Assembly: GCF_018350175.1 (NCBI RefSeq)
Contig: NC_058368.1
Location: forward strand, 94,428,001-94,492,000
Length of the DNA stretch: 64,000 nucleotides
Reading direction: 5' to 3'
Source of the DNA: Felis catus
Lineage: Eukaryota
How positions within the stretch are numbered: the first letter of the stretch is position 1; each line of letters begins with the position of its first letter. Both the position numbers and the translations under genes were made by a program. Under the pieces are notes generated by a model, which did not search any database, had not been told where the DNA came from, and saw only the letters and a list, made by a program, of their open reading frames with translations. Below, piece after piece: positions 1 to 64,000 of the stretch.

Positions 1-180
1 AGTCATTTGGATTAGGGGTCCACCTACTCCAGTACGATGTCCTCTTAATACATCCACAGTGATCCTATTCCAAATAAGGTCACATTCTGAGGTTCTGAGT
101 TAGGATTTCAACATATGACCCATCCTCCCCAAATTGATGTGTTGAACTTCTACCCATAACATACAATTTTACCCATAACA
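1..180 (-). mobile_element. MaLR MLT1 LTR fragment
   Basis: GGATTAGGGGTCCACC...CCAAATAAGGTCACATTCTGAGG...CCCATAACA. Confidence 0.8.
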
Positions 181-1942
181 TCATCTACCAACTTGGGCAA
201 ACAGGAGGTCTCCAGGATTCACTCCAGCCCCTCATCGATTCTGATTTGTCCATTCGTGTGATGTAGCACTTGGGAAATACTTTAAATATTACGTTACTCC
301 CATAAAGTTCATTCAGTGCTAATTGGTTGACTGAATTCCCAAGGTATATATAAAGATTTGTATATTAGTGATTCTGAGCCAGCTGCATGCTTAGAGTTCC
401 ACCTTTATGTTTTACAAGCTGGTGAATCAGGAGGCACCAAATGCATCTACCTAGCTCCCCTCCCCTGGTGTCTAAGGAAAACCAGACCCTCAGAAGCTAT
501 TGGCAGCATGCTGAAGGAGGTTCTTAGAGGCTAGAGGCCTTTGACATCCAGCCATGAAGGTCTCTGAATTCGTGATCTGTTGGGATGAGCCAAGGTGGAA
601 TGAAGGTGTCTTTCAATGATAGGAGGAAGTCCTTCAAGGGACTGAAGAACTTTCTTGCAGAACAGAGGAGTCCTTGGTAACCTCGAGCAAACTGAGGATC
701 TCAACTACAGAGCCATGCATAGGGTTCTCATTTCCTCCCATGCACTTTTTCTTCTCCTGTTTGTCAAGGGATTTCCAGCAATGGCCACATTTCAACTAAT
801 TGTCACAAAGCATGGCTCGGATGTGTTTCAGCTTTCTTCTCTCCCTCCAGGACAGAATAACAGTTCCAGTGTTTGAATATCACTTCACAACTTTAACACT
901 CACCACCGCCACCCCCTCCTGCCTGTTGGGGGGAAATTTTCCTTTCAAAATAAGGTTGGATCTAGGCCACATGGCGGATAGAACACCATCTACCCTTTGG
1001 GGTGGGGAGTGCAGGGCATAAGACGGAGGCGCCCTTGGGCATTTCAGTCAGGGACTTGAGCAATTCTTTAGGCCATTAGTTTTCAATGGTCTCCTTTTCA
1101 AGTTCAACAACAGCAGCTTCCTTCTTTTTTTCAAAATCCATTTTGAATAAAGAGTGCTATGCCATAAAATAAACAACTTTAAAAATTTCTGATACAGGAA
1201 AACACTCTCCTTCTCAGAGCCGAGAACTCTGCAGTTCCAAGGAGTTTGGGCCTTACTTGGACACCCACAGTTGTCTCCCCATGGCAAGGACAGCCTGGAT
1301 TCAAGTGGCCTCTTTCTCAGCCCCAGGCTCTTGCTCCTGCCCACCCCCCCCCCCACAACCCTGCCACCTTCAAATGAAGCTGGCCCTCCTCTTGTTTTCT
1401 CTCTCCTGCCCATTGGGAGACAAAATGTACTTTCAAAATAATGTCTCTGACCACAGAATCCTGAAAGGAGCTATGGCCACAGGAGGAGACAGCACGGGGA
1501 GTCCCAAGTCAGGAGACATCTGAGTGTAAACATCTGGACAGCTGTCTCGGGCTCTGCGCAATGGCAGCCTGACGTTTTGACAAGCCCTCTTGATCTCTTA
1601 TTACGCCCTCTGAGCCTCATGCTGAATTCTGTGGTGAGGCTTCTGTTTCTGTCATGTTGGAGGCTTGGAGGAGAGAGCAGAAGGAGACAAAGAGATCACA
1701 GAGCTTATGGCTGCTGTAGCTTTAGGCCATTCTAATGAATGGTGCCACCCTTCTCTTGGGTCCCAGCTCATCACTAGAGTATGGGTTCCTCACCTTCTGG
1801 CTGAGGGTAGCTGCAGGTTCTAACCAACCCCCATTGTCCCGGTGCATCAACACCCCATAGTATCTGGGAGCAGCCTGGAGGTATTTGGTAGTGTAACAAT
1901 CTTGGACACCGAAAGGCTGATGATCCTGCTCTTTTTTCCAAC

Positions 1943-2386
1943 AGTGAGACTGTGAAAGGTGATATAAAATGGAGTCGCTCATGCTGGGGTGGGGTGGGGG
2001 TTTAAAATGGAGCCAGGAGGCTACTAAGGAGTTGGGCCTTCCATATGTCCTCACCAGGTGGAACCATGAAGTTTTGAACTAGGCCAAACCACAAATACTC
2101 CAAGAACTCTGAAGACTTGCAAGTTGCTACAGTAACAGGCCTTTGCGTAGAGAGAGCCTTAGCAACCAGTTCTGTTTAGCTCTGATTTGTTTTCTTCTGC
2201 CAACACCCATCAAAATGTTTTGTAAACAACTTAAAATTTTTTTGTCTTTAAGAGCCCCTGATTTTTGCTCCCTAGTGGGATATTGTCTGGGTTGCTGCCC
2301 AAATCTGTGGACGCTGAATTGCAATTCTCTGATCACAAATAAACACTTCTGCTTAATCTTTGCCTCCTGACAATTTTTGGTTGACA
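1943..2386 (+). mobile_element. Solo ERV1-type LTR
   Basis: About 440 bp, AATAAA near 2338, ends ...TTGGTTGACA. Interrupts older ERV-like sequence. Confidence 0.65.
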
Positions 2387-3316
2387 GAACCCTAGAGCTA
2401 TTCCAACATCAGCTACTCCAGCACTTCTGCCTTTAGGTGGAAAGGCTCTCCATGACTTAAAGAGGGAGAAGCAGACACACTTAATCTCTAGCTGGTGATT
2501 CAGCTACATTATTGTGTATGTAGGTGCAAATCAACTGCTGAACTATGAATGATGCTTGACAATAAGCCCATTGCTAAGAAGCTCCATTGGGCGCATCACA
2601 TTGGTCTGGTAATATTTGGAATTGTAAACTGTACTGCTTGGTATAATAGACTTCAGTTTTCATTTGGCCCAGTCCACCATAGCTGCAAAGAATTCCTCAG
2701 GAAGGCACATCTGGAAGTGCTCTTGTAGGTGTGTTGGAGGCTGGATGTCTGACTGACATGGGAGCAATCCAATGGGAGCAATACCTCTCTATTGGACACC
2801 AGATACCAGAAAAAAGTTGGGGACATAGAAACGTTTTTGATCTCTATCTTCTTGAGTTCCTCACCTTCAAAGAAGAAACACAGGCATGCTTAGTAGTTCC
2901 AGCCTTCTGACTTGGGAAGAAAATGATATAAGTACTTTCCTGAATTTTTAATTGTTTGGTCATAGTGAAAGGCAAGGTTTTAAGGCAAATTTGCATTCAT
3001 TAAACCTCTGACTACAAGGCGGAGTAGGGAAGGGGCAAGTTCAGAATCTAAATGTTCCCCATATGGGACTTGCTTTCTATACAGCAACAGTCCTGAGGTC
3101 TTGGACTATCCATAGCTATTCTTGCACATGCCTGGATGTTTTACTGCATGGGAAAATTTGGTCCTGACACATTTTGTCCTAAACTAAGAAATAAAGCTTC
3201 TTATGTGGGTTCTTTAAGAGGCAGGAGGTTATGTGCTATGGCTTTATTAAAGAGTGCAATCAAAGGAGTCGGGGAAAGAGCGGAGATGGGGAGTTGGGAG
3301 AGCCAACGTGTCTTTT

Positions 3317-3540
3317 TTTTTTTTTTTAATTTTTTTTAACGTTTATTTATTTTTGAGACAGAGAGAGACAGAGCATGAGCAGGGGAAGGTCAGAGAGAGA
3401 GGGAGACACAGAATCCGAAACGTGTTCCAGGCTCTGAGCTGCCAGCACAGAGCCCGACGCGGGGCTCGAACTCACGGACCGTGAGATCATGACCTGAGCT
3501 GAAGTCCGCCGCTTAACCGACTGAGCCACCCAGGCGCCCC
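3317..3540 (-). mobile_element. Young CanSINE (SINEC_Fc)
   Basis: Full-length and CpG-rich. Perfect TSD GCCAACGTGTCTTTT at 3302-3316 and 3541-3555. Confidence 0.97.
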
Positions 3541-3926
3541 GCCAACGTGTCTTTTGAGAGAAGGGCAGAAGAATTTATATTTGGGCTGTCAAATAAGATC
3601 TTGCCCACCTCTGTCCCCATTCTGGATTGTATAAGTTGTGGGCACTGAGTGGTCCCATGCCTCACCAACCTTGAGGAAGTTGAGGCCCAGGTCAAGGGGA
3701 TCATGTTGCAAGAGGTGAGGACTGTCAGGCTGTTGGAGGCTCCATGGAGCTGGTTGTTGCAGAGGAGGTTGGATGGGAACAAGTGACCCCTGACTCCAGT
3801 GTCTTCTAGGCTCAAGAGCAAGAGTGGGATTTGACCTTACACCACAGGTGGCTCTGTGTCCCATTCACATGTTTGCATCTTCTCATCTCTTTACCCTCCT
3901 CCTTGGTTTGGACTAACCCATCAGCA

Positions 3927-4318
3927 TGGTAGACACTGATGTGCATGATGGAGAGATCCTTCTTCAAGGCAGGATTTGCTTACCAGCCTTGGGAAGTGCA
4001 ATCAGCAGACAGCCTCCAGCTTCTTGTTTAGGCTCTGCCTCTATTGCAGAGTTTCTTTGCCTGAGGTCACTCCCAGCCTGGGGCAGTCTGCATTTGGTGA
4101 CTGAACATGGGCTGGCCATTTATTTCAAGGAGATAAAGTCCCACACATTTGTCTTGGGTCAGCTCCAGAGGTCCCCTCTGGGTTGGTCTATGTCACGGTT
4201 TGACTTCTCCCTCTGTCAGTCCTTCCATCCTGTCACAGGAGTTGATACCTAATAGAAATCTACCTAATACCCAAAACGACACCTCAGCTTCTGCCCCTGG
4301 AGAACCCACGTTGCCACA
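3927..4318 (+). mobile_element. LTR16-family (ERVL) LTR
   Basis: GAGGTCACTCCC...GGGGCAG...CAGCTCCAGAG...ACTTCTCCCTCTG...GAGAACCC...CCACA. Confidence 0.7.
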
Positions 4319-4412
4319 ACCAGCTGACAATATCAACACTATCACATGCCCACCATGTGTCAAGTATGTTTAATGAATTGGAAAAGTTAAGTCATTCAAG
4401 AATGTACAGTTT

Positions 4413-4625
4413 GGGGCGCCTGGGTGGCGCAGTCGGTTAAGCGTCCGACTTCAGCCAGGTCACGATCTCACGGTCCGTGAGTTCGAGCCCCGCGTTGGGC
4501 TCTGGGCTGATGGCTCGGAGCCTGGAGCCTGTTTCCGATTCTGTGTCTCCCTCTCTCTCTGCCCCTCCCCCGTTCATGCTCTGTCTCTCTCTGTCCCAAA
4601 AATTAAAAAAAAAAAAAAAAAAAAA
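4413..4625 (+). mobile_element. Young feline CanSINE (GTGGCGCAGTC...TCAGCCAGGTCACG variant)
   Basis: A and B boxes, (CT)n, polyA. TSD AAGAATGTACAGTTT at 4398-4412 and 4626-4640. Confidence 0.97.
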
Positions 4626-7600
4626 AAGAATGTACAGTTTGTCTTCTACCTCCCACCTCTGGCCCCCACCAGCCTCAAGGGACCTACGGGCCAGAGAACC
4701 CGGGGACAGACAGCTTTGGAATTCCTGCTACTAAGTGCCTAAAGCAGTGCATTGGAAACATTACCATACATGTGACCTCATGATATATCCAAAGGCTAGG
4801 ACATATAGGTACATTTATGTTCACTATTTGGTGGCTGTAGATGACCTGAACCCTTGTATTTGGTCTCTAGGTTACTTACCACTGTCCTGGTTTTCATATT
4901 TATTAGTCCATGGGGAAGGCAGAGAGCCCTGTATCCTTCTTTTCTGCTTCTCCCCCACCCCTGGTCTTCTAGGGTGGTCCCATCTAGCATCACAATAGCA
5001 TTCTGTTTGCTCATGTCATATACTATGGGGTGACATCATAGGGGGCATGCCCTGTGCAGCATTACAGCCTCCATTATTCCATGAATGAGACTCACAGAGC
5101 ATGTAGTGTGTACTTATGTGGTCTCACACCTATGCGCTCCAGCACACCCTCCAGACAAGGCTCATCCCTCTTTCCATCAAGTTGTACCTGGAATCTCTTT
5201 GGCAGTCTTCTCTCCCAGTGAAAATAATGTATACTTCTTTTTTTTTTTTCAGTTCTTTTTTAATGTTTATTTATTTTTAAAAGAGAGACAGAGTGTGAGC
5301 GGGGAGGGGCAGAGAGATATAAGGAGACACAGAATCTGAAGCAGGTTTAAGGCTCTGAACCTGACAGCAGAGAGCCTGATGTGGAGCTCGAACTCATGGA
5401 CAGCGAGATCATGCCTTGAGCCAAAGTCGGAGCTTAACTGACTGAGCCACCCAGGCGCCCCAAAATATACTTGTTTAGAGAGAAATGGAAAAGGTAATTG
5501 AGAACTGAACATCTGTTGGAACCATCTTCTCTCAAATTCCATGTTATTTGATCCAGACATAGCGTAATGATGCATGGTCACTGACAGGAAGCTCCGTTTG
5601 CTCCATGCTATAGTTCAGGTCTGATGTAGTATGTCTACTCTCAGTATTGGAAATTCTTTCCATGTCCTGTCCTAACCACTGATTCATTTTGTGGAGCTGG
5701 GAATTATTGGGAGATTGCCAACTTAACTCAGTGAATTAACAAAAAACTAGGTTAAAGAGATCCAGAGGAAGTCAAAGGACAGGCACAGGTCAGGTAGGTG
5801 CTTGTGGCAGAAACAGCTGGAGGTCACCAACTATCCATGACTTCCTAGATTTCCCGGTGTCCCTTGCAGTTGAGGCATGTGTCTAGGCCTGGCCAACAGC
5901 CCAGCAGAAGTCATGCATGGCATTTTTATGCTGAGGCGTTTAACAGCTGGTGTGCCTCCACTGTAATCTCTTTCTCCTACTCCAGTGAACTTGGAGAACA
6001 TAGCTTCCAAGCAGTGAAGCAATGAAATGGATAAAGACCACTTAAGCCACAATAGGCCTCTTTTCTCTCCCTGTAATCTTTGGTTCCTAGAGCCTCCCCA
6101 GGCTTTCTCTTCTCCCTGCCCTCCTGCCCCCATTCCTCAAATTACATCTTTCCCTGGTAAGGAGGCTAGGAGTAGCACTTGACAGAGACATGCGTGTGAG
6201 TAATATGAAGCTCAGGGTCATGCTGTGGAATTTGTCTATGAGACAATAATTTCCTGTTCTCCAGTGTCGCCTGTGTCTCTGTGGGGCCCGTGATGGCACA
6301 AGAGGAAACCCATCATGCTTTTCTTATTGCTAATTCTACAACTAGTCCTTGAACTAGGAATCATGTAACTTTAATTTTTCTCCAGGAGAATGCCCATGTA
6401 GTTGGATTTTGTACCATACTCAGTATTGGTTCTCTGTTATCTCTAATTAATGATAGAAAATATTCACATTTCAACGATTTTCAGGACCGTTTATTTACTC
6501 TTTTTTTTAAGCTAACCAAATTTTATTTCCATTTCGTGTTATTTATTACAACTGAGAAAATACTCAGTCCTTCTAAATCAAGATCAAAGTAAACATATAA
6601 TAAAACACTGTATTATATAGGCCTTGTCAAGAAAGTTTTTGCTTAATCCACTGACTCTGAAAAATTAACTTTCCTTACTCTTTTACTTGTATCCCAGATT
6701 GAGATTTTGCCACAACGTGGCAGAAGTAGAGACCTTTTCCTAGACATTTGAACAAATAAAAGCCTGTGGGCCAGCCACAGATTTTGTTTTAAATAAAAAA
6801 TGGATCTAAGTCTGTGCTCTGTTTTCAACAGTGAGTTCCTTCATGGCTCCTTATGTGTTCTTCTGGCTGTTACTGCCATTGCTGACTTCACAAACAGGAC
6901 ATCAGGATTCCAAGGACACTGTGTCTTCTGGACCTGTCAGGAGACTCTGCCCTGGCCTGCCATCCTGATGGCATCCCTACCAATTATTGTCCTGTTTTCT
7001 CATTCACTCCCTGTCCTCCTTTCCCAGATGTTCACGTATTAATTCTTACCAGATCCTTGCTATTACTGCTCTTTGGGGCCCTTTCAGAATAAGGAGTGGG
7101 CAAGTTTACAATTTAAACCTTATGAGTTTGCATTTTCAAGTTTTGAACTTAAACCTTTTGGTGATTACTCTTGTCCAAATCAGCTTCCTGCCCTCGTGAA
7201 AAAAAAAAAATTGTCTCCAAAAACATTTGACATCTAGTAGCTATTGCAGAAGAACATATTGTTGGTGATTTAAGTGTAAAGGAACCAGAAACATATGGAT
7301 TACATTTCCTTTTAAATGAACATGGTCTTCAAAATGAAGAGAGTCAATGAATTATTTGGCAACATCCGGTTTAGAGGTGGTCAATATTAAAGTATGTGAA
7401 AGGTAAGTCAGAGCACGAGGCCTGCTTCCAGGATTTCCCATCCTTGAGTGGCAGGGAGCTGCTCTTCTTGGTTCCGTTGAGGCCACTCCCCAGCTGTGAG
7501 GCCTGTGGTGCAACACAACCACTGGCCTGGGTTGAGAGACCACTACTGTCCAAAAACATTACTTAGTGATGGTTCACCGCTCAAATGCATTTAACTAACA

Positions 7601-8869
7601 CTCATAAATAAATGGCTCATAAATACAAGACATAGCACTAATGGGGGTTTTATACACTTGAAGCCATCGCAATATATTAGTTATGAGTCCAGTCTTTGTA
7701 AACAGAACAGTCTGGTTTCAGATCCTAGGTAAGTGACCTTGGGCAAATCCCTGTGCTTTTCTGGGTCTATGTCCTCATCCGTATGAGCATTAAATAAGAC
7801 AATGAACATAAAATGCCAGGTTCAGACCCTAAAAGATTCATTAATATGCAGATTTATTTGACTTCTCAGGATGGAGAAGAATGCGTTTTTGTCACTGCAG
7901 CAGGAAGAATGATTACAGCCTTTCTTGTATCAGACCCAATCTGACCCAGGTATGTGTTTCCAAGTTTTGCCCAATGTGTAGAGATTGGTCAGAGATCTGA
8001 TTAAATATTCATCTCTGAACTGTCTTTGTATTTCATATGTTTGGTATATTAGCGAAAATGAGAAATCTAATTTGAAATTTGAAATTACTGTACGAATTAT
8101 TGAATAGCTTTCAAGTGCAGAACAGTGAGCTAGCTAGGGTGGGGAATACAGATGTGGGGATAAGTTAGCCAAGACCTGTAATCGACAGAATTCAAGAAAG
8201 TACTGTAATAGCAAGCAACCTTATATTATGGATACCCTGCGAATGCAAATCTGTCTTCTACTTCTAAACCTGTGTGGGGTTGGCAGCCTTTTTGGAATCG
8301 GGTCCCGCTGTATTCCTGAGTCATTCTGAAAGAAGCCCAGGTCCCCGGGAAGAGGGACCGTACATAGCTGGAACAAGAGCATTCTCACATCCTTTTTTTT
8401 TTCTTGGTTACATTAATAACCTACGTGGCTCTTTCAACAGCCACTGCAGACTTGACATGTGTAACAGGCAATGCACTTGTTTAGGCTTCCCAACCAGCTT
8501 CCTTCTACTGTCTTCCTTCTCTTGGTTGTTATGCTACCCTCTCCCGTTGAACCAAGTAGGTTGCCTTGGAACTATCTTGGACCCAGTCTTCTACTTCATC
8601 TCCCATTCTACTAAATCACCACATCCTGTCGACTTTTTAAAAACACACTTTTGGGGCGCCTGGGTGGCTCAGTCGGTTAGGTGGCCAACTTCAGCTCAGG
8701 TCATGATCTCGTGGTCCGTGAGTTCGAGCCCCGCGTCGGGCTCTGTGCTGACAGTTCAGAGCCTGGAGCCTGTTTCAGATTCTGTGTCTCCCTCTCTCTG
8801 GCCCTCCCCCGTTCATGCTCTGTCTCTGTCTCAAAAATAAATAAACGTTAAAAAAAATTATTAAAAACA

Positions 8870-9585
8870 CACTTTAATTGACATATAATTCACATTGTAC
8901 ACTTTGTCCATTCCAGGGGTACAATTCACTGGTTTCTAGGATAGTCACAGATATGTGCAGCTATCATCAGAGTCAATTTTAGAACATTTTCATCACCTCC
9001 AAAACAAATTTTGTCCCCTTTGGCTGTCACCCCTGTGCCCTCCCATTGTCCACCCCTGATGCCAGCCCTCAGCAACCTCTGCTTTACATTGTGGCTCCAT
9101 AGATTTGCCTGTTCTGGAATTCCACGTGAATAAAAATCTTGCAAGATGTTTTTTTTGGTGACTGGCTTCTTTCACGTAGCCTAATGTTTTCAAGATTCAT
9201 CCATGCTGTTGCCTACATCGGTATATCACTCCTCTCAATGGCCAAATATTTAATTATACTGACATATCACATTTTGTTTCTCCATTCATGGACCTCTGGT
9301 GCATTTCCACTTTTTGGCTGTGATAGATAATGCTGCTACCTTTGTGTCCAAGTTTTTCGTGTGAACATACATTTTCCTTTCTCTTTGGCATATTCCTGGG
9401 AGTAGGATTTCTGGGTCGTGGTAATTCTAAGCTTAATCCTTTGGAGGAACTGCCAGACTGGTTTCCAAAGTGGCTGCACCATTTGCCATTCCTACCAGCA
9501 GCATACAGGGTTTCAACTTCTCCACATTCTCTCCCACAGTTGTTATTGCCTCCCATTTTGATTCTAGCTATCTTGTCGACTTGAG
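8870..9585 (-). mobile_element. Old L1M 3' fragment
   Basis: L1M 3'UTR and ORF2 C-terminal motifs (CGRECGEVETLYAAGRNGKW on the minus strand). Confidence 0.8.
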
Positions 9586-12469
9586 AAAAATCCTTTATCT
9601 CTGAAAAAAAAAAAAAAAAGCAACATCTCCCTTACCTAGAACTTTTTGTCTTTTTCCAGCACTGCCACCCTGTTTTAGCACTTCATCACCCCATACAGAG
9701 TTCTGGAGTCTAGGCCTTTTTTTTTTTTTTTTTTTTTTTAATTTCTCCCCTTTCCAAATCACACTGCCCACTGCTGCCAAACTCTATGAGGTGTGCAAAA
9801 CTATGAAACAGGAAATGTGCATTCTTCTCTGCTTCATCTTCCTCAGATCCCATCAGTGACTTCTCTGTTTCTTTTTTTTTTTTAACATTTATTTATTTTT
9901 TAGAGACAGAGAGAGCATGATGAGCAGGGGAGAGGCAGAGAGAGAGGGAGACACAGAATCTGAAGCAGGCTCCAGGCTCCGAGGCATCAGCACAGAGCCT
10001 GACGCTGGGCTCGAACTCACGAACCACAAGATCATGACCTAAGCCGAAGTCGGACGCTTAACCGACTGAGCCACCCAGGCGCCCCGTTGGCTTCTCTGTT
10101 TCTATTACACTACCTCTGAACTCCTCTCCTGGCTTTTCAGGGAGCCCCGGAAAATCCAGCCTCTTCCCATCTGCCTCACCACAATCCTTCTCCTCCCTGA
10201 CCAGATATTCAGGCAGCCCTGACCCTGCCATCAGAACTGCTGCTGCTGCTTGGTTGTGGCCCATTGTCTTCAGACTCTTTACTGTGAATGGCCCTTCTTC
10301 TCTTTCCCTGGACCAACAAACACCAGAGCTTCCAAGACTTCTCAGACTCTTTATCCCTTCCTTCCTCTGTCCACAAAGTGGGTGTGGCCAGTCATGTGTC
10401 CAAGATGTCTGCCAATCTTGTACTTTCTGCCTGGAATGCAAATCTGGGCCAAGTGATATTAGGATTGAAAAGCAGTGATAGTGGTTTCCTCCAAAGACTC
10501 TTCATTTTTTCCTATTATTCTGATCCCTGATTTGACCTTGAACTCCTGTTTCTTCCATGACCTGATTCTTTAACTCTTTTCTTGAATCTGTAAGCTGTTC
10601 CCTTAAATTACCAATACATTCTTTTGTATTTGTTTATGTGTCTGTATTAGCGAAAGTCAGCCTTTACTGATTAACCTTGATCATCCTAACAGCACGACGA
10701 TACTATTATGAATGATTCAGGCACTGTGCAAAACTTTCCACCTAGATTATTTCAATTCATCTTTGTGGTCACCCTGTGAAGTAAGTAGCATTTTCTTTCC
10801 CCTTTATGCATGAGGAAACTGTATCTCTGAGGAGGCAAGAATGTGTCCCGGGTGACACAGCTGATTAATGGAGACACAAGGTTGATGCTAGGTTCCTGAG
10901 TATGTGCCCTTAGCTAATATGCAGCTAGGCCTCCCTGGCATCTGTCTGGCAGCCAGTGAGGGCTCTTCTCCCCTGGATGCCTTGTACACTCTTTGGTAAT
11001 GAGGATAGGTCACGTTTCTCTCATGGCACTTAATCACATTCTGCTTGTCTTATAACTCTTTGTGTACATGCTTAAACCTCCATAGCCCAAAATCTAGTAC
11101 ATATAAAAAGTAACCAATAAATATTTATGTGTAGGTAAGGAAATGTACAGTTGCTTCTAAAGAAGACCAAATGAAATTTTTAATTCTTTTAAATATTGTT
11201 TTAATGTTTGTTTATTTATTTTGAAAGAATGAGAGACAGAGAGAAAGAATCCCAAGCAGGCTCCACGATCAGCATGGAGTCCAAATCGGGGCTTGATCTC
11301 ACAACCGTGAGATACTGACCTGAGTCAGAATCGAGAGTTGGACACTTAGCTGACTTAGCCACCCAGGCATCCCAAAATTCTCAATCGTAATTGAAGAAAT
11401 GATCCATTCTATCAGCCCAATAGAGGGACCTCACCCTGGCAAGATGGCAGCAGCTACCCTTTTCCCATGAACACATTTATAATTTCTTCTTTACAAAGCC
11501 TGTCATGTTATTACAAACTACTGATCTCCTTTCCAGTGCTTTACACGCAAACCTTTAATAGTAGATTGTGGTTTCGGTCACCAAGGTTACTTTAATTAAA
11601 TTCAGTAGTTAGTCAATACTTGGTGGAAAAATTTCTCCCAAGTTATATCATTGGCCAGTGGAGCAAACTGCTTTTTGCCAGGGTCTCTTTGCTGATATAT
11701 TTTCTCCTTTGTGTTCTTTTAACTTTTTTTTTTTCTTTTCATCTTGCTTCTCTAAGACTTTCATTATGGCACAGCTGAACCAGTTGTCTGTCTCCTTGTA
11801 ATCTTGACATTACGTCTGGGAAGGAATTTGAGAAGAAACAGTTTCCCAAGTAGTGGCTATCGGTAAGGGTGAGGACAGAGGGAGGGGAGCAGCCCTGATG
11901 GGGTGGACTGATGCCAGAATGGCTGGCTGGTCCTGAGTAGAATTAAGCAGGGTGGCACAGGCCAGCGCAAATGACGTCAGTAATAACATTGTCATGTTCC
12001 CACAGACTATATGAGTTGCCCAGTTGAGGCAAGTTTTTGAAACTTTCACAGAAAAGATGCAAAATCTAAATTTCCCTTTTAAATATCCCCAGCCACTACA
12101 ATTTACTCTGCAGGTTGTGCTGGTTCAGAATTTGTATTCTGAAACATTTGTATGTTCCATGTCCCCTTTAGTAACATAGCGTGCTTTAAGCTGCCCCTGT
12201 CCGATTAACGATGTGATAGAACACCTTGTGAAACTCTGCAGATATGAGGACAGTTACAGAAGATCAGTATGGAGAAGGAAAGAACTGAGGATTAGCAGGG
12301 AGTTTGCCTCATTTCAAAAAGTGAATATATTCTATACACTACTTATATTTCATTTTATTCTATACATTGTTTATATTTCATTTAAATGTTCCTCCCCAAC
12401 ATTAATAAATAAGCAGAATGGCTCTTAAAACAGCCATGCCGTATGATGGACATATCACGGGCCCACAGA

Positions 12470-12670
12470 ACCTAGATTTAAACCTGGGCTCTTCCATTTC
12501 TCTGCTCTGTGTTCTTGAGCAAATGGCTGAAGCTCGCCGAGCCTGGGTTTCCATGTTTGTACAATGGAGATAAAAACAACTGCTTGCAGGGCCTTAAGGA
12601 GTAGGTGAGATGTGTGTGTATAAAGTACTTGCTCCCATGAGTGGCTCATAGGAGTCGCTCAACATATGCT
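12470..12670 (+). mobile_element. MIR fragment (others at ~7700-7830, ~10700-10930, ~14040-14150, ~51760-51930, ~63550-63695)
   Basis: MIR core GGTTTCCATGTTTGTACAATGGAGATAA...GTGAGATGTGTGTGTATAAAGTACTT. Confidence 0.65.
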
Positions 12671-13268
12671 AGCAATAGATGTGGCCTCCTACCACCAGTG
12701 TGCTGCCGAATCGCCAGCCTCTTCATCACGATAGCTGAAACGAACGTGATGGAGTTACTCTGTCCCATTCACAAAGAGAGTGCAAGAAGTTAAAAGAATC
12801 AGTAGAAAGGCTTCTACAACAAAGAACATTTTTCTTTTAAGATGGTATAGTTCTCTCATGTACAGTGTTCCCGGCACTGCAAAAGTACCTGAGCGTCTCT
12901 TTTGTAAGATTGGAGGTAGCTGCAACCTTCAAATAGAGCTGCAGACTAAGTTAAGTACCTCAAGGCGAATGGAGGCTGCCCAGTTTGTAAGTACATTATG
13001 ACCTCGATACAGTTCTAACAATGTTAATGCTTGCTAACTCAAGCCTGTCTGAGCACTCAGGAAAGCCAAGTTGAATCCCAGAAAGAAAAAAGAATGTTTG
13101 AAGCAATGGTGAATTTATATTGTGCTGAAAGAAAGTGTCAGGGTAGAATGAACCTCACTATCTACACCACAGAGCTTTAATAACCTGCAATAGAAATCAA
13201 CAATCAGCCTTAAAATGAGTTATAAAGCTGCTGAATAAAAGCTGGAAAATTGGTTACATACCCATAAC

Positions 13269-13325
13269 CAAAACAAAACAAAACAAAACAAAACAAAAAA
13301 ACAAAAAAACAAAAAAACAAAAAAA
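13269..13325. repeat. (CAAAA)n A-rich microsatellite
   Basis: Direct read. Confidence 0.9.
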
Positions 13326-14439
13326 CACAAGAATCATAGACCTTTGATTTTTATCTGGAAAGACAGATTTTATTTGGATTTGAACATTTAAATTATATGC
13401 AATAATTACATCTTCCCCAGCCCCCTAGTTTTGGGAAATGACCCCTGGCCTTAGTAATAACATTTTTGGAAGCTGACTATGCTAGTGGATGTAGCTTCCA
13501 TGAAAATGGAGTTGGAGCAGAGAGGAAAAAGCAGAACTTTAAAGATTGTTCATCAAATTTGCAACTGTCTTTAAACACTAACTTGTAATTTATCACATAG
13601 TTCCAGACAATGAGCCGCTCTGCCTAAACAAACTTTGTATGCAAGAACCAAAACAGTTAAAAAAAAATTTTTTTTAATGTTTATTTATTTTCGAGAGACA
13701 GCAACAGAGAAGGAGCAGGGGAGGGGCAGAGAAAGGGAGACACAGAATCCGAAGCAGGCTCCAGGCTCTGAACTGTCAGCACAGAGCCCGACATGGGGCT
13801 CGAACTCACGAACTGCAAGATCATGACCTGAACCGAAGTTGGATGCTTAACTGACTGAGCCACCTAGGCGCCTCAAAACAGTTTTTTTTTTTTTAACTTA
13901 GCTATTTCTGTGAGGATGTTGGTTACATTTTCAGCCTCCTTAGGCAGAATGCACAGCGTATGACCAAACTTTGTCGACTTTGACCTGGAAGATAAGTATA
14001 GATGGTCTTGATTTTGCATATTTAGAAGGCAGAGCAGTGATCCATCAGGAAAAGCATAGGATCAGGAGATCTAGTTATAATTAATTAGCTATGAAGGCTT
14101 AGACAAATCACTTCATCTGGAATCTCGATGTTCTCATATTTAAAATTAGGGGTTGGGATGCCTGGGTGGCTCAGTTGGTTAAGTGTCCAACTCTTGATTT
14201 CAGCTCAGGTCATGATCTCATGGTCGTGTGATTGAGCCCCATGTCGGGCTCCACACTGAGCGTGGATCCTGCTTAAGATTCTCTCTCTCCCTCTGCCTTT
14301 CTCCCCCACTCGTGCTCTTTCTCTCAAAGAAAATTTTAAAAATAGATTTAAAAAAATTAGGGATTGATTTGTAAGTGTCTTCAAGAATTGAAGTTCTTTA
14401 CTTCCGAGATCAGTTACGGGATTATGCTCTGAAGCCATA

Positions 14440-17400
14440 TGCTGTAGCTAAGCCATGTCTTTATCTTACTTAACCCCTAAGCAGTATTTAACACAACTGA
14501 TCATCCCCTCCCCTGAAAACAGCACCTCCCCTTGGGTTCCAGGACTCTACTCATCTGTTTTCCACTTACTTCACTTGCCTCCCCTCTTCTGTGTTCATTG
14601 TCGAATGTTCCTCATCTTCCTAAAGTCTAAATGTTGGAATGCAACATCCCCTGTTCATGCATGCATCTTTCCTAAATTATTTCACCCAGTTCTATGGCTA
14701 AAGCCATAAAAATATCCCAACTATTGACAGTAACTCCCAGGTTTATATGTATAGTCCCAATGTCTCCCCTGAATTCCAGAAAACCTACTCAGTGTCTCCT
14801 TTTGAGTACCTACTAGGTGTATCAAAATCGGTGATCTAACACAGAACTCCTAATTTCCCTCCATGTGCCTAATCCTTGCCAAGAATTCCAGATGTCAGTA
14901 AATGGCACTTCCATGTACCCTGTTTGGCAGGTCAAAGCTTTGGAGTCAGTCTTGGCTCTTTTCTTTGCTTTTCTTTTCTCTTTTCTTTTCTTTTCCCTTC
15001 TTCTCTTCTATCCTCTTTATTATTTTTTAATTATTAATTAATTAATTAATTAACTTTTATTCTTATTTAGAGAGAGAGAGTGAGCAAGAATGGGGTAGAG
15101 GGGCAGAGGGAAAGAAAGAATCTTAAAAAAAATTTTTTTGTAATGTTTATTTCTGAGAGAGAGAGAGACAGAGCGTGAGTGGGTTAGGGGCAGAGAGAGA
15201 GAGGGACACACAGAATCTGAAGCAGGCTCTAGGCTCTGAGTTGTCAGCACAGAGCCTGATGCGAGGCTTGAACTCATAAGCCATGAGATCACGACCTGAG
15301 CAAAAGTCAGACGCTCAACCGAGCCACCCAGGTGCCCCCAGCCAACGTTTTTTATATACAATTTTACTGGCTGAAAGGAAATGTCATTCTGTGCTCAGAT
15401 CCACCCAAGTGACAAGGAGCCATACTATAAAATTAGCACCCTGGCTTTCCACCCCTGACTGGGGGCTTGAACCCATGAACTGTGAGATCATGACCAGAGC
15501 CCTTAACTGATTGAGGCACCAAAACACCCTGAGAAAAAGAGACAGAGAGAGAATCTTAAGCACACTTCATGCTCAGTGCAGAGCCTGGTGCAGGGCTCAA
15601 TCCCATGACATGGGATCATGACCTGAGCCAAAATCAAGAGTCAGATGCTCAACTGACTGAGCCACCCAGGCGCCCCGTGGCTCTTCCCTTTCACTCAAAT
15701 GCCATATGTCTTGTATTAGCAGATCCTCTTACCTCCACTTTCTTTTTTTTTTTTAATATATAAATTTATTGTCAAATTGGTTTCCATACAACACCCAGTG
15801 ATCATCCCAAAAGATGCCCTCTTCAATACCCATCACCCACCCTCCCCTCCCTCCCACCCCCCATCAGCCCTCAGTTTGTTCTCAGTTTTTAACAGTCTCT
15901 TATGCTTTGGCTCTCTCCCATTCTAACCTCTCTCTTTTTTTTTTTTCCCCCTTCCCCTCCCCCATGGGTTCCTGTTAAGTTTCTCAGGATCCACATAAGA
16001 GTGAAAACATATGGTATCTGTCTTTCTCTGTAAGGCTTATTTCACTCAGTATAACACTCTCCAGTTCCGTCCACGTTGCTACAAAGGGCCGTATTTCATT
16101 CTTTCTCATTGCCACATAGTACTCCATTGTGTATATAAACCACAATTTCTTTATCCATTCATCAGTTGATGGACATTTAGGCTCTTTCCATAATTTGGCT
16201 ATTGCTGAGAGTGCTGCTATAAACATTGGGGTACAAGTGCCCCTATGCATCAATACTCCTGTATCCCTTGGGTACATTCCTAGCAGTGCTACTGCTGGGC
16301 CATAGGGTAGGTCTATTTTTAATTTTTTGAGGAACCTCGACACTGTTTTCCAGAGTGGCTGCACCAGTTTGCATTCCCACCAACAGTGCAAGAGGGTTCC
16401 CGTTTCTCCACATCCTCGCCAGCATCTATAGTCTCCTGATTTGTTCATTTTGGCCACTCTGACTGGCGTGAGGTGATATCTGAGTGTGGTTTTGATTTTA
16501 TTTCCCTGATGAGGAGGGACGTTGAGCATCTTTTCATGTGCCTGTTGGCCATCCGGATGTCTTCTTTAGAGAAGCGTCTATTCATGTTTTCTGCCCATTT
16601 CTTCACTGGGTTATTTGTTTTTTGGGTGTGGAGTTTGGTGAGCTCTTTATAGATTTTGGATACTAGCCCTTTGTCCGATATGTCATTTGCAAATATCTTT
16701 TCCCATTCCGTTGGTTGCCTTTTAGTTTTGTTGATTGTTTCCTTTGCTGTGCAGAAGCTTTTTATCTTCATGAGGTCCCAATAGTTCATTTTTGCTTTTA
16801 ATTCCCTTGCCTTTGGGGATATGCCAAGTAAGAAATTGCTACGGCTGAGGACAGAGAGGTCTTTTCCTGTTTTCTCCTCTAGGGTTTTGATGGTTTCCTG
16901 TCTCACATTCAGGTCCTTTATCCATTTTGAGTTTATTTTTGTGAATGGTGTGAGAAAGTGGTCTAATTTCAATCTTCTGCATGTTGCTGACCAGTTCTCC
17001 CAGCACCATTTGTTAAAGAGACTGTCTTTTTTCCATTGGATATTCTTTCCTGCTTTGTCAAAGATTAGTTGGCCATACTGTTGTGGGTCTAGTTCTGGGG
17101 TTTCTATTCTATCCCATTGGTCTATGTGTCTGTTTTTGTGCCAATACCATGCTGTCTTGATGATTACAGCTTTGTAGTAGAGGCTAAAGTCTGGGGTTGT
17201 GATGCCTCCTGCTTTGGTCTTCTTCTTCAAAATTACTTTGGCTATTTAGGGCCTTTTGTGGTTCCATATGAATTTTAGGATTGCTTATTCTAGCTTTGAG
17301 AAGAATGCTGGTGCAATTTTGATTGGGATTGCATTGAATGTGTAGATAGCTTTGAGTAGTATTGGCATTTTGACAATATTTGTTCTTCCAACCCATGAGC

Positions 17401-18330
17401 ACAGAATGTTTTTCCATTTCTTTATATTTTCTTCAATTTCCTTCATAAGATTTCTATAGTTTTCAGCATACAGATCTTGTACATCTTTGGTTAGATTTAT
17501 TCCTAGGTATTTCATGCTTCTTGGTGCAATTGTGAATGAGATCAGTTTCTTTATTTGTCTTTCTGTTGCTTCATTATTAGTGTATAAGAATGCAACTGAT
17601 TTCTGGATATTGATTTTGTATCCTGCGACTTTGCCAAATTCATGTATCAGTTCTAGCAGACTTTTGGTTCTTACCTCCACTTTCAAAACGTATCCTCAGT
17701 CCAACTCCTTCTCAATACCTTCAACTGATACCACACTTGTCCAAGATACCATTGTATGTTGCCTTGAGACGGTCTCTTAACTGGAGTGATCCTTTTCAAA
17801 TACAACCTGACTATATCCCTCCCCTGCTCACAACTTTTCAATGGCTTCCCAGCACAAGGAGAAGAGACTTGGAAATCCTTACCTTGCACTGGGTGCCCAG
17901 GCTCTGGCAGTGCTCTGCTCCATCCGCCTCCTTGCTGTTTCCTAAATTCAGTAAGCACACTCTCACCCCAGGGTCCTCACTCTTCCTTCTGCCTGTAATG
18001 CTTTCCCTCCAGATCTGTGCCTGTGCATAGATCCCTCCCTCACTTGTCTCAAAAGTCACTTGTCCACTTCTCTAGCCATTCTGGATAAAATTGTGGCTAC
18101 CCCACTTCCACCATTCTCTTCCTTTATTGGCTTCATATTCATTTAAAACCTTTATTTCTACCCAATATTATGGATTTGTTTGCTTGCTGGTTGTCTGTCT
18201 TCCTTGACTAGAATGTTGTCTTCTTGAGGGCTGAGACTTGGGCTGTTTCATTCACTGCTGCATCCCCAACAGCTACAACAGTGGCTGGCATTCAGTAGGA
18301 GCTCAATACATGTTTGTCAAATGACTTATG
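14440..18330 (+). mobile_element. LINE-2 remnant split by a SINE cluster and the young L1
   Basis: L2-like body at 14440-14960 and 17669-18330, with L2 3' terminus TTCACTGCTGCATCCCCA...CAGTAGGAGCTCAATACATGTTTG. Confidence 0.75.
15743..17668 (-). mobile_element. Young 5'-truncated feline-type LINE-1 (3' part of ORF2, 3'UTR, polyA)
   Basis: ORF pieces 17285-17686, 16445-17230 and 15984-16529 encode L1 ORF2 motifs ([35 protein letters not shown]), broken by stops and a frameshift. Perfect 16-bp TSD TCTTACCTCCACTTTC at 15727-15742 and 17669-17684. Confidence 0.97.
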
Positions 18331-18859
18331 AAGGTATCGGACTGTTTGCATCTAACTTAACTTGTCCCAAAATGTTCGCGAGCAGAAGGTTTGATGGCAT
18401 TACTTCTCAGTGTCCCAGTTTCCCTCCCACCTTTTTATGATCTGCTGCTCCTCATGAACTATGGTTATAACCGTAAGAATCCCAGGGTTCCCAGGGAAAG
18501 CAAGATAGATAAACTTGTTATGACAGTGAGATTAATTTTATGCACGATGCTGCATTAATAGGCCCTATCTGTGGCAATAAAGAATGGGAGCCAGAAGCAT
18601 GGGTGTCTCATTATTATGATTCATCCACCAACCAGCTGTGTGATGAGGGTGAGTCACCTGGTTTCCCATCCCCCGATCTGTCCTGAGGTCCTGAAGATAA
18701 CTTCACGTGGCTGCTGGAGAGCAGATTACGTAAATTTGTGACACTTATTTCTATCACCACTGAGATTTTTTTTTTTCTTGCTTTTGGATTTTGGGCTGAG
18801 TGAGAGATATACTTGGTTGAAGTCATATAGTAGTTGATTGGGATTTGGGAATCTTATAT

Positions 18860-20280
18860 TCCTTCATTAACTATATAAAAGGCTTATTGGGCATATACTA
18901 TGCCAAGCTGTGAAATAAGAACTGTAAATAAAGTGGTCACTAAGCCAGTCTTTAACTTTGCCTACATGGAGTAAACAGTCCAGTGGATAAGATAGCCCTC
19001 AAACAAGCGATCACGGGCCAGGAGACCACTTAAGAGCCTGAATCAATGCTCCAGGTCAACAATAACATTACCGTGGCCCAGGAGCGTATACAGCTACTGA
19101 GGAGAGAGAAAATTGGAGAGATGTTTTGGAGGCAAAACTGATAAGCCTTGGCAATCGACTGAATGTGAGGAGTGCAGAAGGGAAAATGTGAGTAACTCCC
19201 CAAGTCTGGTGGTTGACTGGCTGTGAGAAATGAGGACAAGGGAGGAAACATGGCTGACTCCTAACCTTCTGGTTTGAACAACTGGGGTGGAAAGGCAGGG
19301 TGCCAATTCCCAAGACTGAACACCCTGGAAGTGGAGCAGATGTGGGCGTGACAGGTCAGGAGAGAAAACGAGGAGCCCGTGAGACAGAGAAGATGTCAAG
19401 GAGCAGGTGGGTTCATGGGAAAAGACTGCGGACACAAACGTAGGATTTGTCAGCATATGTGACATATGGGCCTACAGGACAGGGTCCCCAACACTTGGGG
19501 CAAGGGCACACAGTCAGAAGAGGACAGGGCCCACGGACAAGCCTTGAGGAATTCTTATATTTAATATTTGAGCAGAAGGGAAGATTGAGCCAAGGGATCT
19601 AAAAAGATGGGCCAGAGAGGAAGACACCAAGGAGAGCTGGGTCCCAGAGGTCCAGCAGAAGAGAGCGGTCAACTGTGATAAACACGGCAGAGAGGCCACG
19701 TAAGGCCAGAACTTCAGATTCCACCCTGTCCGCACAACAGTGCAGTTCAAGGAGATGATAGGCTGCAGTGCTTTGAAGAGCAAGTGACAAGAAAGAGTGC
19801 ATGAAGGCGAGAAAACAGGGTAAAAGCACATAACTTTTTAGAGGAGTTCTGTAAGGCAGAGGAGACAGAATCATAGAAGGGCACAGGAAGTCATGGGAAT
19901 ATCTTTTTTTTTTTTTAAGTGCAGGCTTAAGCACGTTTAAATGGGAAGAGAAATGATCAGCGGAAGGGGAGAGGAAAGAGAGTGGGAGCAAGTGTAAGAA
20001 AGAACAAGATAAGAATAGCGCAAGATTTCCAAGAAAGAATAATAGAATAACATTCGGAATGTAAGTGGAGGAACTGAGTCTAAATCAGAAGCAAATGTTA
20101 TTTGTTGCATCCAAGGGAAAGGGGAAAAGATGGGTGTGGCTGTAGATAAGTCTGGCTGGTATGGAAACTTGAAGTGGCTCCCAGCTGATGACTTCTATTT
20201 TCTCTGTAGAGCAGGAGGCAAAAGGGAGGAGAAGGATCATGAGTGAGGACAGTGGAGAATGTGTGGATAGTCGTGGTAGA
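18860..20280 (-). mobile_element. LINE-2 remnant(s)
   Basis: Purine-rich L2 antisense pattern (TTATTGGGCATATACTATGCCA..., GACTCCTAACCTTCTGGTTTGAACAACTGGG). Confidence 0.65.
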
Positions 20281-21942
20281 TAGTGAAAAAGCAAGACAGC
20301 GAAGTTGGTAGGACTAAGGACCCAGCAGAGGCTGGTCACCATGACTGGGGAGTGTTACCAGCCTGCTAGGTCATGTGACCTCCTGGCATCCTGAGCCAGG
20401 CGTGGAGACAGCCAGTAGCTGGATTCAGGATGCTTTGTGAACTTGCCAAGTGGTATAAGGTATTCACATGGGAGCTCAGGGGTGTACAGAGCGTGGTGGG
20501 CAGTTTGAAGAAATACCCCAAAATATTATGGCTGATTTGCATTTGCTTTTTCACAGTTTTCTCTATTTTACTTTTACAACAAACAAGGTTGTAACAGACC
20601 TTCGCTGTTGGCATACCCAGCATCCATCCCCCTTCCTCCAGAAATAGGCCCAGCGTTTTACTTGATGATTTTCCCCGATCAACTCTCAGCCCAGATGGTC
20701 TGGGTGGGGCCACAGGATGGGCACAAGGGCCCTGTGGTCTGTCCTGGCCTGTCAAATGTCTGTGTCTCCCTGGCCACTGTAACATACTCTGGTGTAACAG
20801 CCTATGTCCCCAGCTGGCCTGGTCAGAGTAAATATCAGGCTATAAATATCAGGGAAAACGTAAGGCCGAAACTACTGTCACCATCTGGCAACCATGAGGA
20901 AGAGCCAATTAAGAACCAACGAAAGAGCAAACATGGCTGAGGAGAGAGAGAGAGAAATCTGCTCCCTAATGACACGGACCCTGGACCTAGCAATACTGGC
21001 AGTGACACCATGGCCTTTCTAGTTCTGCGAGCCAGTAACTTTCCCTTTTTCACTTGAGCTGGTTTGGAATGGGTTTTCAAAAGGTGTTTTACCTGGTGCA
21101 GAATTTTCATTTTCATTTTTTTTATTATTATTTTTTTTAATGTTTATTTTTGAGAGACAGGGAGAGGGACAGAACAGGAGACAGGGAGAGGGAGGGGAAG
21201 ACAGAGAAGGAGACACAGAAGCCAAAGCAGGCTCCAGGCTCTGAGCTGTCAGCACAGAGCCCAACGTGGGTTTCGAACTCACGGACCATGAGATCATGAC
21301 CTGAGCCGAAGTCGGACGCTTAACTGACTGAGCTGTTGGTGGTTGTCCTCAAATGGCCACTGATCCTTAGCTATCAGTTCGTGTGTAAGCATGAGGCTCT
21401 ACATTGCCAGTTGGAGTTTTATGTGTGGTGGGTGGAAAAGTCCTGGAGAGGCTGCTCTCGGGGTCCTTCATTGAGGGATCACAGGACATTGGCTGCTCTT
21501 TATGTCCAGGGTCTCATGCCAGGAGACTTTTCTGTGGAGCTGTTTAGTTTCTCAACAGAAAACTCACCTCTGATCTGGGATCTCTGCCATCCTGCTAGAA
21601 TTCTGAGAGGAAGGCAGCATGAGGGGCAGTCCTTCCATTTAGTGTGTGGAATTTAACTAAGCCATCCATTAGTTCATTTAGCAAACACTTGTTGAATACC
21701 TATTATGTGACAGGCACTATTTAGGGGAACTTGGGAATTCATCAGTAAACAACACAGGGAAGGATCCTTGCCCTCATGGGACATAGAATCCAGCAGCCTG
21801 AAGACAGCCATAGCCTGAAGATAGAAATAAACAAATTATATAGCATCTTGGTAGGTGATAAGTGCTGTAGAAAAAGGAAAATAATAGAGCAGGTTGAGGG
21901 GGATTAGGAATATCACCTGGTTGCAGTTTTATTTTTCATCCT

Positions 21943-21978
<36 letters not shown>

Positions 21979-22466
21979 TCGAGAGCAAGAGCACACATGA
22001 GCAGGGAAGGGGCAGAGAGAGGAGAGAGAGAATTCCAAGTAGGCTCCACACTGTCCGTGCAGAGCCAGACATGGGCTCGATCTCACACACCATGAGATCA
22101 TGACCTGAGCCCAAATCAAGAATCAGACGCTTAACCATCTGAGCCACCCAGGTGCCCCCACATGGTTGTAATTTTTAAAAAGATGGTCAGAGTAGGCCTT
22201 TTTAAGAAATTTGGCTATTTGTTTATTTTAATTTTTTTCAACTGTATTTATTTCTTTTGAGAGAGACAGAGACTGCGCGAGTCAGGGAGGGGCAGAGAGA
22301 GAGGGAGCGAGCGAATCCCAAGCACGCTCCGGGCTGCCAGCACAGAGCCTAATGCAGAGGGCCAAGAGTCAGACACTTAACTGACTGAGCCACCCAAGCA
22401 CCCCAAGAAATTGGTTTTTAAACAAAAAAGAAACCTGGTGGAAATGGGGTTAGGCATATGGATATC

Positions 22467-23229
22467 TGGTCTATTCTTATCTACAATACTTCTGACACCA
22501 AATGTGTCCTCACACCGATCAGTTCTCCAATCCTCTGGACACCAACTGGGTGTCCTACAATTCTGTTCAATCCTGACACTAACTGCCCAGAGTAGGCACA
22601 GACCTCAAAGGTTAAGGACTCAGCCTCAGTAAGACAGCCCTGCTTCAGGAACCACTCACCAGTCCTGGGCCTTCTGTACCTCTGATGACCAGCTATACAT
22701 CAGAGTTTCCCATAATCCCCACTCAGGTTTGATCATTTGCTAGAATGGCTGACAGAACTCAGGGAAAACAGTTTAGTTGCTATTACCAGATTATTACAAA
22801 AGGATACACATGAAGAGCCAGGTACCTATGGAAAGGTTCTGAGCACAGGAGCTTCTGTCCTCGTGGAGTTGGGGTGCACCACCCTCCTGGCATGTGGATG
22901 AGTCCACCAACCAGGAAATTCCTCGAACCCCATCATTTAGGTGGTTTTATGGAGATTCCATTATATAGGCACAATTGGTTAAGTCATTGGCCATTGGTGA
23001 TTAACTCAACCTCTAACCCTTTTCTCTTCTCCAGAGGTTGAGGGATGGGACTGAAAGTCCAACCTTCTAATGCATGGTTGGTTCCTCTGGCAACCAGCCT
23101 CCATCTAGAAGCTATGGGAGGGAAGGGCCCAGCCCTACAAAAGATATTCTTATCTGTGCAGAGATTCCAAGGGTTTTAGGAGCTGTGTGCCAGGAATCAG
23201 GGAGGAAGACCAAATATATATTTATCACA
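22467..23229 (-). mobile_element. Solo LTR, MER21-like
   Basis: Minus strand starts TGTGATAAATATATATTTGGTCTTCC...TTCCTGGCACACAGCTCCTAAAACCCTTGGAAT. Direct repeat GGATATCTGG at both boundaries (22460-22469, 23230-23239). Confidence 0.75.
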
Positions 23230-23273
23230 GGATATCTGGGGCAAGGTTGGAGCAGTCTAGTTGAAAGGAACAG

Positions 23274-24022
23274 TGAGTCATTTATCGAAGGGATACAGGT
23301 GTGCTGTTTCGAAGGGACACATGCACCCCCATGTTTATAGCAGCACTATCCACAATAGCCAAAGTATGGAGAGAGCCCAAATATCCATCGATGGATGAAT
23401 GGATAAAGAAGATGTAATATATATACAATGGAGTATTACTCGGCAATCAAAAAGAAGGAAATCTTGCCATTTGCAACTACGTGGATGGAACTGGAGGGTA
23501 TTATGCTAAGTGAAATTAGTCAGTCAGAGAAAGACAAAAATCATATGATTTCACTCATATGAGGACTTTAAGAGACAAAACAGATGAACATAAGGAAAGG
23601 GAAACAGAAATAATATAAAAACAGGAAGGGGGACAAAACAAAAGAGACTCATAAATATGGGGGAACTGAGGGTTACGGGAGAGGTTGTGAGAAGGGGAGG
23701 GTGCGCTAAATGGGTAAGGGGCACTAAGGAATCTACTCCTGAAATCATTGTTGCACTAGATGCTAACTAATTTGGATGTAAATTAAAAAAATAAAATAAA
23801 ATAAAATAAAATAAAATAAATAAATATTCCAATATTCCAATAAATATTCCAATTAAAGTTAGGAACAAGGCCTTTATTGTTGTTACTCTCTGACATTGTT
23901 CTGTATGGCTAGCCAACCCAATAAAGCCAGAAAAAAGGTTTTTTAAATATATAATCTAAGAACACTTAAAAAATAGTTTTAACATTCATAACATGAATGA
24001 TTAACAGATTAAAAAAAAAAAA
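23274..24022 (+). mobile_element. 5'-truncated carnivore L1 3' end with (AAAAT)n tail, ~185 bp of extra 3' sequence and a second polyA
   Basis: L1 ORF2 end and 3'UTR at ~23280-23785, tail to ~23824, A12 at 24011-24022. TSD GAAAGGAACAG at 23263-23273 and 24023-24033. Confidence 0.9.
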
Positions 24023-26963
24023 GAAAGGAACAGCCAGTGCAAAGGCCCTGAGGTAGAAGCAGATCTGTCATGTTAGAGGACTAGAGGAATAGCAAGGTTA
24101 ATACAGCAGTAAAAGAGTGATTGAGGAGGACACAGAAGGAGAAGGGGTCACAGAGGTGCAAGGAGGGCTTTCTGGGTAATGCGAAGCTTTTACTGAGAAT
24201 AGAGGGGCACCATTACAAAGTGTGAACCAAAGAGTGACAGGATCTGACTCGGGGTTTCAAAGAATGGCTCGTGCACTTGAGAGAATAGATCACAGGGAGC
24301 AGCATCCAAAGTGAGAAGACCAGTTCCAGAGGCTATTCCAAGTCATCTAGGAGAGAGAGACATAGAGAGAGATGGTAACTTGTACCAGTGTGGCAACAAT
24401 AAAGGTGGTGAAAAGTAGTTGGATTCTGGGTTTATTTCCAAAGTAGAGTCAACAGGAGTTTCAGATAGAATCGGTGTCAAGTGTAGGAGACAGAGGTGTC
24501 AAGGAGGACTCCCAGGTCTGGGGATCGTTCAACGGAAGGAAGAAACTGCCGTGCGCTAAAATGAGAGGAGTGTCTGGAGTTCAGCTGGGATGTGTTCCAG
24601 CTTCCTCCTTTCCTTCCCGTGGCTTACCTCGCCCTCTGCTGGGTGCAGTTCAGTTCTTCCAAAGAACGAACCTGCTGTTCGTTACCCGTATGTGTGGAGA
24701 TGGGGTGGGAGCTGTAACAAGTGAGCAAAAGGGTGTGTGAGAGCTTGAACTGTTCCCTATGTGTTCAGCCAAGTCCCCTGATTTTATTCCCACATCTTGT
24801 TGCTGCCTTCCATGAAAACAGATACCTTCACGTTCTCAGCCTCTCTGGGGTTCCGTGGAGGTTGGTTCCCTTGCCGTTCACCTCCGCAGACACCTGGGCT
24901 TTAACTTCCTCAGGTTTTCAAAGTGTTCCAAAAATGTGTTGGAATTTCTTATGCATTCTTGCCTGTTCCCATCCTTGAGTAAGCATGCACGTGACCGTGT
25001 TTGGAGAACAAGAGCGTATAATGCTTGTGATCAATTTGTGATGTTGAGCTAGAAATATGCAGTAGGAAAAAAGCCCACCTTTTTAAAAAGTCTACACGAT
25101 TTCATATCATCTCATTTTCCCCTCTAACCTCACCTTGATATTTTAATGATCAGCAGTGACACATTACCTGCAAAAGACCTTACAACGCACTGAGACCCTG
25201 CAGTTCAAAACTCTGGCTGTCCGCATGATGACGGAATAGAGAAACCATGAATTCTGGGACCTCTGTCATTCTCAGGAAGCCCTTCCATTATGAGGCCCAG
25301 CTCTGGCTTGGAATTTGAAAAAAAGCACGGCATAGTTAAGAAGGGAGTAATGAGATTAAGTTCTGAGAATGCATTATTCAGAACAGATAAACAACATCTT
25401 CTAAAATATTCCATTCCAGCAAAAGGAAACTGAGTCATACTCCTGTGGTTTGGAACATAAATAATGAATTATTAAAAACTGAAAATGTCTTGGGGCGCCT
25501 GGGTGGCTCAGTCGGTTGAGCGTCCGACTTCGGCTCAGGTCATGATCTTGCGGTTTGTGGGTTCAAACAAACCCGCTGTGCTGACAGCTCAGAGCCTGGA
25601 GCCTGCTTCGGATTCTGTGTCTCCCTCTGTCTCTGCCCCTCCCCCACCCATGCTCTGTCTCTGTCTCTGTCTGTCAAAAATAAATAAACGTTAAAAAAAA
25701 TTAAATAAAAAACTGAAAATGTCTTCCTATTCTTGGTTCCCTCAACCCTTATTCTTCATGGATTTAAATATTATGAAAGGCCATCTGTACAGATGCTCCT
25801 GGCTTTTGTGTTTTTCCCCTTAGAATCCAGTACTTGACATTTCTGATCAATTGGTACAAACTTCCCACTCACTTCCAGCCACAAAACATTTATTCTGAGC
25901 ATCTTTGAAGATTGCTTGTTTCACCCCAGTTTGCCAAAGGGAATAAAATCCCTAGGTCTGCTAGAACTATTTAATCTACCGAAGGGAACAGTCATAACTT
26001 CATCAGACAGTGAACTTCAATTTTTCAGGAAAAAGTAAAAAGTGTATTTTATTATTTTCTCGGTGGAAGAGACACATGACCTTATATTCAAGTATCAAGT
26101 AAAAGCAATGAGTTGATCCACATATATGAGTGAGCAATTGTATTGTAGGTTGCTTAAATTCAATTTACATTTTCAAATCATTTGATAGTGACACCTACTT
26201 GCTTCCTGGGCATATGTTTGTACATTTGGTTTCGATACCAGTGAGAAGAAAATTTGCTCTCTCGTCCATACTAAGGTTTGTCCTCAAATGTCCAGTGGTC
26301 CTTGGCCAGCTTGCTGTCTGATGGTTTTCGCTGTCAGATGACATGGGAGCTGAGCTGTCCTTGTTTTTAAAAAAATGTTTATTCATTTTTGAGAGACAGA
26401 GAGTATGAGTACGGAGGGGCAGAGAGAGCGAGTGACAGAGAATCTGAAGCAGGTTATGCTCTGACAGCAGAGAGCCTGATAAGGGGCTCAAACTCATGAA
26501 CCATGAGATCATGACCTGAGCTGAAGTCAGACGTTCAACCGGTTGAGCCACTCAGGTGCCTCCTAAGCTGCCCTTTGTAAGGATGGGGTCTCGCAGGGTC
26601 TGTTTCTGGAGATTTGTTTTCTGTAGACATTCAGTTTCTCTAGAGAAAAATTCTTCAGTCTCCTTCCTTTTTGGAGATACACGTGACCAAGTGACAGAGT
26701 AGCCTGAAAGGAAAAAGAACTTCAGTTGACTATCTACTCTTTTCGGTAAATTTGCAGCCTGAGATTGGGATAGGGGGTGGGGAGCAGGTAAGGCAAGGCA
26801 GGACAGAGGAGCCGTGCATCTCTCTTTGTGAGTGCCTTTAGAATGCCCTATCAGCCAATTTCACCAGGTTGAACCTTCAACTTTTCTCTGTCTACTTCTA
26901 GAAAGAACCAATGTACTTAGCATTCACACTCTTTAAATGCCTGTAAGAGTTCTTTAAATGAAC

Positions 26964-27061
26964 TCTTTAAATGAAGAATATAGCTAACATCTGTTATTGG
27001 CTAGAAATGAAGAAATGAATTCTTTAAATGAAGAATATAGCTAACATCTGTTATTGGCTAG
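26964..27061. repeat. Perfect 41-bp direct duplication with a 16-bp spacer
   Basis: TCTTTAAATGAAGAATATAGCTAACATCTGTTATTGGCTAG at 26964-27004 and 27021-27061. Confidence 0.95.
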
Positions 27062-27087
27062 GCATCATTTTAAGGCTTTTGTATCCT

Positions 27088-27280
27088 GGAGGAAAGGCCA
27101 TGTGAGCCCACAGCGAGAGATGCCTGTCTGTATGCCAGCAAGAGAACACTCAGCAGACACCAAGTCTGCCAGCACCTTGATCTTGGCTTTCCAGCTCCCA
27201 GAACCGTGAGAAATACATTTCTGTGGTTTAAGGCACCTGGTCTGTGGTATTTTGTTCTGGCAGCTGGAGATGAGTTAGAC
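27088..27280 (+). mobile_element. MaLR MLT1 LTR 3' fragment
   Basis: GCCAGCACCTTGATCTTGG...CCAGAACCGTGAGAAATACATTTCTGT...TGTGGTATTTTGTT. Confidence 0.8.
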
Positions 27281-28519
27281 ACTAGCCCAATGACCATTTA
27301 ACTGGAAAGCCACAGTCTGAGGAATGAAACCTGGTCCACTCTAATGTCAGCACCTGCTCTCTTTACTACTGCACAAGATGGCCTCTCTGACGTATAAATA
27401 AAACGTTAGAACACCAATAAATGAATGTGGGGGGCACCTGTGTGGCTCACTCACTTGAGCGTTGGACATGGGTTGGTTTGTGAGGACCACCACCTCAGCA
27501 AACAACCCCAATGGTAGATTATTTCCTGACTTTGGAATCTGTGACATGATGGTAGGTTGTCTAATGACATTGAGATGTGTATAGGCAGGGCACGGCCTCA
27601 CAGCACTAGTTACAGGAACTCTTGGTTCCAAAGAGCAGTGACTCCTTTTGACATGACCATGGCCTTCAACATCAGCTCCATGGAAAAATAGCTTTCTGGG
27701 GGCTCCTGGGTGGCTCAGTCGGTTAAGCATCCAACTTTGGCTCAGGTCATGATCTCTCAGTTTGGGGGTTCGAGCCCCACGTTGGGCTCTGTGCTGACAG
27801 CTCAGAGCCTGGACCCTGCTTCAGATTCTGTGTCTCCTCTCTCTGCTCCTCCCCTGTTCATTCTCTGTCTCTCTCTCTTTCTCAAAAATAAACATTAAAA
27901 AAAATTAAAAAAAAAAAAAGAAAAATAGCTTTCTGTTTCTGGTTCTTCCATCCTGGGCAGGAGGGACTTAGGGAGAAGTAGTAAAGTAGAGATTCCAGAA
28001 GAGGCTAGATTCCTGGCCCACAACAGCTGGTTTTCATTAATTTTGTTTTAGATTTTCTTTTTCCATTCTGCTTTATTTTCTTCTTGTATTAAGGACTTAC
28101 CTGTTGTATGTCTCACTATCTTCAAACCCATAATATTAGAGGAATGGATATTTTATCAAAGCACCTGCGTGTGGATTCAATTTGTGATTTAGTTCTCTCT
28201 TCCCCAGAGAGAAAAGTGCCAGAACATCAATCCAGTCACGAGGGTAGCTTATGTGTGGCATTTGGGGATCAAGCAGGGTGGCATCCTATAGACTTGAGGT
28301 ATGGCTCCTTGGAGTAACTGCCTGTGCTGGAGAGTGGAGAGTCCTTTGGTGAACGTCAGGGCATTCTTTCAGAAACCCCTGGAAGGAAACTCCTGGATCT
28401 TAGGGCTGAATTAACCCTTGAGGAGAAGCTGTTTTGGATCTGGCCTGCCAAAGCCTAAAAACGAGCATCAGCAGCACCAAGCTGCGAGTTAACTGTCTGC
28501 CAGAACAAAGTCACAGCTC

Positions 28520-28900
28520 TCTGCAAGTCTGGATCTTCCCTGAGGCCGACACCGAATGCCAAGATGAGATTAAACGTGCAAGGATTTTACGAGGGGAAAT
28601 GCCTGTGGGGAAGGAAATAGGCAGAAAGCCAGGCAAGAACGGAGTGTCATCAGACCTCAGTGTAAATCTAACCCCAAGTAAAGAGAGAGGGGGAGACGTT
28701 GGATGGAAGCGCTCTGACCTGCCCTGAAGTTTATGGCAAGGTTGACAAAGCTGCTGGGGAGTCCTTGAGCCCAGAGATTTCCACCAGAGAGTTCTGTGTC
28801 TCCCTGCCTCACTCAGCGGGGATCAACCCATAGGAGGCATGGCCACCTTTCGGTGATGGCTTTGTAAGCACAGCAGCTGGGGCCCTCCTTCAATTGTATG
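28520..28900 (-). mobile_element. Old ERVL-type LTR fragment
   Basis: GATGAGATTAAACGTGCAAGGATTTTACGAGGGGAAATGCCTGTG pattern; a related fragment lies at ~35240-35670. Confidence 0.5.
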
Positions 28901-29216
28901 CCCCGAAGTTCAGCGAGGTGCCTTCTCATGGCTTCCAAAGACCCCCTGTGCAGATCCACTGTTCCACATTGTTTTGGGGAGCAGCCCCTGTCGTGGGCAC
29001 CCAGGGCATTTTCCTCACCCCCTCCACAGGCTCTGAGCCATGTATCAGGTAGTCTTCCTGTGGTGTCTGCACCTGTTCCCTCTGAGAGCTTCTGAGACCG
29101 TTGCTTTGCAATGCCAGTGGACGCTTTCATTAGTATATTTAGGAGCTGGAAGTCTGGGTCACACGTACCCATCCCAATATTTCTATAATCAGGGGCTTTT
29201 GGATTCCTTCTACTGC

Positions 29217-29625
29217 AGCAATGGTTCTCAACACGAGGACCCACCTGAGGACTTTTAAAAACACAAATGCTTGGGTCCCACCTCAGACTAATTACAAAAA
29301 TATTTGTGGGCATGCGGGCCTCAGAGTCATTTTTAGTTTGAAAACGTTGAGGTGATTCTTTTTTTACAAAGTTTTTAATGTTTATTTATTTTTGAGAGAG
29401 GGAGAGACAGCACGAACAGGGGAAGGGCAGAGAGAGAGAGGGAGACACAGGATCCGAAGCAGGCTCCAGGCTCTGAGCTGTCAGCACAGAGCCTGACGTG
29501 GGGCTCACACTCATGAACTGTGAGATCATGACCTGAGCTGAAGTTGGACGCTTAACCAGCTGAGCCACCCAGGCGCCCAACTTTGAGGTGATTCTAATGC
29601 ACACCCAGGGTTGGAACCACTGCTC
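29217..29625. mobile_element. MER5-like element split by a minus-strand CanSINE (~29360-29579)
   Basis: CAATGGTTCTCAAC...GGTGATTCTAATGCACACCCAGGGTTGGAACCACTG. SINE TSD TTGAGGTGATTCT. Confidence 0.7.
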
Positions 29626-29790
29626 TAATTCTGGCACATCAGGCTCACTGACTGTAGGTTAGTCAGTGAGTTAAACTGCTGAGTTTAGGATCCAGTTAAT
29701 TCCAGTCCAGATCTCCAAGCTAACATATTAAATATGGAGTCTTCAATGAGTTCACCAATATCAAGAAATTTGACCTGATTCAATCTTACG

Positions 29791-30434
29791 CAGTAAAACC
29801 TTGGTTTGTGCTTATAATTTGTTCTGGAAACACGCTTGTAATCCAAAGCACTTGTATATCAAAGGGAATTTCCTCATAAGAAATAATGGGAACTCAGATA
29901 AGTGGTTCCACAACCCCAAAATATTCATATAAAAAGGATTACAATACTGTAATATAATACAAAATAATAAATATAAAGTATTGTAGGCTGTAATAAAATA
30001 CAAGATATAAAGAAAAATAAACAGATTAACCTGCACTTACCTTTGAAAACCTTCGTGGCTGGTGTGAGAAAGACAAAAGAGACAAGGGTTATTATGTAGG
30101 ATGACTTTCACTATCACTAACGGATGTCGACTACAGTACAGTATTAATAAACTCTTGTCATCTACTGTATTTAATGTAACTGGCAGTAAGACAGAAAAGG
30201 AAAGGGTCTATATCTGCAGGCAGCCTGACTTATACTGAAGCAAAGCATTCCTAAACTTACTCTTACAGGGAAAAGCAAAGAACTGTCCATAGGTGCTTTG
30301 AGGTGACAAAAAATACATTAGTTCCAGTTGTGGGCACTTTGCAACGTTCTGAAAAATCGCTGATTTCTGCCAAACACTGTGGCCTGCGACCAAGCATCCA
30401 AACATGAGAGACCATCACCCACAATCCCACAGAA

Positions 30435-30488
<54 letters not shown>

Positions 30489-30643
30489 ACCATTGGGTCA
30501 GATGTGATCATGTAATGTTAGGCATCACGTACTACTCGTATTGCAAGACATCGCTCGTTTATCAAGTTAAAATGTATTAGAAATGTTTGTTCATCTTGCA
30601 GAACACTTGCAGAACAAGTTACTTGCAATCCAAGGTTTTACTG
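29791..30643. mobile_element. Non-autonomous Tc1/mariner (Tigger/pogo-like) DNA transposon
   Basis: TIRs CAGTAAAACCTTGG (29791-29804) and CCAAGGTTTTACTG (30630-30643). No transposase ORF. Internal (GA)n. Confidence 0.85.
30438..30485. repeat. (GA)n microsatellite inside the Tigger element
   Basis: Direct read. Confidence 0.95.
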
Positions 30644-31527
30644 TGTTTGGTGTAACACCCTTAGAATCTATTCCCATATATGCTCCCCAAGCTTCTGGGG
30701 GAATTGGAAGAACCCAGATGTGCAGGCTCTCTTCCTGGAGAAGGAATAGAGCACTTCTTCTTCTGGGCTATTTTACGGTCTCATTTTAAGCCTTAGGGCA
30801 ATGAGAAGTGAGTGAGTGAAGCCTGAGAATAAGTATCTCTTTATAAGGCACCTGCTCCAGATGAGGCACAAAGGTGTTTCCACAAGAAGACACTGTTTCC
30901 TCAGACAGAGTGGAGGGTTGCTTCCCCCGGTAGAGAAGGGTCTGAGGGAACTGATGGCTTGAAATTCTCAGCTTTGTTTTTGTCCAAATATCCTCATGCC
31001 CCTTCTCAGCCTCCTACTCTTTTCCAAACAGTGCCCTTACCTTAGCATTTATAGACCTGGTGGGGTTGCCCATTTAACTGATGTAGCAACCAGGGCCCTA
31101 ATCCAAACTATGCTCGTCTCCCATATGACCATAAGATGGTCACAGGATATGAGATGAGATAAGGGACTTCTTTAAAGTAACTGTAGAAGTTTTCTGAATG
31201 TTCACTTATACCTTGGAATGGGAATTTAAAGCCTTATACTTATCTTTCGCTTTTTGGCTCTCCCTGGGGCATTCGGAAGAAGCCATAATAATCCATAACC
31301 CTCATAATCACCAGCTCAGTCAACAGCTCAGTCCTACAGCCTCTCCATCTCTCAATGCCTTGCTTTCTCCCTATAATCCATCCTGTGCTGCCATTGGTGA
31401 AGATCTGGGTAAGCACCATCCCATAAAGGAGGATATTCATGTGCTCTTGAAATATGTGAGCTGCCCAATCCCATAGTCACATTTCGAGAGTCTGTTTCCT
31501 GGGACGTATATTCCTGATTAGATGATT

Positions 31528-32000
31528 GTATCAGGTCCCAACAGAAAACACATTGCACAATCCAAGGGTTTAACTGGAGGGAATTTAGCAAAGCGGCTGT
31601 TTCTGGAGTTGTGGACATGATAAAGGGAAGCAAAAAGGAATCATCACACACCCAGGGATTAGCAACCACGAGAAGTCGTTGCCACACTTGGACCCCAAGT
31701 GGCAAGAGGAAATGGTTGTACCAGTCCCTGGAGAGAGCTGGATTGTGCAAGAGAACCCCTCCACAGGAGCTGAGACTACAGACAGGCTCAGCGCCTGCCA
31801 GAATCATAGAGCTGAGTGAGGTCCAGAAGGAGTCAGGGGGAAGAAGTACCTCAACCTCTCTCTGCCTTTTGATCTCTTGATGACGCCTCCCACTGGTCAA
31901 ACTCATCTGGACTCAGAGGTCAAGAGAGGCTGGCTGATGCAGTTAGCAAAGATCAGCCTCCTACAGCAGAGCACAAGGCAAAAATTGAATTAGGTGATGG
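31528..32000 (-). mobile_element. LTR33-like ERVL LTR
   Basis: TGTATCAGGTCCCAACAGAAAACACATTGCACA...CCTCCCACTGGTCAAACTCA. Confidence 0.6.
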
Positions 32001-32899
32001 GAAACTGAGAATAATTTGCCCGAGATACCAATCTGTGTCCAAAAAACTGCTGCAGGAGCAAAACAGATCATTTTGAAATCTCTGCTGATCGTAGCCTTTG
32101 CTACCTATGAATTTATCTTTGGCCACCGATGAGATGCTTCCAGGATATGGGAATTAAAATAAATATTTTATTATTCTTGATCTTATTTTGATACTATCCC
32201 TCCACGGAGAAGCTTCTTAGTGAGGTCGTAATAGAACCAGGAAGGAAAATGAGATGATCTCTTAGCCTACTGTTCGGTTCTCTATCTTAACTCCAGAACA
32301 TTCCCTGTTTTGCTTTTGTATGGTGAACCTGACTGACACAAATGCTGAAGCTTCACTTGATGCTGGCTAAGAGCCTTCTGGCCTCTGAGCAGGCTGAGTG
32401 AGATGCCGATTATAGGGCAGGGCTCAGTAAAGCTCTCGCCTTCTCAGGGCATAGGAAATGGGGTGGAGTGGTGGTAATTTCAGACAGAACCCTGGAGAAC
32501 TGAAGCTGTAGTTGGCAGCTCTGAGCCTCATTTTGGGGGTGAACCTCGTTGCTTTCCTATGGCTCATAAACTGTGTGATAAACGATAACCACACTGTGAG
32601 TGATTTCTGTGCATTCTTAGATAAAAATAACGTTTGGCATTACACAGCATTTTTTCTGAAGTTTAGCTTCGTGGCAGCTTCCTCTTTGTAAGCATTTTAT
32701 GTAAATCCTGAGGCAAGAATGACTGCACTAAACTGTTTTGTTTTTTTTTCCCAAGCATGGCAAAATGGCTAATTGTCTTCAATATCTGTTTGTTCCTCCT
32801 TTTAATAATAGAAGTCTTTCCATAGGATTAGAGAGACAAATCTCGTTTTCCTTAGAGCTAGATAGATACAGCCATATGATTTCCTAATCGTTGGAATAT

Positions 32900-33200
32900 G
32901 AACAAAAAAGACATGTGCAACCCATCTGTGTCCTAAAAGAAAACACTAGCCCTCTACTTTCTCTCTCTTCCCTCCATGGGGCCGGGTTGCAGCTGTATCG
33001 GTGGGCCGGTGCTGAGCGCGTGCACAAGGACGACCCGCTTGGGGGACAGGTGATGTCATGGCCAAGAGCCACCTGCCCACCTTGGATCCTCCACGTAGCT
33101 CTGGACGATCCTGTGAAAAAGTAAACTTCTGTTTTGCTGGAGCCACTGCTCTTTTGTGATCCCTTTGTTACAGCAGCTTAGCCGAACCCTTAACTAACGC
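32900..33200 (+). mobile_element. Old MLT1 LTR fragment
   Basis: AAAGTAAACTTCTGTTTTGCTGGAGCCACTG...TTTGTTACAGCAGCTTAGCC...CCCTAACTAA. Confidence 0.6.
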
Positions 33201-35085
33201 TTCAGGCTCGTCTGGAAATAACAGATGACAACTGGCCATTTTGCGTAAACGTGTCTGAGAAGTTCTCCTGTGATCCTTGACTTCCCATCTCAGTAAACAG
33301 GTGTCCAAACGCAGTATTTTATTGAAAAGCACCTTTATTGGATTTTATGTAATTAAATGGCTAGCTGGAAGAAAGGAAAAGAATTGAGCAGAAATTTAAA
33401 AAAAAATTTTTTTTAATGTTTATTTACTTTTGAGGAAGAGAGAGACAGACGGAGTGTGAATGGGGTAGGAGCAGAGACAGGGTGAGACACAGAATCTGAA
33501 GCAGGCTCCAGACTGTCAGCACAGAACCTGAAGGGGGGCTTGAACTCATGAACCATGAAATAATGACCTGAGCCAAAGTCAGGTGCCCCTACTGAGCCAC
33601 CCAGGTGCCCCTGAGCACAAGTTTGAATGTACATTTTTTAATAGATTGGTTTTCTCCTTCATGTGTTTTTCTTCCTCTCCTTTTTTTTTCCTAGTGACAG
33701 TTTTCCCTACTTCTAGTTCCCACGCCAGACTGTGTTCAAGATACTCCACAGAAAAAAAAAAAACATTCATGACTTCATCTTTCTCTTCTTTACAGTTCGT
33801 TCTCAATTATTATATATCAACTGCCAAAGTCAGGCAGCATGTTTTCCCATTTAGGAGAGAGGGTTGATTTACACAGTCGATCTTTATTTTAAATACATTA
33901 ACTTAGCGAAAGTACCAAAGATATATACCATATGACAGAGTAAGAGAGCTTAACTCTTTGGGGAACTAACTGTTTGGGTCCCATCGTTCATTCCACAAAC
34001 ATTTATTGAACATATTAGGCTGTGAGGGTGCTGTGCTCAGTGTTTCATTAACACTCAGTTCGTGCCTTCTGTGCCAAACGCCTTTCGCGGATGGTTCGTG
34101 TGTCTAGTGTAAGACTGCTAAGTGATGGGGGGAGAGGCCCTCTGTAAAACAGCCTTTCAAGAGAGCACCTGGTACACCCTTCCCGGCTTGCCACTACAAT
34201 ACCCAATCAGCTAGAACTCCACTATCCACTCCTTAGATCAGACACAGTGGTGCCGGTGTAGTGGGGCAGAGAGTGGAGACTATTTCGAGCTTGCGGAACA
34301 CAGCCCTGACTGAGAGCCACCGTCACCATCCGTAAGTGTGTGAGACTCTTGATTTCACTCTCTACTTGGTCAAATATCTTTCTCAATACAAAGCCTGGAT
34401 CCTGTCCTTACCTGAGTCTCGATACTGAGTAGATTTTGTCTTTTTGTGCAGCTGTGCTGTGGGAAGAACACACTTGATGAAGTCTCCAAGAAATACAGAG
34501 AAAAATGACTTAAGAAAAAAATAAGGAGGGGGGGCTCCTGGGTGGCTCAGTCGGTTAAGGGTGTGACTGTTGATTTCTGCTCAGGTCATGATATCATGAT
34601 GAGATCCAGCCAGCCATGGGCCCTGTGCTGACAGCAGGGAGCGTGCTTGGGATTCTCCCTCTGCCTCCTTTCTCTGCCCCTCCCCCACTCGTGCCTACAC
34701 GCACGTGCACGCTCTCTCTCAAAATAAAGACACATTTTTGGGGGTACCTGGGTCGCTCAGCTGGTTGGGCCTCCGACTTCAGCTCAGGTTATGATCTCAC
34801 AGTTGGTGAGTTCCAGCCCCACGTCAGGCTCTGTGCTGACAGCTGGGAGCCTGGGGCCTGCTTTGGATGCCCTGTCTCCCTCTCTCTGCCCTTCCCCAGC
34901 TCGCACTCTCTCTCTCTTTGTCTTTCAAAAGTCAATAAACGTTTAAAAAATTTAAAAACAAATAAACATTTTGAAAAAAAAAATCAATGAAAGAGTCTTT
35001 CTCTTAAACACAATGGCAATAATTTTTGAATTATGAAGATAAAAAAATTCTGTGTATATACTGACAAACGTGTGACAGAACTTTA

Positions 35086-35198
35086 TGTATTTATTTAATT
35101 TACTTATTTTTAAAAATGGAAGGCTTCACGAATTTGCTCACCATCCTTGCTGCAGGGGCCATGCTAATTTTAGTATATGTGGTTGCCGAAGCGAGCAC
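35086..35198 (-). pseudogene. U6 snRNA processed pseudogene with an internal deletion and A-rich tail
   Basis: Minus strand 35198-35112 reads GTGCTCGCTTCGGCAACCACATATACTAAAATTAGCATGGCCCCTGCAGCAAGGATGGTGAGCAAATTCGTGAAGCCTTCCATTTTT, then an A-rich tail. Imperfect TSD at 35070-35085 and 35199-35214 (13/16 identical). Confidence 0.93.
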
Positions 35199-35919
35199 GT
35201 GCCACAGAATTTTAAACAGGACTTGTTCTATCATGTGCTAGTGTGGGTGGTCCAAGAAGCTCCAAGATGGGATTAGATGTGGAAAGGATTTGCTGGGGGA
35301 ACTAAGTGCGAGGGAAAGGTCATGGAGCCAGGGGAGGTGGGTCAGCCTTCGGACTGTGATGCTGTTGTGACTTTCTCCGTTGGAGGGAGGGAAGAGGAGG
35401 GCTGGATAAGAAGCGTCTCAGACTACAGCGCTGGGTTAAGAAAGTTTCTGGCAGACCAATGGGAAGTTTTTCAGCTAAACTTGTCCTTCCTAGGGCCTTC
35501 ATTAACATCCCTGCTAGGCTCAGTCATTCATTGGCCCGGAGGAGCCCAAGGAGGCGTGGCCTCAGCATAGACAGGAAATAGCGGAGGGGAGCGGGGTTCA
35601 CAGCAGCAGCTGGAGCTGTCAGTCAATTGCATTTTCTCTCCAGCCCGAAGGATACACTTTCATGGTCACCGCATGCAATCAGCCAAAATCCTAAACCTGA
35701 GAACCATAGATGGTAAATATTGACTCCTTTACAGTTTAGACACACGTAAGCAGGACTTGGTAACTGACAGCGGAAGTAGTCTAGAGACTGGTACCCCAAC
35801 CAAGCTCTATAAGGAAAGGCTACAATTTGGAATTTCCAAAGAAAATAGTTGAAAGGAAATTTCTCTCTTCCTGGAAGGCTACTATTCTCTCTTCAGTTAT
35901 CTCTATCCTGCTTTAATAT

Positions 35920-36990
35920 CAGGTATGTGACATATATATCCAGCAAAGGACTCATATCAAAAAAATATGTAGTCAATAAGAAAAAGACCACCGATGGAAG
36001 AACATGCAACACCCTTGAATAAGCCCTCCACAAATGAGGAACTCCAAAGACCTAACGATTATGTGAAAAAGTCCTTAGCTTCACTGTAAATCAAAGAGGT
36101 GAAAACTGAAACCACACACCAAAGCAGCTAAAAATCACAAGACGGGTAATATTACATATTAGCAAAGTTATGGAAGACTGGGAACTCTCCCACACAGCTG
36201 TTCAGAGTGTGCCTTAGTACCACTAGTAGCTTTGCAACCTCTACTTAAGTTGAAGGTACACACATATTGTATAATTTAATAATTTCATGCCTAGATATAT
36301 ACTCAACAAAAATATATACCAGAATACATATATACAAGAGTACTTATAGCATCATTTTTCATAATAGGTCCTTATTAAAAATAACTCAAATATCTATCAA
36401 CAGTAGAATGGACAAATCATGGAATATACATGCAATGGAATACTGTAAACTCCATTAAAAATTAAGAATAAATCAAAAGTTGAGGCACCTGGGTGGCTCA
36501 GTCAGTTAAGCACCAGACTTCAGCTCAGGTCATGATCTCACGGTCTGTGGGTTGGAGTCCCACATCAGGCTCTATGCTGACAGCTCAGAGCCTGGAGTCT
36601 GCTTCAGATTCTGTGTCTCCCTCTCTCTCTGTCCCTCCCTTTCTCGCACTCTGTCTCTTTCTCCCAAAAATGAATAAACACTAAAAAAAAAAAAAAAAAA
36701 AAAAAAAGAGTAACTCAAAAGTTAAATGCATTATCATGCATAAATCTGACAAACATAATGTTGAACCAAAAAAGCCAGACATCAAAGAGTAATATTAATG
36801 TTCTTTTCTATATAAAGTCTAAAAATAGTAAAAACTAATATATAAGGATTAGAGATGCACATATAGATGGTAAGATGACACAGAAAACAAAGTGAATATT
36901 GTAAAACTAAGAAGACAGGAGTTTTAGGGGGAAGCGGGATTTACCATCAGGAGGGAATTGTAACAAGGTTTCTAGGGGATGGTGGTAATG
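35920..36990 (+). mobile_element. Very old L1M 3' fragment containing a SINE at ~36481-36710
   Basis: AAAGGACTCATATC...TATCTATCAACAGTAGAATGGACAAAT...AAAAGCCAGACA. Confidence 0.7.
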
Positions 36991-37594
36991 TTTTCTTTCT
37001 TTTTTCTTTTTTTTAAAAAAAATTTTAATGTTTATTTATTTTTGAGAGAGAGAGAGAGTGCGAGTGGGGAAAGAGCAGGGAGACACAGAATCTGAAGCAG
37101 GCTCTAGTCTCTCAGCTGTTAGCACAGAACCCGATGTGGGGCTCAAACTCACAGACTGCGAGATCATGATCTGAGCTGAAGTCGGACGCTTAACCAACTG
37201 AGCCACCCAGGTACCCCACTTTCTTTTTTCTTATTTCTTCTGGTCTTTTTTTTTTTGTTAATGTTTATTTATTTTGAGAGAGAGAGAGAGAGGGAACACA
37301 ACTGGAGGAGGGGCAGAGAGAGAGGGAGACAGAGAATCCCAAGCAGGCTCTGCATTGTCAGCGGCCATGTGGGGTTCGATCTCACAAACCATGAGATCAT
37401 GACCCAAGCCACAATCATTTGGGGAGCCTGGGTGGCTCAGTCGGTTAAGCATCTGACTTCAGCTCAGGTCATGATCTCACAATTCTGTTCATGCTTGGGT
37501 TCAAGCCCCGCATTGGTCTTTGTACTGACAGCTCAGAGCCTGGAGCCTGCTTTGGATTCTGTATCTTCTTCTCTCTCTGCCCCTCCCCTGCTTG

Positions 37595-37626
<32 letters not shown>

Positions 37627-38259
37627 AATAAATAAGCATTAAAAGAAAACCTTAAAAAAAAAAAAAAGAGTTGGATGGCTAACCGACTGAGCTACCCAGG
37701 TGCTTTTTTTTTTTTTAATTTTTTTTTGAAAGAGAGAGAGAGAGAGAGAGAGGCACTGAGTGGGGGAGGGGGCAGAGGGAAAGAGAGAGGATCTTAAGCA
37801 GGCTACACGCTCAACTCAGAGCCTGACTTGGGGCTTGATCCTATGACCCTAGGATCATGACCTGAGCCAATATCAAGAATTGGGCCCTCAACCGACTAAG
37901 CCACTCAGGCACCCCTCTTCTAATCTTTTATTCCAACACAGTATTTATTTTTTCCAAAAAGATTCTTATTTTTTCCCCTAGAAGCTCAACTGTTACATTT
38001 CCAAAGCAACACATACAATTGTAAACAAGCATTCATGGACTAAAACACCCAGACAGTGACAACAACTCTTGACCTAATGCTGTCTGCATATTCCTGAATT
38101 TTATTGAGTAATAGATCTTGATCACTATTAATAATAAAATCTTACTATTATGCTTAGATTTACAGTCTGTTTTTAATGGTGTGTATATATATAATGTATA
38201 TATATCATATATATGTGTGTACATGATGTATATATCATATATATCTCTATATATATCAT

Positions 38260-41200
38260 AAGCTTTACCATTTTAACCATTTCTCAGTGTATAATTCAAT
38301 GGCATTAAATACATTCACACTGTTGTGTAAACATTACCACTATCTATACCTGAAGCTTTTTCATCAATCCCAACAAAAACTTTTTACCCATTAAACAATA
38401 ATTTTCCCTTTCCCCTCCCCCCAGGCCCTGGTAACCTCTAACCTGCCTTCTGTCTCTGTGTGTTTGCCTCTTCCAGGTAACATCATATAACCTCACACGA
38501 TCACACAATATTTACTTTTCTGTGTCAGCTTACTTTCCTAAGCATGCTTTCAAATCCCATCCGTGTAGCATAAATCAACATTTCAATCCTTTTCATGGCA
38601 GAATAATATTCCATTGTATGTATATACCACATTGTGTTTATACACTCATCTGTTGCTGGACATTTGGGTTTCTACCTTTTGGGTGTTGTGAGAAATGTTG
38701 CTATGAACGTTGGTATACAAATGTCTTTTTGATTCCCTGTTTTCAATTATTATGGATATATATACATAGGAGTAGGATATGCTTGGTCATATGGAAGTTC
38801 TGTGTTTAATCTTTTGAGAAACCACCAAACCGTTTTCCACAGAGGCTGCATCATTTTACGTTCCCACCAGCAATGCATGATAGTTTTTCCACATCCTTGC
38901 CAATACTTAGTTTACTTTTTTTTTAATTGTAGCAATCCTAATGGGTATGAAATTGTATCTCATTGTGGTTTTAATTTGCATTCCCTAATAAGTAATGATG
39001 TGAGGCATCTTTTTATGTGCTTATTTGACTGCTTGCCTGTCTTCTTTGGAGAATTGTCGATTCAAGTCATTTTCCCATTTTTGAATTGGGTTGTTTGTTT
39101 TTTGTTGTTGAATTGTAGGAGTTGTTTCTATATTAATAAAATAACATATTAGTATTATTGTAGTATATCAATATTATATTAATTAATAATTACATTATAA
39201 TATAACTATTAATATATAACATAATTATATTAACGTTAATTACTATGCTCATATTCATGAATATAATTATTAATATATACTATATTATATTACATATAAG
39301 GTATGTTAATACCTTATCAGATATATAATATACAAATATTCTCATTCTTTAGGTTCTTTTGTTTTCTTGATAGTATCTTTTGAAGCACAAAAGTACTTAA
39401 TTTTGATAATGTCCAACTTAAGTTTCTTTTACTCTCTGTGTCTTTGATATCACATTCATGAAGTCATCACTAAATCCCATGTCATAAATACTTTCTCCAA
39501 TGTTTTCTTCTACAAGTTTTAGGTTTTTAGCTTTTATGTTTAGGTCTTTGATCCACTTTGAGTTTATTATTTTTAGATGGTGTGAAGTAAGGTTCCAGTT
39601 TCATTCTTTTGTGTATGGATATCCAGTTTTCCTAGCACCATCTGTTGAAAAGACTGTCCTTCCCCCATTGAACAGTCTCAGCATACTTGTGGAAAGTCAA
39701 CTGACCAGGAGCACGTGGGTAGCTCAGTTGGTTAAGCATCTGACTCTTGATTTCGGCTCAGGTCATGATCTCACGGTTGTGAGATGGAGCCCCACGTCAG
39801 GTTCTGCTCTGGGTGTGGAGCCTGCTTAAGAATCTCTCTCTTCCTCTCCTTCTGCCCCTCCCCAACGTTCTCTATCTCTCTCTAAAGAAATACAATTATA
39901 ATCAACTGACCATATACAAAACTTTATTTCTGGGCTCTCTATTTTATTCTGTTGATCTATATATTTATCCCCATGCCAGTGCCACACTGTTTTAATTACT
40001 TTAGCTTTATATTGAATTTCAAAGTCAAGAAGTGTTTGTCCATCAACTTTCTAAAGATTACATTGGCTATTTGGGGCCATTGTAAATCATATGAATTTGA
40101 GTACCGGCTTTTCTATTTCTGTAAAATAGGCTGTTGGGATTTTGATAGGGATTGTGTTGAATCTGTATGTCATTTTGTGTGACATTAACATCTTAACAAT
40201 GTTAAGTTTTCTTATTGATGAATATGGGATATCTTTCCATTTATTTAGATTTTCTTTAAATCATTTCAGCAATGTTTTATCATTTTCATCATATAAGTCT
40301 TTCACGTTCTTGTTTCGATTTATTCCTAAGTATTTGATTCTTTTAGATGCTATTTTAAACAGAATTGCTTTCCCAATTTCCCTTTCAGACTGTTCATTGC
40401 TGGCATATAGAAACAGAATCGATTTTTGTGTGTTGATCTTATATCCTGCAACTTTGCTGAGTTCATTTTTTAGCTACAATACCTTTCATGTGAATTCTTT
40501 GGGATTTTCTGTACATAGGATCATGTCTTCTGCAAACAGAGATAATTTTATCTCTTTTTTTCCAATTTGGGTTGCTTTTATTTATTTATTTTTTTCTTGT
40601 CTAATAGCTCTGGCTAGAACTTGCAGTACAATGTTGAATAGCAGCAATAAAGGCAAACACGCTTGTCTTGTTCCTGATCTTTGGGCGGGGGGGAGTATTC
40701 AGTCTTTCACTGTTGAATATGTTATCAGTTGTGGGCTTTTCATAAATATTCTTTATCATGTTGAGTAACTTTCCTTCTATTCCTAGTGTCTGAGAAGTTT
40801 TATCAATATAAGTTTTTATAAATAAAAGGTTATATTCTGTGAAATGCTTTTTTTCTGTATCAATTGAGATGATCATGCTCTATTAATGTGTTGATGCATT
40901 TTCTTGTGTTGAACCACCTTTCCATTTGGGGTACAAATTCCACTTGGTCATGATGAATAATCCTTTTAACTCTCCTGGATTTTATTTGCTAATATTTTCT
41001 GGAGAATTTTGCAAGTATATTCATAAAGATTTTTCTTTAATGTTTATGTATTTATTTTGAAAGAGAGGACAGAGTATGAGCAGGAGAGGGGCAGAGAGAG
41101 AGGGAGACACAGAATCGGAAGCAGGCTCCAGGCTCTGAGCTGTCAGCATAGATGCAGGGCTTGAACTCACGGACCATGAGATCATGTCCTGAACCAAAGT

Positions 41201-44200
41201 CGGAAGCTTAACTGACTGAGCCACCCAGGAGCCCCTCAATTTCTTTACTTGTTGTAGTCTGTTGAGATTTTCTATCTCTTTTTGAATCAGCTTAAGTAAT
41301 TTGTGTATTTCAGAAAATTTGTCCATTTCTTTGAGTTAACTAATTTGCTGGCATATAATTGCTTATATTTTCTGTTATATTCCTCTTGATCTCTGTAAAG
41401 CTGATAGTAATGTCTCCACTTTAATTTCTGATTTCATTTTTTTATGTCTTCTCTCTTTTTTTTCTGTCAGTCTAACCAATGGTTTGTCAATTTTGTTGAT
41501 CTTCTCCGGGAACCATATTTATTTCCATTGATTTTCTCTATTATTTTTCTATTCTCTATTTTCTTTGTCTCCACTATAATCTTTATTATTTCCTATTTTC
41601 AACTTTAGTTTGCTAAATTTAGGTTACTGATTTGAGATCTTTATTCTTTTTTAATGTAGACATTTATACATTTATAGCTATCAACTTCCCTCTGAGCATT
41701 GACCCATTAGTTGTTTGAGATTTGTGTTGTTTAATTTCCACATATTTGTGAATTTTTCAATTTTCTTTCTGTTATTTATTTCTGACTTCATCTTGCTATG
41801 TTCAGAAAAGATGCTTTGAATAATGTCTTTCTTTTAAATTAATTGAGAATTGTTTTCTGGCCTAACATATGGCCTATCCATGGAGAAATCTCAGGTGTGC
41901 TTGAAAAGAATGGGTATTCTGCTGTTGTTTGGGTGGAATGTTGTGTATAGACTGTTAGACCTAGGTGGTTTCTTGTATTGTTCAAGTCTTCTAATTCCTT
42001 ACTTATTACCCAGCTGATTGATGTATCCATTATTGAAAGTGGGATGCTGAAGTCTCCAACTATTATTGTAGAATATTATTGTGGAACTGTCTAGTTCTCC
42101 CTTAGACTTTGTTCATTTTTGCTTTATGTATTTTGAGGATATGTTATAGATGTGTATAAATGTTTATAATTCTTACATCTTACTGTATTGAACCTCTTAC
42201 TGGTATGTAATATCCTTTTTCTTTTGTAACATTTTTTTGATTAAAAGTCTATTTTGTCTGATATTAGTATAGCCAGCTCAGTTCTCTTTTGGTTACTATA
42301 AGCATGGAATATTGTTTTCCCTTCTTTCACTTTGAACACATGTCTTTGGATCTAAAATGAGTCTCTTGTAGACAACAGATAACTAAGTCATGTTTAAAAA
42401 AAAATCATTCTGCCAATCTCTGTCTTTTGGTTGCAGAGTTTAATTCATTTACCTTTAAAGAAAATTACTATGAGGAGGGATTTAGTTCTGCCATTTTGCT
42501 ATACGTTTTCTATATGTCTTGTAATTTTTTTCCATTTCCCCCATTAGTGCCTTCTTTTGTGTTTAGTTGATATTTGATTGAAATATTTTGATTCCTTTCT
42601 CATTTCATTATGTGTATAATCTAAAGATCTTTGTAATATAAGGGGGATTATATTTAACATTCTAAAGTCATACCAACCTAATTTGAATTTATACAAACTA
42701 ACTTCAGTAACATACAAAGACTCTCTCCCATACAGTTCAATCCCCCCTTCCTGTTAATGATGACACAGATTACATCTTTATACATTGTGTGTTCAATAAC
42801 AAATTAATATTTGTCTTTATGCCTTTGTCTTTTTTTTTAAATGCTTATTTATTTTTGAGAGAGACGGAGTACTAGTGGAGGAGAGGCAGTGAGAGGTGGC
42901 CAGAGGATCTGAAGCAGGCTCTGTGCTGACAGCAGCGAGCCCACTGTGGGGCTTGAACTCAAGAATTCTGAGATCATGACCTGAACCGGAGTCAAATGCT
43001 CAACTGATTGAGCCACCCAGGCACCTCTATGCCTTGTCTTTTAAATCACATAGAGAATTAAAAAATGGACTTACAAACCAAAAATTACAATACTACTCGC
43101 TTTTATAATTGCCCATCTGTTTACCTTTCTCAGAGATCTTTATTTCTTCTTTGAGTTACTGCCCAGTGTCCTTTCATTTTAACCTGGACTCCTCTTAGTA
43201 TTTCTTGAAGGGTAGGTCTAGTGGTTCCAAACACCTTCAGCTTTTGTTTATCTGGGAATGTCTTATGTCTCCCTCATTTTTGAAGAACAGTTTTGCTGGA
43301 TATAGAATTATCAGTTGATAGGGATTTTTTTTCTGGCACTTTGAACAGATCAACCTTCTCATCTCCAAGATTTCTGATGAACAGTCAGCTGGTAGTCTTA
43401 ATGGGAGTCTCTTGTATGTGAAAAATCACATCTGCCTTGCTGCTTGCAGGATTCTCTCTTTGTCCCTGGCTGTCGACAGTTTGAGTATAATGTGTCTTGG
43501 TACGCATTTCTTTGAATTTATCCTACTTGCAATTTGTTGAGCTTTGTTAGATTTGTAGATTTGATTCTTGCAAAAAATTGGGGGAATTTTTGGACATTAT
43601 TTCTTCAAGTCATGTCTCTGCCCCCTTCTCTTGCTATTTTCCTTCTGGAACTTCTACAATCTGTACACTAGTCAGCTTGATGGTATCCCACAGTTTTGTT
43701 AAGCCCTCTTCATTTTTCTTTGTTCTTTTTTCCTTTATGTTACTCAGACTGAATAATCTCATTTAGCCTATCTTCAATCTCATTGATTATTTCTCCTTTC
43801 CGATAAAAAACAACAACAAAAAAAACAATGAAAAAAACTGCTGTTAAGGTCCTTTAGTGATTTTAAAATTTTCAGTTACAGCACTTTCAGCTCTAGAATT
43901 TCTATTTGATTCATTTTTTTTTAGGTCTTAATCTTTTTATTGATATTTTGCATTTGATGAGATATTATTCCCCTACTTCCCTTTAGCTCTTTAGACATGG
44001 TTTCTTTTGGTTCATTCAACCTTATTTAAAATAGCTAATTCAAAGTCTTTGTCTAATAAACCCAATGTTTGAAAGTCCTTAGGGACACTTTCTATTGATG
44101 ACTTTTCTCTGTGTATGGGCATACATTTGTGTTTCCTTGTATGTCTCATAATTTTTTGTTGCTGTGGGAAACACAATATGTTAAATAATATGACAAGTCT

Positions 44201-45440
44201 AAGATCTCTTGCCCTTTCAGGACTTGTTGCTGATTATGGTTGTAGTTATTTGTATGCTTAGAGGCTTTTCTGAACAAATTCAGTAAAGTCTGTATTCTTT
44301 GTTTTGGTGGCTACTTATGTCTTTGCTCATTAGCTTAGAGGTCAGCTAATGGTGAGACAGAGAGTCCCCTGAATACCTGGAACCAGTAAATCTCCCATTT
44401 TTTAAGATTTTTAAAAATGTTTTTATTTATTTTTGAGAGAGAGAGAGTGTGAGCAGGAGGGGCACAGGGAGAGTAGGGGACAGAGGATCTGAAGCGGGCT
44501 CTGCACTGACAACAGAGAGCCCAATGTGGGGCTTGAACCCATGAACCGTGAAATCATGACCTGAGCTGAAGTCAGACACTCAACCCGCTGAGCCACCCAG
44601 GCCCCCTAAATCTCCCGGGTTTTGCCAAGGGGCTCTGTGTAGGTGTTGAGGTATCCCTTCAACATTCAACCAGGCAGTTGACAACTCTGTCTTAGGCTTG
44701 ACATCCAGTTTGAGCAATGCCTCAAGATAAGCTGGATGTGCTTAGGGCTTTCTTGGGTCTTTTCCAAGCATGTGGGTAGCCTTAGTTGTGTGCACGGCCC
44801 ATAGCAGGCATATGGCCTTTTAGTTTTTCAGGAATCTGTTGGAGCTTTTCAAAGCCCCCTCTAGATATATAATTCCTGAACATTTCCTTTTAAACTTTCT
44901 GACAAGCTTAATGTTTGCTTCAATTGTTTGCCCGCCTCAGGCAGTTGCAAAATTAAACAATTGCCTATGGTTATTTTCAACCAGTACCCCTTAGGAAAGG
45001 CTGTTCACACAGACTGAACTGTGAATCAGGTCAAATAAAGATAACCTTGAGAGCAGTCTTCCAGGGAACCCCCCGGTAGTTCAAATATGACAATTCCTGA
45101 GAATGAGGTTTAAAGGGTCTTTAAAGGGACTATATGCTCCTTCCAGTGGTGGCCAGGCTACTGATTTGCACCGTGATAGCAGACTGTTGATTTTTAAGGC
45201 TACTGCAGAGCTGAGAAGAAGGAAATGAGAATAAAGCAAGTTAGAATGTTATAAAGCTCAGGTTTGTTTCTTTTTAACTGAGATTGGGCTGTTTGTTTAT
45301 TTTTGAACAAACACTCTCCAGATTGCTCCAAGATTTTGGCTATTTCCCAGAGTTCTGAAATAGTTAATTCAGACCATTTTTTCCCAGCATTCACCTTGCT
45401 TTCACGGAGGAGAGGATTTTCAATGCTCCTTCCTCTGCCT
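38260..45440 (-). mobile_element. Long, old L1M-type LINE-1 (3'UTR, ORF2, ORF1/5' region) interrupted by at least four SINEs
   Basis: L1M 3'-end motif near 38260. Degenerate ORF2 peptides on the minus strand (MIISIDTEK, LGIEG..LNMIKNIYEKPT, EYPFFSS, IGHMLG.K). Confidence 0.85.
39128..39340. repeat. AT-rich low-complexity expansion inside L1
   Basis: TATATTAATAAAATAACATATTAGTATTATT... almost free of G and C. Confidence 0.85.
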
Positions 45441-45791
45441 TAATTCTGGTTATTTGGTTTCTGACTCTTGATCAATTTATTATGTGTTGACTCAGGTCTG
45501 AAATTCTCCCTGGAGACCCCTAGCGTTAGTTTTGTTACTGGTAGTTTGCAGTTGGATTTATGGGTCTGATATACCTGGCTTGATTATTTAAAAGGGGTTC
45601 TCTAAGAGTTTCTCCTTTGAGCTTTCTGTAAACAAGGTTCCTCTCACACACCTTGGTGGACTGAGCTGGTGACACAGCAGGGACCATTTATGCAAATAAA
45701 GGCCCTTGGGGAGCTGGCACTGGTGATGTCTCTCTGACCTATACTTGTCTGTAATCTCTGTTGCTGCACTGTATCCTTTGCCTTTGTTTTC

Positions 45792-45823
<32 letters not shown>

Positions 45824-46784
45824 CGTGAGTGGGGAGGGGCAGAGAGAGAGACACAGAACTGGAAGCAGGCTCCAGGCTCTGAGCTGGCAGCACAGAGTAT
45901 GACGCGTTGCTCGAACCCACAGACCGTGATATCATGACCTAAGCTGAAGTCGGACGTTTAAACGACTGAGCCACCCAGGCGCCCCTCCTGTGCCTTTAAA
46001 TACAAGCCTATGTGAAGATACTCAGTGGAGTCTGGTGAATCCGTCCAAATAACCAAACTAGGAAAATCTCTGCAATAGTATAGCCATACAATGCAGCTGT
46101 AGAAATGAACGTGAAAGATATCTGTGGAGTGATATGGAAAGATCCCCAGAATATAATGTTAAATGAAAATGCAAGGTGCAGAGTGCACTTTACTACACTA
46201 TTTCTTATGTAAGGAAGGGGAGAGATACAAGAGTATGCAATTGTGTAAGGAAACACAGAGAAGATACACATAAAAACTATGGAAGCAGTGGAAGCAAGAT
46301 ATCTCAACATAACTGTCCATACTGTTTTGATTGTTGAGCCTTATGACTATATTACCCATTCAAAAAAATCAGATTTTCAAAGTAAATGAAGAAAAATGAA
46401 AAGAAAAATTGAGTCATATGGCCCAAGGGAAATAATAAAGTATCACAGAAGTTCATAATAAGTACCAAGATATAAAGATGGAAGAATAGGGGCACCCGGG
46501 TGGCTCAGTCTGTTAAGCATTGGACTCTTGGTTTCAGCTCAGGTCAGGATCTCGCTGTTCATGAGTTTGAGCCCTGCGACGGGCTGATAATGTAGAGCCT
46601 GCCTGGGATTCTCTCTCTCTCCCTCTCTCTGTCCCTCCCCCGTGTGTGCTCTCTCAATAAATAAATAAAGCTTTTAAAAATTTTTTTAAAAGATGCAAGA
46701 ATAATAGACATGTCAAAGCATAAGCATAAACAAAAGTAAATAGGTACAAAGATGCAAAGATGAAGTCCCATTTGGACAGTATAT

Positions 46785-46942
46785 AAAAGCCTGGACCTCT
46801 ACCCACTAGATGCCAATAGAACTCGCTCCCCCAATCCCCCACCCCCGCCAACCCTTCAAAGTTGTGACAATCGAAAGTCTCCAAAAATTGTCAAATGTCC
46901 AGGAGAGAGTCAGCAAAAGCACCTCCAGTTGAGAATCACTGC
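46785..46942. mobile_element. MER20 (hAT-Charlie) fragment
   Basis: CCTCTACCCACTAGATGCCA...GTTGTGACAA...GTTGAGAATCACTG. Confidence 0.8.
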
Positions 46943-49099
46943 TTTTAGCTGGTCTGAGTAGTGAGTGGATTTTCTGAGCATCTCCTTAAGTTTTTTGTTT
47001 GTTTTTAGGGGCACATGGGTGGTTCGATCTGTTAAGCATGGGTCTCTTGATCTCAGCTCAGGTCCTGATCTCAGGGTCATGAATTCAAGCCCTGCCTTGG
47101 GGCTTGGTGCTGGTCGTGAAGCCTACTTGAAAAAAAAATTTTTTTTTTTGTTAAAATTTTTAGTGAATGTATTCCTGGAAAATGGTCTATTTCCCAGAAC
47201 TATTCTTTCCCTGAAGTGTCAGAAATTTCATGTAATAATATTCTCCAGTTTTTAAGTAATTGACATAAGCATGACTCAGCTGGTGTGTTATTTAGCAACT
47301 TTTGAGTGACATGAAAGATTTCTCAGAATCATTTGGTGCCATTTTATTACTTTGAGTCTTTGTGTGGTGGCCAATTTCTATTTGTTTAATGACAAACTGA
47401 GGGGAGGAACACCTCTAATACGAATTTGAAGTAACTCAGTTACTGACTCCTTTTATCTCTTTAACATTTCCTTGGGAGTCTGGAATCCTTCAAGAAATTG
47501 TCCTGTGGGTGGTAAGGACAATTATTAGCTCTACATCTGGGACACCCCTCTAGCTCAGTAGCACACAGTTCCAACAGAAGGAGCTGTTTCTCCCTTAGCT
47601 CTACCCCAGGACCTTCTGGAAGTGATGTAGGTGGCCACCATTATTTTCAAATATGATCGTTTCATTGCTGAAGAAAGCAGGTCAAACCTGTAATCAGGAC
47701 ACGGGTCTGTCTACAGATTACAGCACAACTATCTGTGTGAGCTTGGGTCTAAGTTTTCTTCTTCCGCCCTGTCCCGTTCCGAAAGTTTATTTTTAACTTG
47801 ATTAATTTCATTGGGAAGGTCAATTTGCCAGGGGAATCACCTTGGTTTACCCCACCTCTGAACTCAGGTGGAAGGGTTTCCTCCTTGGATGGGACCTAGC
47901 AGGAGCGTGAAGACTGTTTTCTGGCAGAGATGGAAAATTTCTCTGAGTTCTGAAAGTCTGAAGATGGGATGCGCTCAAGTAAATCTTCAGCCAGCAAGAG
48001 AATTTTTAACCACCCTCTCGCCTCCCCCAGTGCCCCCGGAGTACGCGCAACCCCATCCGCAACGCACGCGAGCGCGTGCTTGCAGACTCGGAGCTCCGCT
48101 CCCAGGCCGGGGAACTCTCCCTGCAGCACGGGCTAAATAGCAAACAGATGCCCGGCAAGCCAAAGATCTCACCGACTGGGGCACCGCCTGGGACACGGGT
48201 CCCGCCCCGGCAGTTTCCGAGTGGAAAGGCTGGCCGCACTACTATGGCTTGAAACGGACCGGTTTGGAAATCAGAACGTCCCCTTTCCCAGGGACTACCC
48301 CTCTCCACCCCGCAGCCCCGGAGGAACTCCCCTTGCCTTTCGGTCGGCCCCTCCTCCAGCCCCACCTCGCCAGCTCGGAAAGGCTCGGGGACTCCTGGCC
48401 TTGTCTCCATCTTCGCACTCTCTGCCTTGGCTGCGTGAGTCCTGAGCTTATTCAGGAGGTGAATGTAGGCCCAACGGTTTGGCTCCGGGAGTTAGTTCTG
48501 ATGGCGTGGATGTCCTTCTGAGGGTCATTTCAGAGTGCGTCTCCAAAAGTCCCGATCCTTAAGCCCCTCACCCAACCCCTAGCCCTGGCTTCCCCAGCTG
48601 ATGGCCAGCAGGTGTGCTGTCCGCAGACCGTCCGGCAGTCAAGGAGCAGCGTGGGCCCTGCACTTGTCTCTTTTCCGACAACACCTGAGACCGCACTGGG
48701 GCGCATCGAACAAATCCCATGAATCCAAACATCCTTGTCGGAAGTGTCTAAGTTCGAGTGTGGTCCGACCGTCCCCTTAGCGCGTCGTCTCTGGAAGCCT
48801 CTTGTGCGAGGTCTTTTCCTTTGGACCCAAAGAGGCGCGCGCTGCGGTGCGCGGGATCCGCCTCTTCCCCAGGCTCCGGCGGGGCGGGGGTGGGTGGGCA
48901 GGGACCTGGATCTGATTAGCTGGGAGGGGGAAGCCGTGGTCCCAACCGTTCGCTCCTGTCTCCCCAGCTCCTCACGGAGGAGGAGGCGGGACGGTACAGA
49001 GAAGAAGAGCGAAGGGGGTCCCATCACTGAGCACCAGGGCCACCATTTGAGCCGCCGAGGTCTCCCGGCTGTCGCCCGGCCCTCGCCCCGGCCCCAGCC

Positions 49100-49797
49100 A
49101 TGGGGCCCCCTTCCAGCTCTGGCTTCTACGTGAGCCGCGCGGTAGCCCTGCTGCTGGCCGCGCTGGCCGCCGCGCTCCTGCTGGCGCTGGCGGTGCTCGC
49201 CGCCCTGTACGGCCGCTGCGCGCGCGTCCAGCCGTCCGACCTCCATCACAGCGGGGTCCCGGACGCCGCGTCCTCGCCGCGCGGCACGCAGGAGGAGCCG
49301 CTGCCCACCTGGCCGCCCCGCCCCACTCGTGAACCGGCGGGTACGGCCACCCCGGGCCACTGGCGACCCCCGGGCCCCTGGGACCAGCTGCGCCTGCCGC
49401 CCTGGCTCGTGCCTCTGCACTATGAGCTGGAGCTGTGGCCCCGGCTGCGTCCGAACGAGTTCCAGTCTCCGACATTGAGCTTCACCGGCCGCGTGAACAT
49501 CACCGTGCGCTGCAACGCGGCCACCGCGCGGCTGCTGCTGCACAGCCTCTTCCTGGACTGCGAGAGCGCCGAGGTGCGGGGTCCTCTGTCCTCTGGCCCC
49601 CGAGACGGCGCTCTGGGTCGCGTGCCCGTGGACGACGTGTGGTTCGCTTTCGACATGCAGTATATGGTGCTGGAGCTCGGCGCGACCCTGCAGCCCGGGA
49701 GCCGGTATGAGCTGCAGCTCAGTTTCTCGGGCCTGGTGTACCGGGACCTCAGGGAGGGGCTCTTCTTCAGCATCTACACGGACCAGGGCGAGCGCAG
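49100..49797 (+). CDS. LVRN: Exon 1 coding part (codons 1-232 plus 2 nt) of laeverin / aminopeptidase Q / Taqpep, a type II membrane M1 aminopeptidase
   Basis: Translation MGPPSSSGFYVSRAVALLLAALAAALLLALAVLAALYG...WDQLRLPPWLVPLHYELELWP...FTGRVNITV...YTDQGERR matches the laeverin N-terminus as I recall it: signal anchor at ~aa 14-36, Pro/Thr-rich stalk, and the M1 RLP..P.HY.L motif. Strong Kozak context GCCATGG. Canonical donor AG|GTAAG at 49797/49798 (phase 2); the ORF-track stop at 49799-49801 is intronic. Confidence 0.97.
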
Positions 49798-50164
49798 GTA
49801 AGGACAGGCCGGCCCCCGTCCCCCGCTCTAGCTGGGAGTCCCGCTGCTACCTGCGTCCCGGTGAGCGTCTGCTGCGCTTCCCCGCAAAGCCCCCACCCCT
49901 CGCGACGCTTGCTTGCAGAGCCAAAAGGCGAGCGCCTCCACCCCCCGCTGCCCTGCAGAGACCCTGCTTGTCTTAAAGCCTCTCGGACCGTGGTCCTGCC
50001 TCTGGCCAGTTTTCAGCCCCATCCCTGCCCGTCCAGTTTGTTTCTGTCCTTGCTTTTCTAAGGTCGCTACTACCCTAGAGGTCGATCATAGGCTTCAGAA
50101 AACCCCGCTTCTGCTCTAATCCAGGAGGGCTTGCTTCGCCACAGGGGGCAAATAAATCCCTTCC

Positions 50165-50318
50165 TATTCAGTTTGGTCCGCGGGCCGGCGGTCGCTGTAA
50201 TATCTGGGAGCTCGTCCGAAATGCAGATCTCCCCCCGCCCCACCTCGATCAAAGGGATCAGACTGCGTTTTAACGAGACCACCGGGGGATTTCTGGGGGG
50301 TAGAGGTGGAGAAGCCTG
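50165..50318. mobile_element. MER5A1-like hAT-Charlie element inside the CpG island
   Basis: TGGTCC...CTGGGAGCTCGTCCGAAATGCAGAT...CCCCACC...ATCAGACTGCGTTTTAACGAGA. Confidence 0.6.
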
Positions 50319-51247
50319 GGGCTGCCGCACCCACGCGCTCGCCGAAGTTCCCTCCCCCAGCGCCCCTCCGCGCTCAGCTCCCTGCTCTGCCTTTCCCCTG
50401 GGCTCTCCGTAGATGCTACTCTTGCAACAGGCAGACCCACGTCGGTGCTCTTCTCATTTTTCATTTCTTTTGCTGAGGGTTCTCCCAAATTTAAGAATCC
50501 CCTTTAATTCATCCCCTCCCACCCCCTGCCTGGGGAAGGCGTCTTGTTTTGGGGATGAGCAGCAGCACCCCCACCCCTCCCAAGCTTTTTGAACGGCTCT
50601 CGGGACGCTGCTTCCGCTGGGGGTGGGGGTGGGGGGAGTACTAACAAGAGACCTCCCCTCTGAGTTTGCAAGCTCACGCAGCTTACATGTGTTCTCTTTA
50701 CACTCATTTGGGATAATGTCTTCCACACGGAATGTTTCCAGCCCAAGAATTGCCTCTTTCCACGCCCTGAGATCACGCTACTGAACTCAGGAGAGCGCTG
50801 GGGGAAATCGTTTCTGCGGAAGACACCAGAAAGGTCTTTCTCCAGGCTGGCGAGCTTCTTCACTCACGCACTGGTGGGGCATTTGCGGTTTACACAACTG
50901 CATGTACTTTGCCTTTTATTATTAGAGAAAATGTTCTCAGATGTTCTCTGGGGGAGAGGAACCTAGTAAATTACCCCCTAAATCATCTCCTGCCCTGTTT
51001 TCAAAACGCCAGGGGTTTTAAAATAAGTTTAATAAGCTGCCTTAGCGGATGTGTAATCTGTAACTTTTGTTTTTAAGGACTGTATGCTTGGTTTGTTTGT
51101 TTGTTTGTTTTCTTTCAAAAATGCACCAGTGCTTGAAAAAGAGTTTTGGAAACTTTCTCATTGGGATGATGTGTCACGGGACTTAAGGACACCAGAAACC
51201 TTTTAAAGTGACTGTATGTGTATTTCAGAATGCAAGATTTTTAGAGG

Positions 51248-51250
<3 letters not shown>

Positions 51251-51332
<82 letters not shown>
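51251..51332. repeat. (CA)41 microsatellite in LVRN intron 1
   Basis: Uninterrupted CA run read directly. Confidence 0.98.
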
Positions 51333-51335
<3 letters not shown>

Positions 51336-53254
51336 GACCACTGCACATACACCTGACAGTATTTTCTGCTGTCAGCCAGTAAATCTTCATCTGCTATCCC
51401 ATCTCTTCCTTTTTCCTAATAAGGCCACGGCCTGGATGAACTACCCTAGAAATATGGGAAACGAAAGGCCCCTTTCCATTTTTCCATCGTGTGGCCAACT
51501 CGAGTGGTAACTAGAAACCATATTTTGAGAACATGAAAATTCAAACAAGCAGAAATCCTAATCAAGTCCCACAGATGTTCGTAGACCGATGTAGAGTTCC
51601 AAAACTGTGGCATCTTGAAGGGGCTGTTGCTCAGGAGTTGTTCTCCTGGGTCTCTGCTTTGCAAACCGCAAGGAAAGCAAACGGCCAGTGGAGCTGGAAG
51701 CCAAGGTCGCAAAGAACTTGGACAAAATGATGACTTATGGTGAAGCAGATTTTGGAAGCCCGGCAGGCCCGAGTCTGAGCTGTGTGCCTTGAGTCGGTCT
51801 CTTCATGTCTCTGAGCTATTGCCTCATTCACGGAATGGAGCTGAGTGTCAGCTTTTAGGGCGTTGTGAGAATTAACGAGAGAGAGGTCGGTGCCTGGCAC
51901 ACAGTCCATGCAGTGGCAGCTACTGTCGTTAGCTCACAGTGTAACTGTTAGGGGCAGCTTCTTGTCACCTAAGCGAGAAACCTGCCACGTTCTGGGTAGA
52001 TCTGAGTCGAAGAAGAAGAGGGCCCCCACCTGGGGCACAAACTACCTAATCCCAGCTGCCAGTGGTTGAACATGTTTGCCTCTCGTTTGGTGACCCCTTA
52101 TCACAGTCTGGACAGGCTGAAGCCTTTAAATAATTTTACTACTCAACACTAAGGGAAGAGAAAAAACCCTTCCAGAAAGTGCAAAGAGCATCGCCATCTC
52201 ACACTTCTAAGGCTTGGGTGAAGATTTTCTGGCTTAAGAGGTTGCTGGGGAAGCTTCTCTGCCTTTCTGCACGTGGCAGGTGCCATCCCATGTCTGCATG
52301 TAGGAGCCATCCACTGAGTGCCTTAGATGTGTGCTTCTGTGTGTGAGCGTGTGGTGCTCTCCTCATTCCATGTGCCAAAAGTTGAGAGCAAACTCCAAAT
52401 GTTAATGTTCCTTGAAGCGGTGTTTCCCAGACTTGATTCTCTGGCATATTGCTACCCAAGGTTTTGCCCTATTCACACACCTCTGGCCATATTTTTTTGC
52501 TTAAAAAAATTGCTCAATTTAAACAAAAATAATAAGTAGATTCATTAAAAGGCAATGCTACGTTATTATCATAAGCCAGAAACCATTTGGAATTTATAGT
52601 CATGCAACCGACCAATGCAATGAAAAACAATGTTACTGAGTTCTCCCTGCTTTTATTGTCTGCTGAAGAATCCGATGCCTCTGAATCCATGGGCTGCTCT
52701 CTCTTTCTTAAAAAGGGAAATTGGAACTAGGTGTTCAAGAGAAATAACACCAAACTAAGGTTTTTCTTTTGATCTTACCAGAATGATTCATAAAATTTGA
52801 AAAAGACTGACGTTCTCGTGTGTGAGTCAGATCTCTATGATAGTGTGTGAGGGCTACCCCAAATCCTTGCCCATCTACATGTGAGGAAATCCTGAATTAG
52901 AGTAGTGGTTCACAAACTTTTAAATTATATTAGAGGGGTGCCCAGGTGGCTCAGTTGGTTGAGCGTCGGACTTTGGCTCAGGTCATGATCTCGAAGTTCG
53001 TGAGTTGGAGCCCCGCGTTGGGCTCTGTGCTGACAGCTCAGAGCCTGGAGCCTGCTTCAGATTCTGTGTTTCCCTGTCTCTCTGCCCCATCCCCCTCTTG
53101 TACTCTGTGTCTCTCTCAAAATAAATAAACACTAAAAAAATTAAAAAAATATAAGAATAAAGCATATTTAAAAAATAAATAAAGTATATTAGAGTCACCA
53201 GAGGAGTTTATGAAACAGAGTCCTGGGGCACACCTTCAGAAATTCCAGATCCGT

Positions 53255-53515
53255 ACACATGTTCAGAGCAACATTAGTCAAAACGGCCACCAGGTGGAAG
53301 CAATGCATGCCCATCAATGGATGGATGGATGAACAAAAGGTGGCATATACATAAAAGGGAGTATTATTCCACCTTAAAAAGGAAGGAGATTCTGACCTAT
53401 GCTACAGCATAGATGAACCTTGAGGGCATTGTATAAGTGCCTAGAGTAGTTAAATTCAGAGACAGAAAGTAGAATGTAGGTTGCTAGGAGCTGGCAGGGG
53501 CAGGGAGAAGTTGTT
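53255..53515 (+). mobile_element. Old L1M 3'-region fragment (sense)
   Basis: ACATGTTCAGAGCAACATT...CCCATCAATGGATGGATGGATGAACAAAAGGTGG...AGAGACAGAAAGTAGAATG. Confidence 0.75.
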
Positions 53516-54560
53516 ACATGGGGACATTTTGGTTGTTTCCAGGTTTGCCTATTACAAACAAAGCTTCCATGAGCAATTTTGTATACGTTTTTGGACAAAC
53601 ACAAGTTTTCATCTTTCTGGAATCAACACCCAGATTCCACGATTGGTGGGTCATGATTGGTGGGTCATACGGTTGTTTCACATGTAGTTTTCAAGAAACT
53701 GCTAACTTGCTTCCCAAAGTATACCATTTACATTCCCACCAACAATGTATGAATGATAGTTTCTCTGCCGCTTAGCCACCATTTGCTTTTACCACTGTTT
53801 TTATTTTTTATTTTAGCTGTCATGATGAGTATGTAGTGATACCTCATTGTGGTTTTAATTTGCATTTTTCCAACTGCTCATGATGTTCAGCTTTTTCTCA
53901 TGCTTACTTGGCATCTGTATATCACCTTTGATGAAATGTCTCCTCATGTCTTTTGCCCATTTTCTAATTGAATTGTTTGTTTGTTTACTTTTGAGTTCTG
54001 AGAGTTCTTTATACATTCTAGATCTGAGTCTGTTGTGAGATATGTGGTTTACAAATGGGTTCTCCTGGTCTGTAGCTTGTTTTTTTCATCTTAATAAGGT
54101 CTTCCAGGAACACCTGGCTGACTCAGTTAGAAAAGGATGCAACTCTTTGTTTATTCTTGAGAGAGAGAGAACTTGAGCAGAGGAGGAGCAGACAGAGGGG
54201 AACACAGGATCCGAAGTAGGCTCTGTGCTGACAGCAGAGAACTCATGAACTGTGAGATCATGACCTGGGCCCAAGTCAAACACTTAGTCAACTGACCCAC
54301 CTACGTGCCCCTAAAAAAGGATGCAACTCTTAATCTCGGGGCCGTGAGCCCCATGTTGGATGTAGAGATTACTTAAATAAATAAAACTTTAATAGTAATG
54401 ATAATAATCATCTCCAGGGAGCAAAAGTTTTTCATTAAATGAAGTCCGATTTATCAATTATTTTTTTATTTCTTTATTATTTTTTTTTCCGATTTATCAA
54501 TTGTTTAAATAGACCAGGCTTTTGTATCATGGCTAAGGATGCTTTCTTAAAAAGGCTTTT

Positions 54561-54774
54561 GGGGGCGCCCGGGTGGCGCAGTCGGTTAGGCGTCCGACTT
54601 CAGCCAGGTCACGATCTCGCGGTCTGTGAGTTCGAGCCCCGTGTCAGGCTCTGGGCTGATGGCTCAGAGCCTGGAGCCTGTTTCTGATTCTGTGTCTCCC
54701 TCTCTCTCTGCCCCTCGCCCGTTCATGCTCTGTCTCTCTTTGTCCCCAAAATAAATAAACATTAAAAAAAAAAA
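54561..54774 (+). mobile_element. Young feline CanSINE
   Basis: Same variant as 4413. TSD TAAAAAGGCTTTT at 54548-54560 and 54775-54787. Confidence 0.97.
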
Positions 54775-55910
54775 TAAAAAGGCTTTTGTTTTAGAGCAAT
54801 TTTAGGTTTACAACAAAATTGGAGGTACGGAGATTTCCCATATAGCCCCTGTACCTATACCTACATGGCCTCCCCCATTATCAATACCACCCGCCAGAAT
54901 GATATATTTTTTTTAACCAAAGGTGAAGCTATATTGGCATACCATAATCACCCAGAGTCCATAGTTTACTGTAGGGTTCACTCTTGCTGTTATGCATTCT
55001 ATCTGTTTGGACAAGTGTGTAATGACATATATCATTATAATATCATACAGAGTACTTTAACTGACGTAAAAATTCTCTGTTATCTGCCTGTTCATCCCTT
55101 GCCCCCATCACTGATCTTTCTTGTCTTCATCGTATTGCCTTTTCTAGAATGTCTTATATTTGGAATCATATTATGCAATATGCATTTGAGATTCCTTCAT
55201 GTCTCTTCATGTCTTGATAGTTCATTTCTTTTCAGCACTGAATAGTATTCTATTGTCTGGGTATACCATTGTTTATGTATTCACCTACTGAAAACTATCT
55301 TCGTTGCTTCAGGTTTTGGTGATTCTGAAAAAGTTGCTCTCAACTCTTTGTGCAGATTCTTGTGTAGACAAAAACTTTCGGGTAATTTTCTTTAGTTAAA
55401 TACCAACGAGCATAATTGCTGAGTCATATGATAAGACTGTGCTTAGTTGTACAAGAAGTCATGAAACCGTCTTTCAAAGCGGCTGCGCCATTTTATATTC
55501 CCACCAACAATGGATGAGAGTGCTTGTTACTCCATATCCTCACCAGCATTTGGTGGTGTCAGTGTTCTGGATTTTGGCCATTCTAATAAGTCGATAGTGG
55601 TATCTTGTTGTTGTTTTAATTTGCATTTCCCTGATGACATATGATGTGGAGCACCTTTTAATGTGCTTATTTGTCATGTGTATAATTTCTTCGGTGAGTT
55701 GTTTGTTGGGGTTTGGGCCCATTTTTAAATTGAGTTGTTTTCTTATTGTGTGTTTTAAGAGTTCTTTGCATATTTTAGGTAACCATCCTTTATCAGATAT
55801 GTCTTTTGCAAATATATTCTCCTAGTCTGTGGCTTGTCTTCTTGCTCTCTTTATATGTCTTTTGCAGAGAAGTTTTTAATTAAAAATTTTTATTATGTTT
55901 ATTTATTTAT

Positions 55911-55970
<60 letters not shown>

Positions 55971-58037
55971 CCCAAATGGGGAAGGCCGAGAGAAGGAAAG
56001 ACAGAATCCCAGGCAGACACGGCACCACCAGTGCAGAGCCCGATGCAGGGCTCAAACCCATAAACCGTGAGATCATGACCAGAGCAGAGATCAAGAGCTT
56101 ACCTGACTGTGTTACCTGGGCACCCCAGAAGTCTTTAATTTTAAAGAAATCCCCCTTATCAATTATTTCTGTCATGGATCATGTCTTTGGTGTAGTATCT
56201 AAAAAGACATCAGTATACTCAAGGTCATATAGGTTTTCTCCTGTGTTACCTTGTAGGAGTTTTGTGTTTTTGCATTTACATTTTAAAGTGGCCCATTGTG
56301 AGTTAATTTGACCCTTTATGAGCTTAATTTTTGTGAAGGGTGTAAGGTTTTGTGTCTACATTCAATTTTTTTGCATGTGAATGTCTAGTATTCCAGAAAC
56401 ATTTGTTGAAGAGACTGTCACTGCTCCATTGCATTGCCTTTGCTCCTTTGTCAAAGATCAGTTGGCTGTATTTGGGTTTATTTCTGGGCTATTCTGTTCA
56501 TTGATCCATTTGTCTGTTCTTTAGCAATATCACACTCTTGATTACCGTAGCTTTCTGGTAAGTCTTAAAGTCAGATAGTGTCAATCTTCCAACATTGTTC
56601 TTCTCCTTCAATATTGTGTTGGCTATTCCGGGTCTTTTACCTCTCCATATAAATTTTAGAATTGGCTTATTGATATTCACAAGTTTAGCTTGCTAGGATT
56701 TTCGTTGTGATTGCATTGAATCTATAGACTAATTTGGTAAGAACTGACATCTTGATAATATGAGTCATCCTATCTATGAACATGGAATCTTTCCTCATTT
56801 ATTTAGTTCTTTTTAAAATTTCATTCTTCAAAGCTTTCTATTTTTCCTTGTATAGATCTTGCATATATTTTGTTAGATACCTAAGGATTTCATTTTTGGG
56901 GGGGAGTACTAATATAAATGGCATTCTGGTTTTAATTTCAAATTTCACTTAATTGTTGGCAGGTAGGAAAGCAATTGGCTTTTGTGTATTAGTCTTGTAT
57001 ACTGCAACCTTGCTATAATTGCTTATGAGTTTCAGGAGTTTCTTTGTCAATTCTTTTGGATTTTCTACATAGACAGTCATGTCATCTATGACTAAAGACT
57101 GTTTTGTTTCTTCCCTCCCAATCTATCTACCATTTATTTCCTTTTCCTGACTTACTGCATTAGTAAGGACTTCCAGCACAATGTTGAAGAATGGTGAGAG
57201 GGCACATCCTTGCCTTGTACTTGACCTGAATGGGAAAGCCTTCAGTTCTCACCAGTAAGTGTGAAGTTAGCTGTAGATTTTTTTGCAATCTTTAATTCAG
57301 GATGAGTAAGTTCCCTTCTATTCCTATTTTACTGAGAGTGTTTTTTTTTTTTTTTTAACCATGAATAGATGTTGGATTTTGGCAAATGCTTGTCCTGCAT
57401 CTATTAATCAGATCATGTGATTTTTTTCTTATTTACTCTCTTGATATGATGGATTACATTAATTATTTTTCAAATGTTGAACCAGTCTTGTATACCTGAG
57501 ATAAATCCCACTTGGTTGTGGTATACAATTCTTTTTATACATTGTTGGATTCAATTTGCTAATATTTTGTTGAGAATTTTTGCATCTGTGTTCATGAGAG
57601 ATGTTGGTCAATAATTTTTCATTTTTTGTAATGTGTTTGTTTTGATATTAGGGTAATGCTGTCCTCACAGGATGTGTTAGGAAGTATTTGCTTCTATCCT
57701 CTGAAAGAAATTGTAGAGAATTGTTATCATTTCTTCCTTAAATATTTGGTAGAATTCACCAGTGAACCCATCTGGGCCTGGTGCTTTCTTTTTTGGAAGG
57801 TTATTAATTCTTGATTCAATTTTTAAAATAGATATAAGCTTATTCAGATTGTGTCTTCCTATGTGTTTTGGAAGATTATGTCTTTTAGGGAGTTGGTCCA
57901 TTTCATCTAGGTTACCAAATCTATGAACATAGAGCTGTTCATAGTACTTATTATCCTTTTAATGTTCATGGGATCTGTACTGATGTCTCCCTTTTCATTT
58001 CTGATCTTGTTTTTTTTTTAAATGTTTACTTATTTTT

Positions 58038-58073
<36 letters not shown>

Positions 58074-60334
58074 AGGGGAGGAGCAGAGAGGGGGGGGAGA
58101 CACAAAATCCAAAGCAAACTCCAGGCTCTGAGGTGTCAGCACAACACAGGGCTCAAACCATGAACCATGAGATCATGGCCTGAGCCAAAGTTGGATGTTT
58201 AATGGACTGAGCCACCCAGGCACCACTCTGATTTTGGTATTAATATAGTTGAATTAATATTTATCACATGCATTATTGTTTTTTTTAATTGCCATTGCTC
58301 TTTGCTCCTATTTTTGTCTTCTCCTATTCTCCCTTTCTTTACTATGTTCAATCTGCCAATCCATGAACATAGTATGTATGTACATTGTTTAGATCTTTGA
58401 TTTATTTCATAAGCATTTTATTGTTTTCACCATACAAGTCCTATACTCTACCCATGGGTAGAGTGCTTTGGGTTTCCTAATCCAAGGTCAAATTGGGCAA
58501 TTGAAACTGTATCTAACCCCTAAGCACTTAATTTTATTTGAACAATTGTAAATGGTATTGTATTTTTAATTTGAGTCTTCATATGATTGTTGCTACTCTC
58601 TAGAAATACTGAATTTTGTATGTTTGTTTTGATATCCTATGACTTGCTCATCTCACTTACTAGGTCTAGGAATTTTTTTTGTAGATTCCTTGGGCTATTA
58701 TACACAAAGATTTGAGAAGTATTCATGTATCAGTCTGTGTATGAATTCTTTGTGTGAATTCCTTTTTTTTCCCAGTAAATAACTAGTGGAGTGGATGACT
58801 GGAAAATACAGTAGGTAGGTGTTTAATTTCTTAAAAAATTATAAAATTATTTTCCAAATATTTTTACTATTTTACATTTTCATCAATACTATAGGAGAAT
58901 TCTAGTTGTTTATCTTCATCAACACTTGGTATTGCCAGCAGGCTTTCTCATTTTAGCCATTCTAATAGGTGACTCTCACTGCAGTTTTAATTTGTATTTC
59001 CCTAATGACTAATAATGTGCATCATTTCCTGCACTTGTCATCCATGTATCTTAGCAAAATGTCTGTTAAAATCTTTTGTCCATTTTTGTTGTTTTGTTAT
59101 TGTTGAATTTTTAAAGGGTCTTTTCTCAAACATATAATTTGCAAATATTTTCTCAGTCTGTGGTTTGTGTTTTTATTTTCTTAATAGCATCTTTGAAAGC
59201 AAAAGTTTTCTATCTTGATGAAGTCCAATTTATCATTTTTTTCTTTTATGTATCAGCCTTTTAGCATTGTATCTAAAAAAGCATTGTCTACACAAAGTTC
59301 ACAAAAAATTTCTCCTATGCCTTTTATTACAAGTTGCATAGTTTTAGGTTTTGTAGTTACACCTATGATCCATTTTGAGGTAATTTTTAAAAAATGTTTA
59401 TTTTTGAGAGAGAGAGAGAGCGCACAAGTGGAGGCCAGGAAGAGAGAGGGGAACAGAGGGTCTGAAGTGGACTCTGTGCTGACAGCAAGAGGGCCAATGC
59501 AGGGCTTGAACCCACGAGCCATGAGACCATGACCTGAGCCAGAGTTGGACACTTAACTGACTGAGCACTCAGGCACCCCTGAGTTAATTTTGGTATATGA
59601 TATGAGATATGGATTAAAGGTCATTTTTAAATTTTTTGCATACAGATATTGAATGGTTTTGATACGATTTGCTGAAGAGTCTACTGTTTCTTCTTTGAAT
59701 TGTCTTTATACCTTGTAAAACATCAATTGTCCATATATAGGAGGGTGTATTTTTGAATTTCCTCTTCTACATCATTGGTTTATTTGTATATCTTTATGCC
59801 AATTCCACAGTGTCTTGATTGCTAAAGCTTTATAATAAATCTCGAAACCTGATAATATTTATCACCAACTTTGTTTTCTTTTTAAAAGTTGTTTAGGCTA
59901 TTCTAGATCCTTTGTGTTTTCATATGAATTTTAGAATTAGCTTGTCATTTTCTACCAACAAAAACATCTGCTGAAATCTTGGTTGAGATTGTGCTGAATC
60001 TATAAAGCAATGGGGGAGAATTCAAGTTTTAAAATATTGAGTCTTCTAACCCATGAATATGATATGTCTCCCTATTTATTTGTGGTCCTCTTTAATGTCC
60101 CTTGGCAAGGTTTTATAGCTTTAACTGTACATATCTCGCACATGCCTTATCAAATTTTCCCTATTTTATATTTTAAACGTATTATAAATGGTATTTAAAA
60201 AAATTCCAATTTCCAATTGTTTGTTGTTAGTTAATTTTTGTGTATTGATTTTCTATGCTGTCACCTTACTAAACTCACTTCTTAGCTTTAGCAGCTTTTT
60301 TGTTAATTCCTGTTTTGACTTTGTTAAATTAACA

Positions 60335-60820
60335 TGTTACATAGCCTTGGGGTGTTAGATAGTGAGCCAAGGTTCAACAAAAGACCGCAAAGGAATTGAA
60401 ATGGAGAAGTTTATTATTCCTAGGCTCTGGAGGAAGTACATGGCACACCTTGAGGGGTCACATGGGGAGATCAAGGCAAGATATAGGTAGAACACCAGGA
60501 GCTGGGGCGCCTGCCTTTATTAGGGTTCATGGCCAGAGTGCTTTGGGGTTCTTAGTCCATGGCCAGATTGTGTAATTCAACTGAAAAAGAGTGAGATTTT
60601 GTTAAGCTTTGCAGGGATGGCTCTGCAGGTGGGGAAGGCTTTATCACAAGGTGTATCAGGAGTCACATCAGGAGCTTGTATTTACCTGTGACTCTGCAGG
60701 CTGTTGTCTAGAGCATGTAGTTGTATGAGGCTAATGTCAGGTTAAGGCCCCTAAAGGCTGCTTGGCCAAACAATATGGATGCCAAAGCAGCAATACCATG
60801 GAGTAGCTTAGCTAAACTGA
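60335..60820 (-). mobile_element. ERV LTR inserted in intronic L1
   Basis: GC-richer ~480-bp block starting TGTTACATAG with GTTTATT (reverse polyA signal) and CTTTAT. L1 sequence resumes near 60822. Confidence 0.6.
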
Positions 60821-61061
60821 GAATTCCATTAAATTTTCTGTATCAGTGATTATATAGTCTTGAATAAAGAGAGTTTTACTTTTTGGTTACTTTAAGTGCC
60901 TTTTATGTCTTTCCCCTGCTTTACTTCCATGGTTAGAGCCTCAATACAATGTTGGATAAAAGTAGTTAAGTACAAATATCCTTGTTTTGTTCCTTATCAT
61001 AAGCTGAAAGCATTCAGTCTTGCACTGCTAAGTATGATTTTTTCCTGTAGTTTTTCTTTTC

Positions 61062-61140
61062 TCTTCTTCTTCCACTTCCTCTCCTCCTCCTCCTCCTCCT
61101 CCTCCTCCTCTTCCTCTTCCTCTTCCTCTTCCTTCTTCAT
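61062..61140. repeat. (TCC)n/(TCT)n polypyrimidine repeat
   Basis: Direct read. Confidence 0.9.
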
Positions 61141-63759
61141 CGTCTTCTCTTTATAGATTCCCTGTATCAGATTGAGGAAGTTCCCTTCTGTTTCTAGTTT
61201 TCTGAGAGTTTTTATCAGATTGGATGCCAGATTTTGTCAAATGCTTTATCTGCATCTATTGAGATGATCATATGGTTCTTCTTTTTTTAGCCTGTTAATA
61301 TGGCAAATTACATTACTTGATTTTCTAATGATAAATTAACATTGCATTTGCAAGATATATACTACTTGGTTTTGATGTATTATCCTTTTTATATTTTGTT
61401 GCATTTGATTTACTAAAATTTTGGTTTTAATTTTTGCATCCCTGTTCATGGGGTTTCTTTTTCTTTGTCTTGTTTTGGTATCAGAGTAACGCTGCCTTCA
61501 AAGAATACATTTAGAAGTTTCTTTGATTTTGGGGGAAGAATTTATATGGAATTGGCATTGATTATTGCTTAAATTTTTGGTTGAATTTCACTAATGAAGC
61601 CACCTGGGCCTCGAGGGTTTTTTTGTTTGTTTGTTTTTGTGGGATGGTTTTAAACTACAAATTAAATTTTTTTAATGAATAGAGGGCTATTCAGATTATC
61701 TATTTCCTCATGAGCAAGCTTTGGTTGTTTGGGTCTTTCAAGGAATTTGCCCATTTAGTCAAAGTTGTCAAATTTAAGTATAATTAATGTTCAAAATATT
61801 CCTTTATTATTTTAATATCTGTAGAATCTGTAGTGATGTCACTTCTCTCACCCCTGACATTGGTCATTTGTGTCTTCTCTCTTTTGGGAGCTGAAGCCCT
61901 GGTTGTGAAATCACCTCTGCCACTTACTAGTTGTCTAACCAGTGGCATACACTCCGGGGTGTTCAGCTTTTTGTAAGGTAAAAGGATGGGGTTCTCCAAT
62001 GTCTCTTCCACTTCTGACAGACAATAAGTTTGATCAGTGTGCCTTGAGATTTATCTACTTTGTTAATCTGTTTCAATGATTTACTCTACTGTTTTTTTGT
62101 TTTTCACTGCAATGCTTTATGTATTATTCTTTATTATTTCCTTTCTTCTTACTTTGGGCTTCCTTTTCTTTTTCTATTTTCTTAAGGTGGGTGCAAGGTA
62201 AGTGATTTAAGGTATTTTTTTTCTTCTCTAACATAAATATTTAGTGCTATAAAATTTCCAGTAACTACTGCATTAGTGGCATGCCACCAATATTGTCATG
62301 TTGCTTTTAAAATTTTCATCCAGTTCCACATCCTTTGTAATTTCCCTTTTGATTTCTTCTTTGAATCATGGGTTATGTAGAACTGTGCTATTTAGTTTCC
62401 AAACATTTGGGCATTTTCTCATTTTTTATTGCGTGCCTGACATTTCAAAGTTTATGTTGCTCAATGCCACATTTTGTTACATTGCTTTAATGAATGCTGG
62501 TCTTTTTTGGATAGGTATACAAGTTATTTGGTGACCTTGATCCTTGTTTGATCCCCCATGTCTTGTGTTTAAGTTCTTTGAGAATGGATCTAAAGTCATC
62601 TAAAGTCACTAAAGGGGCACATAGGTGGATCAGTTGGTTAAGCATCTGACTCTTGATTTTGGCTCAGGTCATGATCTCATGGCTTGTGGGTTCAAGCCCC
62701 GTGTTGGGGTCCATGCTGGCAGTTGGAGCCTGCTTGGGATTCTCTCTCTCCCTCTCTCTCTGCTCCTCCCTGACTTTCACTTCCCCCCCACCAAGATAAA
62801 TAAATAAATTAAAAAAAAAATTAAAGTTGCTTTTACCCCAAGGCTACTTTAGTTCACTGCTCAGGCATTACCTTCCTGGTCTCTGTTGAAAATCCATTTA
62901 TTCTAGCAATTTCTGTACTCTGGCTTGTGGGAATTGGAACAATTCCTAGCATTGTGTGAGCTTCAGGAATTGTTCACCTTTCCTCTTCATGGTAGCTGTT
63001 CTTTCTTTGCTTGACCTCTTAAAGTACAGGTTAATATTTGACCAAAGGCTCGGGGTGAGGAGGGGTTATATGGACTCTGTGCAGATTTTTGGATTTCTGC
63101 CCTGAAGATTCTAGCTATCTAGGTCTCCCTGAGCATCAGTCATAGTCTCCTCAATTCAACGAGACCGCTGCACTCTGTTTTCGTTCCCTTTCCTTGTGCT
63201 GCAGTTGAGAAATTACATCCAGGTAGGCGAGGTGATTATAGAGTTCACATCTTTTGTTTCTCTTCTCTTGGAAATCACAGTCCAGTGCTTCCTGTTACCT
63301 AATGTCTGAAAACAGTTGTTTCATATATTTCATAAGAGTTTTTAGTTGTTTTCAGCAGAAGGCTAATTCTAGCCTGTGGTACTATAGAAGTCTCATCATC
63401 TCTAGATTTGGTAATGTTATTAAGTATAAAGTTAATCCTCAGTTCTTCCTCATGATATCTTGGTCTGCTCATAGTTTCTATTACATGATGTTCTACAAAG
63501 CACCTAAAAGGATCCCAGGAGAGGGAGCTAGCTGGAAAGGACCCCAGGCTGGGAAGCTGGAGCCTTCGTTCTGGTACTACCCCCGACCCCTGCCACTTCC
63601 TAGTTGTCTAACCAGTTATATAAATTCCCGGGGTGCCAGCTTCCACATCTATAAATTGAGATGGGACTCTCCAAGGTCTCTTCCACTTTGGAAATTCAGT
63701 GAAAGAAAGAATTTGTAATCCCATTGTTGTTCAAAGTGTCCTTTAAGAATACTTGTTGA

Positions 63760-63982
63760 GGGGCACCTGGGTGGCGCAGTCGGTTAAGCGTCCGACTTCA
63801 GCCAGGTCACGATATCGCGGTCCGTGAGTTCGAGCCCCGCGTCAGGCTTTGGGCTGATGGCTCAGAGCCTGGAGCCTGTTTCCGATTCTGTGTCTCCCTC
63901 TCTCTCTGACCCTCCCCCGTTCATGCTCTGTCTCTCTCTGTCCCAAAAATAAATAAAAACGTTGCAAAAAAAATTTTAAAAA
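63760..63982 (+). mobile_element. Young feline CanSINE
   Basis: Same variant. TSD AAGAATACTTGTTG at 63745-63758 and 63983-63996. Confidence 0.97.
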
Positions 63983-64000
63983 AAGAATACTTGTTGCATT

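Follow-up and report, generated by a model that had tools for sequence, protein, structure and literature searches.

The T139N variant of cat LVRN/Taqpep is said to go with a swirled pattern that was incompletely penetrant in the work of Kaelin et al. 2012, where two variants at codon 139 are reportedly mentioned. In the available text of Ottoni et al. (10.1101/080028), T139N is a C-A transversion linked, at second hand, to an atypical swirl of the coat; of 63 cats screened, 3 carried the mutant, which was not detected in the other 60. Section 33 of that text writes "Tabby-T139A" once, with T139N elsewhere, which is probably a slip of labeling and, since the assay is apparently the same as that for T139N, does not point to a separate allele. 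Counts at c.416 in the available part of PMC12980914 are 34 C to 0 A for the CRFK line and 10 C to 12 A for PG-4, which is therefore heterozygous. According to these two sources, as far as they are available, c.416C>A is polymorphic and segregates in cats.

The literature disagrees on the status of this allele. The available text of PMC8252059 names S59X, D228N, and W841X alone as causal variants and omits T139N, whereas PMC12980914 lists c.416C>A as a Tabby allele, under blotched tabby, and PMC11626677 gives four recessive LVRN alleles, tb1-3 and tb^as (both likewise as available in part), the "as" of the last presumably standing for atypical swirl. Four LVRN mutations are also spoken of in the available text of PMC7348984. 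The supplements of PMC8252059 (4 files) and those available for PMC8423757 (6 files) contain no T139 data, and the available portions of PMC12941195, PMC8488692, PMC5019183, PMC11216403, and PMC7348984 contain no discussion of T139N.

Against this background, we analyzed a stretch of Felis catus DNA of 64,000 nucleotides (contig NC_058368.1 of assembly GCF_018350175.1, positions 94,428,001 to 94,492,000, forward strand), the whole of which is termed the window here. An earlier note, made from the letters of the window, had claimed that this haplotype carries Asn139 in LVRN/Taqpep and had equated the change with T139N. The allele is almost certainly the already catalogued domestic-cat c.416C>A, listed in print as such in the available text of 10.1101/080028 and PMC12980914, and does not represent new biology. 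What the change does to the protein is a separate matter, on which the evidence is more evenly divided.

Exon 1 of LVRN/Taqpep in the window

Counted from the ATG at 49100, codon 139 specifies Asn, with the A of c.416 at position 49515, and codons 59 and 228 specify Ser and Asp, all just as the earlier note had read them (Table 1). The haplotype therefore lacks both S59X and D228N, as was also claimed. The reading frame runs for 233 codons up to its first stop, and the window contains no ambiguity letters. The best matches of exon 1 are mammalian aminopeptidase Q/laeverin proteins, and its assignment to cat LVRN/Taqpep is borne out by the identity of all 233 residues with the RefSeq Felis catus protein XP_044913698.1 (P0184) and with the UniRef cat isoform P0185. 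A tblastn search with the full leopard-cat protein as the query recovered no other LVRN exon from the window.

Table 1. Features of the LVRN/Taqpep locus in the window and the evidence for each
Feature	Positions	Strand	Evidence
LVRN/Taqpep (aminopeptidase Q) exon 1, coding part, c.1-698	49100..49797	+	0/233 differences from XP_044913698.1 (P0184)
Predicted N-terminal membrane-anchor helix, residues 13-39	49136..49216	+	Cheetah model helix H13-39; hydrophobic run
Codon 59, TCG, Ser, wild type, no S59X (c.176C>A)	49274..49276	+	Sequence; variant named in the available text of PMC8252059
N133-I-T135 N-glycosylation sequon, intact, predicted mid-strand	49496..49504	+	N in 57/62, T in 59/62; model
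Cys138, invariant, last residue of the predicted strand ahead of 139	49511..49513	+	62/62; model
Codon 139, AAC, Asn, c.415-417, derived allele of T139N/c.416C>A	49514..49516	+	Sequence, felid comparison, variant in print
Codon 228, GAC, Asp, wild type, no D228N (c.682G>A)	49781..49783	+	Sequence; Asp in 62/62 aligned orthologues
Intron 1 splice donor GTAAGG, intact, directly after exon 1	49798..49803	+	Sequence
CpG island, promoter and exon 1	48500..50500 (edges approximate)		GC 0.65; CpG observed/expected 0.80

The codon numbering is secure because the 992-residue proteins of snow leopard, leopard cat, and cheetah align without a gap over residues 1-232, with S59, T139, and D228 in all of them, and because the distances in the window from c.176 to c.416 (240 bp) and from c.416 to c.682 (266 bp) equal those in Table 1 of PMC12980914 (available in part); the use of Ser59 and Asp228 as anchors for the numbering was thus sound. 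The same published table places c.2522, the site of W841, 59.2-59.3 kb beyond c.416, that is, about 45 kb past the end of the window, so that the coat phenotype is not callable from the window, as the earlier note had stated.

The RefSeq protein carries the Pfam domains Peptidase_M1_N, Peptidase_M1, and ERAP1_C. Its catalytic motifs, SAMEN at residue 380 (GAMEN type) and HEIGH...E at residues 416-439 (HEXXH(X)18E type), lie far in sequence from residue 139 and are encoded outside the window. A predicted N-terminal anchor helix, a Peptidase_M1_N domain, and orthology to aminopeptidase Q were all found, as expected of laeverin, an M1 aminopeptidase. The N-terminal anchor helix of M1 aminopeptidases has a membrane role.

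Inspection of the sequence also ruled out a duplicate of the 3' half of exon 1 elsewhere in the window. On the minus strand at 15987-17245 are two overlapping open stretches whose translations we take to resemble the C-terminal part of LINE-1 ORF2. Exon 1 has T82 and H87 at residues 82 and 87; T82K and H87P are presumably changes of the black-footed cat.

Ancestral state of residue 139

Exon 1 differs at 4-6 residues from the records of snow leopard, cheetah, bobcat, and leopard cat (two records), compared with 0 of 233 from the cat proteins; on this set of felid records, its source is therefore a domestic cat or a near relative within Felis. Thr occupies residue 139 in all five identified non-Felis felid records (P0131, P0134, P0142, P0183, and P0197), as well as in the felid-type record P0144, both hyenas, and human; the meerkat has Ala. 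The human motif VRC-T-VAT, given in the earlier note, is present in P0034. Since Thr139 occurs in the other felids and the hyenas, Asn139 is derived in cats, and the A of c.416 is the derived allele, in agreement with the original claim.

Two other sites distinguish cats from these relatives. Pro67 (49298-49300) and Leu172 (49613-49615) are common to the four cat-type records, V172L being present in all four of the cat-type full exon 1 sequences compared; all six non-Felis felid-type records have Gln67 and Val172. On this sequence comparison, both are likely changes of the Felis lineage. A record of 233 amino acids found on three contigs (P0189) has the same Pro67/Leu172 background and equals exon 1 of the window save for Ala at residue 139.

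The protein-level state extends to the reference. Both cat proteins, P0184 (992 amino acids) and P0185, carry Asn139; in P0184 it stands together with Trp841, so that, on the RefSeq haplotype at least, T139N and W841X are not linked in cis. In the literature searched, which was without Kaelin et al. 2012 and OMIA, we found no report that the RefSeq cat protein carries Asn139. Anyone who takes XP_044913698.1 as the wild type for cloning, for structural work, or for naming variants starts from the variant residue, and analyses that treat it in this way would read codon 139 backwards.

Variability and predicted structural setting of residue 139

To characterize the column at residue 139, records aligned to the invariant Cys138 were counted; 15 of 197 were dropped for want of an aligned Cys138, namely, 9 unrelated peptides of 51-54 amino acids and 6 fragments or isoforms. 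The remaining 182 records, some of them isoforms or repeated entries for a single species, show 11 residue types: Thr (98), Ala (39), Arg (14), Val (12), Leu (5), Ile (4), Asn (4), Met (3), and one each of Lys, Ser, and His. Most of these residues (Thr, Val, Ile, Leu, Met, Arg, and Lys) suit the end of a strand, and Gly, Pro, and Asp occur in none of the 182. Asn was absent from this column among the 120 matches listed in the first protein search, and three of the four records that have it are cat type. The fourth (P0161; 233 amino acids) is laeverin exon 1 from a mammal other than the cat, about 80% identical to its best identified matches.

Unrelated peptides also affect one of the sequence clusters. 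Nine of the 15 members listed for P0145 are peptides of 51-54 amino acids unrelated to laeverin, and its cluster size of 22 should for this reason not be taken as a count of laeverin sequences.

Residue 139 belongs to the Peptidase_M1_N domain (residues 104-308), the N-terminal beta domain. Its setting was taken from the cheetah protein, which has Thr139, as modeled by AlphaFold2 with a 62-sequence alignment (mean pLDDT of 77 overall and 89 over residues 131-140). The model predicts a strand at 125-138, a connector loop at 139-141, and a second strand at 142-148, which would make residue 139 the first of the three loop residues. In the 62-sequence alignment, the column at 139 has an entropy of 2.13 bits, and 84% of the positions from 104 to 308 are more conserved; D228 and W841 are invariant (0 bits; 62/62), and Thr142 is near-invariant. 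The profile penalty for T139N is mild at -0.92 bits, versus -3.01 for D228N and -1.28 for V172L.

Possible effects of Asn139

We lean, if only slightly, toward reading T139N as a mild hypomorph with partial loss of function. As a poor strand former, Asn139 may slightly loosen the end of strand 125-138, and a looser strand end could leave somewhat less folded Taqpep at the surface of dermal cells. A proposed role of Taqpep is to restrict how far the Wnt/Dkk4 signals that lay down the stripe pre-pattern can reach (PMC8423757 and 10.64898/2026.06.30.735461, as far as available). With less enzyme, stripes would move partway toward whorls, chiefly where the other copy is weak too, and the resulting pattern would lie between stripes and blotches. 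If T139N is a true hypomorph, it offers a graded handle on how Taqpep controls the spacing of stripes.

A possible reading, though one that we would not expect to prevail, is that T139N is near neutral for the protein and tags a haplotype that owes its effect to a different change, either cis-regulatory or in another exon, or else that the association is weak and other loci are involved. The variable column, with its 11 residue types, the mild penalty, which is below that of a change shared by all cat-type records, and the presence of Asn in an unrelated mammal and of Gln in aminopeptidase N are the grounds on which T139N may be such a near-neutral tag. The Ala139 record on an otherwise identical exon 1 points the same way, as does the disputed status of the allele, which PMC8252059 omits and PMC12980914 and PMC11626677 include (texts available in part). 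Set against these points, Asn is rare (without the three cat-type Asn records, it occurs in 1 of 179), residue 139 adjoins the invariant Cys138 and is near Thr142, and the later tables in the available text of PMC12980914 and PMC11626677 retain the allele as causal. A narrower form of this idea, which we hold to be rather unlikely, is that Thr, Asn, and Ala all occur, and are tolerated, at residue 139 in cat LVRN, with T139N tagging an unfound change that causes the swirl, possibly a regulatory one within the promoter CpG island or close to it. If T139N is only a marker, then the variant that causes the swirl is still to be found.

An effect of Asn139 through glycosylation, by disturbance of the N133 sequon, or through a cryptic splice site appears very improbable. 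The conserved N133-I-T lies six residues upstream, and the earlier note had hinted that this proximity matters; the hint was not supported here, as N133 is predicted to sit in the middle of the strand and residue 139 past its end, half a strand away, a distance of perhaps 20 Å if the strand is extended. Exon 1 contains a single N-X-S/T sequon, N133-I-T. N139-A-A does not qualify as another, as the earlier note had correctly observed; Thr139 forms part of none either, residue 137 being Arg. With regard to splicing, the A in TGC-AAC-GCG creates no GT or AG, and the donor of intron 1 is intact.

That the source species is fixed for Asn139 or has it as its ancestral residue, which the earlier note had named as the outcome that would overturn it, or that Asn139 is an assembly error, is scarcely credible and already largely refuted: although Asn139 is found in all three of the identified or window-identical cat records listed, and a cat-type protein with Thr139 is absent from the listed members of two clusters (15 of 22 in one and 15 of 80 in the other), Thr is present in the five identified non-Felis felids and, in the available text of 10.1101/080028 and PMC12980914, is the majority state in cats, with 60 of 63 screened animals lacking a detected mutant allele, CRFK showing C alone, and PG-4 being heterozygous. 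An assembly error is unlikely in its own right, as the RefSeq cat protein shares this residue and the words sampled from exon 1 recur across sequencing runs. Of the 24 runs listed, 14 contain all 75 of these words, and 8 of the 14, from five studies, bear no flag as a possible source; runs with the complete set probably carry the A itself.

The mild-hypomorph reading and its alternatives concern an allele that is, at present, the least supported of the Tabby series, given the variability of the residue that it changes and given that the literature searched yielded no functional assay of T139N.

Comparison with known systems

Among solved structures, the nearest to LVRN is aminopeptidase N, which gives both the top sequence match (E value of 4e-190) and the top fold match (5lg6; E value of 1.4e-63, 36% identity); no laeverin structure is included in the 57 PDB matches. 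At the position aligned with residue 139 of cat LVRN, the porcine aminopeptidase N has Gln.

The RefSeq protein XP_044913698.1 is identical to the window over exon 1, Asn139 included, but it is a full-length sequence (992 amino acids) that includes Trp841, whereas the window contributes exon 1 alone. The window agrees with the cat Tabby allele c.416C>A (p.T139N) in the gene and codon affected, in the base exchanged, and in the distances to c.176 and c.682, and we found no difference between the two. The blotched alleles S59X, D228N, and W841X belong to the same gene and locus as T139N; they differ from it in that they truncate the protein or strike invariant residues (D228 and W841, each 62/62), whereas T139N strikes a variable one.
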